Shown here one piece after another: positions 1-64,000 of a stretch of 64,000 nt of DNA (position 1 is its first letter; each line of letters starts with the position of its first letter). The translations under genes and the position numbers were made by a program. The stretch is from assembly GCA_951406725.2 (NCBI GenBank), contig OX597820.1, forward strand, positions 57,970,001 to 58,034,000, in the 5' to 3' direction. This stretch comes from Octopus vulgaris (lineage: Eukaryota). Under the pieces are notes generated by a model. The model was not told the origin of the DNA. It was given only the letters and a program-made list of their open reading frames with translations, and ran no database searches.

Positions 1-94
1 AGCGACATGCCTCTCAGAACAACATATGTTGTTACACATAGCTTTACAGTATCATGATATACATGACACCACTCACGGCAAAGTAATTCTACCT

Positions 95-600
95 TTGAAC
101 GGCATACATGACCTCAGGCCTTGCATTACAGGGAATGGGGTTTTCTACAGCCTTTTTTCTCCTGCCTCTATATATTTCGCAGAATGTTACAGTTGAGCAT
201 AAGCTATTTACTTTGGTTTTAAACGTTCTAAACTCTTCAACATCACAGGAAATCGCACTTGCCTGCTGGTCCTTGTTTGAAGCATGATCTTCCCAGGTAT
301 TGATGTCAATGATGGTTTTCATCAATGCATCTTTCAGAGAGTCTTTATAACTTTCCCTGGTTCAGCTCGGAATACATCACCTGTTTTGGCAATCGAATAC
401 CCTCTAGACACACAATATAACAAAACCATCTCTGTCGTTGGTGCAGTATCATAGATTCCACAGTTGTCATATGAACGCGTTTGCCAGTGGCATAAAGATT
501 TTCAAGAGATTTTCATAATGAGGCACAGGGACAGCTGGTGGAAACGATTCAGACGGGGAAGATGTCTGCTATACGTTGACCATGTTCCACAGCCGTATCA
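95..600 (-). mobile_element. Decayed RTE/BovB-like LINE, C-terminal (post-RT) fragment
   Basis: Minus-strand translation across frameshifts gives YGCGTWSTYSRHLPRLNRFHQ, RLPKQVMYSELNQGK and YKDSLKDALMKTIIDINTWEDHASNK, matching the LLYGxETW / RLPKxxxYxEL / IDxxxWExxA motifs of RTE-clade ORF ends. Confidence 0.8.
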
Positions 601-986
601 CGATATTCCTCAGGCACGTGCACATGAATATAATTCATAAGTACATATACACCTGCGTCGTATATGAATACATGGAAACAAGAAATAAGAATGAAATACC
701 TGATGCTTAAAGGTTGCAGGGATACATGCGAAAGGTATAGGCACGACAACCGATGCAGACTCGAATACAATCTGATGACCTGGAATGGGAAATTGAGAAA
801 TTCAAATGGCTACATGTGAGATGTTAGATGCGATAACTCAACGCGCGCACACACACACGCACACACACATACAGACACACACACATACATATATATAAAT
901 TGACAGACAGATATACATATACATACATGCATGCATACATATATATATATATAGACATACATGCATATAAACCTATATAAATGCAT

Positions 987-1027
<41 letters not shown>

Positions 1028-1437
1028 CATACATATATACATATATAAAGTACATGTATATATGTATATATGTGTGTGGTAATATATATATAAATGAATT
1101 GGCGCATTTGTCAATAATTATGCACGCATATATCTATATGCTCATGTCTATGTATATAAAAGATTTCCGCACTGTACCCGTTGACTTAACTCGCTAGTCG
1201 ATTCATTTCCACTGCGTATGCTAGACAGATGGGTATAGAAGTGTCTGGAATCCATTCCTCCTGTGTGGGAGTATGTGTATATGAATGTATGAACGTTGTT
1301 ATATACTGATGTATGCTTGTATAATGTATGCGTTTCTGCGTTAATGTATTGCATTTCTGCGTTTTCTTTCTGAACCTCTCTGCTTGTAGACCTGCTTACA
1401 TACATACATTCTACCAGATGGTCACAGACTGTATATA

Positions 1438-1482
<45 letters not shown>

Positions 1483-1599
1483 TACATATACGTATTTATA
1501 TGGAAATAGTCTGTGTATTAGTGTTTTCTTGTATGTGTGCTCCATTCCGCGCAGAACGCTTTGTGTGTTTTTGGTAGAATTTAAAATGCAAACTATATA

Positions 1600-1796
1600 C
1601 GAGCAAAGGTTGCTAGTTTTAAGGTTATCACGAAAGGCCTTGCTGGAGGTTCAACCTTCCGAGTTCTTTTACAGGGATTAGAAAAACTGCAATAAGTGTG
1701 TGAATCGGAGAGGAGAATACTTTGGATAAAATCACAATTAACTGATCATCTGTATTTTCTTTTACCTAAAGCCAGGAACTTTTCAACACCACATCG
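1600..1796 (+). mobile_element. Mariner-derived MITE (diverged copy)
   Basis: TA-flanked; right end CCAGGAACTTTTCAACACCACATCG-TA; internal remnant EVQPSEFFYRD*KNCNKCVNRRGEY; alignable by eye to 8676-8890. Confidence 0.7.
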
Positions 1797-2575
1797 TATA
1801 TGTGTCTCAGAATATTTTCGAAGATATGAATGTTTACGTGTGTATATGCTTAGATGTGTGTGTGTGTGTGTGTGTGTACTTAGGTGTGTGCTTAATTAGT
1901 ATATATGCTTGTGTGTGTGCATACTTCAGTGTGTAAGTGCCTTTACTTGTTTACGTATAATGTTTTATTTACTGTACTTAATTGAGACGTCGTTTTATAA
2001 ACAGTTACTATTAAGTGTTGTACATGAAATAGCCTAAAGTTTTACATTCACAGGAGATCACTCGACCAGCGCATTAGATACGTATATAAAGTTAAAAAGC
2101 CTCCACTACAACCGGATGTCGAAACTAGGGCGCTAATTTTGTTATTTTTTCCTCTCAGAAACTTATATTCTAAAACACCGGTAAATGCTCAAATATCTAC
2201 TGCGGTTGCTGGCACATAAGAAAGACACTAAAGCACAATGCAGTACAAAGATGTACGACTGGTCCGAAGGAGACTTTTTTGTCTCTTTAGGAGTTATTTT
2301 CGGTTATATTTATGTATAAAGGGTCGTTTAGCAGAACCGGTAGTGGGTCGGGAAAATGCCATATTTAATAGTACCCATTTAATATCCGAGTTCCTAATCC
2401 TCGAAGTTCGACTCTAGTCTTCACCCTTTCGGCCTTGATAAATAAGTACGAGTTAATTACTAAGGGACATTATATCCCACTATCTTTAATCTGTTATTAG
2501 TATTGTTCCATTTGAACTTGATTTTCATCACTGTAAGGGTCGATAATATAAGTACTGAATATGTATTTGCGTCTG

Positions 2576-2604
<29 letters not shown>

Positions 2605-2610
<6 letters not shown>

Positions 2611-4418
2611 AATAAAATAGAACATATGCATATATATAAACATATATGTACGTACCTACCTCTACATGTACATATACACGCATATATGTGTACAGGACAC
2701 CAAAAAGACGTCGAACACATAGAGAGACGAAAAACATAGACACAAACCAAGGAACAGGACAAGCAAAAAAAAAAAAAAAAAGGGATACAGGTCAATAAGC
2801 ACAACGAAAAATCCCCTTCTTCAGTCGCTAAGGTTTCATCTACTCTACGTTTCGAAGGATAAAAGCGAGACGTATCTTCGAAGAAACTTCCTTCCTGCGA
2901 AAAGCAAATCAATTAAAATTCTGAGATCTTTTCGCAGAGGGGTAAAAAATGGTAAAAAAAAAAGCAAGACGGTAACGACAGTACAAACATATAAACAGTA
3001 AAAAAATATATATAAACAGTGGAAAAATAAATATATAACAGTGAGAGACAGGACAAGGAGAACAAGATAAGAAGGGCTGTTTACGCCAGACGAAAAAAGT
3101 ATTGCAAACGCTGGATTATAGTGGACGACGAGAGAGAAGGAATGTCGACCAGTAGCCTTAGAAGGCGGGCGAGAAAAGACAGGATAGCAGTTACGACGGA
3201 AGTATCGTCGCAGATGGACGACGGGAATGGGGGAGGAGGAGCAAGAGGAGAGAGAGAAGAAGGGGAATGGTGCGAGGAGACCATGAAGAATGGTGAGGGG
3301 GAGAGAGAGAATGAAGAATGAGAGAGAGAGGAAGAGACAAGTTAAGTGAGGGAAAAAAGACGAAAAAGGGAATGGGATAGAAAGAAAGAAAGATGCAGAG
3401 TCGCGTGAGAGTTAATATCAAGGCTAACTTGATAAACAGAACAATCTTACTTAATGGGGTGCGTGCGTTTAGTCGTATAATATGTTAATAAAATAGAACA
3501 TATGCATATATATAAACATATATGTACGTACCTACCTTTACATGTACATATACACGCATATATGTGTACAGGACACCAAAAAGACGTCGAACACATAGAG
3601 AGACGAAAAACATAGACACAAACCAAGGAACAGGACAAGCAAAAAAAAAAAAAAAAAAGGGATACAGGACAATAAGCACAACGAAAAATCCCCTTCTTCA
3701 GTCGCTAAGGTTTCATCTACTCTACGTTTCGAAGGATAAAAGCGAGACGTATCTTCGAAGAAACTTCCTTCCTGCGAAAAGCAAATCAATTAAAATTCTG
3801 AGATCTTTTCGCAGAGGGGTAAAAAATGGTAAAAAAAAAGCAAGACGGTAACGACAGTACAAACATATAAACAGTAAAAAAATATATATAAACAGTGGAA
3901 AAATAAATATATAACAGTGAGAGACAGGACAAGGAGAACAAGATAAGAAGGGCTGTTTACGCCAGACGAAAAAAGTATTGCAAACGCTGGATTATAGTGG
4001 ACGACGAGAGAGAAGGAATGTCGACCAGTAGCCTTAGAAGGCGGGCGAGAAAAGACAGGATAGCAGTTACGACGGAAGTATCGTCGCAGATGGACGACGG
4101 GAATGGGGGAGGAGGAGCAAGAGGAAGAGAGAGAAGAAAGGGAATGGTGCGAGGAGACCATGAAGAATGGTGAGGGGGAGAGAGAGAATGAAGAATGAGA
4201 GAGAGAGGAAGAGACAAGTTAAGTGAGGGAAAAAAGACGAAAAAGGGAATGGGATAGAAAGAAAGAAAGAAGCAGAGTCGCGTGAGAGTTAATATCAAGG
4301 GTAACTTGATAAACAGAACAATCTTACTTAATAGGGTGCGTGCGTTTAGTCGTATAATATGTTAATAAAATAGAACATATGCATATATATAAACATATAT
4401 GTACGTACCTACCTCTAC

Positions 4419-4420
<2 letters not shown>
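2605..4420. repeat. Head-to-tail tandem repeat of an 876-877 bp unit (two copies plus a 63-bp start of a third)
   Basis: Unit start TATGTTAATAAAATAGAAC at 2605, 3481 and 4358; copies differ at only a few positions; flanked by (TA)n and (TA)n(TG)n. Confidence 0.97.
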
Positions 4421-4502
<82 letters not shown>

Positions 4503-4682
4503 ACTGTTGTGTCTGGGGAGAGTCATTTTCTTTTTGTACCTTATAATTTAACACACTCACTGGTAAAATTTCCACTTATTTCTTATTTTTTATTTTCCTA
4601 AATAACAGAATATGCTTCAATACACGAACTCACATAAAGAATCTCGCAAACCAAATCCAAAAACGAAATATATATGTGTGTG

Positions 4683-4722
<40 letters not shown>

Positions 4723-6068
4723 TACCCTTACTTTTTCAAAACTAGATACTTGTATAGAAACTGCCATCGTTGAACATTTAGCTCCATATAAAATTCTTTT
4801 TGACTGCTAGTGCTACCAACAACCCACGTTTATAGCAAAATCTGCCAATGAAGTTATTTTAGAACAGAAAAAGAATTATTGCTCTCACTTTTACTTTCTT
4901 CTTTATCTTTCCATCCCAAAGCATTCCATCCCAAAGCACCCCTTCACAGAGCCTAACATTTCCTCGTGTTGACAGCTCTGTAATATTTTTCAACTCTTAT
5001 CCTATCGCCAGACATTTCCCCGCATATTTTCAATCCCTTTCTTAGACGCTAACTTCACAACACCAATAACACAAAACAACAACAAAAAGGTCTTAACTAG
5101 AGAGCTTCTACACTAGATAGAATTTTACCTTCCTTTGGTGGCCATTTTTTATACAGTGTCAAAACAAAAACACGTCCGTCAAAGTTAGCCTATCTTTGAT
5201 GACATTCCTGCTGAAAATTCACCATCATTGCTTTGCAGTACCACGAAATAGTGGTAAGGGATAGCTGAAGGCATGTTTTTGTGTCGAAAGAATATTTTTT
5301 CCTGTTGTCACTGTTATTGATCAAAATCCAGTAAAAGTTAGCAATGTATATTTTCAGATTCTTCATTTTCAATATGATCTACTGAGTGGTTAGTCATTTT
5401 TAAAATTTTCAGTTTTAACTGAAGATCAACAGAACATTTGACTGTAGTAGATCATCCTTGTTAGAGCATGATCAGAATTTTCAATTTCAGTTTTTAAATT
5501 CATTTTTCGGGGTGAAGATAAAATCTGGATACATGAGACATATCGCTAATATTCTTCTTTTTTCTTCCACAAATTGAATATGAGTTTGTCGAAAAAAGAA
5601 AGAATTGAATTATTCTATAATGTAAACCATATTGGAATTGTTATTCATCGATGCAGTTCAAGAAAATTATTGAAAATATGAATTTTCGCCTTTAGGGTCA
5701 TCCCGTATTCCTATCATGAAATTTCAACAAATTGCAGTGCATAAACAGACAAAACATAAAGCAAATCTTTATGGACGAAGGCTTAAAGCCAAAATTGACA
5801 GCAAAGCATCAAGGGACACTTGCTATATATAGGCACATAACTTATACATGTGTATATGTACACACACAAACACACATACACACACAAACAGACATACACA
5901 TGTATGTATTTATGCATGTATGTGTATATATTTGTATGTGTGTGTGTAATTCATAAAAGATATTTTAGAAAGATACTGAGTTATACTATAAGGATATACA
6001 TAAGAGCCAAGCACTATTGATATATTTCCCACAAAATCCTATTCCACTGAGTTAAAACAGAATCTTGT

Positions 6069-6300
6069 AAGGCGTTGAGCTGGCAGAATCGTTGGCTCAC
6101 CGAACAAAATGCTAAGGAGCATTTCGTCCGTCTTTACGTTCTGAGGTTAAATATCGCCGAAGTCGACCTTCAGGGTAGGCAACATAAGTACCTGTTGAGC
6201 ACTGGGGTTGAAAAATAAATAGAAATTGAGTATTGGGTGCGATGTAATCGACTTACCCATTTCCTCGGAATTGCTGGCCTTGTGTCAAACTTTGAAATCA
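6069..6300 (+). mobile_element. SINE family A, diverged copy
   Basis: GAGCTGGCAGAATCGTT head, decayed B-box region, GGCCTTGTG tail shared with other copies in the window. Confidence 0.75.
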
Positions 6301-6417
6301 ATATAAAATTTCCACATTTTCAAGAGGCATATATACTTAAAGGCGTCGTTTATTTCTATATTAATTGTTAGCTTGCTAATTATTTTCTGGTAGTTGTTAC
6401 TATTGCTGCTACTCTAA

Positions 6418-7188
6418 GGCGGCGAGATGGCAGAATCGTTAGCACGCCGGGCGAAATGCGTATCCGTATTTCGTCTGCCGTTTCGTTCTGAGTTCAAATT
6501 CCACCGAGGCCGACTTTGCCTTTCATCCTTTCGGGGTCGATTAAATAAGTACCAGTTACGCACTGGGGTCGATATAATTGACTTAATCCGTTTGTCTGTC
6601 CTTGTTTATCCTCTCTGTGTTTCGCCGCTTGTGGGTAATAAAAAATAGGTATTTCCTCTGCCGCTACGTTCTGAGTTCAAATTCCGCCGAGGTCGACTTT
6701 GCTTTTCATCCTTTCGGGGTCAATTAAATAAGCACCAGTTACGCACTGGAGTCGATATAATCGACTTAATCTGTTTGTCTGTCCTTGTTTTTTCCACTTT
6801 GTGTTTCGCCGCTTGAGGTTAATAAAGAAATAGGTATTTCCTCTGCCATTACGTTCTGCGTTCAAATTCCGCCGAGGTCGACTTTGCCTTTCATCCTTTC
6901 GGGATCGATTAAATAAGTACCAGTTACGCACTGGGGTCGATATAATTGACTTAATCCGTTTGTCTGTCCTTGTTTATCCTCTCTGTGTTTCGCCGTTTGT
7001 GGGTAATAAAAAATAAGTATTTCCTCTGCCGCTACGTTCTGAGTTCAAATTCCGCCGAGGTCGACTTTGCTTTTCATCCTTTCGGGGTCAATTAAATAAG
7101 CACCAGTTACGCACTGGAGTCGATATAGTCGACTTAATCTCTTACCCCAAATTTGAGGCCTTGTGCTTCCAGTAGAAAGGACCATTAC
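6418..7188 (+). mobile_element. SINE family A with four internal 183-185 bp tandem units
   Basis: tRNA-like head GGCGGCGAGATGGCAGAATCGTTAGC; GTTCTG(A/C)GTTCAAATTCC recurs at 6485, 6668, 6853 and 7036; a single tail ending GGCCTTGTGC...AGTAGAAAGG. Confidence 0.92.
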
Positions 7189-7559
7189 AGCTGTTCTATG
7201 AAACATTTTCACTTCCTAAATCTAACACTGATGTATGTTCTTCATTGTATGAATTTAACGCTTGATAACCGTTGCATTGATTCTGAGGTATTAGATAATA
7301 TCGACGATTAGTCATCGCTGCTATTGTAGGTAATTATTATAATTGTTGTTCTCCTTTGTATTGTTCTCCATGTTGCTGTTTCCGTTTAACTTTCATTGGT
7401 CCCCGGTCGAAGAGACCTGTGACCAATTGTGTTCCAGTCGTTGTCAATTCCGTTTCTTTGGGAGAATCTAGGATTGGTTAATCTAATCCACTCGTTCGTT
7501 TTTGAGTGACAGTTAGGTGTAATTTTTCCACAGGCACACACACATATGCACACGCACAC

Positions 7560-7657
<98 letters not shown>
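7560..7657. repeat. (GATA)n microsatellite
   Basis: Perfect tetranucleotide run; another at 16169-16248. Confidence 0.98.
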
Positions 7658-7915
7658 TGAGAAAGTATATATATATGTGTGTGTTTGTAAAAGATGACCG
7701 CCTCAAAGAATAAGAAAACTCCGTACTGAGTATTTTATTGTGCATGTTGGAACGTTCAAGGCCACACAATAACTAAGCATACACGCGCGTGTGTGTGTGT
7801 GAGAGAGAGAGAAACAGAGTGAGAGTATATGTGTGTGTATATACACATATATACATACAGACACATACACACCAAACATGCGCACACACACACACTCTCA
7901 TATTTTTACACATGG

Positions 7916-7955
<40 letters not shown>

Positions 7956-8675
7956 TGTATTTATGCGTATATATGTGTATATATATGAGCATGTTGAACT
8001 GTTTTTATTTTAAACATTGAGAAGAAACAGTGAAAGCAGTTTTTTTCTTATCACGATTGCTTTCGCATTTCCTTATAATTTAATCATATTTGGTGCGGAA
8101 CACTAAATTCTCAAGCTCCATCAATATTTGATGAATATCCCAGATCTCTGGATTAAACAAATTTTCACTGGTGTTTATTATTACGTTATTTTTGTTATTT
8201 AGCGCAAGGTTCAACCCCGCCCAAGTCCTGCACTAATGACTACGCCCTGTACTTCCTTCCTAGAATGTCGTTCTTCTGCCATTGTCTCCTTGTACGTATC
8301 TTTCTCTTAAGCGTCGGCTCACAAAAGTTCGCGAGAAACATTAACGGCATCAATCTCACTGGCCTCAGAATGCCTACGAAAGTCATGAGTGCTGCCTCTA
8401 TCTCCAAACCCAGCAAGTAAAACAGAACGGTCTACTTTGATTGGGTAAACCTATAGCTAAAAAAAATAAAACATTCTGGCTCTGGCCATTACATCGATGG
8501 TAAACTATTTAAAGTAACAACGAAATATAAAACAATGTAATCAGCTGGGGCGACATTACCTAGTGTATTTCTCCTCTCCCACGTTTAAGACAGTGGTATT
8601 TGACTAGTAAATTTGACTATTAATTGTAGCAGATCATGAGCTAGTTTAGAAAGGAAGTCTTTTGCTGGCTTCTTA

Positions 8676-8890
8676 GGAAGGGGTGCTGAAAACGTGCTGG
8701 CTTTATGGGTATCGCGAAAGGCCTGATTCGAGGCCCAACGTTCCAAGTTCTTTTACAGAGCTTAGAAAAAACCCCTGAAGAAACGTTGCAATAAGTGTGT
8801 GAATTTGGGAGGGAAATATGTTGAACAAAATCATGATTAACTGATCTTCGTGTATTTTCTTTTACCCAGGACCTTTTCAGCACTCACTCG
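8676..8890 (+). mobile_element. Mariner-derived MITE
   Basis: TA-GGAAGGGGTGCTGAAAACGTGCTGG ... CCAGGACCTTTTCAGCACTCACTCG-TA imperfect TIRs with TA flanks; internal FEAQRSKFFYRA*KKPLKKRCNKCVNLGGKYVE resembles a mariner transposase C-terminus. Confidence 0.82.
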
Positions 8891-9219
8891 TACAGTTTTG
8901 GCTGTAGAAAACAGTTATTACTACCAGCTTTTACATTTTCTGACCTTTCATCTACGTTTTTATTCAGTAATCAGTAAATGGAATAGTTAAACTATCGGCT
9001 GTTCAGTTGTTACTAGGGTGAATTATTTGTGCATTCTACGTTGTACTTACAAACGAAAACTTCTGTGATTTACATAATTCCGTTGTGTTATTAAGTCTAA
9101 GAACACGTAAGTGTGTATGATTAAGTATTTTGTATAGCGGTCAGGTGGTTCGAATTAGATACCACGGAACAGTAACGTTGGTAGCACTAACCAGAGCCTT
9201 GGGATTGAAATCTGGTAAA

Positions 9220-9381
9220 CATCCATCCATCCATCCATCCATCCATCCATCCATCCATCCATACATACATACATACATACACGCATGCACGCACGCATAT
9301 ACATACATACATACATACATACATACATACATACATACATACATACATACATACATACATACATACATACATACATACATA
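9220..9381. repeat. (CCAT)n(ACAT)n compound microsatellite
   Basis: Direct reading; related (ATAC)n tracts at 16653-16735, 48371-48440 and 56020-56090. Confidence 0.97.
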
Positions 9382-9940
9382 GGTAAATTGATAGATATGA
9401 TGCTGGTGAGTGTCCGTCAATCGGAGTCGAGGATTCAGTTGTTTGGTCAAATGAATAAACCTGCTCCTGAATAAACGTGGACGTAGTTGAGCATTATACT
9501 CACGAGTACCCTTATCGTAATTCCTAGCTTGAAACAGCGTGACAGAGTAACTTTTGAATTACCGGTATAATCCACCCGACTGGATTCTATACTTTTTCCG
9601 TTCACCAAAAGACAACTGACAAAGAAGACACGTAATGAGATCGAACCTGTGACTTCACAATTGTTAAGCGAACTTCATAGCCATTTAAATATACTTATCT
9701 CCGATACATAAACACATACATATAAACATGTAAACACACACACATATATACACACATTCATGCATACATGTGTGTGTGAGTACACGCAAGCCTCTATGTT
9801 ATGGAGACAAATATTCACATCGTTGTCAATATTCTTTTCTACTCTAGGCACAAGACCCGAAAATTTGCGGGGAGGGGGTCAGTCGATTAGATCGACCCTA
9901 GTGCAGAATTTGAACTCAAAACGTAAAGACAGAAAAAATA

Positions 9941-9970
<30 letters not shown>

Positions 9971-9977
<7 letters not shown>

Positions 9978-10240
9978 TGTATAGAGGGCATTATTACACA
10001 TAAATGCCTCACGCTAAGAGGGACATAAGTCATTACTACCAAAATTTAACTAATCATAACCTAATGCAGCTCCCGAAGCAAGACATTAAAAAAACTGAAT
10101 CTTTTTAAATGTCTTGCTTTTTTAAATGTCTTGCTTCGGGAGCTGCATTAGGTATGATTAGTTAAATTTTGGTAGTAATGACTTACGTCCCTCTTAGCGT
10201 GAGGCATTTATGTGTAATAATGCCCTCTATACAATATAAA
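9971..10240. repeat. Long near-perfect inverted repeat (about 120-bp arms) inside a (TA)n-embedded insert
   Basis: TTTATATTGTATAGAGGGCATTATTACAC...GAAGCAAGACATT pairs with AATGTCTTGCTTC...GTGTAATAATGCCCTCTATACAATATAAA; spacer about 30 nt containing an extra AAATGTCTTGCTT. Confidence 0.95.
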
Positions 10241-10889
10241 TAAATATTTAAGTGAAAAAATTATTTTCGAATTTTTTCTCTTATGAGGTTTTTCACGCTA
10301 ACTACCTGATAATTTCTTGTTAAGATTCCTTACTAAGATTTTATCCTTGATTGTTAATTTATATATATATATATATATATACCAGAAGTACTTTAGTTTT
10401 TTTTCAGTTTAAGATTACATTAAAAGTTGCAGTTGTTTCTTCTTTTATGTATAGTTTAACGTTTAGAGTCGTTAAATGTAATACTTAGGTAAATATCCTA
10501 ATCTCATTAGTCACCTGAATTTTATCCAGCGACAAGCAGTTTAAAGCATTGATGATATAGAGATTGAATTACGTGCGCGCGGAGGGAAGGGGGTATATTT
10601 GCGTGCGTTCGAGCATGCGCGAAGAAACTACTATCACGACCGTTCCCTCTCTTTTTTTTCTGTCAGAGTATGTCTATGGTCACATTATCTAATGTAATAT
10701 TTTTTAAGACGGTAGAAAGCATGAAGAATTGGATGTTATTTTTGCAGGTCGAATAATCACGTTATTTAAAGCATTATAGTTTTCTTACCATGTTCATTTG
10801 TTTATACCCAAAATGGTCTGCTACAATATTTTAATGTACTTTATTAACTAGCGAGTAATGAATTTTATAAGCAAAGCTTTAAATCTGTA

Positions 10890-11186
10890 TTGTTTGTTCC
10901 TTCTCGAGCCACGCCTGGTTCATAGGGCCGGTTTCCCGGTTTCCTTGGCGTATAGGTTCCCCACCTGAACGGGACGCCGGTCCGTCGCAGGTGAGCTACA
11001 AGAAGAAAGAGTGAGAGCAAGTTGTGGCGAAAGAGTAAGCAGAAGTTCGCCATTACCTTCTGCCGGAGCCGCGTGGAGCTTAGGTGTTTCGCTCATAAAC
11101 ACACACATCGACCGGTTTGAGATTCGAACCTGCGATCCCTCGACCGCGAACCGGCTGCTCTCACCACTAGGCCATGTGCCTCCACC
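10890..11186 (-). mobile_element. SINE family C (tRNA-derived head GTGGAGGCACATGGCCTAGTGGT)
   Basis: A-box TGGCCTAGTGG and B-box GGTTCGAATCT on the minus strand; body shared with 22056-22351 and 23250-23520. Confidence 0.9.
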
Positions 11187-13232
11187 TTAAGTCTGTATAG
11201 ATATTCTATACTCTAATACTTGCTTACACATTTTTCAGCGTATATAATATATCCTGTTGCAGACTTATAGGTCTTAGTACACTGGTCATTCAGCTACGAC
11301 CAGGAGCCATTAAAAGATAAAATAAGTCTCTGAATTTGTAGGTTTCTTCAAGATCTTTTCAACAGTTAATGGTTTCCATTCTTCTATTGTTCATAGCTCC
11401 TTGTTAATTTAACTTTTCTTTGTATCTCTCTCATAGACGCTGCTAGATAGAGATATACTATTTACTATTGGTAACATTTATTTAATAAATATAAAAAAAA
11501 AAGAGAAACTGCGTTTGTAGCAGCTTAAAAGAACAGCCATTTTCTGTGTAGATAAAGCTATAGACAAAATTCTATGACGATATAAATGTACAGTCAGAGC
11601 ATAACATTATAAAGACTGCCAAAAACTAACTCTGATAATGTGTACTTTATTTACATAAAAAAAAGAAAAATATGTTTGTAATAGCTTAAAAAAAGACTAT
11701 TTGTATACAGATAAAAAACACAAAACTCTATAAAGAAAAAATGTATAGTAAGCGCATATGTGCTATAAGGACTGCTAAAAATTAAATTCGTTATATTGTT
11801 ACAAGGCCAGCAATTTTGAGAGAAGAGATAATTCAGTCATTTCGCCCCTTATTTTATCGACCCCGAAAGGATAAAAGGTAAAATCGACCTCACATTATTT
11901 AGAAAGGTGAAATATACAGTAACAAAAAAAAAAAAATTCAATTTTATTCAATGAACCATGTGACTGATGTTTCTTTTTTTTTTATATATAATTGTGGCCA
12001 GGAAAGCAGTTTTAAGGTACTTAATTCCATAGACCTCGAATGGATGAAAAGATAAGTTTACTCAAGCTGATTTTTAACTCCAAGGACACGGAACGAAAAC
12101 TGTAAGGCATTTTTCTGAAACTCTAATGATTCTGCCAGCTCACGGCTCTTGCAATCCTTACTATAATGATGGCTTGTTAAACAGTAACATACAACTATGT
12201 AAATGATAGATATCTGTTTTGGTGAAATATGAAGATTATGCAATTGTGTTTTTGTGGATTGGGTAGTTAAGTTTCTTATGTGACCCTCTGAGAAACATAT
12301 ATATATAACCCTGAACTGTCCCACTTTTTCACATGCCCTCTAAAATTGCAATAGTGTTCTTTGGGTGGCCTATGTTTCCAAATCGAGAATCACTGTCTTA
12401 AAACATTATAGGAAGGTCATACATATTTCACGAAGATTAGATTAGAAAGAGAGAGACATGATGTAATTATATTTTTAAGGTCGTGTTTCGTACAAATTTC
12501 CTCGAGACAAAACTTCTAGTTTCAAATCAGTAACTGTGTTCTACGGAGTTAAAATAAGTTTCAGCTTTCAAGCAGCTCAGTTTGTAGTAAAACAGCAAGA
12601 GATGTGGCTTCGGTCACAAACTAAGATAAAGGTTTCGAGTTGCTGAAGAGACCAACTAGGTCAAACAAATCGTTTATCTCATGGTTTTCTGAAATTCTGC
12701 GAACAACGATTCGTTTGTAAATATTACCACTATACACATACACACAGAAACACAAACACACATGGGCGCAGGCTCATACACACACATATACATATATGAA
12801 TATGTGTGCATGTTTTATGCCTATATGGTAGAGCGAGAAGGGACATATATATGTGCTTAGATAGAAATATTCATATAGCTATGTATGTATGCGTGTACGT
12901 ACATACGTACGTAAGTGTTTATGTATGTACACACATCTGTTTAACATTTTATTAATATAGCACGACAACTTCCCTGAAGAAATTCCAACTAGTCTACTAC
13001 TGAATCTCGTTACAGTTTCTGGTAATATAAAACGCGGCAAGATTATCCATTGGCAATCTACTTCAAATACATTGGTCGCCTCTATTTTTGCTCAATCCGC
13101 TCACGATCAAATCTCATTGCCACCACCACAACCACCACCGCCACCACCACTACTACTGCAACTCTCCCCAACATTCAGGCGCGGCTTTTCTTCACTTCCT
13201 GTCAGCTGGAGTGACTAGCATTTCTGTTTGCG

Positions 13233-13279
<47 letters not shown>

Positions 13280-13299
13280 ATTCATGAATATATTCGTAT

Positions 13300-13332
<33 letters not shown>

Positions 13333-13433
13333 CATACATGTGTGTGTGTGTGTTTAAATCTGTTGTCACACGGCAGATTACACTTATTACTATCTACATA
13401 CGTGTACACGCAGCACGTGCATGATTACGTGTT

Positions 13434-13468
<35 letters not shown>

Positions 13469-14569
13469 ACATACATAAACATTGATATATATTAACTTAT
13501 ATATGTATAATATATGTACATATATATATGTATATATGTATATGCGTGTGTGCATGTATATACGTACATATATCTGCCAACGTGTGTGTATATGTTCTTG
13601 GTTTTACTTTTCGAATTTCTCACCAAAGGGTTGCTTTGTAACTAAGAAACGACATTTTTATTCGAATTTAGACCATATCAAACAGGGCAGTCTTATATGT
13701 ATATATATACGCATCCATACATATGGAGGTTTGCATTTACATATGAGCGCAAGCAAGGGTATCATTGCATATATGGTTCATATGCTGAACTTCATGAATG
13801 TTTTACATATTTTGACACTACCTTTTACAGATTGCCGCTGTAACATACTGCTTAAACATGTTTTGGTTTTATGAATCCTAGCTTCTCATGTGTGATATTG
13901 GGGCTCTTTCATCGGTCTGGCTAATATATTTTCATTTCTACTAATTTTTACCATCATTTTTAATCCTTCAAATCGACGGTGTCACCTAACTCAGTCCGGC
14001 TCAAAGTTGCTGGCCTTGTGCCCAAATTATTAATTTGTGCAAGTGGTTTCAGTCCGGTCGCTCTTGAGCGCTACTGGTAATCCTATCAAGTTTGCTTGGT
14101 GAGGAGGGTGATTGTTGGACACCCCGCGGGATCAAAAATAAGATCCGTCAAAGGGCGGAATAACTACTGTGTAGTCAACGGCCAATTCAGCAAGTATCCT
14201 GTCGCGGTGAAGTGCCTGTGTGCTCCATTGATCCGGAGATCTATGCTGGAGGGATTTTACCAGGCCAGACAGGTCGAAGGGTAGGACACAGAAAAGACCT
14301 TAACGACAATAAATCGAAGCGTCGGCAGCATGGCGTGGATTTAGTTATCGGCAGGACCTAACAGATCAGATTCCAGGCTTTGAACTAGCAGGATGTCATG
14401 CAGAGGATCTTGAATACAAGACAATAGATGAGACCCTAATATTCCTAGTTAGATGGAAACTGCGGGACCACATGGAGCAGCGCCCTGTGACTCCTATAGT
14501 ATGCGCAACCGAAACCCCTATGACTGGGGCGTCCTAAGGGACGACCTAGATGAAATTCATTCGGAATTC

Positions 14570-15530
14570 ATTAAACTAATTGTACGGTTGTTTTCTCGGT
14601 TTTGGTTTTAATCTTCTCTGATGGTTTTATACAAATTGATTCTATTTATTTCGGTCATTACATAAATTAAGAATTTCAATAATGTATTCACATCTTCGAT
14701 AAATTTTTATTTCCAATATCTATCCTAACTAATTTATTACATTCTAGTTTCCTGCTTGTTTGTGTGAATTATTCTGATTTCAGGTTTTCCCTGCATAAGA
14801 AAAAGAATTTCATTTCTTAATAGATTTAGCATGTTAATACCTACCTCCGCTTTGTAGCTACACAGTTCCTTTCACTATCCTCTCCATTTATCCGTTATTT
14901 TATTTGTTTTGATTAGCAGAATACCATATTTATCTTCAACAATCTGACATTTAAGTCTATTCTTTAGTTACTTATGTAGGTATCCTTCTTTGCTTACTAT
15001 TTTGTATGATTTCCTTGGCTTTTTGCTCCATAATTTCTTTCAATTCCTTTACATCTTTCGTTAATTCATGTATATTCTGCTGCCCTAATTTCCATTTCTT
15101 ACTTTCTTATAGCCTAATCTATATTCCATTTTCTGCTGCTTCATTTTCATTTCGTTTCTGTTTTAGATATCTTCTTTCATCACAACTGATTAAAACATCT
15201 TTATTTATCTAAGCATTCTGAGCTTTCTATCCCTTTTACCAAGAATTTTGTCGGCTGTCGTTGTTATTATTTTTTCAAATACTCCTATTGATTCTCGAAC
15301 ATTTGCATCTAATAATAATAAATGACCGATTTTTTCCTCCTATCTGAGCTACACATTTTTCAAGAACATTTTATTCCCGAGTTTTAGTCTTTCTTGATTG
15401 ATTTCATATTAAATTTTATTGATTTATGCCTATATCTGCCTCTGGAAGAAAAAAAACTTGAGTTTTAGCTGCATTTACGCTGATGTGATATCTTTTGGAC
15501 CAGAGAACAAAAAATCGAACTAATATACAT
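14570..15530 (-). mobile_element. Highly decayed LINE (RTE-like endonuclease-RT linker)
   Basis: Purine-rich minus strand with broken frames reading KELKEIMEQKAKEII and DKYGILLIKTNKITDKWRG, resembling the DxxGxxL...IxxRWxEYF linker motif. Confidence 0.45.
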
Positions 15531-15629
15531 ATCTCTTGAAATATCCTTACCTATTATAAAAACAAATGCTTTCCATTATATATCGAGGTCCCTTTGTCCC
15601 GTTTTAAAACAAAATGCACTTACACACAT

Positions 15630-15770
15630 ATGCTTTTATTAAAACTGCAAAATTATCCCAAAACTGTTCTCCAGTTTCACGTTCCCGTTCGATGAAGAGT
15701 ATTCAACGAATAGGAACGTGAAACTCTGAGTAACAGTTTTGTGATAATTTTGTAGCTTTAATAAAATCAT
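15630..15770. repeat. Imperfect fold-back (about 67-bp arms, 5-nt loop) carrying the 3' half of a hammerhead-like motif
   Basis: ATGCTTTTATTAAAACTGCAAAATTATC...GTTTCACGTTCCCGTTCGATGAA pairs with TTCAACGAATAGGAACGTGAAAC...GATAATTTTGTAGCTTTAATAAAATCAT. Confidence 0.85.
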
Positions 15771-15924
15771 TTTCTCTACTTTTCGTATTCGAGTACTATT
15801 TTACGAGCTTACATTTGTGTGTGTGTGTATTTATATCTGTGGTATTTGTAAATTATTTCCATCAACTTGATCGCAAGAACAATAATCTAAGGATATATAT
15901 ATATATATATATATATATAACAGC

Positions 15925-16167
15925 GACTGACCAGGCTATCAGATGTTGCTACACATCGCTGGTCACAATGCGCTTCGCATTGTTTTAGCCTTTTAGTTGT
16001 GGCAAAAGAGTACAGCAGGGATCGTTACCCCCACCCCCTGCCGGAGCCTCCTGGAGGTTTAGGTGTTTTCGCTCAATAAACACTCACAATGCCCGATCTG
16101 GGAATCGAAACTGTGATCCTACGACCGCGAGTCCGCTGCCCTAACCGCTGGGCCATTGCGCCTCCAC

Positions 16168-16168
<1 letters not shown>
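15925..16168 (-). mobile_element. SINE family C variant
   Basis: Head GTGGAGGCGCAATGGCCCAGCGGTTAGGGCAG on the minus strand; same family as 44530-44841 and 52817-52983; lies between (TA)n and (GATA)n. Confidence 0.88.
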
Positions 16169-16249
<81 letters not shown>

Positions 16250-16541
16250 TATGGACTTTGTCGTCGTATTCGACGAATGAGGACCATAAAATTTTACGTT
16301 TTTCTCTTTTTCTTTTCCTTTTTCAGAATCATCTTGATAAAACGTTCAGTATACAAATCCTCTGTACAATCCATACAGTGACATTTTGTCAAGTCGTAAT
16401 GGTTTGTGTGAGACTATTCACACTTTCTCGTTCTGCCGATCGCAACAGTTGGTGCGAAAATTCCACGAGACTGATGAAAAGTAGACTTTGATGGAATGGC
16501 CGTTGATTCTTGTGAAATCCTCTGCCCATTTCATTTTGCAG

Positions 16542-16592
16542 GGTGTCCAATAATCGACCCTCTTCACCAAGCAAGCAAGGTGATGTTGTCAG
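16542..16592 (+). CDS. Candidate 51-nt internal exon of an unidentified host gene
   Basis: CATTTCATTTTGCAG|G acceptor and CAG|GTAAAT donor; length divisible by 3; two frames open (VSNNRPSSPSKQGDVV or CPIIDPLHQASKVMLS); unique non-repeat context. Confidence 0.38.
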
Positions 16593-17274
16593 GTAAATCC
16601 CGACCATGTGACAGATTGTATTGGGTAACATAATACTATTAACACTCGAAGGATACATACATACATACATACATACATACATACATACATACATACATAC
16701 ATACATACATACATACATACATACATACATACATACAAACACCATCAATTATGAAACAGGTCAGTATATTTTACAAATTAAACATGTGTGGATTTCATCC
16801 GAGTTTCGAAATATTTTGTATGGAAGACAGACCCTTTGTCTATTACCTTCCTATGTTTCTCTCCTGTTGGCAATACAATCTGTTGTATTTGAGCCGTCCA
16901 TATGATATAACAACAGCTGATGTAATTAGGAATTATACAAACCTTTTCAGAGGCTATGTTAGTTGAATAGCTTGCCGTTTATTCATGACTTCGTAACGAG
17001 ACTTTCACTGTCTCTTCTCGTTTATATCATAAATGTACATGAAAAAAACTGTGTTTCTCTATTAATAATTTATTTCGTCATTAGAAAGCACTAGTGCCGA
17101 GGAACGTATAATGAAGCTTCACACATCATATGGATTCATTTTTTTCTGATTTTATTTTTCTTAGTTTGAGAGTTGTAATAAGTCCTAGTATTGCTAGCTC
17201 TTGCAAAGCAGGCACACTTCGTTCTTTTTGTGTTACTTTCATTATTTGAATATTTCATCATTTGAAAGAATTAT

Positions 17275-17660
17275 TTCAAATTTTTGCCACAAGGACAGCT
17301 TGTGGGAGGTAGAGATGAGTCGATTACATCAACCCCAGTGTTTAACTAATGCTTATTTTATCGAAAGGATGAAAGGCAAAGTCGACCTCGGTAATTTGAA
17401 CTCAGAACGTAGCGACAGGCAAAATACCTATTTCTTTACTACCCACAAGGTGTTAAAAACAGAGGGGACAAACAAGGACAGACAAACGGATTAAGTTGAT
17501 TACATCGACCCCAGTGCGTAACTGGTACTTAATTTATCGACCCCGAAAGGATGAAAGGCAAAGTCGACCACGGTGGAATTTGAACTCAGAACGTAACAGC
17601 AGACGAAATACGGCTACGCATTTCACCCGGCGTACTAACGTTTCTGCCAGCTCGCCGTCT
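17275..17660 (-). mobile_element. SINE family A, two internal units
   Basis: Reverse complement of the 6418-7188 family, with two GAACTCAGAACG units. Confidence 0.88.
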
Positions 17661-17692
17661 TATTTGATAATAATAATGATGATAATTAATGA

Positions 17693-17945
17693 AGGCGCGT
17701 GGTTTATAGCTTAGGGGTATTCGGCTCACGATCATTAGGTCGTGAGATCGATTTCCGGCGGCGCGTTGTGTCCTTGAGCAAGACACTTTATTTCACTTAG
17801 CTGGTAAACATGAGTTGTACCTATATTTCAAAGAACCAGCTTCGTTACATCTTGTGTCATGCTGAATCTCCCTAAATACGCGTTGAGGAAACACGTGTCT
17901 GTGGAGTACTCAGCCACTTGTACGTTAATTTCACGAGCATCCTGT
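17693..17945 (+). mobile_element. tRNA-headed SINE related to family C (TGTCCTTGAGCAAGACACTT body)
   Basis: GGCGCGTGGTTTA head and CTTGAGCAAGACACTTTATTTCAC body; related copies at 22989-23245 and 30925-31190. Confidence 0.75.
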
Positions 17946-18732
17946 TCAGAGAGAGTGCCAGTTTAATTTTTGTCATGATGGTGATGACAACGATGATGTT
18001 ATTGTTAGATTGATGATGCTGATGGCGACGACGACGTCCATGAGGATGATGATGATGATGATGATGATTGCTTTAGTTTTCTTGTTACTGTCATGTTACT
18101 GGAGTTGTCGCTGATGATTTTGGTGATGGCTGTGTTGCCATTGCTGTTTACGCTTCCTTTTGTTGTTCTTGTTGATGTTCTCGATGATATTCATGTTAAC
18201 GTTTCTGGCGGCAGTTTTAATGGTGGTGGTGGTGGTGGTGGAGGTGGTAGTGGAATTTATACTGGTGCCGCTTTTAGTCTCATTACTGTAAGGCTCCATG
18301 ACACTGTCAGAGTCCAAGACCTTCTTTTCTTATTAGTTTCCTCTACAGACCTTCGGAAATGTTTGTTTTCTTTTATGTATGCTTTGACAGACGAGTTTAT
18401 CGATGCAGACGACAGCTTCAGCGTTATAGCAACCACGTCTGTTATGGCTGCCTCCCACAGACCTTCCCTCTTCAAACATAAAACATGTCATTTTTAATAA
18501 AAATGTTTATCTGCTGACTGTAGACGACCGGGGTAAAAATAAATGTATCTCTTTTAATTAGAGAAGATACTGAGAGTGTTTTTAGTTCCCCACTTTCACA
18601 GAATGTACTTTCAAGAATTATAACAATAAAATTCTAACTTTCGTCGGAGAAATTTTCAAAACACCGCGTCAACTTTTGGGATATCGTTATTTGCAGTTAG
18701 AGTAACGCGGGTAAGATGATAATAATAATAAA

Positions 18733-19363
18733 GGTTTCAAATTTAGCCACAAGGGCAGCGGTTTTGGGGGAGGGGATAAGTCAATTACATTTACCCCAGT
18801 GTTTCACTGGTACTTAATGTACTAACCCTGAAAGGATAAAAAGCGAAGTCGACCGCGACGGAATTTGAACTCGGAGCGTAGCGACAGGCGAAATACCTAT
18901 TTCTTTACTACCCACAAGGGGCTAAACACAGAGAGGACAAACAAGGACAGACAAACGGATTAAGTCGATTATATCGACCCCAGTACGTAACTGGTACGTA
19001 TTTAATCGACACTGAAAGGATGAAAGGCAAAGTCGACCTCGGCGGAATTTGAACTCAGAACGTAACGGCAGACGAAATACTGCTACGCATTTCGCCCGGC
19101 ATGCTAACAATTCTGCCAACTCGCCGCCTTAATAATAGTAATAATAATCCTTTCTACTGGAGGAACAAAGCCTGAAATTTTGGGGAAGAGTTTAAGTCGA
19201 TTACACCGACCCCCAGTACTCATCTGGTACTTAATTTATTGAGCCCGAAAGGATGAAAGGCAAAGTCGACCACGGCGGAATTTGAACTCAGAACATAAAG
19301 ATGGATGAAATGCCGCTAAGCATTTTTCTCGGCGTGGTAACGATTCTGCCACCTCGCCGCCTC

Positions 19364-19407
<44 letters not shown>

Positions 19408-19500
19408 GGGTTGATAAATTAAGTACCAGCTGCCTACTGGGTCGATCTAATCGACTGGCCCCCTCACCCAACATTTCAGGCCTTGTGCCTATAGTAGAAA
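18733..19500 (-). mobile_element. Cluster of SINE family A copies (18733-19131 minus, 19147-19362 minus, 19408-19500 plus fragment) separated by (TAA)n
   Basis: Repeated GGATGAAAGGCAAAGTCGACC and CTGCCA(G/A/C)CTCGCCGCC motifs. Confidence 0.88.
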
Positions 19501-20147
19501 GTATTATTATTATTATTATTATTTGCATTGGATGAAGGCCGCTTATTTTCGTTAAATAAACGATGGTACTTGACTGTTGCTTCTGTTTTCGACACCTAGA
19601 AAGGTAGAAAGAATCTGAACCAATCGGGATTTGAACTTCAGTCTTAAAGAGATATAAATAAGAACTGTACGTCTCTACGGATTATAACATTTACTTCTTT
19701 CTAAAAGTAACAATAAAAACAGAAGAAGAAAATCAAGCGAAATAGAAGAGACAATCAGCATCAAGCTATAGAAAGAAAAGACGGAAGCCGTTTATCATTT
19801 GTTGTTTGGATTTAAAATACTTGCTGGAAGTGATTATGGTAAAGGATATAACAATACATTAATAGACATAGCAGTATTCAAATAAATTAAGAAGTGGTTG
19901 GAAGATACATTCAGTGTGGCATAAAAGCCTGATGGAATAGAGAGATAGACCGACCACACTGGAAAAAGAAAAAGAAACTGCGTTACGATTATGAATGCCA
20001 CATGTGTAGACCCACCGCTACCAGGAAACCAGATATAACTTTAGATAATACTCGCCATATTGATAAGTCTTGTCCCAATGAGAGAAAAAACAAACGAACA
20101 AAAGGATTCAAGAGATACGAAGAATGTATGAACGAAGCATAGAATAT

Positions 20148-20605
20148 GGGTTTCAAATTTTGGTACAAAGCCAGCAATTTCGGTGTCAAGTCGATTAAAT
20201 CGACCCACAATGTTCAACTGGTACTTATTTTATCGACTCCAAAAGGCTGATAGGAAAAAGTCGATCCCGGAGGAATTTTAACTCAGAACATAAAGACGAA
20301 CGAAATATCAGTAAGCATTTTTCCCGGCGTGCTTAACGATTCTGCCAGCTTCCCACCTTAAAATATGGCCATATAATAGTAATGCCTATATAAAGCGGTG
20401 AGCTGGCAGAATCGTTACCATGCGGTGCAAAATATTAGCGGCATTTCATTCGTTTTAACGTTCTAAATTCAAATTCCGTCAAGGTCGGCTTTACTTTCAT
20501 CCATTTCGGGGTCAATAAAGCAAGTACTCATTGAACACTGGGGCCGATGTGATCGAATTATTCCCTTCTGAATTTACTGGCCTTGTGCCAAAATTTGAAA
20601 CCAAT
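20148..20605. mobile_element. Head-to-head pair of SINE family A copies (20148-20360 minus, 20392-20605 plus)
   Basis: Both carry the family head and tail in opposite orientation, about 30 bp apart. Confidence 0.85.
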
Positions 20606-20936
20606 ATTAGTGTTTATAATTATTTCAAATCTAGGCTCAACGCCTTTTGAGATCAAGATAAAACGAAACCACTGACCTCCAGATCTCGAAAGCAAATGTA
20701 TTTTATCGATCGCGAAAAAATGTAAGGCAAAGTTGATCTCGGCAGGATTTGAGATCAGGATCTACATAAACAAAAGCAACGCTATACATTCTTCTCAGTA
20801 TTTGCCAGCTTGCCACCTCAAGAGTGATAATAATGTTTTCTAGCATAGACACAGGGCTTCAAAGTTTGAGAAATGGATAGAGACAATTATATCGGCCGCC
20901 ATAATTTCTATTTTACTATTTTATTTGCCCCATAAT

Positions 20937-21787
20937 ATTCTTTTCTACTCTAGGCACAAGACCCGAAATTTTGGGGGAGTCAATTAGATCGAACTCAGTA
21001 CGCGGATTTTTTCCCTTTGAACGGCAGATCAAGAAATTAATTTTTTGTAACTAAACACTTTCAAACTTCGGAAACAAGAAACAAAAACCAACCTAAAAGC
21101 AGTAGAAATGCACGAAAGATTGTGGAGGTGCCATGAAATAAACATGCTTCACATACAATCGTTTATTCATACAAACGTAACTGAGATTAAATATGTCATA
21201 AATAACGAATATACACCGTCGGAAGTTGTTGACAAACAGCGGCTGTAATTTTATTCAGCTGAATACACATCATTGATTGGTTGAAATTACCGAAATACAA
21301 CTTCTTTAACACAAAATAACTTTAAAAATATAAACTTTTCTCAACAAAACTAAGAGTAAAAGATTTTGTTTTATATGCCACATTCTACCAGTGTCTGAAG
21401 TTTGAAAGTGTTTAGTTACAAAAAATTAATTTCTCGATCTGCCGTTCAAAGGGTAAAGATCCCAGTACGTAACTGTTACTTAATTTATCGACCCCGAAAG
21501 GATGAAAGGCAAAGTCGATCTCACCGGAATTTGAACTCAGAACTATGAAATACCTATTTCTTTACTACCCGCAAGGGGCCTAAACACAGAGGGGACAAAC
21601 AAGGACAGACAAACGGATTAAGTCGATTACATCGACACCAGTGCATAACTGGTACTTAATTTATCGACCCCGAAAGAATGAAAGGCAAAGTCGACCTCGG
21701 CGGAATTTGAACTCAGAATGTAACGGCAGTCGAAATACTGCTAAACATTTCACCCGGCGTGCTAACGTTTCTGCCAGCTCGCCGCTT
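20937..21787 (-). mobile_element. SINE family A interrupted by a MITE
   Basis: SINE sequence ...TAGATCGAACTCAGTACG resumes as CAGTACGTAACTG after the 21004-21462 insert. Confidence 0.85.
21004..21462. mobile_element. 459-bp MITE with about 65-bp TIRs, GG...CC ends and an 8-bp target duplication
   Basis: GGATTTTTTCCCTTTGAACGGCAGATCAAGAAATTAATTTTTTGTAACTAAACACTTTCAAACTTC is inverted at the right end; flanks CAGTACGC (20996-21003) and CAGTACGT (21463-21470). Confidence 0.92.
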
Positions 21788-22055
21788 CATTTGCCCCATA
21801 ATACTGAAAGACAAAGCTAACATTGGCAGAATTTGAATTTAGATTTTAAAAGACAGTAAGTAGAGACTGAAAAACCTTTTTGTAGACCCTTCTGATGTTG
21901 CTGTCAATCTAAAAAGCAATTCATATAATACAAAACAAAATTGATACAGCTTTCAGATATAAGACTGTATCAACAAAAGAACATGTTGCATAAACCTCAA
22001 AAACACAGGAGTGTCTTTGTAGATGTAGCCGGAAGTAGCATGAAGTTGATGTAAT

Positions 22056-22351
22056 GTTTGTTGTTCCTTCTCGAACTATGCCTGGCTCTTAAGGGTCGGT
22101 TTCTCCGGTTTCATTTGCGTATAGGTTCCCCACCTGGACAGGACGTCGGTCTGTCGCAGGTGAGCTGCTAGATGCAGGAGGAGAGAATGAAAGTTGTGGC
22201 GAAAGAGTCGGTAGAATTTCGCCATTACCTTCTGGCGGAGCCGCGTGAAGTTTAGGTGTTTCGCTCATAAACCCGCCCAGTCTGAGTTTCGAACCCGCGA
22301 TCCCTCGATCACGAGTCCGCTGCTCTAACCACTGGACCATGTGCCTCCACG
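22056..22351 (-). mobile_element. SINE family C
   Basis: GTGGAGGCACATGGTCCAGTGGTTAGAGCAG head on the minus strand. Confidence 0.88.
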
Positions 22352-22644
22352 GAACTGATGTAAACATAACACTAATGTAAGAAAAAAATGGAGCAGGTAA
22401 AAACATGATTTAAATTTTCAGCAGAAGACCAGTAGTTTGAAAGGAGTGAGAAATCGATTAGGTCGACTCTAGTGTTCAACTGGTCCTTATTTTATGGACT
22501 TCTGAGGGAAGAAAGCCAACATTAACCTCGGCGGAGTTTGAACCCAAAAAGTAGAGCCGAGAGAAATGCTGTCAAGTACTTTGTCTGAGTCACTAATGAT
22601 TCTATCAGCTCGCTTGCCTTGAAGAGAGATGGTAAAAATGTTCA

Positions 22645-22988
22645 TGAGGAATGGTGTAATGGTGAACATAGTTTGAGATAAGCCTATCCACACAGGAAGG
22701 GAGATCACGGAAGATCGACCGGATATTGTTGTTGAGGACCACCAGGAAAGGATGCTTCTTAATCGAAGAATCAGTCCCAACACACGATAATGTATTTCTA
22801 AAAGAAATGCTTTTTCCAAATATGATGATATGGAAATAGAACAAGGATATGAGGATAGAAGATGGAAGCAATATCTATTATAATCGGTACCTTGGGAATG
22901 ATTAAGGTATACTGACAACTAGTTAACGAAAAATCCAGGAATTACACATATACACAACTTGCAGAAAATTGTACTGCTACACACTGCT
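22645..22988 (+). mobile_element. R4/Dong-like non-LTR retrotransposon 3' fragment (restriction-like endonuclease domain)
   Basis: Broken frames read DKPIHTGREITEDRPDIVV, FLIEESVPTHDNV, SKYDDMEIE, IIIGTLGMI and LQKIVLLHTA: the RPD...K.xKY RLE signature. Confidence 0.8.
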
Positions 22989-23520
22989 TGTGGAGGCGCG
23001 AGGCTTAGATGGTTAGTGCATTGAACTCATGATCGTAAGGTTGTGGTTTCGATCCCTGGACCGGGTGATGCGTTGTGTTCTTGAGCAAAACACTTCATTT
23101 CACGTTGCTCCAGTCCACTCAGCTAGCAAAATTGAGTAATCCTGCGACAGACCGGCGTCCCGTCCAGGTGAGGAATTTATTCGCCACGGAAACCGGGAAA
23201 CCGGCCCTTATGAGCCTGGCATGCCTTGAGAAGGAACATTTATTTAGAGTAGGCACATGGCCTAGTAGTTAGAGCAGCGGACTCGCGGTCGAGGGATCGC
23301 GGGATCGAATCTCAGACCGGGCGATGTGTGTATTTATGAGCGAAACACCTAAGCTCCACGGGCTCCGGCAGAAGGTAATGGCGAACTTCTGCCGGCTCTT
23401 TCGCCACAATTTTTTCTCACTCTTTCCTCCTGCATTTTGCAGCTCATCTGCGACGGACCGGCGTCCCGTCCAAGTGGGGAGCCTATGCGCCAAGGAAACC
23501 CGAAAACCGGCCGTATGAGA
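22989..23520 (+). mobile_element. Two adjacent family C-type SINEs (22989-23245, 23250-23520)
   Basis: Heads GTGGAGGCGCGAGGCTTAG and AGGCACATGGCCTAGTAGTTAGAGCAG; shared GACCGGCGTCCCGTCCA tail. Confidence 0.85.
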
Positions 23521-24232
23521 ATGAACAAACAAAACAATAACAACACATTGCTTACATATAGGTTTCAAATTTCCACACAAGTCCAACAATTTCGAGGAAG
23601 GGGTTAAGTTTATTAGATCCACACCCATACTCAACTTATATTTATTTTATCGACACCCAAAAAGGATATAAGGTAAAGCCGTCCCAACAGATTTTGAACG
23701 CAGAGCGCAGAGATTACGACATGCAGCTAAGCATCTTACTCAGCGCGCAATTCTGCACGCCGCCCTACACACTATTCATATTTCGTACGGTAATTTCAAT
23801 ACGACAGAAGACAAGACTCAAAGCTCAGTATGTACACAAGGCACATAAAGCTGTGCACAGTGATGCCGTGAAAGCGAGCACTATATGTAATAATAGTGAG
23901 GAGGAGGAGGAGGAGGAGGAGGGGGAAATGATGACGTTATAAAATGCTTTCCACATGAACAACACATTTATAGAAAAAAATATATACTTACAGATTAATG
24001 TATAGATAGATAGATAGATAGATAGATAGCTATACATATACACCTATATATATCCAAACAGACGCACATACATATGCAAAAATCACACACACGTATATAT
24101 ATTTATTTATTTATTGCCCACAGGGGCTAAACATAGAGGGGACAAACAGCGACAGACAAGGGGATTAAGTCGATTACATTGCCCCCAGTGATTAACTGGT
24201 ACTTATTTAACCAACCACGAAACGATGAAAGG

Positions 24233-24386
24233 ATGTGTGGTAAGGAGCTTGCTCCCCAACCACATGGTTCTGGATTCAGTCCCACTGCGTGGCACCTTAG
24301 TGTCTTCTACTATATCCTCGGGCCGACCAATGACTTCAATGGATTTCGTTGACGGAACCTGAAAGAAGCCCGTTGTATATGTATGT

Positions 24387-24425
<39 letters not shown>

Positions 24426-24535
24426 ATCACGTGACCGACCAGTCCATCAGATGTAGTTACACATCGCTGGTCACAATGCGTTCGCATTGTTTTTTAGCCT
24501 TCGAATGGCGCCACCCCGCTGGCTAAGCGAGCAGG

Positions 24536-24578
<43 letters not shown>

Positions 24579-24737
24579 CCCATCACCGTTTGACAATTGG
24601 TGTTGTTGTGGTTACATCCCCATAACTTGCCGGTTCGGCTTAAGAGATGGATAGAATAAGTACTAGGCGTAAGAATAAAACCTTTCAAGGTGGTGCTCCA
24701 GCATGACCGCAGTCAAATGACTGAAATAAGTAAAAGA
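24233..24737 (+). mobile_element. SINE family B with a family C tail fragment nested in its internal (TA)n
   Basis: TGTGTGGTAAGGAGCTTGCT head, GAAAGAAGCCCGT before (TA)n, tail ending CAGTCAAATGACTGAAATAAGTAAAAGA; insert at 24420-24538. Confidence 0.8.
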
Positions 24738-25029
24738 ATGTGTGTGCGCGCGCGTATGTGTGTAATCAAAGAGCAATTTCCAGTCTTCTTTTCAAGTTAC
24801 GAAAACATGCCAAGAAACCACATTGCCACTTTCTTACCATTCCGCAAGCAAGTAGTTATTCATGATGAGGAAACTGGTCCCTTGAACCAATCAGCTTACA
24901 TGAAACTTATTTACTGCATTTATAAGCTGTGTGCCAAGTAAATATCTTCCTATATACTTCCTCAAAGCCGCGGCCTTCCAAATATCTTTGGCATTAAAGA
25001 AAAACGTTGATATATTTTTAATTTTTTTT

Positions 25030-25163
25030 ATTTTACTTGTTTCAGTCATTTGACTGCGGCCATGTTGGAGATTATTCTTATGTTAGACTTATTCTTTGCA
25101 AGCCTAGTACTTATCCTATCGGTCTCATTTGCCGAACTGCTAAGTTACGGGATGTAAACATGC

Positions 25164-25200
<37 letters not shown>

Positions 25201-25580
25201 CAACGAGCTACTTTCAGTTTCTGTTTACTTCATCCATTCACAAGGCTTTAGTCGGCCCTAGGTTATAGTAGAAGACACTTGCCCAAGGTGCCACGCAGTG
25301 GGACTGAACCCGGAACCATGTGGTTGGTAAGCAAGCTACTTACCACACTTCCACTCCTCCGCCTATATATGTATGTATAAATATATATAATAATAATAAA
25401 TAATATACATACATGCGACGAGCTTCTACACAGTTTCCATATACCAAATTTGGTCACAGGACATTGGTCGGCCCGGATCTATAGTAGAAAACACTGCTCA
25501 AGGTGCTCCACAGCGGGACTGAACTCTGAAACTGCGAGATTGCAAAGCGAGCTTTTCAGCCTCATATCCATGCCTGCGTC
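25030..25580 (-). mobile_element. SINE family B (25030-25365) plus a second head fragment (25415-25580)
   Basis: TAGTAGAAGACACTTGCCCAAGGTGCCACGCAGTGGGACTGAACCCGGAACCATGTGG. Confidence 0.85.
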
Positions 25581-25811
25581 TGTGTAAGTTAAAATCCAGT
25601 CAGCGACAACTTTATATTCCCTTTTATACAGGTCAATAAAATTAATAACAGTTGTCAGAAATTAACCCCCAAGTTAGTCTGAATCAGACATGTAGCGTTC
25701 AGTTAATATTAGGCGAGCAGTGTAAATGTTTGGCTTACGAATGTAAACGGTACGTTGAAAAAAAATAGTGATGTGTTTTGAAAAGAATAACTGACAATTC
25801 TTGTCTGAGAT

Positions 25812-25895
25812 ATGAAAGCAATTTATTTTCTTCAAGTTCGACAAAAATACTCTGAACTGCTACGAGTTGAAAAGAGAGAAGGAGAATTATATTTG
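25812..25895 (+). CDS. Candidate short first or internal exon
   Basis: ATG-initiated open frame MKAIYFLQVRQKYSELLRVEKREGELYL ends at a consensus donor TTG|GTAAGT; unique sequence context. Confidence 0.28.
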
Positions 25896-26829
25896 GTAAG
25901 TTTCCACGCCTGTTGATCATGTCTATATAGAATTGTGTGTGTATATGTATGTCAACGCCAACTTTAGTGATTGATAGTAGTTTTTGATAAGAGTCTACAA
26001 GAGTCTGCAGTATGTGTGAGTGTGTCAGTAACATTGTATAGTTAGTTAGTGGATGTAGTCGCCAAATATTTTTGTAGTTGTTGACTGCAGTTAGCCTGAG
26101 GGTAACATCTAAATGTCATCTCTGATGTGATCCCCTTGCGGAAGCTAAGCGGCAACTGTTGAATGAACCACTCGTTGGTTATTTTTATAAATAGAGTTAA
26201 AAGGATGAGTTAGGAACTGTCGAGTCAAGTTAAGTCGAACTAACACTTCTGATCAGTCAAACGATACCAACAAAAGCATTTCTTTGTTTCTATACAAGGA
26301 AACATACAATGATCAAAAGTATCAGTCGACTATATATATATTTTGTTTTACTGTTAAGCATCACTACACACGATGAGCTTTCTAGTCAGTAAATTGGAAG
26401 TTCAGGTTTCCAATCCGAACAGAACTCTCGTTTCAAGCACATTTGTTTTCAACGCTATTCAAACCACAATCATCTTCTATGACAATCATACTTCTTCACA
26501 TTATCCAATGTACTCACTCTTACAAAAAAAAACCCCAAAAAAACTGAGATGTGTAACTTGCGGAAGGTTTGGCTTTTATTTCTTGCAAGTCAAATTATCA
26601 CGTAGAAGCTCCCCTATTGGCTCTTAACAAAGACCTGAGTATAGTAATGTGGATTCATTTGCAGTTCCTCTAAATAATACTTTGAAGGTAGAACTTTTTG
26701 GACAAAGCCAATGATAGAGCCTCTTCCGCAGTCTTTCAACCTGCTACTTCCAATTCTGTCGTTTTGTGTAAGGAAAGAACACGAGATTTTGTTCTTTTAA
26801 TTATATCTACAAAAAAGAAAAATGACAAG

Positions 26830-27014
26830 TAAGGCGTGGCTGTGTGGTAAGAAGCTTGCTTCCCAACCACATAGTTCCGGATTCAGTCCCACTGCGAGAT
26901 GCTTTGGGCAAATGTCTTCTACTATAGCCTAGGACCGACCAAAGACTTGTGAGTGGATTTGGTAGACGGAAACTGAAAGAAGCCCGTCGTATATATATAT
27001 ATATATTATATATA

Positions 27015-27072
<58 letters not shown>

Positions 27073-27279
27073 TCTCTTTTATATATATTCTACTTATTAT
27101 ACAACATTACTTTTTTTGTGTACACTTTTTTATGTACATTCCTTTATGTACACTGATTTGTTCTACTTTTTATATCTAACCCTACAGTCTCTTATGTGGT
27201 GGTTTAATAAAGTATGTGATTGAGTATTATCTGGTAATTGATATTTGATTTAGATGTATTTCTCCATTTTCTTATGTTG

Positions 27280-27347
<68 letters not shown>

Positions 27348-27552
27348 TCTGTTTGTCCCCCACCATCACTTGACAACTGGATTTGGTGTGTTTACACCCC
27401 TGTAACATTAGCGCTTCGGCAAAAGATAACGAACGAATAAGTACTAGGTTTCAAGAATAATATCCCAAGGTCGATTTGCTCGACTAAAACTCTTCAAGGC
27501 GGTGCTACAGCATGGCCGCAGTGAAATGACTGAAGCAAGTAAAAGATAAAAG
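26830..27552 (+). mobile_element. SINE family B with an unrelated insert (27065-27279) in its internal (TA)n
   Basis: GGCGTGGCTGTGTGGTAAGAAGCTTGC head, (TA)n/(TG)n middle, tail ending GTAAAAGATAAAAGA. Confidence 0.88.
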
Positions 27553-28039
27553 ACGGAAGATGATATTTTTTGATCTTAGCTCTGCTCGAACGCATCTGAC
27601 TTGCACCTAAACAGCGATCCTTTTTAGTAAACGTTTATCGCCCAAACATTTTCTTTCAATTTCATTAATTTATTTTTTCAGCTCATATTTTCTTGCAAAA
27701 TCCTCCAGTAAATAAGTTCGAATGAATTTGCATTGCTGAGAACTAAAGATAAAAATATATAATTTCCCATCAAAATTTTCTATTTAGTAAACGGTACGTT
27801 GAAAAAAAAATTGTTCATTAACATTTTTACCAACACAACTCCCATATAATATTTCATAAGAGAAAATGTTTAATAAGTCGAGAGATAAGTTGTTTTTTTT
27901 CTCTTTCTCTCCTTTGGGTAATTTACATGCTCATTTAAAAAAAATTTTTAAGTCTAAAAAGGAACTCTATTTATTCCACCTATATTATCCAAATGATATC
28001 GGTATTATGTTTACAATTTCCCTAAGATTAAACCCTCAC

Positions 28040-28370
28040 CCCGTGCAATGCGTCCCCTACAAAGGTCGAGATCACATCACATGAGAACATCGCGACTCAA
28101 TTTCTTCACTGCAAACGGTCCTGCTCTTTTCAATGTTATCCCGAAAGAAATTAAAGTAGAATAAGACCCCACAACTTTCAAACCGTACCTGGACAAATTC
28201 CTCCAGGAAATACCGGATAAACCACCTACACCTGGATATGTCTCAACCAAGAACAACTCTCCGTTTGAATAGGCCATGGTGTACCGAGATAACTAAAAGA
28301 CTTTTGCAGGTGGTGCTATTGAGTTAGTCATGGTCTGGGTCGATAATGGCCAAAACCAATCTAAGTTTTC
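28040..28370 (+). mobile_element. CR1/L2-group LINE 3' end
   Basis: NFFTANGPALFNVIPKEIKVE*DPTTFKPYLDKFLQEIPDKPPTPGY matches the F..R.P.L(F/W)N.LP...F...LD.FL C-terminal motif. Confidence 0.8.
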
Positions 28371-28469
28371 TAAATCCCCTTTATATTAAGATTTGAACTT
28401 TAAAGCCTTCGAAGATACACTGATAAGCAGTAGGCTTTGGAACTATCATCTGTATAGTATGTTTTTTTT

Positions 28470-28892
28470 ATTTCTTTTACTTGTTTCAGTCAATTGACTG
28501 CGACCATGCTGGAGCACCGCCTTTAGTCGAACAAATCGACCCCAGGGCTTATTCTTTGTAAGCCTAGAACTTATTCTGTCGGTATTTCTTGCCGAACTGC
28601 TAACTTACGGGGACGTAAACACACCAACATCGGTTGTCAAGCGATGGTGGGGTGACAAACAGAGACGCACATACATACATACAATATACATACATATATA
28701 TATACATATATATGTATATATATATATTATTCGACAGGCTTGTTTCAGTTTCCGTCTACCGAATCTACAAGCAAGGCTTTGGTCGGTTCGAGGCTATTGC
28801 AGAAGACATTTGCCGAAGGTACCACGAGGTGTGGTTGAACCCAGAACCATGTGGTTGTGAAGCAAACTTCTTACCACACAACCACTCCTACG
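28470..28892 (-). mobile_element. SINE family B
   Basis: Full tail, (TA)n middle and head in reverse orientation. Confidence 0.88.
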
Positions 28893-29499
28893 TCTATATA
28901 TAAAAATTAAAAAATTAATTCGTAACTGCGCGATAATAACTCTAGTTCTATCATAGAAACAAGAATCGTAGGCAGCAGCGAATGATCAAGAAATAGAGAG
29001 ATTGGGTTAAAATGGGGTGAGAAAGGGTAGGGCGAGAGAGCGAGAGGAAGAGGTAAAAAGAGCGAGAGGAAGAAGGAGAGAGGGCAAGAAGAAGTGGGAG
29101 TGACAGCGAGAGTAAGAGGAAGAGACAGCGAGACAAAGAGGGAGAGGGGGATTAGAAGAAGGGAGCGGCAGGTTTCAAAACTTTTTTTTTACGATAAGCG
29201 AACAAAGGATCATCTTATATGTTCACTTTGACTTGCTAGAAATGTGTGTGAATGCGTCTTTGCGTTTAGTACTGTACTTGTCCTCCACCATCTCTTGACA
29301 AGCAGTGTTGGTTTGTTTACATTCCCGTAATAGCACTATAACTTTATAAGTGTCATTAATGGGACTCTAGATTACTTTCCCTTTTTTTTGGTCTGAAATT
29401 AAAGGCTTGTAGTTTATTGAGACCCTTCAAGACCAGCAGTGACAGAAAATACATATGCAAGGGAAGAAAAAAATCGGTATGGTAGATAGTGTAGGACTC

Positions 29500-30800
29500 C
29501 AGGAAAGTGTATAACATGCGAAGAAGGAAGAGAAGAGATGAGCAACTTAGAAGTGCTTGTGTTGGGGTGGTAGGAGACAAGCTATCGCTCAAGAGCAGTG
29601 ACCAGTGTTGTTGTGGTAGAAAGCTAGAGGAGAAGACAGCATATTTGTGAGTCAGAGGAGAGAAATACGTATTAATGAATTTATGCTAATCAAACGAGTA
29701 CTGGATGCAGTGGAGGATGAATGTCCGTGTGTGCAGCAACAGCACCGTCCTAAATCTGGCAGCAATATTCTTATGTGGATTGTGTCTGTATTTCGTTGAG
29801 GGTCGCTAATTGTTGAGCGGTGAAACATTTTCTAGCTCTAAGAAGGCCTATCTTTGGGATTCAGTTTTTCGAAAAATAATAAAGTGCGTTTCCCAGACGT
29901 CCTTAGTAACAGTGCAGCCTAGAATGTGAGGGTTTTAGTTTTATGTTGTTCAAGTTCAGGGGGCGTGAAATGCAATAATGATATGAGCAGTGTTTTTTTT
30001 CCCCTTTTTTTGCTATTGAAGGAAATAAAACTGGAAGGACAGCAAATGATGTTTCCGAGCTTGCTGCTCATGGAGCTAATACCGATTGGTTGTGAGATGC
30101 AAAGGTTACAGAAAGATGATGTTTGGATGCAAAAGGTTGAGGAGGGGTAAAGTGTGGTATCGTCAACGTATGAGTGGGTGGTGTTGACTGTTAGAGTAAG
30201 TAGATTCCCATGGTTGACAGAGTATGCGTCTGAGAGTGTTCCATCAGCACACGTCCAGCAGGAGGCCACTAGTCCAAGGGATAAGAAACGGAAGAGATCC
30301 ACTGGTAGGTTGTTTTAATTAGAGATGCCCAGTATTGACAGAATTGAAACCTTTCCTGATATCGAAGAAAATAAATCTATTGATGACTATAGCTCTTTAG
30401 TGAGTGACAAAGTACTCCAATATATCTGGCTTTACGAAATCGTACAGATGGTCATTAAAGGAGGAGTAATTTAACGGTTTGAAAAAGATCAGTGATAACA
30501 GCTGTCTCCTGCGATTTTGAGATATTAGAAATGAGCATGATAAATTGATAATTGACAGGGTCAGAACAGTTGCCCTTCGTGAGAATGAGACACGCTAAAA
30601 TTTGTTCCCAAAGGTCGGGATGTATCTTTACAGACATAAGGGTAAAGATCATTTGAAGAGTTTGTTGAGGATAGGGTTAGCTCTAGAGTCCACTGAGGGT
30701 ATTGTAAAGAATGCTGAATGCCCCATTGAACCTATTAGTTTGAAATAGCCGGATGTTGTTTCGCAGGTGGTGTGTGCGTGATGGTGAACCTGGTGGAATG
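29500..30800 (-). mobile_element. Decayed CR1/L2/Jockey-group LINE reverse transcriptase
   Basis: LILTKGNCSDPVNYQFIMLISNISK (KKG..xDPxNYRPISL motif) and HSYVDDTTLY (YADD motif) in the correct order on the minus strand, with many stops and frameshifts. Confidence 0.75.
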
Positions 30801-31473
30801 GAAAGGACAGCTGAAGATTTGCCGTGTGTGTGTGTGTGTGTGTGTGCGTGTGTGTGAAATAGTAATTATGTATTATGCTACTAACTCAATAGCAATTTCT
30901 CGTAACCGACGGATCAACTGGAACTGCGTGGATTAGTGGCTACGGTTTTCAGCTCACGATAGTAAAGTCATGAGTTCGATACACACCATCGTGTTGTGAC
31001 CTTTAGCAAGACACGTTATTTCGCATTGCTCCAGTCTGCTCAGCTGGCAAAAAATAAGCTGTATTTGTATTTCAAAGGGCCAGCTTTGTCACTTCACACA
31101 ATCTCCCTGAAAACTACGTTAAGGTTACGCGAGTCTGTGGAGTGCTCAGCCATTTACATCTTAATTTCAAGAGCAGACTGTAACCGACGGGGTGGCAGTA
31201 GAGCAATCTATAGGCGCTGGATTTCACAAAACGAGAATGGAGTATACCACAGATACGGGTGTTTTTAACATCATCCTCAACCAGACTAAGTGTAACGAAG
31301 CTGGGCCTTTGAGTTACAATTTCAATCTGTCCCATGACCTTCAGCCAAATATCCGTTTTCTCAATTTTCATCCACGGCTGAAATAAATGATATGTTTAAG
31401 AGATGCCGAGCAGTGGTATCGAACTTGGAACCCCGTGACTGCGAATATTCCACCATACTCGCACGCAGAAGCA

Positions 31474-31516
<43 letters not shown>

Positions 31517-31585
31517 ACATACATATGCATAGACACATATAAGCACACACAAATCCACACACGCACATACACGTAAACACAGAAG

Positions 31586-31650
<65 letters not shown>

Positions 31651-32025
31651 TTACACACGTTGGCGCCAGTTTAAAAAAAAAAGTAAAAATACTTACGCCT
31701 CCATAGATTTCAGCACGGAATATTTCTTGTATGTATAAGTGCGTGTATATGTGTGCGTGCTGGTTTGTATAATGCGTGCGTTAGTTTCTATCTGTAATAT
31801 GTATGCGATGAGTGTGGAGTGGGGAAGATAAAAAAATAATAAAATAAAGTGGTGGGTGGGTGTTAAATACAGAAAGAGAATCAGAGAAGTAAAATAGATT
31901 TGAATGGGTTGAGAAGATGGTAATATCTTGAAGGTGTTTCAACTACCCAGCTTACTTTACAGTAAGTTGATAGAGATGGAAGTCAACTTGACTCTGCCCA
32001 CTGATGTATGTATGTATGTATGTAA

Positions 32026-32063
<38 letters not shown>

Positions 32064-32612
32064 ACACACACACATATATCTATATATACACATGCAAATA
32101 TATATACATGTATATGTATATATATACATACTCACACACACGCACACACAAGTGCACACCCACAGACATATATAATCAGAATAACCCCAATTCTAACGAA
32201 TCACAGACGACTTTCCAGCAATTTTCTAAAAAGAGCGGGAGGAGAGAGAGCGAGATAAATAGACACACACATACACACATACACACACACACACGTGCAT
32301 ATACACACTCAAACTTACACATATACGTTTATATTTACGTCGGTATTTATAGAAATATATTTGATTTATTGACATTATATCCGTTTCTAAAGAACATCTA
32401 TTGGTATTTGGGAGCAACTCCAACCGTAAAGAGGAAAGTTCCCTAAAATGGACAGACCATTGCGGAAAAGGGGGAAAGAAAATCTGATTGCCTAGAGGCA
32501 CGATAACAGCCGTGAGCACGTGTGCCATCAGGACAGACGTTGCCATATATTGCTTGGACTAGATAGGATACTAAGACAAAAACAAAAAAACGCCTTTACG
32601 ACATAGGTTATT

Positions 32613-32648
<36 letters not shown>

Positions 32649-32699
32649 TGTCTGTGTGGCTGTGTCATCTATGTATATAAGAATTTATAATAAAATGAA

Positions 32700-33425
32700 T
32701 TGGGGCGCATGGGGTGCCTGTGTGAAGTAGTAGTTCTGACGGGGGAACGTGTGGTGCTCTTCGGAGTAGTTCGTCCGCTTCTTTCCTCATCGTTCATTCA
32801 GTTCTCATCTATGGTTCATCGAAGTCGTCTGCATGAAACAACGGCTAGGCACTGAGAAACGACTTCCACACGCCAGCTAAACCATGGTAAGATAAGCTGA
32901 CGGCTCTCAAATCCTCAAGCTAGTGCATGTCAACATATGTACGTGAAAACTGAACCCAGACAACTGTGCGGAGAAAATCACAAGATTGGTTCAATGGACA
33001 TGATGGAGTAGCAGAAATCGCTGTAAAGCGCGAACAGGGCACAGTAAGACACGAAGAACAGTGTGGTCATCCACTGCATCTCGACCTATCTCTAGTCGTT
33101 TTGACTTCGTCCTGCCACTGGCATTAGATAGGAAGGGATAAGAGAGTCAGATACATGACGTTGCGAAACCTCTTCTAAATTTAATCCATGTCATGCGCAG
33201 GTCAAAACATGACGCCATCCCTAACCCACTTTCAAGTCCTGTGGCAATGGACGAATGACAAACAAAGTAGCAGGTATGGATGCACTGAAAGCTACAATCA
33301 CAAACCTACACACAGGCTGGCCGGGGCATAGGGTCGTTACCCACTGGAACGAAGCAGCAGTAGTACTGGGTTACCCACTGGATGTCCTTGGTCATCGTCG
33401 ACAACGACGAACTAAGAAATAAAAA
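32700..33425 (+). mobile_element. Internally deleted RTE-like element (5' UTR, short coding remnants, 3' end)
   Basis: GC-richer segment with LKLVHVNICT (endonuclease-start-like), RRKSQDWFNGHD (QDWFDEND-like) and a terminal TGGTCATCGTCGACAACGACGAACTAAGAA hairpin resembling RTE 3' ends. Confidence 0.5.
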
Positions 33426-33939
33426 TAAATGCTGTGACGTACATTTCATTTCGCGTCATACGACGCCCAGGATAGTTTCTAACTTTAGATCGAGATCGTG
33501 AATCCCCTTAATATCTTTAGCAAGCAAGTGTAATGATAAAATTAATACATGCATAATCCCTAAAGTGGTATTTTGACAGTGTTTATGGTAATTTAAAAGC
33601 AAACTGGGAAATTATAGCTGTATCCTGACCAATGATTAAATATACAAATTCATATTTACTAGTATGACATTGACAACAAATGAATATAATATTAAAAGGC
33701 ATATCAGTCAATGGAAATATGCTACGAGCAAGCGGATAACAAGAGAAATATTCAGGAGAACTCTCATTCTGCGCTTACCTACATGAGAAGAAACAAATTT
33801 GTATCAAAGAGAATGCCACCAACAAGGCATCTCTCCACACTCTAACACAGTTTTGACACGTTAATTCTTGACATTCTAAGGCAGCCGTACCCACCTGGGT
33901 CATGACACCGAGGTGTCGTTCTGGTGTTCCTGAAATGCT

Positions 33940-34139
33940 AGTTTTAGTGGGAATTGGGTGAGAAACTTTCTTCCCAACCATGTGGTCTTGCTTCCTTGGG
34001 TTTAGCCTCACTGTGCGGCACATTGGGTGCCTTGTGCTATCGCCCCGGGCCGAGCAAAGCATCGTGAGTGGATTTGGCGGAAGGAGATTGAAGAAAGCCA
34101 GTCGAATGTGTGTGTGTGTACGTGTACGTGTGTGTGTGT

Positions 34140-34208
<69 letters not shown>

Positions 34209-34400
34209 CTTTGGCTGTGATTGTGTTGTGTTTGTCTACGACCAGTGTTTGACAATTGGTATTGGAATGTTTACGTCTTCTCAGCGGTTCGACAGAAGAG
34301 GGAGATAAGTACCAGGTTTAAACATAAATATTGGGGTCAATTTGTTCGACTAAACTCTTGAAAGCAGTGCCCCAGCATGACAGTAGTTCACTGACCAAAT
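33940..34400 (+). mobile_element. SINE family B, diverged and 3'-truncated
   Basis: GTGAGTGGATTTGG, internal (TG)n and GCAGTGCCCCAGCATG motifs. Confidence 0.75.
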
Positions 34401-34571
34401 ACCAGTGGACTTCCCTACGCCGATGCCTCCTTTATAAACTGGATTGTTTACCCGTTGATTTATATTTTAGCACATAACCATTAATGTGGTATGCTTCACT
34501 TAAATATACACTGTTCTTAATTATGTATCTACCTATCTATCTTACCTATCTGCCTATCTATCCTCTCTGTT

Positions 34572-34820
34572 CAATTGCGAGTTCAATTCCAGGCAGTGCC
34601 TTGAATAAATAATAATAATAACAACAACAACAACAACAACAACAATAATAATAATATTAATAATAACTTCAGCTAAAAAAATACTTTAGGAATGAAAACC
34701 CAGGGTTGCGTTCGAAATTCTACCAGGACTTCTGATGAAGGCTGGAGAGTAAATCAGCCGAAACGATGTGGTAACAACAAACAAGATGAGGACACATATC
34801 CGTCCAATGTAAATAATGAA
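34572..34820 (+). mobile_element. Short repeat with B-box-like motif, (AAT/AAC)n spacer and decayed hammerhead ribozyme motif
   Basis: GAGTTCAATTCC at 34579; CTGATGA (34732) A GGCTG-loop-CAGCC GAAAC (34760); homologous to 62601-62728. Confidence 0.7.
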
Positions 34821-34821
34821 C

Positions 34822-36012
34822 TTTATTTCAGCATAAATATGTATTTGAATAAACATTTATGCAATTAGTCTTGATAATGATTTTTTAAGCAAAGTATTCT
34901 ATGAAATCGTCTTCGGCTTCGATGATTCCTTCAATGCGGGCCCGAAAACGCTGGCATGCTGACACTATATGGTTCTTAGTTATTTCGGATAACACCTGGA
35001 CGACGGAAGCCTTCAGTGAAGCTATGGTATTATGAGGATGACGATGAGTCTCCCTTTCAACAGCGCTCCACACGTAGTAGTCCACGGCGTTGAAATCTGG
35101 CGAGTTTGGAGGCCAGCATATTGGATGCTACATAATCGAAAAGATTGTTTGACAACCATTCTTGGGTGCCTAGGGTTGTGTGAGAAAGTGATGAACCTTG
35201 TTGAAACACGTATGGACCTCCATTGCATATTTCATCAATCCAGGGCTTGATAACAGTTTCCAGTATCTCAGTATATCCTGCAGCATTAATTCTAGGACCC
35301 CGTGGAAAAATGCGGGGAGGCATCACATGACCTTTGCTACTCACCATTTCTAAAACCATCACAGTTGCTGGAAATTTCGTGTGCATCCCTCTGGGTACAG
35401 CAGAAGGCTCTGAACATAACCACCTGTCATTTCTTGTTAGACTTTTGATCGTGGGACAAAAACCGAAGCATTCCTTGTTCATGAGAGTTTTTTCACTTTG
35501 TTAATTAAGCGTTTTGAACGGATGAGACAGTTTTCCTGTGTCTTTGCATACACGAAATGGCCTTTCCTCATTACATAAGACTTGTACCAAATGTCACGAT
35601 GTACACAATTCTGATAGAGTACTCTGACACCCGGAATTCTTTGGCAATAGACCTCATTGATCTTTTGGGGTTTTTCATTGATAATGTATAGAACATGCAT
35701 AAATTCCAGTGTCCCTTTAGTGTCTTAGCGTTGTGAATGATTTTTCTCTTTGATGCAGATGAAACAATACCATCACATGCCCCCAATTCCAACCGAACTT
35801 TGTGTACAAATGATCTTGCTACATTTAGGAAGTTGCTAATTTCTAAATAACTGTGGTTTACGAGTATAGCAACTATGACTGCGTGTCTTTTTATTTCTTG
35901 AGTTAGCATGACATCTTGAAGGGATTATCTGAAACGCAAAAATGATACATTAAATAATTTGAAGGTGTAATGAACTAAAAACGAAATGTTTTCAAATACC
36001 CCTCACACTTTG
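34822..36012 (-). mobile_element. Decayed DD37D (maT-type) Tc1/mariner transposon
   Basis: Frameshifted transposase from MLTQEIKRHAVIV (35909) through NDRWL, KFPATVMV, YVFQQ(G) and WPPNSPDFNAVDYYVWS to GIIEAEDDFIE; 37 residues separate the second and third catalytic positions after correcting one inserted base; 5' end CAAAGTGTGAGG abuts TA; 3' TIR missing. Confidence 0.92.
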
Positions 36013-36953
36013 TATATATATACATATATATATATATATGCTCGTGTAGAACGTACACGTGCATGTGTAAGTCAGACATACACGTGTTCGACATAATACG
36101 GCGTAGTTGATTAAACATGAAGCGTATTATCTTCAAAGTGCTCAATAAATAATTGAATATCAGTTAGAAATTACAGAGCTAAGACATTTATCTAAATTTA
36201 AATGTCGATCAAAGTTTAGGAACACAGAAAATATTACACAAAACATATATTATCAAAGCGAAACGTTGCTGCAACACAACCTGCTTAGTCAGCCGATTTT
36301 CAAAACAGAGAGGGAGAGTAATGCAAGATTTATGGCTAAAGGCACACGAAGCCTTTTGTTTGTCACAAGACTGGATAGGACAAGCGCATGGAACAAATGA
36401 AACCAAATCCTTAGTGGAGCAATAATTATTTTTCTTGATGCAGGAATTATCCCCAAATGAAATAATTGCGGTTTAAAACTGTGTGATTAATTCGAGTAAA
36501 CACCAAGCATATTATCATAAAAGTGTTCAATATGTAATTCATTGTATGTAAACAAATTTAGAACTGCAGCATATATACACATACATATACTTTTGATATA
36601 TTCGTATATACTTATATATAAATATATATGTATACATATGCATAGCTATGCACACACGCTCACACACCCACACCCACACCCACACACACAAATAAACACT
36701 CACACCCAAATATGCATTACACCACTGATAAACACACAATGAAAGAAGATCTGAATGGAATCCAAATAAGCCATTGGTAACTACAGAAGTGTGAAATCTG
36801 TTAAGAATTAATACTAAATAAGAGATGTAAACATAGTTAAGTAACAGATGTTTAATGCCACCCATATCATTCATATAACACAGACACATAAATATCATAT
36901 GTGTCCGTATATGAGTATACACACATATATAAATATACATGCAAACATATAGA

Positions 36954-37011
<58 letters not shown>

Positions 37012-37380
37012 CATACGCGCACTACAAATATATATTTGTTAAGAGTGACGGACGCAATTTTAGTTCAAATTAGCATTCTGTATATCATACATAACGCAGA
37101 TATATGTAGAAACACTTGAGACTGCGTTATTCGTCTCGAAAAAGCATCTCGTATAAACGTATTATGTTTAAAAGAAAACACAGAAATATTTCATCGGCAG
37201 ACGAAAAGTCCAAAGCAGTTGTGGCGGAATTGCTGAATCCGTATCTTACAATAAATTTAGAGGCTGTCTCGAGACGAATACTGCAATTTCTAGGCTTTCT
37301 ACAGCATACTTGCGTTAAGATGATATACAGAATGAGAAGATATATAAGTATGTGTGTGTGTGCTCTATACACGCACACAA

Positions 37381-37444
<64 letters not shown>

Positions 37445-37856
37445 CTGGTTGCAGTCATTGGACAGCAGCTAAAATGTAACAAGTCGACCGCAGTACTTAT
37501 TTCTAAAGTCTGGTTCTTCATTCTCTTTTTGCCGAGCCACTATGTTGCGGGGACGTAAACAAGTCAACACCGTTTGTGAAGCAGTCGTGGAGGTGAAACA
37601 TGAAGCTTCGTCTACTCAGGGTTTTAGTAGAAGATATCTGCTCAATGTGCCACGTAGTGGGACTGAATTTGATTGGGAAGCAAGCATTTTATCACACAGC
37701 CCTTCCTGCGCCTACTTACATGAGTAAAAAGAAATTTTTATCCAAGAGAAGGCCACCAACTTGGACTGGTAGAACTTGACATCAGTGTTGCGCAAGCGTT
37801 ACTGTCAGAACACAAAGGGCCAGAAGTGATACAGCATCTATCTCCACGCTCTAACA

Positions 37857-38595
37857 CAGTGGTTCTCAACCACAGTCTACACGGTACTTGAGGGTTCATA
37901 TTTTGTTTATACAATCAAATAATTAAAAAAATCGAAATTATGTATGTCCGTCTAGGACCCCTGTACCCCAGTCTACATTTGCTCTACACAGGCATATTAT
38001 ATCTTCTTAGAAAGAGGACGATCCCGGGATTCAAAATTTGCCCTTCATTTGGTTCTTAAACATCCAGCATTGGGATCTGATCTAAAAACATTTGAGTTGC
38101 TATTTCTAGCTGGCAAAGCTTGTTTTATTCACGCCACCTTGGCTAGCGTTTGTCAGATGGTGTTAGAGATCAAGGAGAGATAAATGACATTTGCTTAGTT
38201 AATTTTATGTCGAGATAAGAACTTTGGGATAAATTGGCCAACAATTGGAATCCAACTTGGGACTCGAACAATTGAGTGATTGCATTACATAATTAATTCT
38301 CATCCGTCCTTAACCCCTGTTCAAATACCACCGGGACATATTGTCATTAAAGACGTATTATAGTCATGATATTTAGCTCTCTGTATAGTTTTGGGCTACA
38401 GGTCCATTTAGATCTCCGCAGGAGCTAGGCTCAAAACCGCGCAGAGTGCAGCTTTTGAGATAGTTCCTGATAATATTTAATTCTAAAAATATAATGGAAG
38501 TTTTTAAAAACATCGAATGGATATGAGGATCCACCCAAGTAAAATAGGAATGAAAGGGGTCCATAGCCAAAGAAAAATATGGTTGAGAACCATTG
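37857..38595. mobile_element. hAT (Charlie-like) MITE ends enclosing other decayed sequence
   Basis: CAGTGGTTCTCAACCA ... TGGTTGAGAACCATTG inverted termini; flanking 8-mers CTCTAACA / ATTTAATA match only 5 of 8. Confidence 0.65.
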
Positions 38596-38824
38596 ATTTA
38601 ATATTTCCTACCATCCATTGTAGCCCTGAATTGATATATTTTTATCGACGCCAAAAACATGAAGAGCAAAATTCGACCTCGCCGAGTTTGAAACTCACAG
38701 TTTAGAGAACCTCTACGAATATCTACACGAAATTTTCGCCAATGCTGTAACAACTCTTTGAAATCTTTGGTAGTTGCTGTAAGTTAAATACACGTTTATT
38801 ACCTTCATATAGGTACACTTTAAT

Positions 38825-38998
38825 CTTTTACTTGTTTCAGTCATGATGGAGCACCGCCTTTAGTCAAGCAAATCGACCCCAGGAATTATTCTTTGTAAGC
38901 CTAGTACTTATTCTATCGGACTCTTTCGCCGAACCACTCAGTTACGTGGACGTAAACACACCAGCATCGGTGTTGGGGGGAAAAACACAGACACACAA

Positions 38999-39029
<31 letters not shown>

Positions 39030-39195
39030 TATATATATATATATACGTTTCCGTCTACCAAATCCACTCACAAGGCTTTGGTCGGCCCGAGGCTATAGTA
39101 GAAGACACTTGCCCAAGGTGACACGCATTGGGACTGAACCCGGAACTATGTGGTTGGTAAGCAAGCTACTTACCACTCAGCCACACCTGCGCCTT
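38825..39195 (-). mobile_element. SINE family B
   Basis: Family tail, (CA)n(TA)n middle and head in reverse orientation. Confidence 0.88.
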
Positions 39196-39404
39196 TATAT
39201 GAAATTTATTCTTTGTGGTTTTATAATTCACGCAGACTTGGGTCGTAGTCCCAACTAATTTCCAATTACTTGTAGAGCACACTCAATGAATAAATAAGCC
39301 GACGAGATGTGCTGTGTAATATTCATGCGCGTCTAATTACCACACAGACACACACACAGACACACACACACACATACGCATGCATGAATGCAGTTTATGT
39401 GTGT

Positions 39405-39471
39405 GTGTATTATATATATATATATATATATAATTCTATGCACACAAATAAATTATACATACATGTATATG

Positions 39472-39514
<43 letters not shown>

Positions 39515-39709
39515 ATATATATATATATATATACATATATATATACATATATATATACACACATATATATACATATACACACATATATATATACACATAT
39601 ATATATACATATATATACATATATATATATATATACATGTATATATATACATGTATATATATACATATATATTATATATACATATATATACACACATATA
39701 TATATACAT

Positions 39710-39741
<32 letters not shown>

Positions 39742-39754
39742 CATATATATATAC

Positions 39755-39800
<46 letters not shown>

Positions 39801-39820
39801 GAATACACATACACACACAA
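39405..39820. repeat. Long degenerate (TA)n/(CA)n tract
   Basis: About 400 bp of alternating purine-pyrimidine sequence. Confidence 0.97.
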
Positions 39821-40514
39821 ACGAATGTAACGCACATAGTCTCCTTTAAGAGCAGTTTTATTTATTTATTTACTTTATTCTGTCCTTTGATGTGATAGTT
39901 TTATTTAAGTAGTAGCAGTACAGCAAAACCCTTTACGTAATGTAATAGCTGGTTAATGGAACCTTTACCACACCCTGCGAAAACAGAAACAAATAAATAA
40001 AGCAGAAAGAAAGAATGAATGAATGACGGAATGAAAGGAAGAATTAGAAGAAAAGCAAAACGAAAAATATTTCCCGAGGGACGACTCTACGTTTTGAACC
40101 CCAAGTTTTAAGGTTATTTAGTATTAGGATATTCTGTGTAGTCTACATGAAGTAAGTAATACACATGCAATGTTGTACATCAACTTAGAGGTCCTACCGT
40201 CACAACTGCAGTAGTGGCGTTTATAATTCGCTGAGAATGTTAAATAATACTGAATCATGCATGGAGTGGTCTCCCTTGTTTGTAAAATTTTCAAATTAAT
40301 ATTAGTCGTTAAGTAAATCTTATATTTTCCTTTCCTTTTTTATTTATTTTTTTTTTTAGCGGGGGGCACTGCTTAAGTATTTCTTTCTATGTATTTAATA
40401 CTCTCCGCATTAAACATAGAAATGCCAACTTAAATATTGCTTTTCATGTGCACAATGTCTGTGAGTAATGAATTCTTGTGATTAGTTTATTTGTTTAATT
40501 CTGAATTTATAATA

Positions 40515-40909
40515 CTAGCAGTATCGCCCGGCGTTGCTCGGGTTTGTAAGGGAAATAACTATATAAGCATTTTTAGAGAGTTATAGCCAAAAAATAGCAA
40601 AAAAATGCATTAAAAATGGAAAAAAATGATGGTAAATTTTTTTAAAATCGTTGACTCATCGTAGACATTTTTAGAGAGTTACTTCCCTTATATAATAGCG
40701 AAAAAAATACATTAAAATGGAAAAAAATGATGGTAATTTTTTTTTAATTGTAGACTCATCGTAGACGCGCGCTAATACCCAGAAGGGCTCGATATGAATC
40801 ACGACTATAAGATATCCGGTTTTGGTTAAACTGCACCGCAAAATGTGGGAGTAGTTAGGAATCTAAATCGTAGGAGACAGACACACAACTTCACTTTTAT
40901 ATATAAAGA
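40515..40909 (-). mobile_element. Complete 395-bp non-autonomous Helitron-type element
   Basis: On the minus strand: A|TCTTTATATATAAAAG ... ACCCGAGCAACGCCGGGCGATACTGCTAG|T, i.e. 5' TC, subterminal hairpin, 3' CTAG, inserted in AT without a TSD; internal direct repeats. Confidence 0.9.
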
Positions 40910-40981
40910 TTAACTATAGAAATATTATTATTTCTAAGTCTCTCTAAAGGAGACTACGGCAGCGCTACTGGATATTAATAT

Positions 40982-41123
40982 TTATCGCCAAGCTAATATG
41001 GCAGTCCAGAAATATAGGACGAATACTGCCGTTGATTAGCTCCAAGAGGTCATCGCCTCTTGGAGCTAATCAACGGCTGCATTCGTCCTATATTTCTGGA
41101 CAGCAATATTAGCTTGGCGATAA
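40982..41123. repeat. Hairpin with 68-bp arms (64 of 68 matching) and a 6-nt loop
   Basis: TTATCGCCAAGCTAATAT...TAGCTCCAAGAGG-tcatcg-CCTCTTGGAGCTA...ATATTAGCTTGGCGATAA. Confidence 0.95.
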
Positions 41124-42369
41124 CTAAAATTAACTAGTTACGTTAGAAATCATACCAGTATTCATTTATATTCTTGTTGCTTGCTGTTAGGGTATAACAA
41201 AACAAGAAACCCTGTTACCAGAGTGGAATATAGCAATTGTTGTTGTTGTTTATCCCCATATCATGATCTGATAGAGCAGATCTATGATTCAGATATTCCA
41301 GCTGTGACCAACCCACAGAGTTTTGAGGGATATGTATGATGTTTACATAATACATTGCATCATTGACTTATTTGAAATGTGATATGTGGAAGATTTTTGT
41401 ATTTTTTTCTATCAGGTCCAGCAAAATATTGCGTTTTCTAGAGTGGGACGTCACCTTTTCCTTTCTTTTTCTTTTAAGATTAAATCAGCTGTAAGAGTTA
41501 ATTTTCCTGGCCTTCTCTGTGACTGATGAGATTAGCTCGGTTGATGTTCAAATCTGCATGGTGTATACTGGAAAATTATAAAAGAGAAGGAAATTTCAGA
41601 AGCTTGAAATTGTAGATAAAAAATATTAAGTTATTATGGCTGGTTAGTGAGGAAATATAAGGGAGCGAGAGTAGGAAAGCGATACTAAATACATGTTTAT
41701 TAAACATTCAAATATAACTCCGGTTACATATTTATTCAGTACTTGACTGCTAATTTATTCTATCGTCTCTAGAAGGATTAAATATAAAAGACATAGTCGA
41801 CCCCCAACGGGATTTCTACTCGGAGCGTAAAAACAGCGTATCTGAATTGCTGCAAGGCATTTTTATCCGTTGTTATTCAGATTCTGTTATAGCATGGCTT
41901 CGTTACTGCGACTAGTTATTGCAGAATATTTAGTTCAACGTTACACAACATCTGCAGTGGTATTAGTTACGTATTAGCGTGTAAACTATTTTAAACAATT
42001 TTTGGTTTTATATATCGTTAATAAATACCCTGGCTACTTTCCGTTAAATATTGAAGTTTATAATTGAATTAACATGAGTAAAGCTAATTCAATTTCTAAT
42101 AGAAATTGCGCAATCATAGTTTCTTTTGTTTAGGTGAACTACGTAGAACAAATAGGAAATAGCAAACTATTAGGGAGTCGAATCAGGGGTAGAGCTTTCT
42201 ATATCCGGATGCAACAATTTCCTTTAATAATGCCCTTGGGAAAAGGTTTACTTTCAACAACTTACTATTTACCTTTCTTTCATAAATCAGAACCTCTGTA
42301 CGCAGTTGAATTTTTTTTTTAATATTGCATTCAAGTTAAATTGGAATTAATATATATGGAACACTGAAA

Positions 42370-42912
42370 AGTGATATTTGGAGTAGTTGGTTCTGAGAGC
42401 TTGTTCTTGAGTGCTGCACACTAATGCCTCAGTGAGCCCTTTTTAAGTCTCCTTTCTGCAGCCATTGCTAGTTTCTATTCCAATCAATCCTATCTTTATT
42501 CTTCAAGAACTGGCTGTACATTTTCTTGTCCTGCCAAATTTTCTTCATCTGCTCTCTGGTCTTAAATTGTGTTGGATCTACAGCTTCGTTCACTTTTAAG
42601 GTTCGCTGCATTTTAACTTCTCCAATCATTTCCTCCTTACGTCCCTTGACATACCAAGCCAGGCTATTCTCCTCTTCCCTTACACAACCTTCACAACTCA
42701 ACAATCCCTGTCCTCCTTTCCTCATTACATACAATCGTGACACATCACTCTTGAGGTGTAGTTCCTTGTTCATTGTCATTAATTTACGTGTTCTCCGGTC
42801 TATCTCTTGTAATTCTTGCTTCTTCAAAGATACTATTCCTGCCCCATATTTCATCAAAGCAACTGCTCACGTGTTAATTGCTCTAATCTTATAATGGCCA
42901 TTTAGCTTCGAT
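42370..42912 (-). mobile_element. R4/Dong-like LINE fragment (post-RT region)
   Basis: KYGAGIVSLKKQELQEIDRRTRKLMTMNKELHLKSDVSRLYVMRKGGQGL, then WLQKGDLK and QEQALRTNY remnants. Confidence 0.88.
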
Positions 42913-42927
42913 TGTTATTATTATTAC

Positions 42928-43012
<85 letters not shown>

Positions 43013-43022
43013 TATTATTATT
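42913..43022. repeat. (TTA)n microsatellite
   Basis: Direct reading; second tract at 43528-43592. Confidence 0.98.
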
Positions 43023-43525
43023 CATTGTCTTTGCATAGAGTACGCTGGAGATGTACTATGGTACCAGCTGTTTACTACCAGTGAACTAAGGTAACACCCC
43101 TTATTTTGGGGAGCACCATTCGGAATATTCGAGCAGTTCCAAACAATGTTGTTTTCTTCAAGTTCTCCACCCTTATTGCAGCTCCTATTTATTCCATGTA
43201 CTTCTCAAAACTTTTCTCACTGTTCCCAGGGCTCCGACAATTACTGGCACTACTACCAGCTTTTTCAGCGACACCGACTGCTTAATCTCCCACGTTAACC
43301 TCTCATATCTTTAATCTATCGACTTTTCTTTATTTCATATCGCATACCTTATTGTCAGCTAGGCGTGCTATATCTATGATCTAGCATCATTACTTTCTTT
43401 CTCAATTAACACTATGCCTGGTTTCCTATTCTCTCTCTCATGGTCTCACTGAATCATAAAATCCCATAGGATTATCATTTTCAATGATGCCTTCGGGTTT
43501 ATAAGTTCCTACCACATTTTTGCTC

Positions 43526-43527
<2 letters not shown>
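43023..43527 (-). mobile_element. R4/Dong-like LINE 3' end (RLE domain and 3' UTR)
   Basis: ILWDFMIQ*DHERENRKPGIVLI, IIDIA, VVVPVIVGALGTV and TLFGTARIFRMVL, then a short UTR running into (TAA)n. Confidence 0.88.
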
Positions 43528-43593
<66 letters not shown>

Positions 43594-44349
43594 TTCGATT
43601 ATAGCAGAGGGGAAAACAAACAGTTCTTGTCACAAAATATTATCGTATTATTCGGTGTTCGATAGAAATATCATTAATGCAAAATGGTTTACCTAAAGAA
43701 GTAAAAATAGCGCGAAGTAATGTTTTTGTGTGCATGCAAGTTTGATCTTTGTAAATAAAAGTTTTATTTATACTGTCACTTGTTCCGAGCTTTCCACATA
43801 AGCATATCCGGGATGTTTGAATATGCTAGGTAAAATCTGGGGAATTATTGCCTCACATAGAAATAAGTAGGCGTTGGCGACAGGGAAGACATCCGGCCGT
43901 AAAAAAACTCTACTCCAATATGCTCTCCTTTGGCACTTGCAAGCAAGAAAAATTGACGTTAAAACACTGATGATGGCGATGATGATACATAATTTACGTA
44001 ATTATGTGTGTGTGTGTATTATTTTTGTGTGAAGTTATGTGTGTATGAATGCATTAAAAACCCCCATCGTTCATGAATGACCATGGAATTGCACCAAGAA
44101 AGTTCCCCTCAGAGGCACAAGTCCGGGAAAGATTGTATATGGAACACCACCGATGTCGTCCAAGGAAAAGGCCGATATAGCTTGGTACTAGTGACGTTAC
44201 AGTTCATTTCTACAACTGAGTGAACTGGAGCAATGTGAAATAAAATGTCTTAACTCAAGAACATAACACACAGCCTGGTCCGCGAATTGAACTCATAATT
44301 ATGAGCCCAGCGCTCTAAACACTGAGCCATATGCCTTCGCATATATATA

Positions 44350-45095
44350 GGCGTAGGAGTGGCGTATATAGGCGTAAGTAGCTTGCTTACGAACTATATG
44401 GTTCCGGGTTCAGCCCCACTGCGTGGCACCTGGGGCAAGTGTCTTCTACTATAGCCTCGGACCGACCAAAGCCTTGTGAGTGGATTTGGTGGAGGGAAAC
44501 TAAAGAAACCCGTCTTTTATATGTATATATCACCGTGAGCACCGTGACTGACCAGGCTATCAGATGTTGCTACAAATCGGTGGTCACAATGCGCTTCGCA
44601 TTGTTTTAGCTTTCAAATGACGCCACCCTGCTGGCTAAGCGAGCAGGCCAACAGAAGATAGAGTGAGAGAATGTTGTGGCGAAAGAGTACAGCAGGGATC
44701 GCCACCACCCCCTGCCGGAGCCTCGTGGAGCTTTAGGTGTTTTTCGCTCAATAAACACTCACAACGCCCGCTATGGGAATCGAAACCGCGATCCTACGAC
44801 CGCGAGTCCACTGCCCAAACCACTGGGCCATTGCACCTCCACATATGTATATATATGTATGTATATGTATATGCTTGTGTGTCTGCGTTTGTTTTTGTCC
44901 CTCCAACGTCGCTTGACAACCGATGCTGGTATGTTTACGTCCCCGTAACTGAGCGGTTCGGCAAAAGAGACCGATAGAATAAGTACTGGGTTTACAAAGA
45001 ATAAGTCCTGGGGTCGACTTGCTCGACTAAAGGTGGTGCCCCAGCATGGCCACAGTCAAATGACTGAAATAAGTAAAAGAGTAAAAGAGTAAGAG
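44350..45095 (+). mobile_element. SINE family B with a full family C SINE (44530-44841, minus) nested in its internal (TA)n
   Basis: GGCGTAGGAGTGGC head to about 44515, nested element, then family B tail ending GTAAAAGAGTAAAAGAG. Confidence 0.9.
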
Positions 45096-45102
45096 AATAT
45101 AT

Positions 45103-45507
45103 ACTCTTTTACTCTTTTACTTGTTTCAGTCATTTGACTGCGGCCATGCTGGAGCACCGCCTTTAATCGAGCAACTCGACCCCGGGACTTATTCTTTTGT
45201 ACGCCCAGTACTTATTCTATCGGTCTCTTTTGCCGAACCGCTAAGTAACTGGGACATAAACACACCAGCATCGGTTGTCAAGCAATGCTAGGGGACAAAC
45301 ACAGACACACAAACACACACACGCATATATATATATATACATATATACGACGGGCTTCTTTCAGTTTCCGTCTACCAAATCCACACACAAGGCTTTGGTC
45401 GGACCGAGGCTATAGTAGAAGACACTTGCCCAAGGTGCCACGCAGTGGGACTGAACCCGGAACCATGTGGTTGGTAGACAAGCTACTTACCACACAGCCA
45501 CTCCTGA
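45103..45507 (-). mobile_element. SINE family B, tail-to-tail with the preceding copy
   Basis: CTCTTTTTACTCTTTTACTTGTTTCAGTCATTTGAC ... CACACAGCCACTCCT. Confidence 0.92.
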
Positions 45508-46202
45508 TATAAACAGTCGATGAAAAGAAAACGAAAATATAAAATTGCTGAGAATATTAGATATAAGTTCGCGGAAACAAAAGAAATTAATGGAAACCAC
45601 TTACGTTGGAGTAAACATCATATATAAGTTTAAAATCTAAGCCAATAAAGACATGATGTAAATCGATGAAAATAAAACAAAATGGATGAAAATAAAACAA
45701 AATGGATGAAAATAACACATAACATCAATGATTACAACATATAAAGTTGATGATAACAATTTATTAATCGATGAAAACAAAATATATGATGGCAGAGATA
45801 ACGTATTTAGGTGAAAATTAACGTATAAATAACATTATTATATTGGAGAGAAATATTTTATTAAGCTCACAGTTCTATATATTGCTAATATAGAACTTTT
45901 TGCTCTCCACTTAAAGTTTGAATTTATAATTAAATTTACACCAGGGAAACTTAATTCTGCTGTTAATAAAATTTATGCAGCTAGAACTAATGGTATTAAT
46001 ATATTTATTGACTTTTTTTTCATTCTTTTGTTTATCCATAATTAATATTAGATTCGTATACGAGTTCCTAATACAGGTTCAAACTGGGATCCTAATATAT
46101 TAGCTATTTTCAACGGCAATTTTAATGAACATTCACACACATTATTAGCATTGTCTTGCCATAGTCAAGGCTGACTTGTAGTGAACCTGTTTATGTTTAC
46201 AG

Positions 46203-46303
46203 CATTTTCAGAGATATCTACATGGTTTTCAGAGAAAGATTATACTTTACTAAGTAACCATCAACTTCGGAAAGGAGCTCCTGAACTCGTTTTGACAACC
46301 TGA
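46203..46303 (+). CDS. Candidate terminal coding exon
   Basis: CTGAC branch-like site at 46171, acceptor CTGTTTATGTTTACAG, open frame FSEISTWFSEKDYTLLSNHQLRKGAPELVLTT*; no family recognised. Confidence 0.22.
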
Positions 46304-46565
46304 CAGAGCACTCGTTAGTTTTATAGTGACCCCACTGCGTACATTTGAAAATTTTATATTACACTCTGGCACCTTAATATAGGCAAGATCAAGATGCAAC
46401 GGACTAGTGAGAAGCAGGTGCATCTTGGACATCGCTACTACATGCTATCGTTGAAGGAAAACGAACCGTCGTTAGTTTTCGTTTGCTGTCTGATGCTATT
46501 ACTAGCTACAAACATTCTGAAATTGTACACAAACGAGATTCTACTATTAAGCATTGCGCAAATAG

Positions 46566-46567
<2 letters not shown>

Positions 46568-46616
<49 letters not shown>

Positions 46617-46698
46617 TATCATCATCATCATCATCATCATCTTCTTCTTCTTCTCCTTCTTCTTCTTCTTCTTCTTCTTCTTCTTCTTCTTCTTCTTC

Positions 46699-46734
<36 letters not shown>

Positions 46735-46990
46735 GTCTTCGTCTCTTCTTGCACTTCTTCCTCTTCCCTTCATGTTTCTCTCCTTCTCCCCTTTTCCTTC
46801 TCTACTCCTTCTCTTACGTGGTCTTCTTCTTTTTCTTCTTCTTCTTCTTCTCCTACTCCTACAGCTTTTGGTCTCCCCTCCTTCTTCTCCTCGTTCTTCT
46901 CGTTCTTCTCGCCTTCTTTGTTTTCTCCTCCCTCCCCTCCTCTCCCCCTCCACCGCTTTTTTTCGCCTCCATCTTTTTTTCTCTCTCTTT
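46568..46990. repeat. (ATC)n(TTC)n compound microsatellite and pyrimidine-rich tract
   Basis: Direct reading; explains the poly-S and poly-D/E ORFs. Confidence 0.95.
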
Positions 46991-47524
46991 TTAGACCCAG
47001 TTGATTATCGCTTGGCTACACTAAAACATACATATTGTACTACATACAGCGCTATTGATTATCAATTCTAACAAAACACCCTTTATCTTCCCACTTGCTA
47101 AGCACTGCTAGCATCTTTTTAAAAAAAGAATTAGAAAAACACATAAACACACTCACCAAAAAAAAATAATAATAACAGCATAAAGCAAGGCTTAAATCTC
47201 TCTGAACGAAAGAAAGAAGAGAAAAAAAATCGCATAAAGGCCAAAGCTAAAACGAAGAACTCTACCGGTATAGATACAGCTCTAGGTTTTCAAAGGTTTA
47301 TAAACTAAATGACTACCATATGCCTCGTCATGAACTAACAAAACTTAACCAAATTTATCGCAACGCTTGACGCGCCTCGATAGAAATGTCTCGTCCTTTA
47401 ACACCATATGTTATTTTTCGCAGACTTCTTGAATTTTATACTTTAGATATATAACTAACCTGCTTTTTATTCTTCCTTGTTCACTCATACATACATACAT
47501 ACATACATACATACATACATACAT

Positions 47525-47756
47525 ACTCTCTTTTACTTGTCTCAGTCATTTGATTGTGGCCATGCTGGAGCACTGCCTTTAGTCGAGCAAATGGACCCCA
47601 AGAATTATTCTTTGTAAGTCTATCGGTCTCTTTTGCTAAGTTACGGAGACGTAAACACACCAGCATCGGTTGTCAAGCAATGTTGGGGGGACAAACACAG
47701 ACACACAAACGTATACACACACACACACACACACATACACACACATACACACGCAC

Positions 47757-47822
<66 letters not shown>

Positions 47823-48000
47823 ACATACATATATACGACAGGCTTCTTTCAGTTTCCGTCTACCAAATTCACTCACAAGGCTTCGGTCGGCCCGAGGCTA
47901 TAGTAGAAGACACTTGCCCAAGGTGCCACGCAGTGGGACTGAACCCTGAACCATATGGTTCGTAAGCAAGCTACTTACCACACAGTCACTCCTACGCCTA
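47525..48000 (-). mobile_element. SINE family B
   Basis: Tail, (CA)n(TA)n middle and head ending CACTCCTACGCC. Confidence 0.9.
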
Positions 48001-48004
48001 TGTG

Positions 48005-48560
48005 TATGTATGTACGTATTTTTTGCCAACAGAGAAAGAGCCGGTTTCTAACCTAGATCCAAGTTTTCTTCATTGGAATCTCAACAACAGCAGCAGGATA
48101 CTTTTGTATGTATGCATTTATACGTACATATTTGTATGTTTTGCTTCATGTATGTATTCTCATGCATACAGTTGCATATCTAGACATGCTCATGTATACT
48201 TAAATGATAAAATTCAGGGAAGTTTCACCGAATTTTTTCAGTTTCTGTATGTATGTATGTCATTGTTCAGTTTTATTTCAAGATGTCTTGCCAATAGAGA
48301 AAGAGCCGGTTTTTAAGATAGACACAAGGCTCCTTCCTTGGAATTTCAACATCAACAACAGGGCATTTTTGTATGTATGTATGTATGTATGTATGTATGT
48401 ATGTATGTATGTATGTATGTATGTATGTATGTATGTATATGTGCATCTTTGTATGTTTTGCTTTGTGTATGTATTCTCACTCATATAGTTGCATAGTTAG
48501 AAATGCTCTTATATATTTAAATGATAAACTTCTGGTAAGTTTTACAGATCTTTACGGCTC
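48005..48560. repeat. Diverged tandem duplication (about 265-bp period) with internal (TATG)n
   Basis: TTGCCAA(C/T)AGAGAAAGAGCCGGTTT at 48023 and 48288; TAAATGATAAA in both copies. Confidence 0.85.
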
Positions 48561-48710
48561 CATTGTTGGATTGGATGTATGTAGTGGGTTCCTTCGAGTC
48601 TTTCATTCGTAGTAAACTTTGTTGCGAAGTCTACACCATCATCATCATCATCATCATCATCACCCTCATCGTCGTCATTGTCATCGTTATCATCAGAAAG
48701 TGTAGTAATA

Positions 48711-49383
48711 TTGGCTTCAAATTTTCACACAAGGTCAGCAATTTCGTGGGACGGGATAACTCGATTGCTGATTCTTATTTTATTGACCTCCTAACGGATG
48801 AACGGCAAATTCGATCATGGCGACATTTGGACTCAGAAAGAAAGACAGACGAAATGGTGCTAAACTGTGTACCCGGCGTATTAAGGATTCTGTAAGATTG
48901 CCGTCTTATAACTAGTAGTAATATTAGTAGTTCAATAAAAGCAGTGAGTTGGCAGGATCGTTAACAGGCAGGGCAAACTGCCTAGTGGCATTTCATCTGT
49001 CTTTACGTTCAAATTCCTTCGAGGTCGACCTTGCATTTTATCGTTTCGGAGTCGATGAAATAAGTATCAGTTTGAGTATTGGGGTCGATGTAATCGACCT
49101 ACCCTGCTGTCGTGATATTTCTGACATTAGTTGCTTAGCATCACCAATACCTATTTCTTTACTACCCACAAGGGGCTAAACACAGAGGGGACAAACAAGG
49201 ACAGACAAACGGATTAAGTCGATTATATTGACCCCAGTGCGTAACTGGTACTTAATTTATCGACCCCGAAAGGATGAAAGGCAAAGTCGACCTCGGTGGA
49301 ATTTGAACTCAGAACGTAGCGACAGACGAAATACAACTGCTAAGCATTTCGCCCGGCGCGCTAACGATTCTGCCAGCTCGCCG
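48711..49383. mobile_element. Three SINE family A copies (48711-48905 minus, 48940-49100 plus, 49147-49383 minus)
   Basis: Family head and core motifs; the last copy is the least diverged. Confidence 0.82.
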
Positions 49384-49403
49384 TGATGCTCGCCTAGCAT
49401 CAC

Positions 49404-49612
49404 CAATACCAACAACAACCTCAGCAGCCACAACAACAGCAGCAGCAGCAGCCACAACAACAACAGCAGCAGTCACAACAACAGCAGCAGCAGCCACAAG
49501 AACTACAGCAGCCACAACAATAACAGCAGCAGCCACAACAACAACAACAGCAGCCACAACATTAAAAGCAGCAGACACAACAACAGCGACGGCGGCAGCA
49601 GCAGCAGCAGCC
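49404..49612. repeat. (CAA/CAG)n degenerate triplet tract
   Basis: Direct reading; a (TAG)n tract follows at 49864-49930. Confidence 0.92.
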
Positions 49613-49864
49613 GTTCAAGAATTTGGACCTGGAGATCTCCATTTCCAGCAACTTCGAGGGCCACCTCCCGGTGGTGTTGGGCGTCAACGAAGAGCCCTCA
49701 ACTACAACAAGATGACCAAAGTTTTTTTTTCCAAGGTCTGGGCTCTCCCGCCCCTAAGCCCTAGACCATCACCTAATCACCCTTACCCGTCTTGTTGCTT
49801 AACAACAACAAAAACTACAGAAGCAGCATCAGTGGTGGTGTTGCTTCTGGTGCTGGTGTTTGCT

Positions 49865-49930
<66 letters not shown>

Positions 49931-51154
49931 TCAGCAGCAGTAGTAGCATTAGTAGTAGTTTACACAGCTATTTCACTAAAGTTTTAAACGCGAAATGACA
50001 TTATTACTTTCTCTATTCAAATGAGCAATGAAATATCTGGAAATATTTCGAAGATCGCCAAATGGATAATATGTTCAAAAATTAATATTCAGAAAGCACG
50101 CCATTCATATTCTATCACCAAGGTTGACTTTGCATTTATCCTTTGCGAGATTGATGCAAAGCACAAGGCACAAGGCACACAAAATAATCGGTTGAAACCT
50201 TTGAAGGCTGTGACCCAATATGGCCGCAAGCCAATGGCTACAATCATGCTTACATATGACCATTTACTTATTTTCTTTTAGTTTTAGGGATAACCTGGTT
50301 TTATGCGTTGTACTCTACCGTTACACAACTATGAACAGAGATGCTTCCTCCTACATATATCTTTAAGAACGAAGTGTAACGAAATTTTCGAATAAAAACT
50401 GACAAAATAATGCTTCCAATTACAGTAAAGTTTGAAGTAAAGAAATCAGGAATAAAATTTGAACGGCTGGCAATATATATTCCAACTTTAAAACATTGCA
50501 GAATTCTGATAATAACGTAAACCCTATGTTTAACATTTTCGAAAAATGTAAACATTTCGACAAGCACTTTCTACGTAAGTGAAAACAACTGTAACTACCA
50601 AAAGGCTTACCAACACAATCTTTACATAATATAGGACATTTCGTTTCCCTTTCCTACACATTAACTGATATACGCAACAGAACTAGGAATATATACGTTT
50701 CTGTGTTCTATGGTTAACATTTACTAGCTGATTGTACTTCAACTTAAACACTATCTTTATTCTCTTTATCAGTTTACACCTGTTTCAGCTTCTTTCCTTA
50801 CGTAACATTTTCCCATTTAAGTATAATTCATCTTGTTTTATTTATTTAACATTTTCTCTCGCATTTCATTTTTTATTTGTTTTTTTTTATGTACACATAA
50901 AGGAAAATAAATTATTTTTGTCCATCAAGATTATTTCCTATGCAACTGTCATCGCATACAATGCTTCAATCGCAAAATTGTTTTTCAAAGTTTTTACACT
51001 GTGGTAAGATTTAAAACTAATATCGAGTACACAATCTCAGCTGGATAAATATATAATTAACCACTAATGGAGACATGAAACTCGTAGTAACAAACTTATA
51101 CGCAATATCATTTATTTCTTTATGGATATATATCTATCTATCTATCTATCTCTT

Positions 51155-51242
<88 letters not shown>

Positions 51243-51893
51243 CATATATATATGCGCGCGTGTGTGTGTGTGTGTGCGTGCGTGTGTGTTTGTGTATGCA
51301 TACACATATGTAATTAACCTCAAATTATGGCATGAAACACGGAATAGCTAACCATTAGTGAATATAGGCAGACAGATAGATATAGATTTATATACATATA
51401 CATACACACACACACACACATACACACACACACACATATATATATATGTATTTATGTATGTATGTATGTATGTATGTATTTAGATTGATAGAGAGAGAAA
51501 AAGAGAGAGAGGGAGCTAGAGAAAGAGAGAGAAAGAATAAGACATTGGTGGAAGATTTTGTTTTAGGAGACAATTATCTCAAATTCTCAGTCTATTGTGA
51601 TTAAGCGCGTAAATGATTTTGGTGCTTAAAATAGGAAAATATGCCATCTACTAATCAGAAAGTTACGTGATATAGGTACATCAAGAAAAGTATGAAGGTT
51701 CTTTGTATTATGGTATATAGACAGAACAGGATATATGTAACTATTACTATATATAAATGCCTTGTTTACACTAATTAAGATATGTCTTTTCATGAATGTC
51801 ATGTTATAGCACACCTCCACCCACACGTACCGACACACGCATTCCCCAACATACTAATCCACACACTTATGTACGTGTATATGAGTATGTGTT

Positions 51894-51950
<57 letters not shown>

Positions 51951-52438
51951 TTTATGAATATATGTATGTACATGCCTCTGTGTGTGCGTGTTGTAACGCA
52001 GTGTGGAGGTACTAATCTTGTGTTTGTTGTTATATATTTGATCATAATGTTGTTGCTATTATTATTAGTTTTTGTTTTAATCCCCGAATCTGGCTTAATT
52101 GAGCCAACCTGTGATTAAGGGCATTCCTTACATACCCGCCTTTTCACGAATATATCTTGATCAATATCATCTGATGTAGCTCCTTACCTTTTTTAGACTG
52201 TTGGATGGGATTTAAGGCTCATTCGCCGATTGGCTACTATTTTGCGCTTTTGTAGAGCAACTGTGATGCGACTCCGTACCTGCCTCGTTGTTGCTATGGT
52301 TACTTGTGATTATTGTAAGCAGTTTTAGAGAATTGCAATACATACATACATATGTATATATATATGTATATATGTATGTATGTATAGATATATATATATA
52401 TGTATGTATGTATGTATAGATATATATATGTATGTATG

Positions 52439-52516
<78 letters not shown>

Positions 52517-52610
52517 ATTCAAACATGAACAATGAGAAAATACAACAAAGCGAGGACGTGGAACAAGTATATTGTTAGTGGACGCTCGGGAAAGGAAAGA
52601 AAGAAGGAGG

Positions 52611-52645
52611 ATTTAACGTTTCGAGCGGAGATCTTCGTCAGAAAC
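52611..52645 (-). ncRNA. Minimal type-I hammerhead ribozyme motif within a (TA)n-embedded insert (52513-52702)
   Basis: Minus strand GTTT-CTGACGA-A-GATC-TCC-GCTC-GAAAC-GTT-AAAT: intact core, palindromic ACGT stem III, short stem I, one mismatch in stem II. Confidence 0.7.
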
Positions 52646-52700
52646 ATAGAAAAAGGAAAGGTCCCAAAGGAGGGAAGACGGAGAAAGAAAATCGCCAACG

Positions 52701-52754
<54 letters not shown>

Positions 52755-52816
52755 TTTGTTTGTTTTTTGTTTTTCCAGTTTCAGCTATTGAGCTGTGGCC
52801 ATGCTGGGGCACCGCC

Positions 52817-52983
52817 ATTGTGGTGAAAGAGTACAGCAGGGATCACCACCCCCTGCCGGAGCCTCGTAGAGCTTTTAGGCGTTTTCGCTCAATAAACACA
52901 CACAACGCCCGATCTGAGAATCGAAACCGCGATCCTGCGACCGCGAGTCCGCTGCCCTAACCACTAGGCCATTGCGCCTCCAC
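52817..52983 (-). mobile_element. SINE family C, 5' part
   Basis: GTGGAGGCGCAATGGCCTAGTGGTTAGGGCAGCGGACTCGCGG head. Confidence 0.88.
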
Positions 52984-54577
52984 GTATATATATATATATA
53001 CAAATTGATTGCTAATAGAATGCAGTATAGTGTATTCGTACATTGCATTTAGGTCTAATCTAGAACTGAACACAGTAAACCAAGATAGAGGAACTCATTA
53101 GGTAGAGAAATATTAATACTATAAGCTATTTCGTGAGTTATTTCACTCAGCCATTAGTTTTAATGCCAATATTGATTATGACTACCACGAGCGGTGCAAA
53201 AAGCTCAAAAATATGCAATGAATTTATGACGTGAACAAGGGAAAATGTCACAGAATTTTCCTCTGATGTAGCGCAGAGGAACAAGAATTAGTGTTTATCA
53301 ACCTTAATGTTTTTTTTATATTTTAATCCCACTTGAAATTTCTTTTCTTTCTGATGAAACGCTTCCATCCGAAACGTTACTTTCTATATCCTTCACAGAC
53401 TAAAAATTATCCCTTGCTGTTTGAACTATATGTCATATTTTCTGTTGAAGCAGAACCTCACTATGTTTTTTTTTCGACTACAGCCTTTTTATATCATTAC
53501 GAGAAGACTGGCACATAATTTACAAAATTGGTAGAACAACGGATAAAACGAACTGCGGTATTTAGTTACATAAACTCATGCTTTACGTTTTCAGTTTTAA
53601 TCCTGCTAAGGCATACTTTGTCTTTCATCCTTTTGAGGACGATAAATTACTACCAATGAAATAGTGGAGTTGATAGTATAGCAACTCTTCGTTTCCCAAC
53701 ATTACGAGTCTTATATCGCTGTTAGAAACGTATATTGTCAACAACATTCTGATCGTTTGTTTCATTTCTCGTATGCTGATACCCTTGAGAGTGTGAAAAG
53801 AGCTGAAACGTGTAAAATTAGAATTAGAAAAACATATTTTATTAAATTTCTGCTGGTGTCACGGGGGTATTCCTGGTATTCTCTCCAAACATTGACAAAT
53901 TTCTCCGTTTGTTGCAGCAGGTACTATGGTTATGTTCCTTGTCTATCTCCTCCCTGTATACACTAATCCAGGAGATCTAAAGAAAAATACTTTCCATTTG
54001 TAATCAAATTCCACCTGCAATCAAATTCAACGCTTGGATGTACTTTAAAGGAGATTTTGTTGTTATTTCAAGTCAATCAGGTGGCCACATACGAGTACCA
54101 TTGTTAGCTTCCAGTTATTTTTTTGCTCCTATAGTTACTGTTCCTTGTATAGGTTTACAAGATGAAGTTATCCGAGATCAGGGCGCCAAGATATGGGAAC
54201 CCTCATCTATTAGAATGCTGTCATCGATAATTAAGAGACACACCCTGTGACATCGCTAAAAAGGTTGTGAAACGTATACTTTATTGTTAATGTTGTAGAT
54301 TTTTCACATGATAACGGTATCTCTAGATACTATGTGTAAATAAGTTCCAATAATCGCTTTTATAATACGCCTAATGATATTTTTCTGTTATTATTAAGAG
54401 AACTGTGCTCACTGGTATCGGTAGGGGGAATACAAAATGCCTTACGTTATTCAACTATGCTTTTTACTCTATGAGTTCAAACCCTCTTGAAATCAATAGC
54501 TTAAGTAATAATCAAATATTGGAACTAATTTAATCGATTACACTACTTTCTTAAAATGTGTATAGTTGTTCCAAATA

Positions 54578-54795
54578 TTGATTTCAACTTTTTGGTACAA
54601 GGCTAGCAATTTCGGAAAGGAGATAAGTCGATTATATCGAACCCCATTATCTACCGGTACAAATTTTATCCACCTCGAAAGGATGACAGGCAAAGTCGAT
54701 CTCGGTTAAAATTTGAAATCAGAATGTAAAGACGGAAGAAATACTGCTAAGTATTTTGCTCGGTGTGCTAACGATTCTGCCAGCTCGTCGCCTTA
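54578..54795 (-). mobile_element. SINE family A
   Basis: GCTAACGATTCTGCCAGCTCGTCGCC head end and GGCAAAGTCGATCTCGG core. Confidence 0.85.
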
Positions 54796-55548
54796 AACTC
54801 ATTCCAAATATTAGTAATTGTTATCAGTATTCGAGGAGGAGGGCAAGCACAATCTGTCCCTATCCCGTATTGCTCGGTTGTATCCGATCAATTCTAGACT
54901 AAAATAACAGAAATGAAGTTTGCTTTTCATTACTCCACGAGCTATAAAATCAGTATCAGTAATATCCTCGGCCTGAAAACTAATACCAGAAATCTGTTTA
55001 AGTTCACATACAATCCACTATACGTCTGTTATATAATGCAAATGTTAGAAATCAGAATTATCAATATCACTTTCGTTTTGTTGGTGATTACCTCTTTGAT
55101 ATATTCTCACATACTACATTCTTGGAATAAACTCCATTTAATGTCTTCATGGCCTGTAATTAACTTAAGTTAAGAAGAGAAGAAAAATATAGGTTGCGTA
55201 TGTGCAGGGGTCTGGGGGAATATAAAGATATTACGAAAGTGTGAGGAAGGGATCATCGCAACCAACCAATTATTATTGTTGCTTCTGTTACTGATATTTC
55301 ATGTTTTGCAATGTTCTTTTGTAATTTTGGGACCCAACATTGTCTGAAAGCTGGTGAAAAGGTAATTAAAAGCGAAAGAGAAGAGAAAGAATAATGACCG
55401 ACTAAGTGACTCATTTACAGAATTGCGACTAATTGGTAGAGTGATACATAACAAAAATACCAGTTAGGTACCGTAGCTAAGAGCTGCATGTTAAATGGCG
55501 TCACTTATCTTTTTAATCTCGAGTGACTGACGAAAAGAATGTATTACA

Positions 55549-55590
<42 letters not shown>

Positions 55591-56060
55591 AATACATTCA
55601 TATGTGCATACACATACCTCCATAGATACATATAAATGTTCGTGTATGTATGTGTGTGTGTGTGTATTATTCCCAACAGCGCTCCTTTTCAAAACCATCT
55701 GACAAAGGTAATATATGTTTGTACGTATTCAGGTATATATGTCTACAAGAAACATAAGTATGTCAAGAAAAAAAATACACGCTTAACATGTGTGTGAGTG
55801 TGTGTGCGTGTGTGTGCGTGTGTGTGTGTGTGTGCGAGCGTACGTGCGTGCGTACGTGTGTGTGTATGTGTGTGTGTTTGTTAGTTTGTGAACGTTGATT
55901 TATTTTCCGTTGCATTCCATTTGTATTTTATATTATCGTTCAAGATGTCTAAATCTATCTTGGACTTCGCAGTTTTATACACACTTATACACACTCGTAT
56001 GGATATATTGCTTATATACATACACACATACATACATACATACATACATACATACATACA

Positions 56061-56093
<33 letters not shown>

Positions 56094-56114
56094 CGTGTAT
56101 GTATATATATATAA

Positions 56115-57430
56115 CTAGCAGAGATACCCGGCGTTGCCCGGTTACATTCAATTGGGGAATTAGACTTTTCTGTTATATCTTCTGTAATGAACTGGAATGT
56201 CTATGTCTCGAATTTCATCAAAATTGCAGATGAGGGTTATTTCACTCTTTACATACCCTAAAAAATTGTAATCGTGCCACATGTATCGCATAATACTGAT
56301 TTTTATGCACATATTCCAAAATTCCAGTTTTATTGAACTTGTTTAAAAGATTTTGCTCCTGAAAAATGAAGGTCATGGAGCTCTAAAATGTGAGAGTTAA
56401 GGCCCCTGTTGAGGGTGGGCATCTTAATGTCAACCAGAGAAGTTGAATTGTTGAAAATCTTTTTAACTTGGGTTTTATATCAATTGTTTGATTTTCTTTG
56501 AAATAGGAAGTATATGTTCACTGGGTTTGTAAAAGAGAGCAAAGCTACAGGAAACCAAAAGACGAATGATCACAATAAGCAGTCAGTTACCCTACCCTAG
56601 TCGTTACCACTCCCAATGTAGGATTCCTCACCATCCAGGTGAAAGGCACAGCCGTAAGATGCATTACGAATCTATAGCAATTGGAAAGGCGTGACCCAAC
56701 TGAAATCAACATTAACAAATGTTTGACGTGAGGCTAAGGAGAAATGAAAGTGTCACCTCTGGAGTTTCCAAATGACCACTATACTGATACGTAACTGGAC
56801 AGAATAAATTTAAAATCTATAAATGTCTTTGAATAACCAATCACTCATTTGGGAAGGCCATGAAATCAATGTTACCATCTGGGGACTATGTGTGACCAAG
56901 TGATAATATAAAGACTGAAAGGAGGTATGCAATCAAATAACTTTACTCAACACTTTGCGACTGAATCAGTGGAGGCAAAGATGCCTCTCATTTACTTGAC
57001 AATTTATGCACCATATTGCAAAAATCACAATGTAAGTGTATGTCAAAGCAAACTGTTATACTGTTGTACCATTGAATTAGAAATAATGCCCAACTTTTAT
57101 GCTCGGGTAACCCTACAGCTTCCAAGAGCACAACTGTATTTGTTTTTGCTTAGATAAAATGACAAAATTGTTGGTGTTAAGTCCCCATGGGGGGGGGGTC
57201 TTTCTAATTTTGTAAGAAGATAAAATTTTATAAATATTACTTCATTTGTGTCTAATATCTATGGTTAAGATTTCATCAACAGCAAAAATATATGAATTGT
57301 CATGGGGGTTATGGCCCTTATGCATAAAATATAATTTCCAAATTTCATAAAGATCCATTCAGTACTTTTGACCTAGTTTTGGATCATAAAAGAAATTACT
57401 AAAACTTGGGAGTTAAGGCTCCCATTAGGG
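56115..57430 (-). mobile_element. Helitron-type element, 3' end clear, 5' boundary uncertain
   Basis: Minus strand ACCGGGCAACGCCGGGTATCTCTGCTAG|T terminus, same hairpin family as 40515-40909; internal repeat GAGTTAAGGC at 56394 and 57410. Confidence 0.6.
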
Positions 57431-57674
57431 TGTATATATATATATATATATATACACGCACACATACAAAGATAAATTGATAGATACAATTGAGTGGGCA
57501 AACAAAAATATGAGACACAGCCTAGTGCTTTTTTATGTACTTATTCTATTAGTTTGTTCTTGTGAAACCAGTAAGTTATGTGGATGTAAATAAATGAACA
57601 GCAGTTGTGAAGCAGTGATGAGGGCGAAACACAGAGACAAAGACACACACATACACTTACATATATACATATAT

Positions 57675-59022
57675 ATACGTATATTGAGCTCAGCTTCAAG
57701 GGATAGGTTGTAGGTGACGGTAGAGCCAAGATAGGTAAACTTCTCCACCTCCTGTAGTCTGTGGTCTCCAATATGTATGTTTGGGATGTCGTCCGATGTA
57801 GCCTGAACCATGATGTTGGTCTTCTTGAGGCTGATAATTAAGCCAAAGTTGCCAAATGCTTTCTCAAAACAGTTGATGAGCCTTCGTAGGCCTTCTGTGT
57901 GTGATACCAGAGCGGCATCATCAGCAAATAGCATCTCCTTGATCAGGACGCTTCTGATTTTGGTCTTGGCACGCAGACGCGAGAGATTGAACAGTTTCCC
58001 ATCACTTCTACTGCGCAGAAACACTCCATCATCTGATGTCTCAAAGGCATGTGACAACAGTAGCGAGAAAAAGATGCCAAATAATGTAGGAGCAAGGACA
58101 CAACCTTGCTTTACCCCATTTTCTTTTATTTGGAAGGCAGCTGATGTTGAACCATTGTGCTGTATGGTGCCTTGCATATCAGCATGGAAAGATTTGATGA
58201 TTCTCAGCAGCTTTGGTGGACATCCGATTTTTTGGAGCAGGAGGAAGAGGCCTTTTCTACTTACCAAGTCAAAGGCCTTTGTCAGATCAATGAAGGCCAT
58301 ATATAATGGCATTTTCTGCTCCCTGGACTTCTCCTGAAGTTAGCGTAAGGAAAATATCATGTCAATAGTTGATCTGCTTCTTCTAAATCCACACTGCGAT
58401 TCTGGATAAATTCGAGAAGCAATTAGTTGCAGTCTGGACAGGTTAATGCGAGCAGAGGCCTTTCCAACAGTGCTTAGAAGAGATATTCCACGGTAATTGT
58501 TACAATCACCACGGTCACCTTTGATTTTGTAAAGCGTAATGATATTAGCATCCCGCATATTCTGAGGGACTGTACCCTCTTCTCAGCACTGACACAGAAG
58601 CTCATGAATGTGCCGAAGCAGGATGGTGTTCTTGCCGGTTTTGATGATCTCTAAGGGGATGCCGTCTTTTCCCGGAGCATTGTTACTTGCTAGGGAGTCA
58701 ATAGATTTGGTGAGCTCTGCTATAGATGGCAGACTGTCAAGTTCACACATGACTGGCAAGATCTTGACACCCTCGATTGCAGCCTCAGCTACCATGGTCT
58801 CTCGTGAGTAGAGATCCTGGCAGTACTCCATCCATGTACCCATTTGCTTGCTTTGGTCCTTAGTGAGATCCCAGTAGTTGATTTTAGAGGGGCTGAGTTG
58901 GTTGCGGATGGACCGAGGGCCTTCTTCAAACCGGCATACATCCCACAGGAGTCGCCACTGTCAGCAGCTGACTGGCTACTCTGACAGATTTCCTGTCAAT
59001 ACCCATTTGCAGTGTCTGGCAG
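57675..59022 (-). mobile_element. RTE/BovB-like LINE reverse transcriptase fragment, truncated at both ends
   Basis: GMYAGLKKALGP, APGKDGIP, KGDRGDCNNYRGISLLS, YPESQCGFR, AFIDLTKAFDLV, GVKQGCVLAPTLF, MLFADDAAL and FTYLGS in order, with a few stops and frameshifts. Confidence 0.97.
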
Positions 59023-59520
59023 TCGAAAATTTTCACCAAAAATTTTTCGAAAATTTTCACCAAAAATCTTTCGAAAATTTTCACCTGAAATTTTCACCGA
59101 AAATTTTCACCAAAAATTTTTCGAAAATTGTTACCGAAAATTTTAACCAAAAAGTTTCACCAAAACTTTTTCGAAAATTTTCACCAAAAAGTTTCACGAA
59201 AACTTTTTCGAAAATTTTCACCAAAAAGTTACACCAAAACTTTTTCGAAAATTTTCACCAAAAATTTTCACCGAAAATTTTCACCAAAACTTTTTCGAAA
59301 ATTTTCACCAAAAAGTTTCACCAAAAATTTTTCAAAAATTTTCACCGAAGATTTTCACCATAAATTTTTCGAAAATTTTCATCAAAAATTTTTGGAGAAT
59401 TTTCACCGAAAAATTTCATCAAAGAATTTCCAAAAATTTTTACCAAAAATTTTCACAAAAAATTTTCACCAAAAATTTCTCGAAAATTTTCACCGACAAT
59501 TTTCACGAAAAATTTTCCCC
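59023..59520. repeat. Minisatellite of 11-13 bp subunits (AAAATTTTCACC(A/G) and AAAATTTTTCG)
   Basis: Dozens of A4T4-type subunits including many copies of the palindrome GAAAATTTTC. Confidence 0.96.
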
Positions 59521-59920
59521 AATATGTGAGCGTGTGTATATATCCGTACGTATATGTGTGTGTAGATTTTATATATGTGTATGTATGTGAATGTATATAT
59601 ATGTGTGTTTGTGCGCGCGCGCACATATATGCGTGTATGTGTCCGAGTGTTGAATCTTAAAGGCCAGCTAAGGAGAATCATATGTGTAACCAACCATGAA
59701 GAACAAATCAACAGTACAAAGAAATAAAATACCAGTCTCTTTAAAACGGCAACCACTTTAAGTGTACGAGAATCACCATCCCACTACATTTACGTATTCA
59801 AAGCAGTTCACCAACAACATACCTTGATAGGCTTTGTGACTACTACTAAATTAAGGCCACGACAGAGAAATAGAATGTTCTTGAAGCCGAGGATTTTAAA
59901 TTTACAGACAATATTTACAT

Positions 59921-60026
59921 ATCACCTGAGGAAACACAACTAGATCTCATAATGCAGGGAAATAGTTTCTTAATCAAGTACCTGCACATCTGGAGAACTA
60001 CGTTGCGTGAAAACAATTGTAGTGAT
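59921..60026 (+). ncRNA. Type-I hammerhead ribozyme-like motif with a greatly extended stem II
   Basis: ATCAC-CTGAGGA-A-[ACACAAC..TAG..TCTC..TGCAGG / CCTGCA..GAGA..CTA..GTTGCGT]-GAAA-ACAATTGT-A-GTGAT: 5-bp stem I, palindromic stem III, GUA triplet; one extra A in the GAAA junction. Confidence 0.68.
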
Positions 60027-60360
60027 TAAAAAATAAATGTCCAATTGTTGACTCCAATTTTTTCAATTATGTATTCACACACGACAGATGCCCAAACGCA
60101 AACTTGGAAATACATATAATACTATTACCGGAAAGCACAGTTTAAATGTGAAAGTGGACGAACGAGCTTTATACTGTATTCTACTATGTTCTTAACAGAA
60201 TATACTATAATTATATATATATACATACATAAGACGGTTTACGTCAACCAGATATACTCACAAGTCTTTGGTCGGCCCGAGTCTATAGCAGAAGACACTT
60301 GCCCAAGGTTTCACGCAATAGTACTGAACCCAGAACCATGTGGTTGGGAATACATATATA

Positions 60361-61453
60361 TCTATATATATCTGTATATATATACGGCAAGATGTGTGTG
60401 TGTGTGTACGTGATTGTAGTTTATGCACATCCACAAATTAGCACGCATGTCGCTCAAATTTTAGGAGGACATTCGTCAACATCCTATCTGGGTTTTGTCA
60501 ACTTATTTTTTTCCCGAGGCACCCGCGGATAGCGGTAAAAATCTATTTTCAGCAATAAGATTTAGCGGTAAAAATCTATTTTCAGCCATATCTTTTTGAC
60601 GGCGTCTAACAAAAAAAAACAAGATAAAGAAAAGTGGAAGAAGAGAGGCAGAGAGTTTCACGGGAAAGACAAAGTGAGAGAGGGAGAGAGAGTAAGTGAC
60701 GACGTTCATAAAAATCTATTTTCAGCCATAGCTTTCTGACGGCGTCTAACAAAAAAAAACAAGATAAAGAAAAGTGGAAGAGAAGCAGAGAGTTTCACGG
60801 GAAAGACAAAGTGGGAGAGAGAGAGAGAGAGAGAGTAAGTGACGACGTTCATAAAATATAAAATGTAAAATGTTTTGTCTTTTCTTAAACACGAGATATA
60901 GTGTTCAAATTCAGGATATTTTTGAAAGACACTATATTTTATAATCATAGTATATATACTTTCTCACACAACAATTACAATATATTTTTTTTAAATCATT
61001 TATTTATTTTAAATCGTTCATCTTTCTCCCCCTCTCTCACACATTACTTTGGGTGCGAAAGAGTTTTGTTTATATTTTACGCCGAGTAAAAAAGTGTTTT
61101 GTTGACAATCCATTTATTTAACAACAAAGAAACAAAGAGGTGAGTAGCAATTTGTCAGTGAATTGCACAATATAAATGGGTACAATTTTCGGGGCTTCCA
61201 CCACACCCACTCCGTTTCACGGACCACAAAAAGGGTTTTGTAGCATATTAGTAGTTGATTCCACGCAAAAAAAACCGATTATTTTTCTTAGTGAAAATCG
61301 TGAGAGTGTTAATCTACAAATTTAACATTTTCCCATTCATTTCTGTTTATGAACATGTATGCATGCACAAAACATGCAATAGGTGTACATACATACATGT
61401 GTGTTCGTGTCTGTTGCCCATATATATTTATATTATATTATATCATATCATAT

Positions 61454-61491
<38 letters not shown>

Positions 61492-61619
61492 ATATAACCA
61501 ATTTCAACGGATTTTGCCCAAATTTGACGTCGATATTACTTAGTTTGGTTTGAAATAAAGAACTTGATTAGCTTAATAATCGTAACTTAATCCCGGGCAA
61601 GGCCGGGTTATACTACTAT
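60361..61619 (+). mobile_element. Helitron-type non-autonomous element with internal tandem duplication
   Basis: TCTATATATA 5' start; about 139-bp duplication (60572-60710 and 60711-60855); 3' CCCGGGCAAGGCCGGG hairpin followed by a decayed CTAG (CTAT). It may be two nested pieces. Confidence 0.6.
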
Positions 61620-62464
61620 TTCAGTATTACGTGTTAAAAGTGAAACAAAAACATTTCTCTATTTTATGTCAGATACTTTCACTTTAACAATAAAAATAAT
61701 AATAACAATTGAATTATATGTAGTAATAATTAAAATTAAACTAAATTATAATATAATCGTAACATAACAAAAGTAAAAATAGTAATTGGTATAAAATTGC
61801 ATCACTGACTACGAACTTGAATCAGCGGTTTCACATGAATGGGAATAAATTAAAAATAAAATTAGCGTGCAGAAATGGAATAGTCCAGATGGATAATAAA
61901 AAATTAAATTGAAGAAAAAACTATTGTCTATAAAGTATGCAATGTAGAGAAAAAGATTTGAACACATGGAGGAAAGAACTTTCGAAAAGCGTCTTGGTGG
62001 CGACTATGAAAGATATCTAATCAGAGGCAGTAAATTCGCCACAATAGAAGCAAGGTTCGAATCAACGGAGTGTGCAAGGGAGTACTCGACTCGAACTTGT
62101 AAAGTGGAAATATTTTATTTTTACCTTTATTTCTGGGACATAGGACGTCTCGGAAAAAAATTGAAAATGCCCCCCCCCCCGAAGTAGAGGTAGGCTGGAT
62201 TGTAGCCACACTTCTATACAAGAGGGAGAACAAGATACAATTGATCGAAATTACAAGAGACGGGCTAACAATTCCAGCTGTTATATATTTTGAGTATTGT
62301 TATCACTGGCGATATCAAGATATAACTTTGTAATTTGTATTTTATGTGTAGATGTATATACAGATGTACATGTAATATGTACACATATATATATACACAT
62401 ATATACATGCACTAGCACTATGACCCGGCAACGATGGGTCTTTAATGCTAGTATATATATAAAG

Positions 62465-62601
62465 GTGTGTGTTAAGAAGCTTGCTTCCCAACGACATGGT
62501 TCCGGCTTCATTCCCACTGCGTTGCACCTTGGGCAAGAGTCTTCTAGTATAGCCTCTGGGCGACCAAAGCCTTGTGAGTGGATTTGGTAGACGGAAACTG
62601 A
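62465..62601 (+). mobile_element. SINE family B head, truncated
   Basis: AAGAAGCTTGCTTCCCAAC...GTGAGTGGATTTGGTAGACGGAAACTG, fused directly to the next repeat. Confidence 0.85.
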
Positions 62602-62728
62602 AACCCAGGTTCGAAATTTCCCCAATACACCTGATGAAATCTGGAGGGTATATCAACTGAAACACTGTGTTCACAACAAACAAGATGAGGAAAAATAGTC
62701 GTCAATTATAAATAGTGTAAATAATGTT
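62601..62728 (+). mobile_element. Second copy of the hammerhead-bearing short repeat
   Basis: AACCCAGGTTCGAAATTTCCCCAATACAC-CTGATGA...GAAAC-ACT-GTGTT...ACAACAAACAAGATGAGG, homologous to 34695-34820. Confidence 0.72.
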
Positions 62729-63725
62729 CAACAAGGCTATTACTTCACAAATATCAACCAGAACTGTTAGAAGAACGCTTGTAGAATACGGTCAAAAAAG
62801 GCTGTAAAGCCAAAAAGAAGCCGTGGGTTTCTGAAGCGAATATGGAAAAACGTCTTCAGTGGGCCAAAAACCACTCAAATTGGACCAGTGAGCCATGGTC
62901 GAAAGTCATATGATCTCATGAAAGTAACTAAGAGGTAAGATAGAACATGTATTCGATCAACATATAAACTTAATGTAATTGGTTTGTTGCCCAAAATATA
63001 TCAAAAAGTGTCAACATAAAGCTAATACTATTTTTCGTGTTTTTGCTCAGTTTTTTTTCATGTTTTCGGTGCTTCTGGTGCAACTTTCGTTCGTCGCAGA
63101 GTTGGGGAAGCATTTAAGGCTGAATGTTTGGTACCAACCGTAAAACATGGGGTGGTTCTATCATGGTGTGGGCCTGCATGTTTGCCACAGGATCCGGAGA
63201 AATGTTTTTATGTCACGGAAGGATAAATTCAGCTACCTATGATTCTATGTTAGTAGATTTTTTAGAGCCATCAAATTGCATCCAGTAGTTTCAAAAAACA
63301 GTGTTATCTTTCAACAGGACAACGCTCCATGTCATATAGCAAAGAATACTCATCAATGGTTTGAGACACAGTGTATTATTCCCATGGACTGGCCAGCGCA
63401 AAGTCCCGATCTAAATCTGATCGAACACCTATGGGGAACTCTTGGTGATGTTATCAGGAACACAACCATTAACAATAAAGAGCATTTGTACCATAAGTTG
63501 AGAGAAGAATGGAATAAAATCACGCCTAGCACCTGCAAGAAACTAGTCGGTTCAATGCCTGACCGTATAAAAGCGGTAATTGATGCTAAAGGAAGGTCAG
63601 CTAATTATTAAAACTAATGTATATTGTGAAATATACCATAATCTACAATGTGCATGAGTTTCATTGACATTGATATAGCAGAACCCGAAAACATTGGAGT
63701 GGCCTAATACTTTTGGCCAAGGCTG
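62729..63725 (+). mobile_element. 5'-truncated, decayed DD34E Tc1 transposon with an intron
   Basis: STRTVRRTL, KKKPWVSEANMEKRLQWAK, WSKVI*SHES, PTVKHG, GSIMVWAC, FQQDNAPCH-...-WPAQSPDLNLIE (34 residues D to E); right TIR GTGGCCTAATACTTTTGGCCAAGGCTG followed by TA. Confidence 0.95.
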
Positions 63726-64000
63726 TATATATATATATGTATACAAGTACTATTCGTAGCCACTTTAATATGGTTGTCCGTTCGAGCGGACTCTACTGTG
63801 ATAGTTTAACCCCAAGTGGACATCTCCTCATGCTGGTCAACGATGCACAGCTGCATCCGATAAAATTGTGAGGAGGGGGAGCGAACCCTACCATCTTCTA
63901 GCGACAGGACCAACATACCAGTCTTGGTCTATATTTGTCACTCCTCGGTACTGGACACCTCGTCTGCTCGCAATATATATATTTCAAGCGAACACACAGT

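Follow-up and report, generated by a model that had tools for sequence, protein, structure and literature searches.

A hammerhead repeat with a tRNA-like head in Octopus vulgaris is the terminal repeat of a Penelope-type retrotransposon

A 64,000-nucleotide stretch of the Octopus vulgaris genome (the window) contains two copies of a short repeat in which a minimal hammerhead ribozyme motif is found, in one copy downstream of a sequence resembling the B box of RNA polymerase III (Pol III) promoters. What kind of element carries this combination, and how is it copied? A first-pass annotation, made from the letters of the window alone, had read the repeat as a non-autonomous, ribozyme-processed family, SINE-like or retrozyme-like. 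Hammerheads are also known from Penelope-like elements (PLEs): Poseidon_Ac (PAc) of Anolis carolinensis, of the Penelope/Poseidon type, nicks AT-rich DNA, starts reverse transcription internally at its tail and has protein-assisted hammerhead cleavage, according to the consulted parts of its description (PMC11167929). Here we show that the octopus repeat is the terminal repeat (pLTR) of an element encoding a reverse transcriptase (RT) and an endonuclease, not a separate family. The annotation was right to connect a type-I minimal hammerhead with Pol III boxes and to tie it to Penelope pLTRs; the free-standing SINE or retrozyme that it proposed gives way to clipped pLTRs of a coding Penelope-type element.

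The window copies and their family

The B box, AAT/AAC spacer, hammerhead core, stem II and GAAA named in the first-pass annotation all sit where it had placed them (Table 1). In the first window copy, the core CTGATGA lies at 34732–34738, stem II at 34740–34745/34754–34759 and GAAA at 34760–34763; stem II is intact, and stem I and the triplet (GAT) are mutated. The second copy, at 62.6 kb, keeps stem I (ACAC/GTGT) and has lost stem II. The two align over 109 nt at 77% identity (34710–34818 with 62609–62717), and their common part begins just past the ATG and reaches the 3′ end. The second copy had been counted as a member with a B box, but it has neither B box nor head, adjoins a different SINE (62461–62603) and has only the hammerhead part in common with the first. 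Its candidate 'second B box' was rejected: those letters lie between ATG and stem I and are not the B box of a head. The annotation had also held that the two copies decayed differently. They did lose different stems, I in the first and II in the second; however, the first belongs to subfamily A and the second to subfamily B, so their differences are partly inherited and not due to decay alone. Both are 5′-truncated, decayed pLTR ends of one abundant Penelope/Poseidon-type retrotransposon, and with their non-canonical triplets (GAT and ACT) they are probably dead, inert relics, as had been supposed. Rfam searches of the window, the repeat and an intact head gave no hammerhead or tRNA match (for the whole window, none among the matches listed, 150 of 244).

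Table 1 Coordinates of the two repeat copies in the window
Feature	Position	Strand	Basis
3′ remnant of tRNA-like head, subfamily A, 5′-truncated, A box lost	34574..34603	+	B box GAGTTCAATTCC at 34579–34590; full heads in other copies
(AAT/AAC)n linker, variable length	34604..34667	+	Sequence and fetched copies
In-frame ATG, predicted ORF start, 39 nt upstream of the base that precedes the hammerhead core	34692..34694	+	24-copy majority frame
Decayed minimal type-I hammerhead with mutations in the 5′ strand of stem I and in the triplet (GAT replacing GTT) and an intact stem II; cleavage predicted after 34767	34726..34772	+	
AC-rich stretch ending at the first of two family 3′ ends (tail-less type), predicted reverse-transcription start	34773..34818	+	Copies, and analogy with consulted parts of PMC11167929
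Second copy, subfamily B, 5′-truncated downstream of the ATG, no head, tail-less, core 62631–62637, stem II broken, triplet ACT	62602..62726	+	

Other repeats occupy the same window. Two SINE-like families (62461–62603 and 6415–7187) have about ten window copies each, and one of the two forms a 183-bp tandem at 6466–7139. A stretch of about 876 bp has recently been duplicated in tandem at 2599–4440 (98% identity). The segments at 57533–58960, 42468–42866, 35057–35500 and 62750–63611 we take to be broken RT (LINE) and Tc1/mariner-like transposase fragments.

Exact 17-mers from the repeat were counted across the 2.8-Gb genome: 13,259 just after the cut site, 9,404 in the core, 6,023 for stem II-GAAA-GUU and 5,817 in the head, against 0 for reversed-control 17-mers. 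Upstream, exact words gave 1,494 matches for the UTR just ahead of the head (a word with two Y) and 858 for the endonuclease. From the 17-mer counts and a divergence of about 7–9% among short copies, we infer tens of thousands of copies in the genome. Complete short units among the fetched copies begin with a head (about 75 nt, A and B boxes included), followed by an (AAT)n linker and the hammerhead part, with a tail in some. We anchored 90 copies on the head (the first 92 listed on one contig, C1, minus two close neighbours). The hammerhead part lies at most 450 nt downstream in 69 of them, which upholds the proposed linkage of the two modules, and an inverted piece lies upstream in 50, giving head-to-head inverted pairs. 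The tail is present in 39 of 90 copies, the family having two fixed 3′ ends. The arrangement is mostly solo or head-to-head, with occasional direct tandems (L208 and L199).

Several loci depart from this plan. At L208:1515–2363 (oriented), hammerhead, tail and ORF start form a direct tandem of units of about 218 bp, which would allow two hammerheads to pair in cis. Six UTR–head junction matches about 150 bp apart make up a small pLTR-derived tandem array at G000:C2:16238320–16239091. In L042, L043, L051, L002, L070 and L205, 3′ ends and ORF pieces of another LINE, within or upstream of the (AAT)n linker, separate head from hammerhead; this LINE resembles what we take to be an R4/Dong-type element targeting AAT repeats. 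Dong-R4 is listed as active (PMC13282606).

The long copies place the short repeat within a larger unit. The head stands directly after a stop codon, about 33 nt on, in 18 of 18 long copies. At 40 UTR-anchored loci (38 in listing order plus two chosen variants), the head motif comes next in 35 and the hammerhead part is found in 37. A tandem junction from tail to ORF has 92 exact matches, and the tail directly precedes the ORF in 24 of 30 junction loci. The order of the whole unit is thus tRNA-like head, (AAT)n, AUG, minimal hammerhead, tail, a frame of 835 codons for RT and endonuclease, stop, and head again. Because the repeat adjoins the stop of the RT–endonuclease frame and precedes its start, and because short and long copies fall into common subfamilies, the label 'non-autonomous' is not supported. 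A separate SINE lineage was looked for and none was found: between 77 short and 67 long copies of subfamily B there was no fixed difference over 234 columns, and the strongest contrast, at head position 64, was one of frequency (P 0.005, uncorrected). The short copies in this comparison had been selected through an exact match to a word from the head, a choice that reduces divergence in their heads. For subfamily A, tblastn found no ORF within 1.5 kb of 30 loci; one locus of this subfamily, L317, has 900 nt of ORF. Repeat annotation would call the short copies SINEs and the long ones Penelope, though they are one element.

Reading frame, element class and hammerhead

The open frame of 835 codons is that of a 24-copy majority and starts at the ATG upstream of the hammerhead. 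The distance from ATG to core has modes at 33, 39 and 60 nt in three subfamilies and is divisible by three in 224 of 258 copies; that from core to tail is so in 70 of 95, and a homolog (P0003) reads through its own hammerhead in the same frame. The third and more diverged subfamily, seen at L329:3017–3330, has more in-frame sequence separating ATG from hammerhead, and its head is decayed. Two loci carry an inverted GIY-YIG-like frame, and a search with it returned 4,980 candidates. One long copy, L091, has an open frame of 569 amino acids. The element's protein gave an RVT_1 match (E 2.7e-6) below the Pfam cut-off. RT was found in 2,735 homologs among 7,990 scored, and GIY-YIG in some of them (for example P0069); Pfam gave no match for the endonuclease piece, and no solved structure was matched. 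Read from the translations and judged by definitions in the consulted parts of published Penelope/Poseidon descriptions, a DKG motif and a CCHH motif with two Cys inside GIY-YIG are present and the Zn-finger linker between RT and endonuclease is absent. The pLTR hallmarks are there as well: partial tandems, an inverted 5′-truncated partner, a tail of 30–40 bp and a hammerhead in the pLTR. The element fits a Penelope/Poseidon PLE, an assignment made on motifs rather than on a tree. Four contig sets cover one locus, L219, with no GT–AG joint among them; contigs of this kind cannot show absence, start, strand or level. Penelope-like ORFs were also met on bacterial and archaeal MAG contigs (L437–L450), most likely as eukaryotic contamination.

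The hammerhead that the window copies hold in decayed form is whole at the level of the family: the core is conserved, compensatory changes occur in helices I and II, and an NUH triplet (absent from both window copies) and a palindromic helix III are present. The family triplet is GUU, of the GUH form looked for, with CGTT following GAAA in 107 of 203 copies and CpG decay of it in 50 more. Covariation was examined in 23 sequences, comprising 21 other elements (26 found, five near-duplicates or variants dropped) and two subfamilies. Both stems covary: paired cells number 67 of 69 in stem I against 30.9 in shuffles, and 81 of 92 in stem II against 56.8, values reached by 0 of 5,000 shuffles for either stem. 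Single-strand folds of the region are no better than shuffles (z −1.2 to +1.8), as a fold formed only by dimers would lead one to expect; we did not use them as evidence. Cleavage by the hammerhead is predicted only for a dimer or where a protein assists. Eight motifs resembling the core but unrelated to the family (L301–L308), with no PLE ORF within 3.5 kb, gave no control.

If the ribozyme processed the RNA that is inserted, copies should begin at its cut site. We tested this as a candidate start and rejected it: 86 of 90 copies anchored downstream of the cut run through it, four end 1–5 nt after it (two of these being internal deletions) and none begins exactly there. The insertions therefore come from uncut RNA, and the description 'ribozyme-processed' is not supported. 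The same count weighs against a retrozyme, in which tandem transcripts would be cut by the hammerhead, circularised and copied, the circle rejoining the AUG to the body of the ORF. Such a model has been proposed for PLEs (consulted parts of PMC4209133), and the intact GUU hammerhead with its covarying stems and the few direct tandem arrays (L208) would suit it. Yet most copies are solo or head-to-head, where non-LTR retrozymes are defined by head-to-tail tandems of at least two hammerhead units, and the main substrate of the anole Poseidon is unprocessed RNA (consulted parts of PMC11167929). We consider the retrozyme reading highly improbable for this family.

The tRNA-like head and the 5′ ends of copies

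Complete heads have A and B boxes at tRNA spacing, so the A box missing from the first window copy is present upstream in the family. Among ten genomic tRNAs compared, the best match is tRNA-Arg(TCG) (z 7.5–7.8; 43–46 of 73 positions identical), with Arg-TCT and Thr-AGT close behind. ARAGORN found no tRNA in 30 loci. The two boxes remain at consensus while the pairing of the acceptor and T stems has been lost. Neither box was found beside 26 related hammerheads in pLTRs. In L343:455–505 (minus strand), the 23 nt of UTR just before the head repeat its start in inverted, degenerate form, which suggests that the tRNA piece was captured through a fold-back or inversion event. The tRNA piece is likely to be a Pol III promoter, possibly for the whole protein-coding element.

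The 5′ ends of the 90 head-anchored copies, in head coordinates, cluster at the head start. Between −12 and +4 lie 47 of them, 10 at −6; about ten more, scored at −13 to −20, extend into an inverted head; a further 22 fall within the head, downstream of +4; and only 11 copies have UTR or ORF upstream. Copies that pass the head run on for a median of 390 nt (38 copies), so the loss per base is tens of times greater where the head begins. Genome-wide, perfect fold-back junctions at −6/−7 number 510 and read-through junctions 415, the latter counted with a slightly longer pattern.

As a rival reading of the pile-up, an ordinary Poseidon transcribed by Pol II could carry the head as a passively captured SINE fragment, with copies ending there through RT stalling and fold-back at a hairpin. 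The long RNA does offer one: UTR −23 to −3, the degenerate inverted copy, can pair with the head start (−23 to +18; −13.4 kcal/mol), and this modelled structure could stall RT and mimic a start site. Moreover, 14 of 30 ends at −6 are fold-back junctions, and known Penelope promoters, those of Drosophila Penelope and Chlamys-3, have their start site and a spliced intron within the pLTR, in the consulted parts of the literature. The junctions at the hairpin itself point the other way. Fold-back at the outer arm is seen in none of 30 read-through copies, 29 of which run on beyond −23, and almost no ends lie between −7 and −13. Such a pattern would follow from a hard RNA end at −6, though stalling of RT is still compatible with it. 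The retention of both boxes at consensus while the acceptor and T-stem pairing is lost also argues against a passive fragment.

A further argument comes from T4 terminator runs. The sense strand of the 2,925-nt majority has none, where 4.6 would be expected in the ORF given its protein (P 0.005) and 4.2 by base shuffling (P 0.012). Single copies have a few (nine in 26.4 kb over 17 copies; the long copy L091 has three). Controls from other organisms were 94 related loci, 75 of them with enough ORF and some near-duplicates; these 75 ORFs had 613 T4 runs against 545 expected, and among the 24 of at least 2 kb none was free of T4, in a test that sets a majority sequence against single control copies. 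LINE and Tc1 ORFs of the host genome were too short to serve. One control, L365, is low in T4 runs (1 against 5.1 expected) and lacks a tRNA-like head downstream of its stop. The element is likewise free of G4 runs, as are many controls. The absence of T4 over the whole unit, unlike in the controls, is a further point against the Pol II account, which we hold to be unlikely. Together, the pile-up of 5′ ends, the reading on without fold-back and the absence of T4 point to the head as a working Pol III promoter, and we think it probable that the element is of Penelope/Poseidon type with a tRNA-derived head serving as Pol III promoter in its pLTR, with a start at about −6.

From this reading we draw a more tentative proposal: an autonomous coding retrotransposon may live on Pol III, its captured tRNA promoter giving a terminator-free RNA of 2.9 kb that would be both translated into the RT–endonuclease of 835 residues and used as template, spawning tens of thousands of SINE-like copies by internal priming. 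The probable reading itself has Pol III starting at about −6, at a G after T, and able to read the full 2.9-kb unit, since T4 is missing from its sense strand. By analogy with the anole Poseidon, the element's RT would start internally at two tail sites. Starting in the first pLTR, it would run off the 5′ end of the RNA after about 250–300 nt and leave the SINE-like short copies, often doubled where the end of the cDNA folds back on a GCCC/GGGC palindrome; starting in the downstream pLTR, it would give the longer copies that bear ORF. The predicted hammerhead cut falls some 25 codons into the ORF, and most insertions probably do without it. The literature search gave no precedent for an uncapped Pol III RNA encoding a protein of 835 residues.

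The protein could alternatively come from Pol II read-through, with solo pLTRs transcribed by Pol III as their own templates: a true SINE mobilised by a Penelope RT. Short head-bearing copies are about fourfold more numerous than UTR-bearing ones and have both boxes and the first RT start, the tail is present in 39 of 90, and the 30 subfamily A loci had no ORF by tblastn within 1.5 kb, all of which would suit such a division. But the 77 short and 67 long subfamily B copies have no fixed difference over the 234 columns, ORF-bearing subfamily A copies exist (L317), and the lack of T4 in the ORF would be left unexplained. In addition, the anole Poseidon template needs the first 172 nt of the ORF (consulted parts of PMC11167929), and solo copies here stop at about +118 or +154. 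We regard this two-source scheme as rather improbable.

Relation to known elements

In most respects the element resembles PAc, with which it has in common a single ORF for RT plus C-terminal GIY-YIG, partial tandems, a hammerhead over the ORF start with the cut in the coding region, two 3′ ends at about 111–154 nt into the ORF that define a tail, and an AC-rich stretch there. It differs in its AUG, which lies upstream of the whole hammerhead, in its sense strand without T4 runs, and in its head, as the consulted parts of that paper describe no tRNA-derived head carrying A and B boxes in PAc (PMC11167929). The ribozyme itself shows no difference from the minimal hammerheads of metazoan PLEs in the consulted parts of their description (PMC4209133): a CUGANGA core, an unpaired base before helix II, G10.1–C11.1, no helix III or loop 3, a palindromic CG and NUH. 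That source also lists CGUU for Lottia and opposite-strand pairs 100–700 bp apart; the one supplement file consulted mentions neither octopus nor tRNA.

Other repeats join a Pol III promoter to a ribozyme or to a terminal repeat. Schistosoma Sm-alpha likewise has a Pol III promoter followed by a type-I hammerhead; it is non-coding, often tandem and with shown cleavage, whereas in octopus a coding element has the unit as its terminal repeat, and copies are uncut at the ribozyme (consulted parts of PMC6765202). The TRIMs Helenus, Ajax and Cassandra have captured a tRNA- or 5S-derived Pol III promoter in a terminal repeat but are non-autonomous LTR elements, unlike this autonomous PLE with a long ORF (consulted parts of PMC10886601). 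Non-LTR retrozymes are also short hammerhead-bearing repeats derived from PLE pLTRs; they form head-to-tail tandem arrays, and the consulted parts of their description report no tRNA head and sample no mollusc (bioRxiv 10.64898/2026.07.22.740005). As in tRNA-derived SINEs, the octopus head has A and B boxes, but no separate non-autonomous lineage of short copies was found.

Octopus SINEs named OR1, OR2 and OK were reportedly described by Ohshima and Okada in 1994. A 2026 octopus repeat annotation mentions no ribozyme in the part consulted. The literature search, whose scope left aside Repbase, Dfam, bioRxiv supplements and subscription papers, found no tRNA-derived promoter in an autonomous PLE. 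Hammerhead, tail, inversions, ORF overlap and short repeats derived from pLTRs are already described for Penelope elements; the tRNA head is the one unusual part of an otherwise known element class.

If the proposed reading is true, a coding element has taken on the promoter of a SINE, and there is a direct route from Penelope elements to SINEs. Should the ORF be made from Pol III RNA, the rule assigning Pol III promoters to non-coding parasites would be broken. A Pol III-headed family for which a start base is predicted, with run-off copies in the thousands, makes testable both how PLEs are transcribed and what their hammerheads do.
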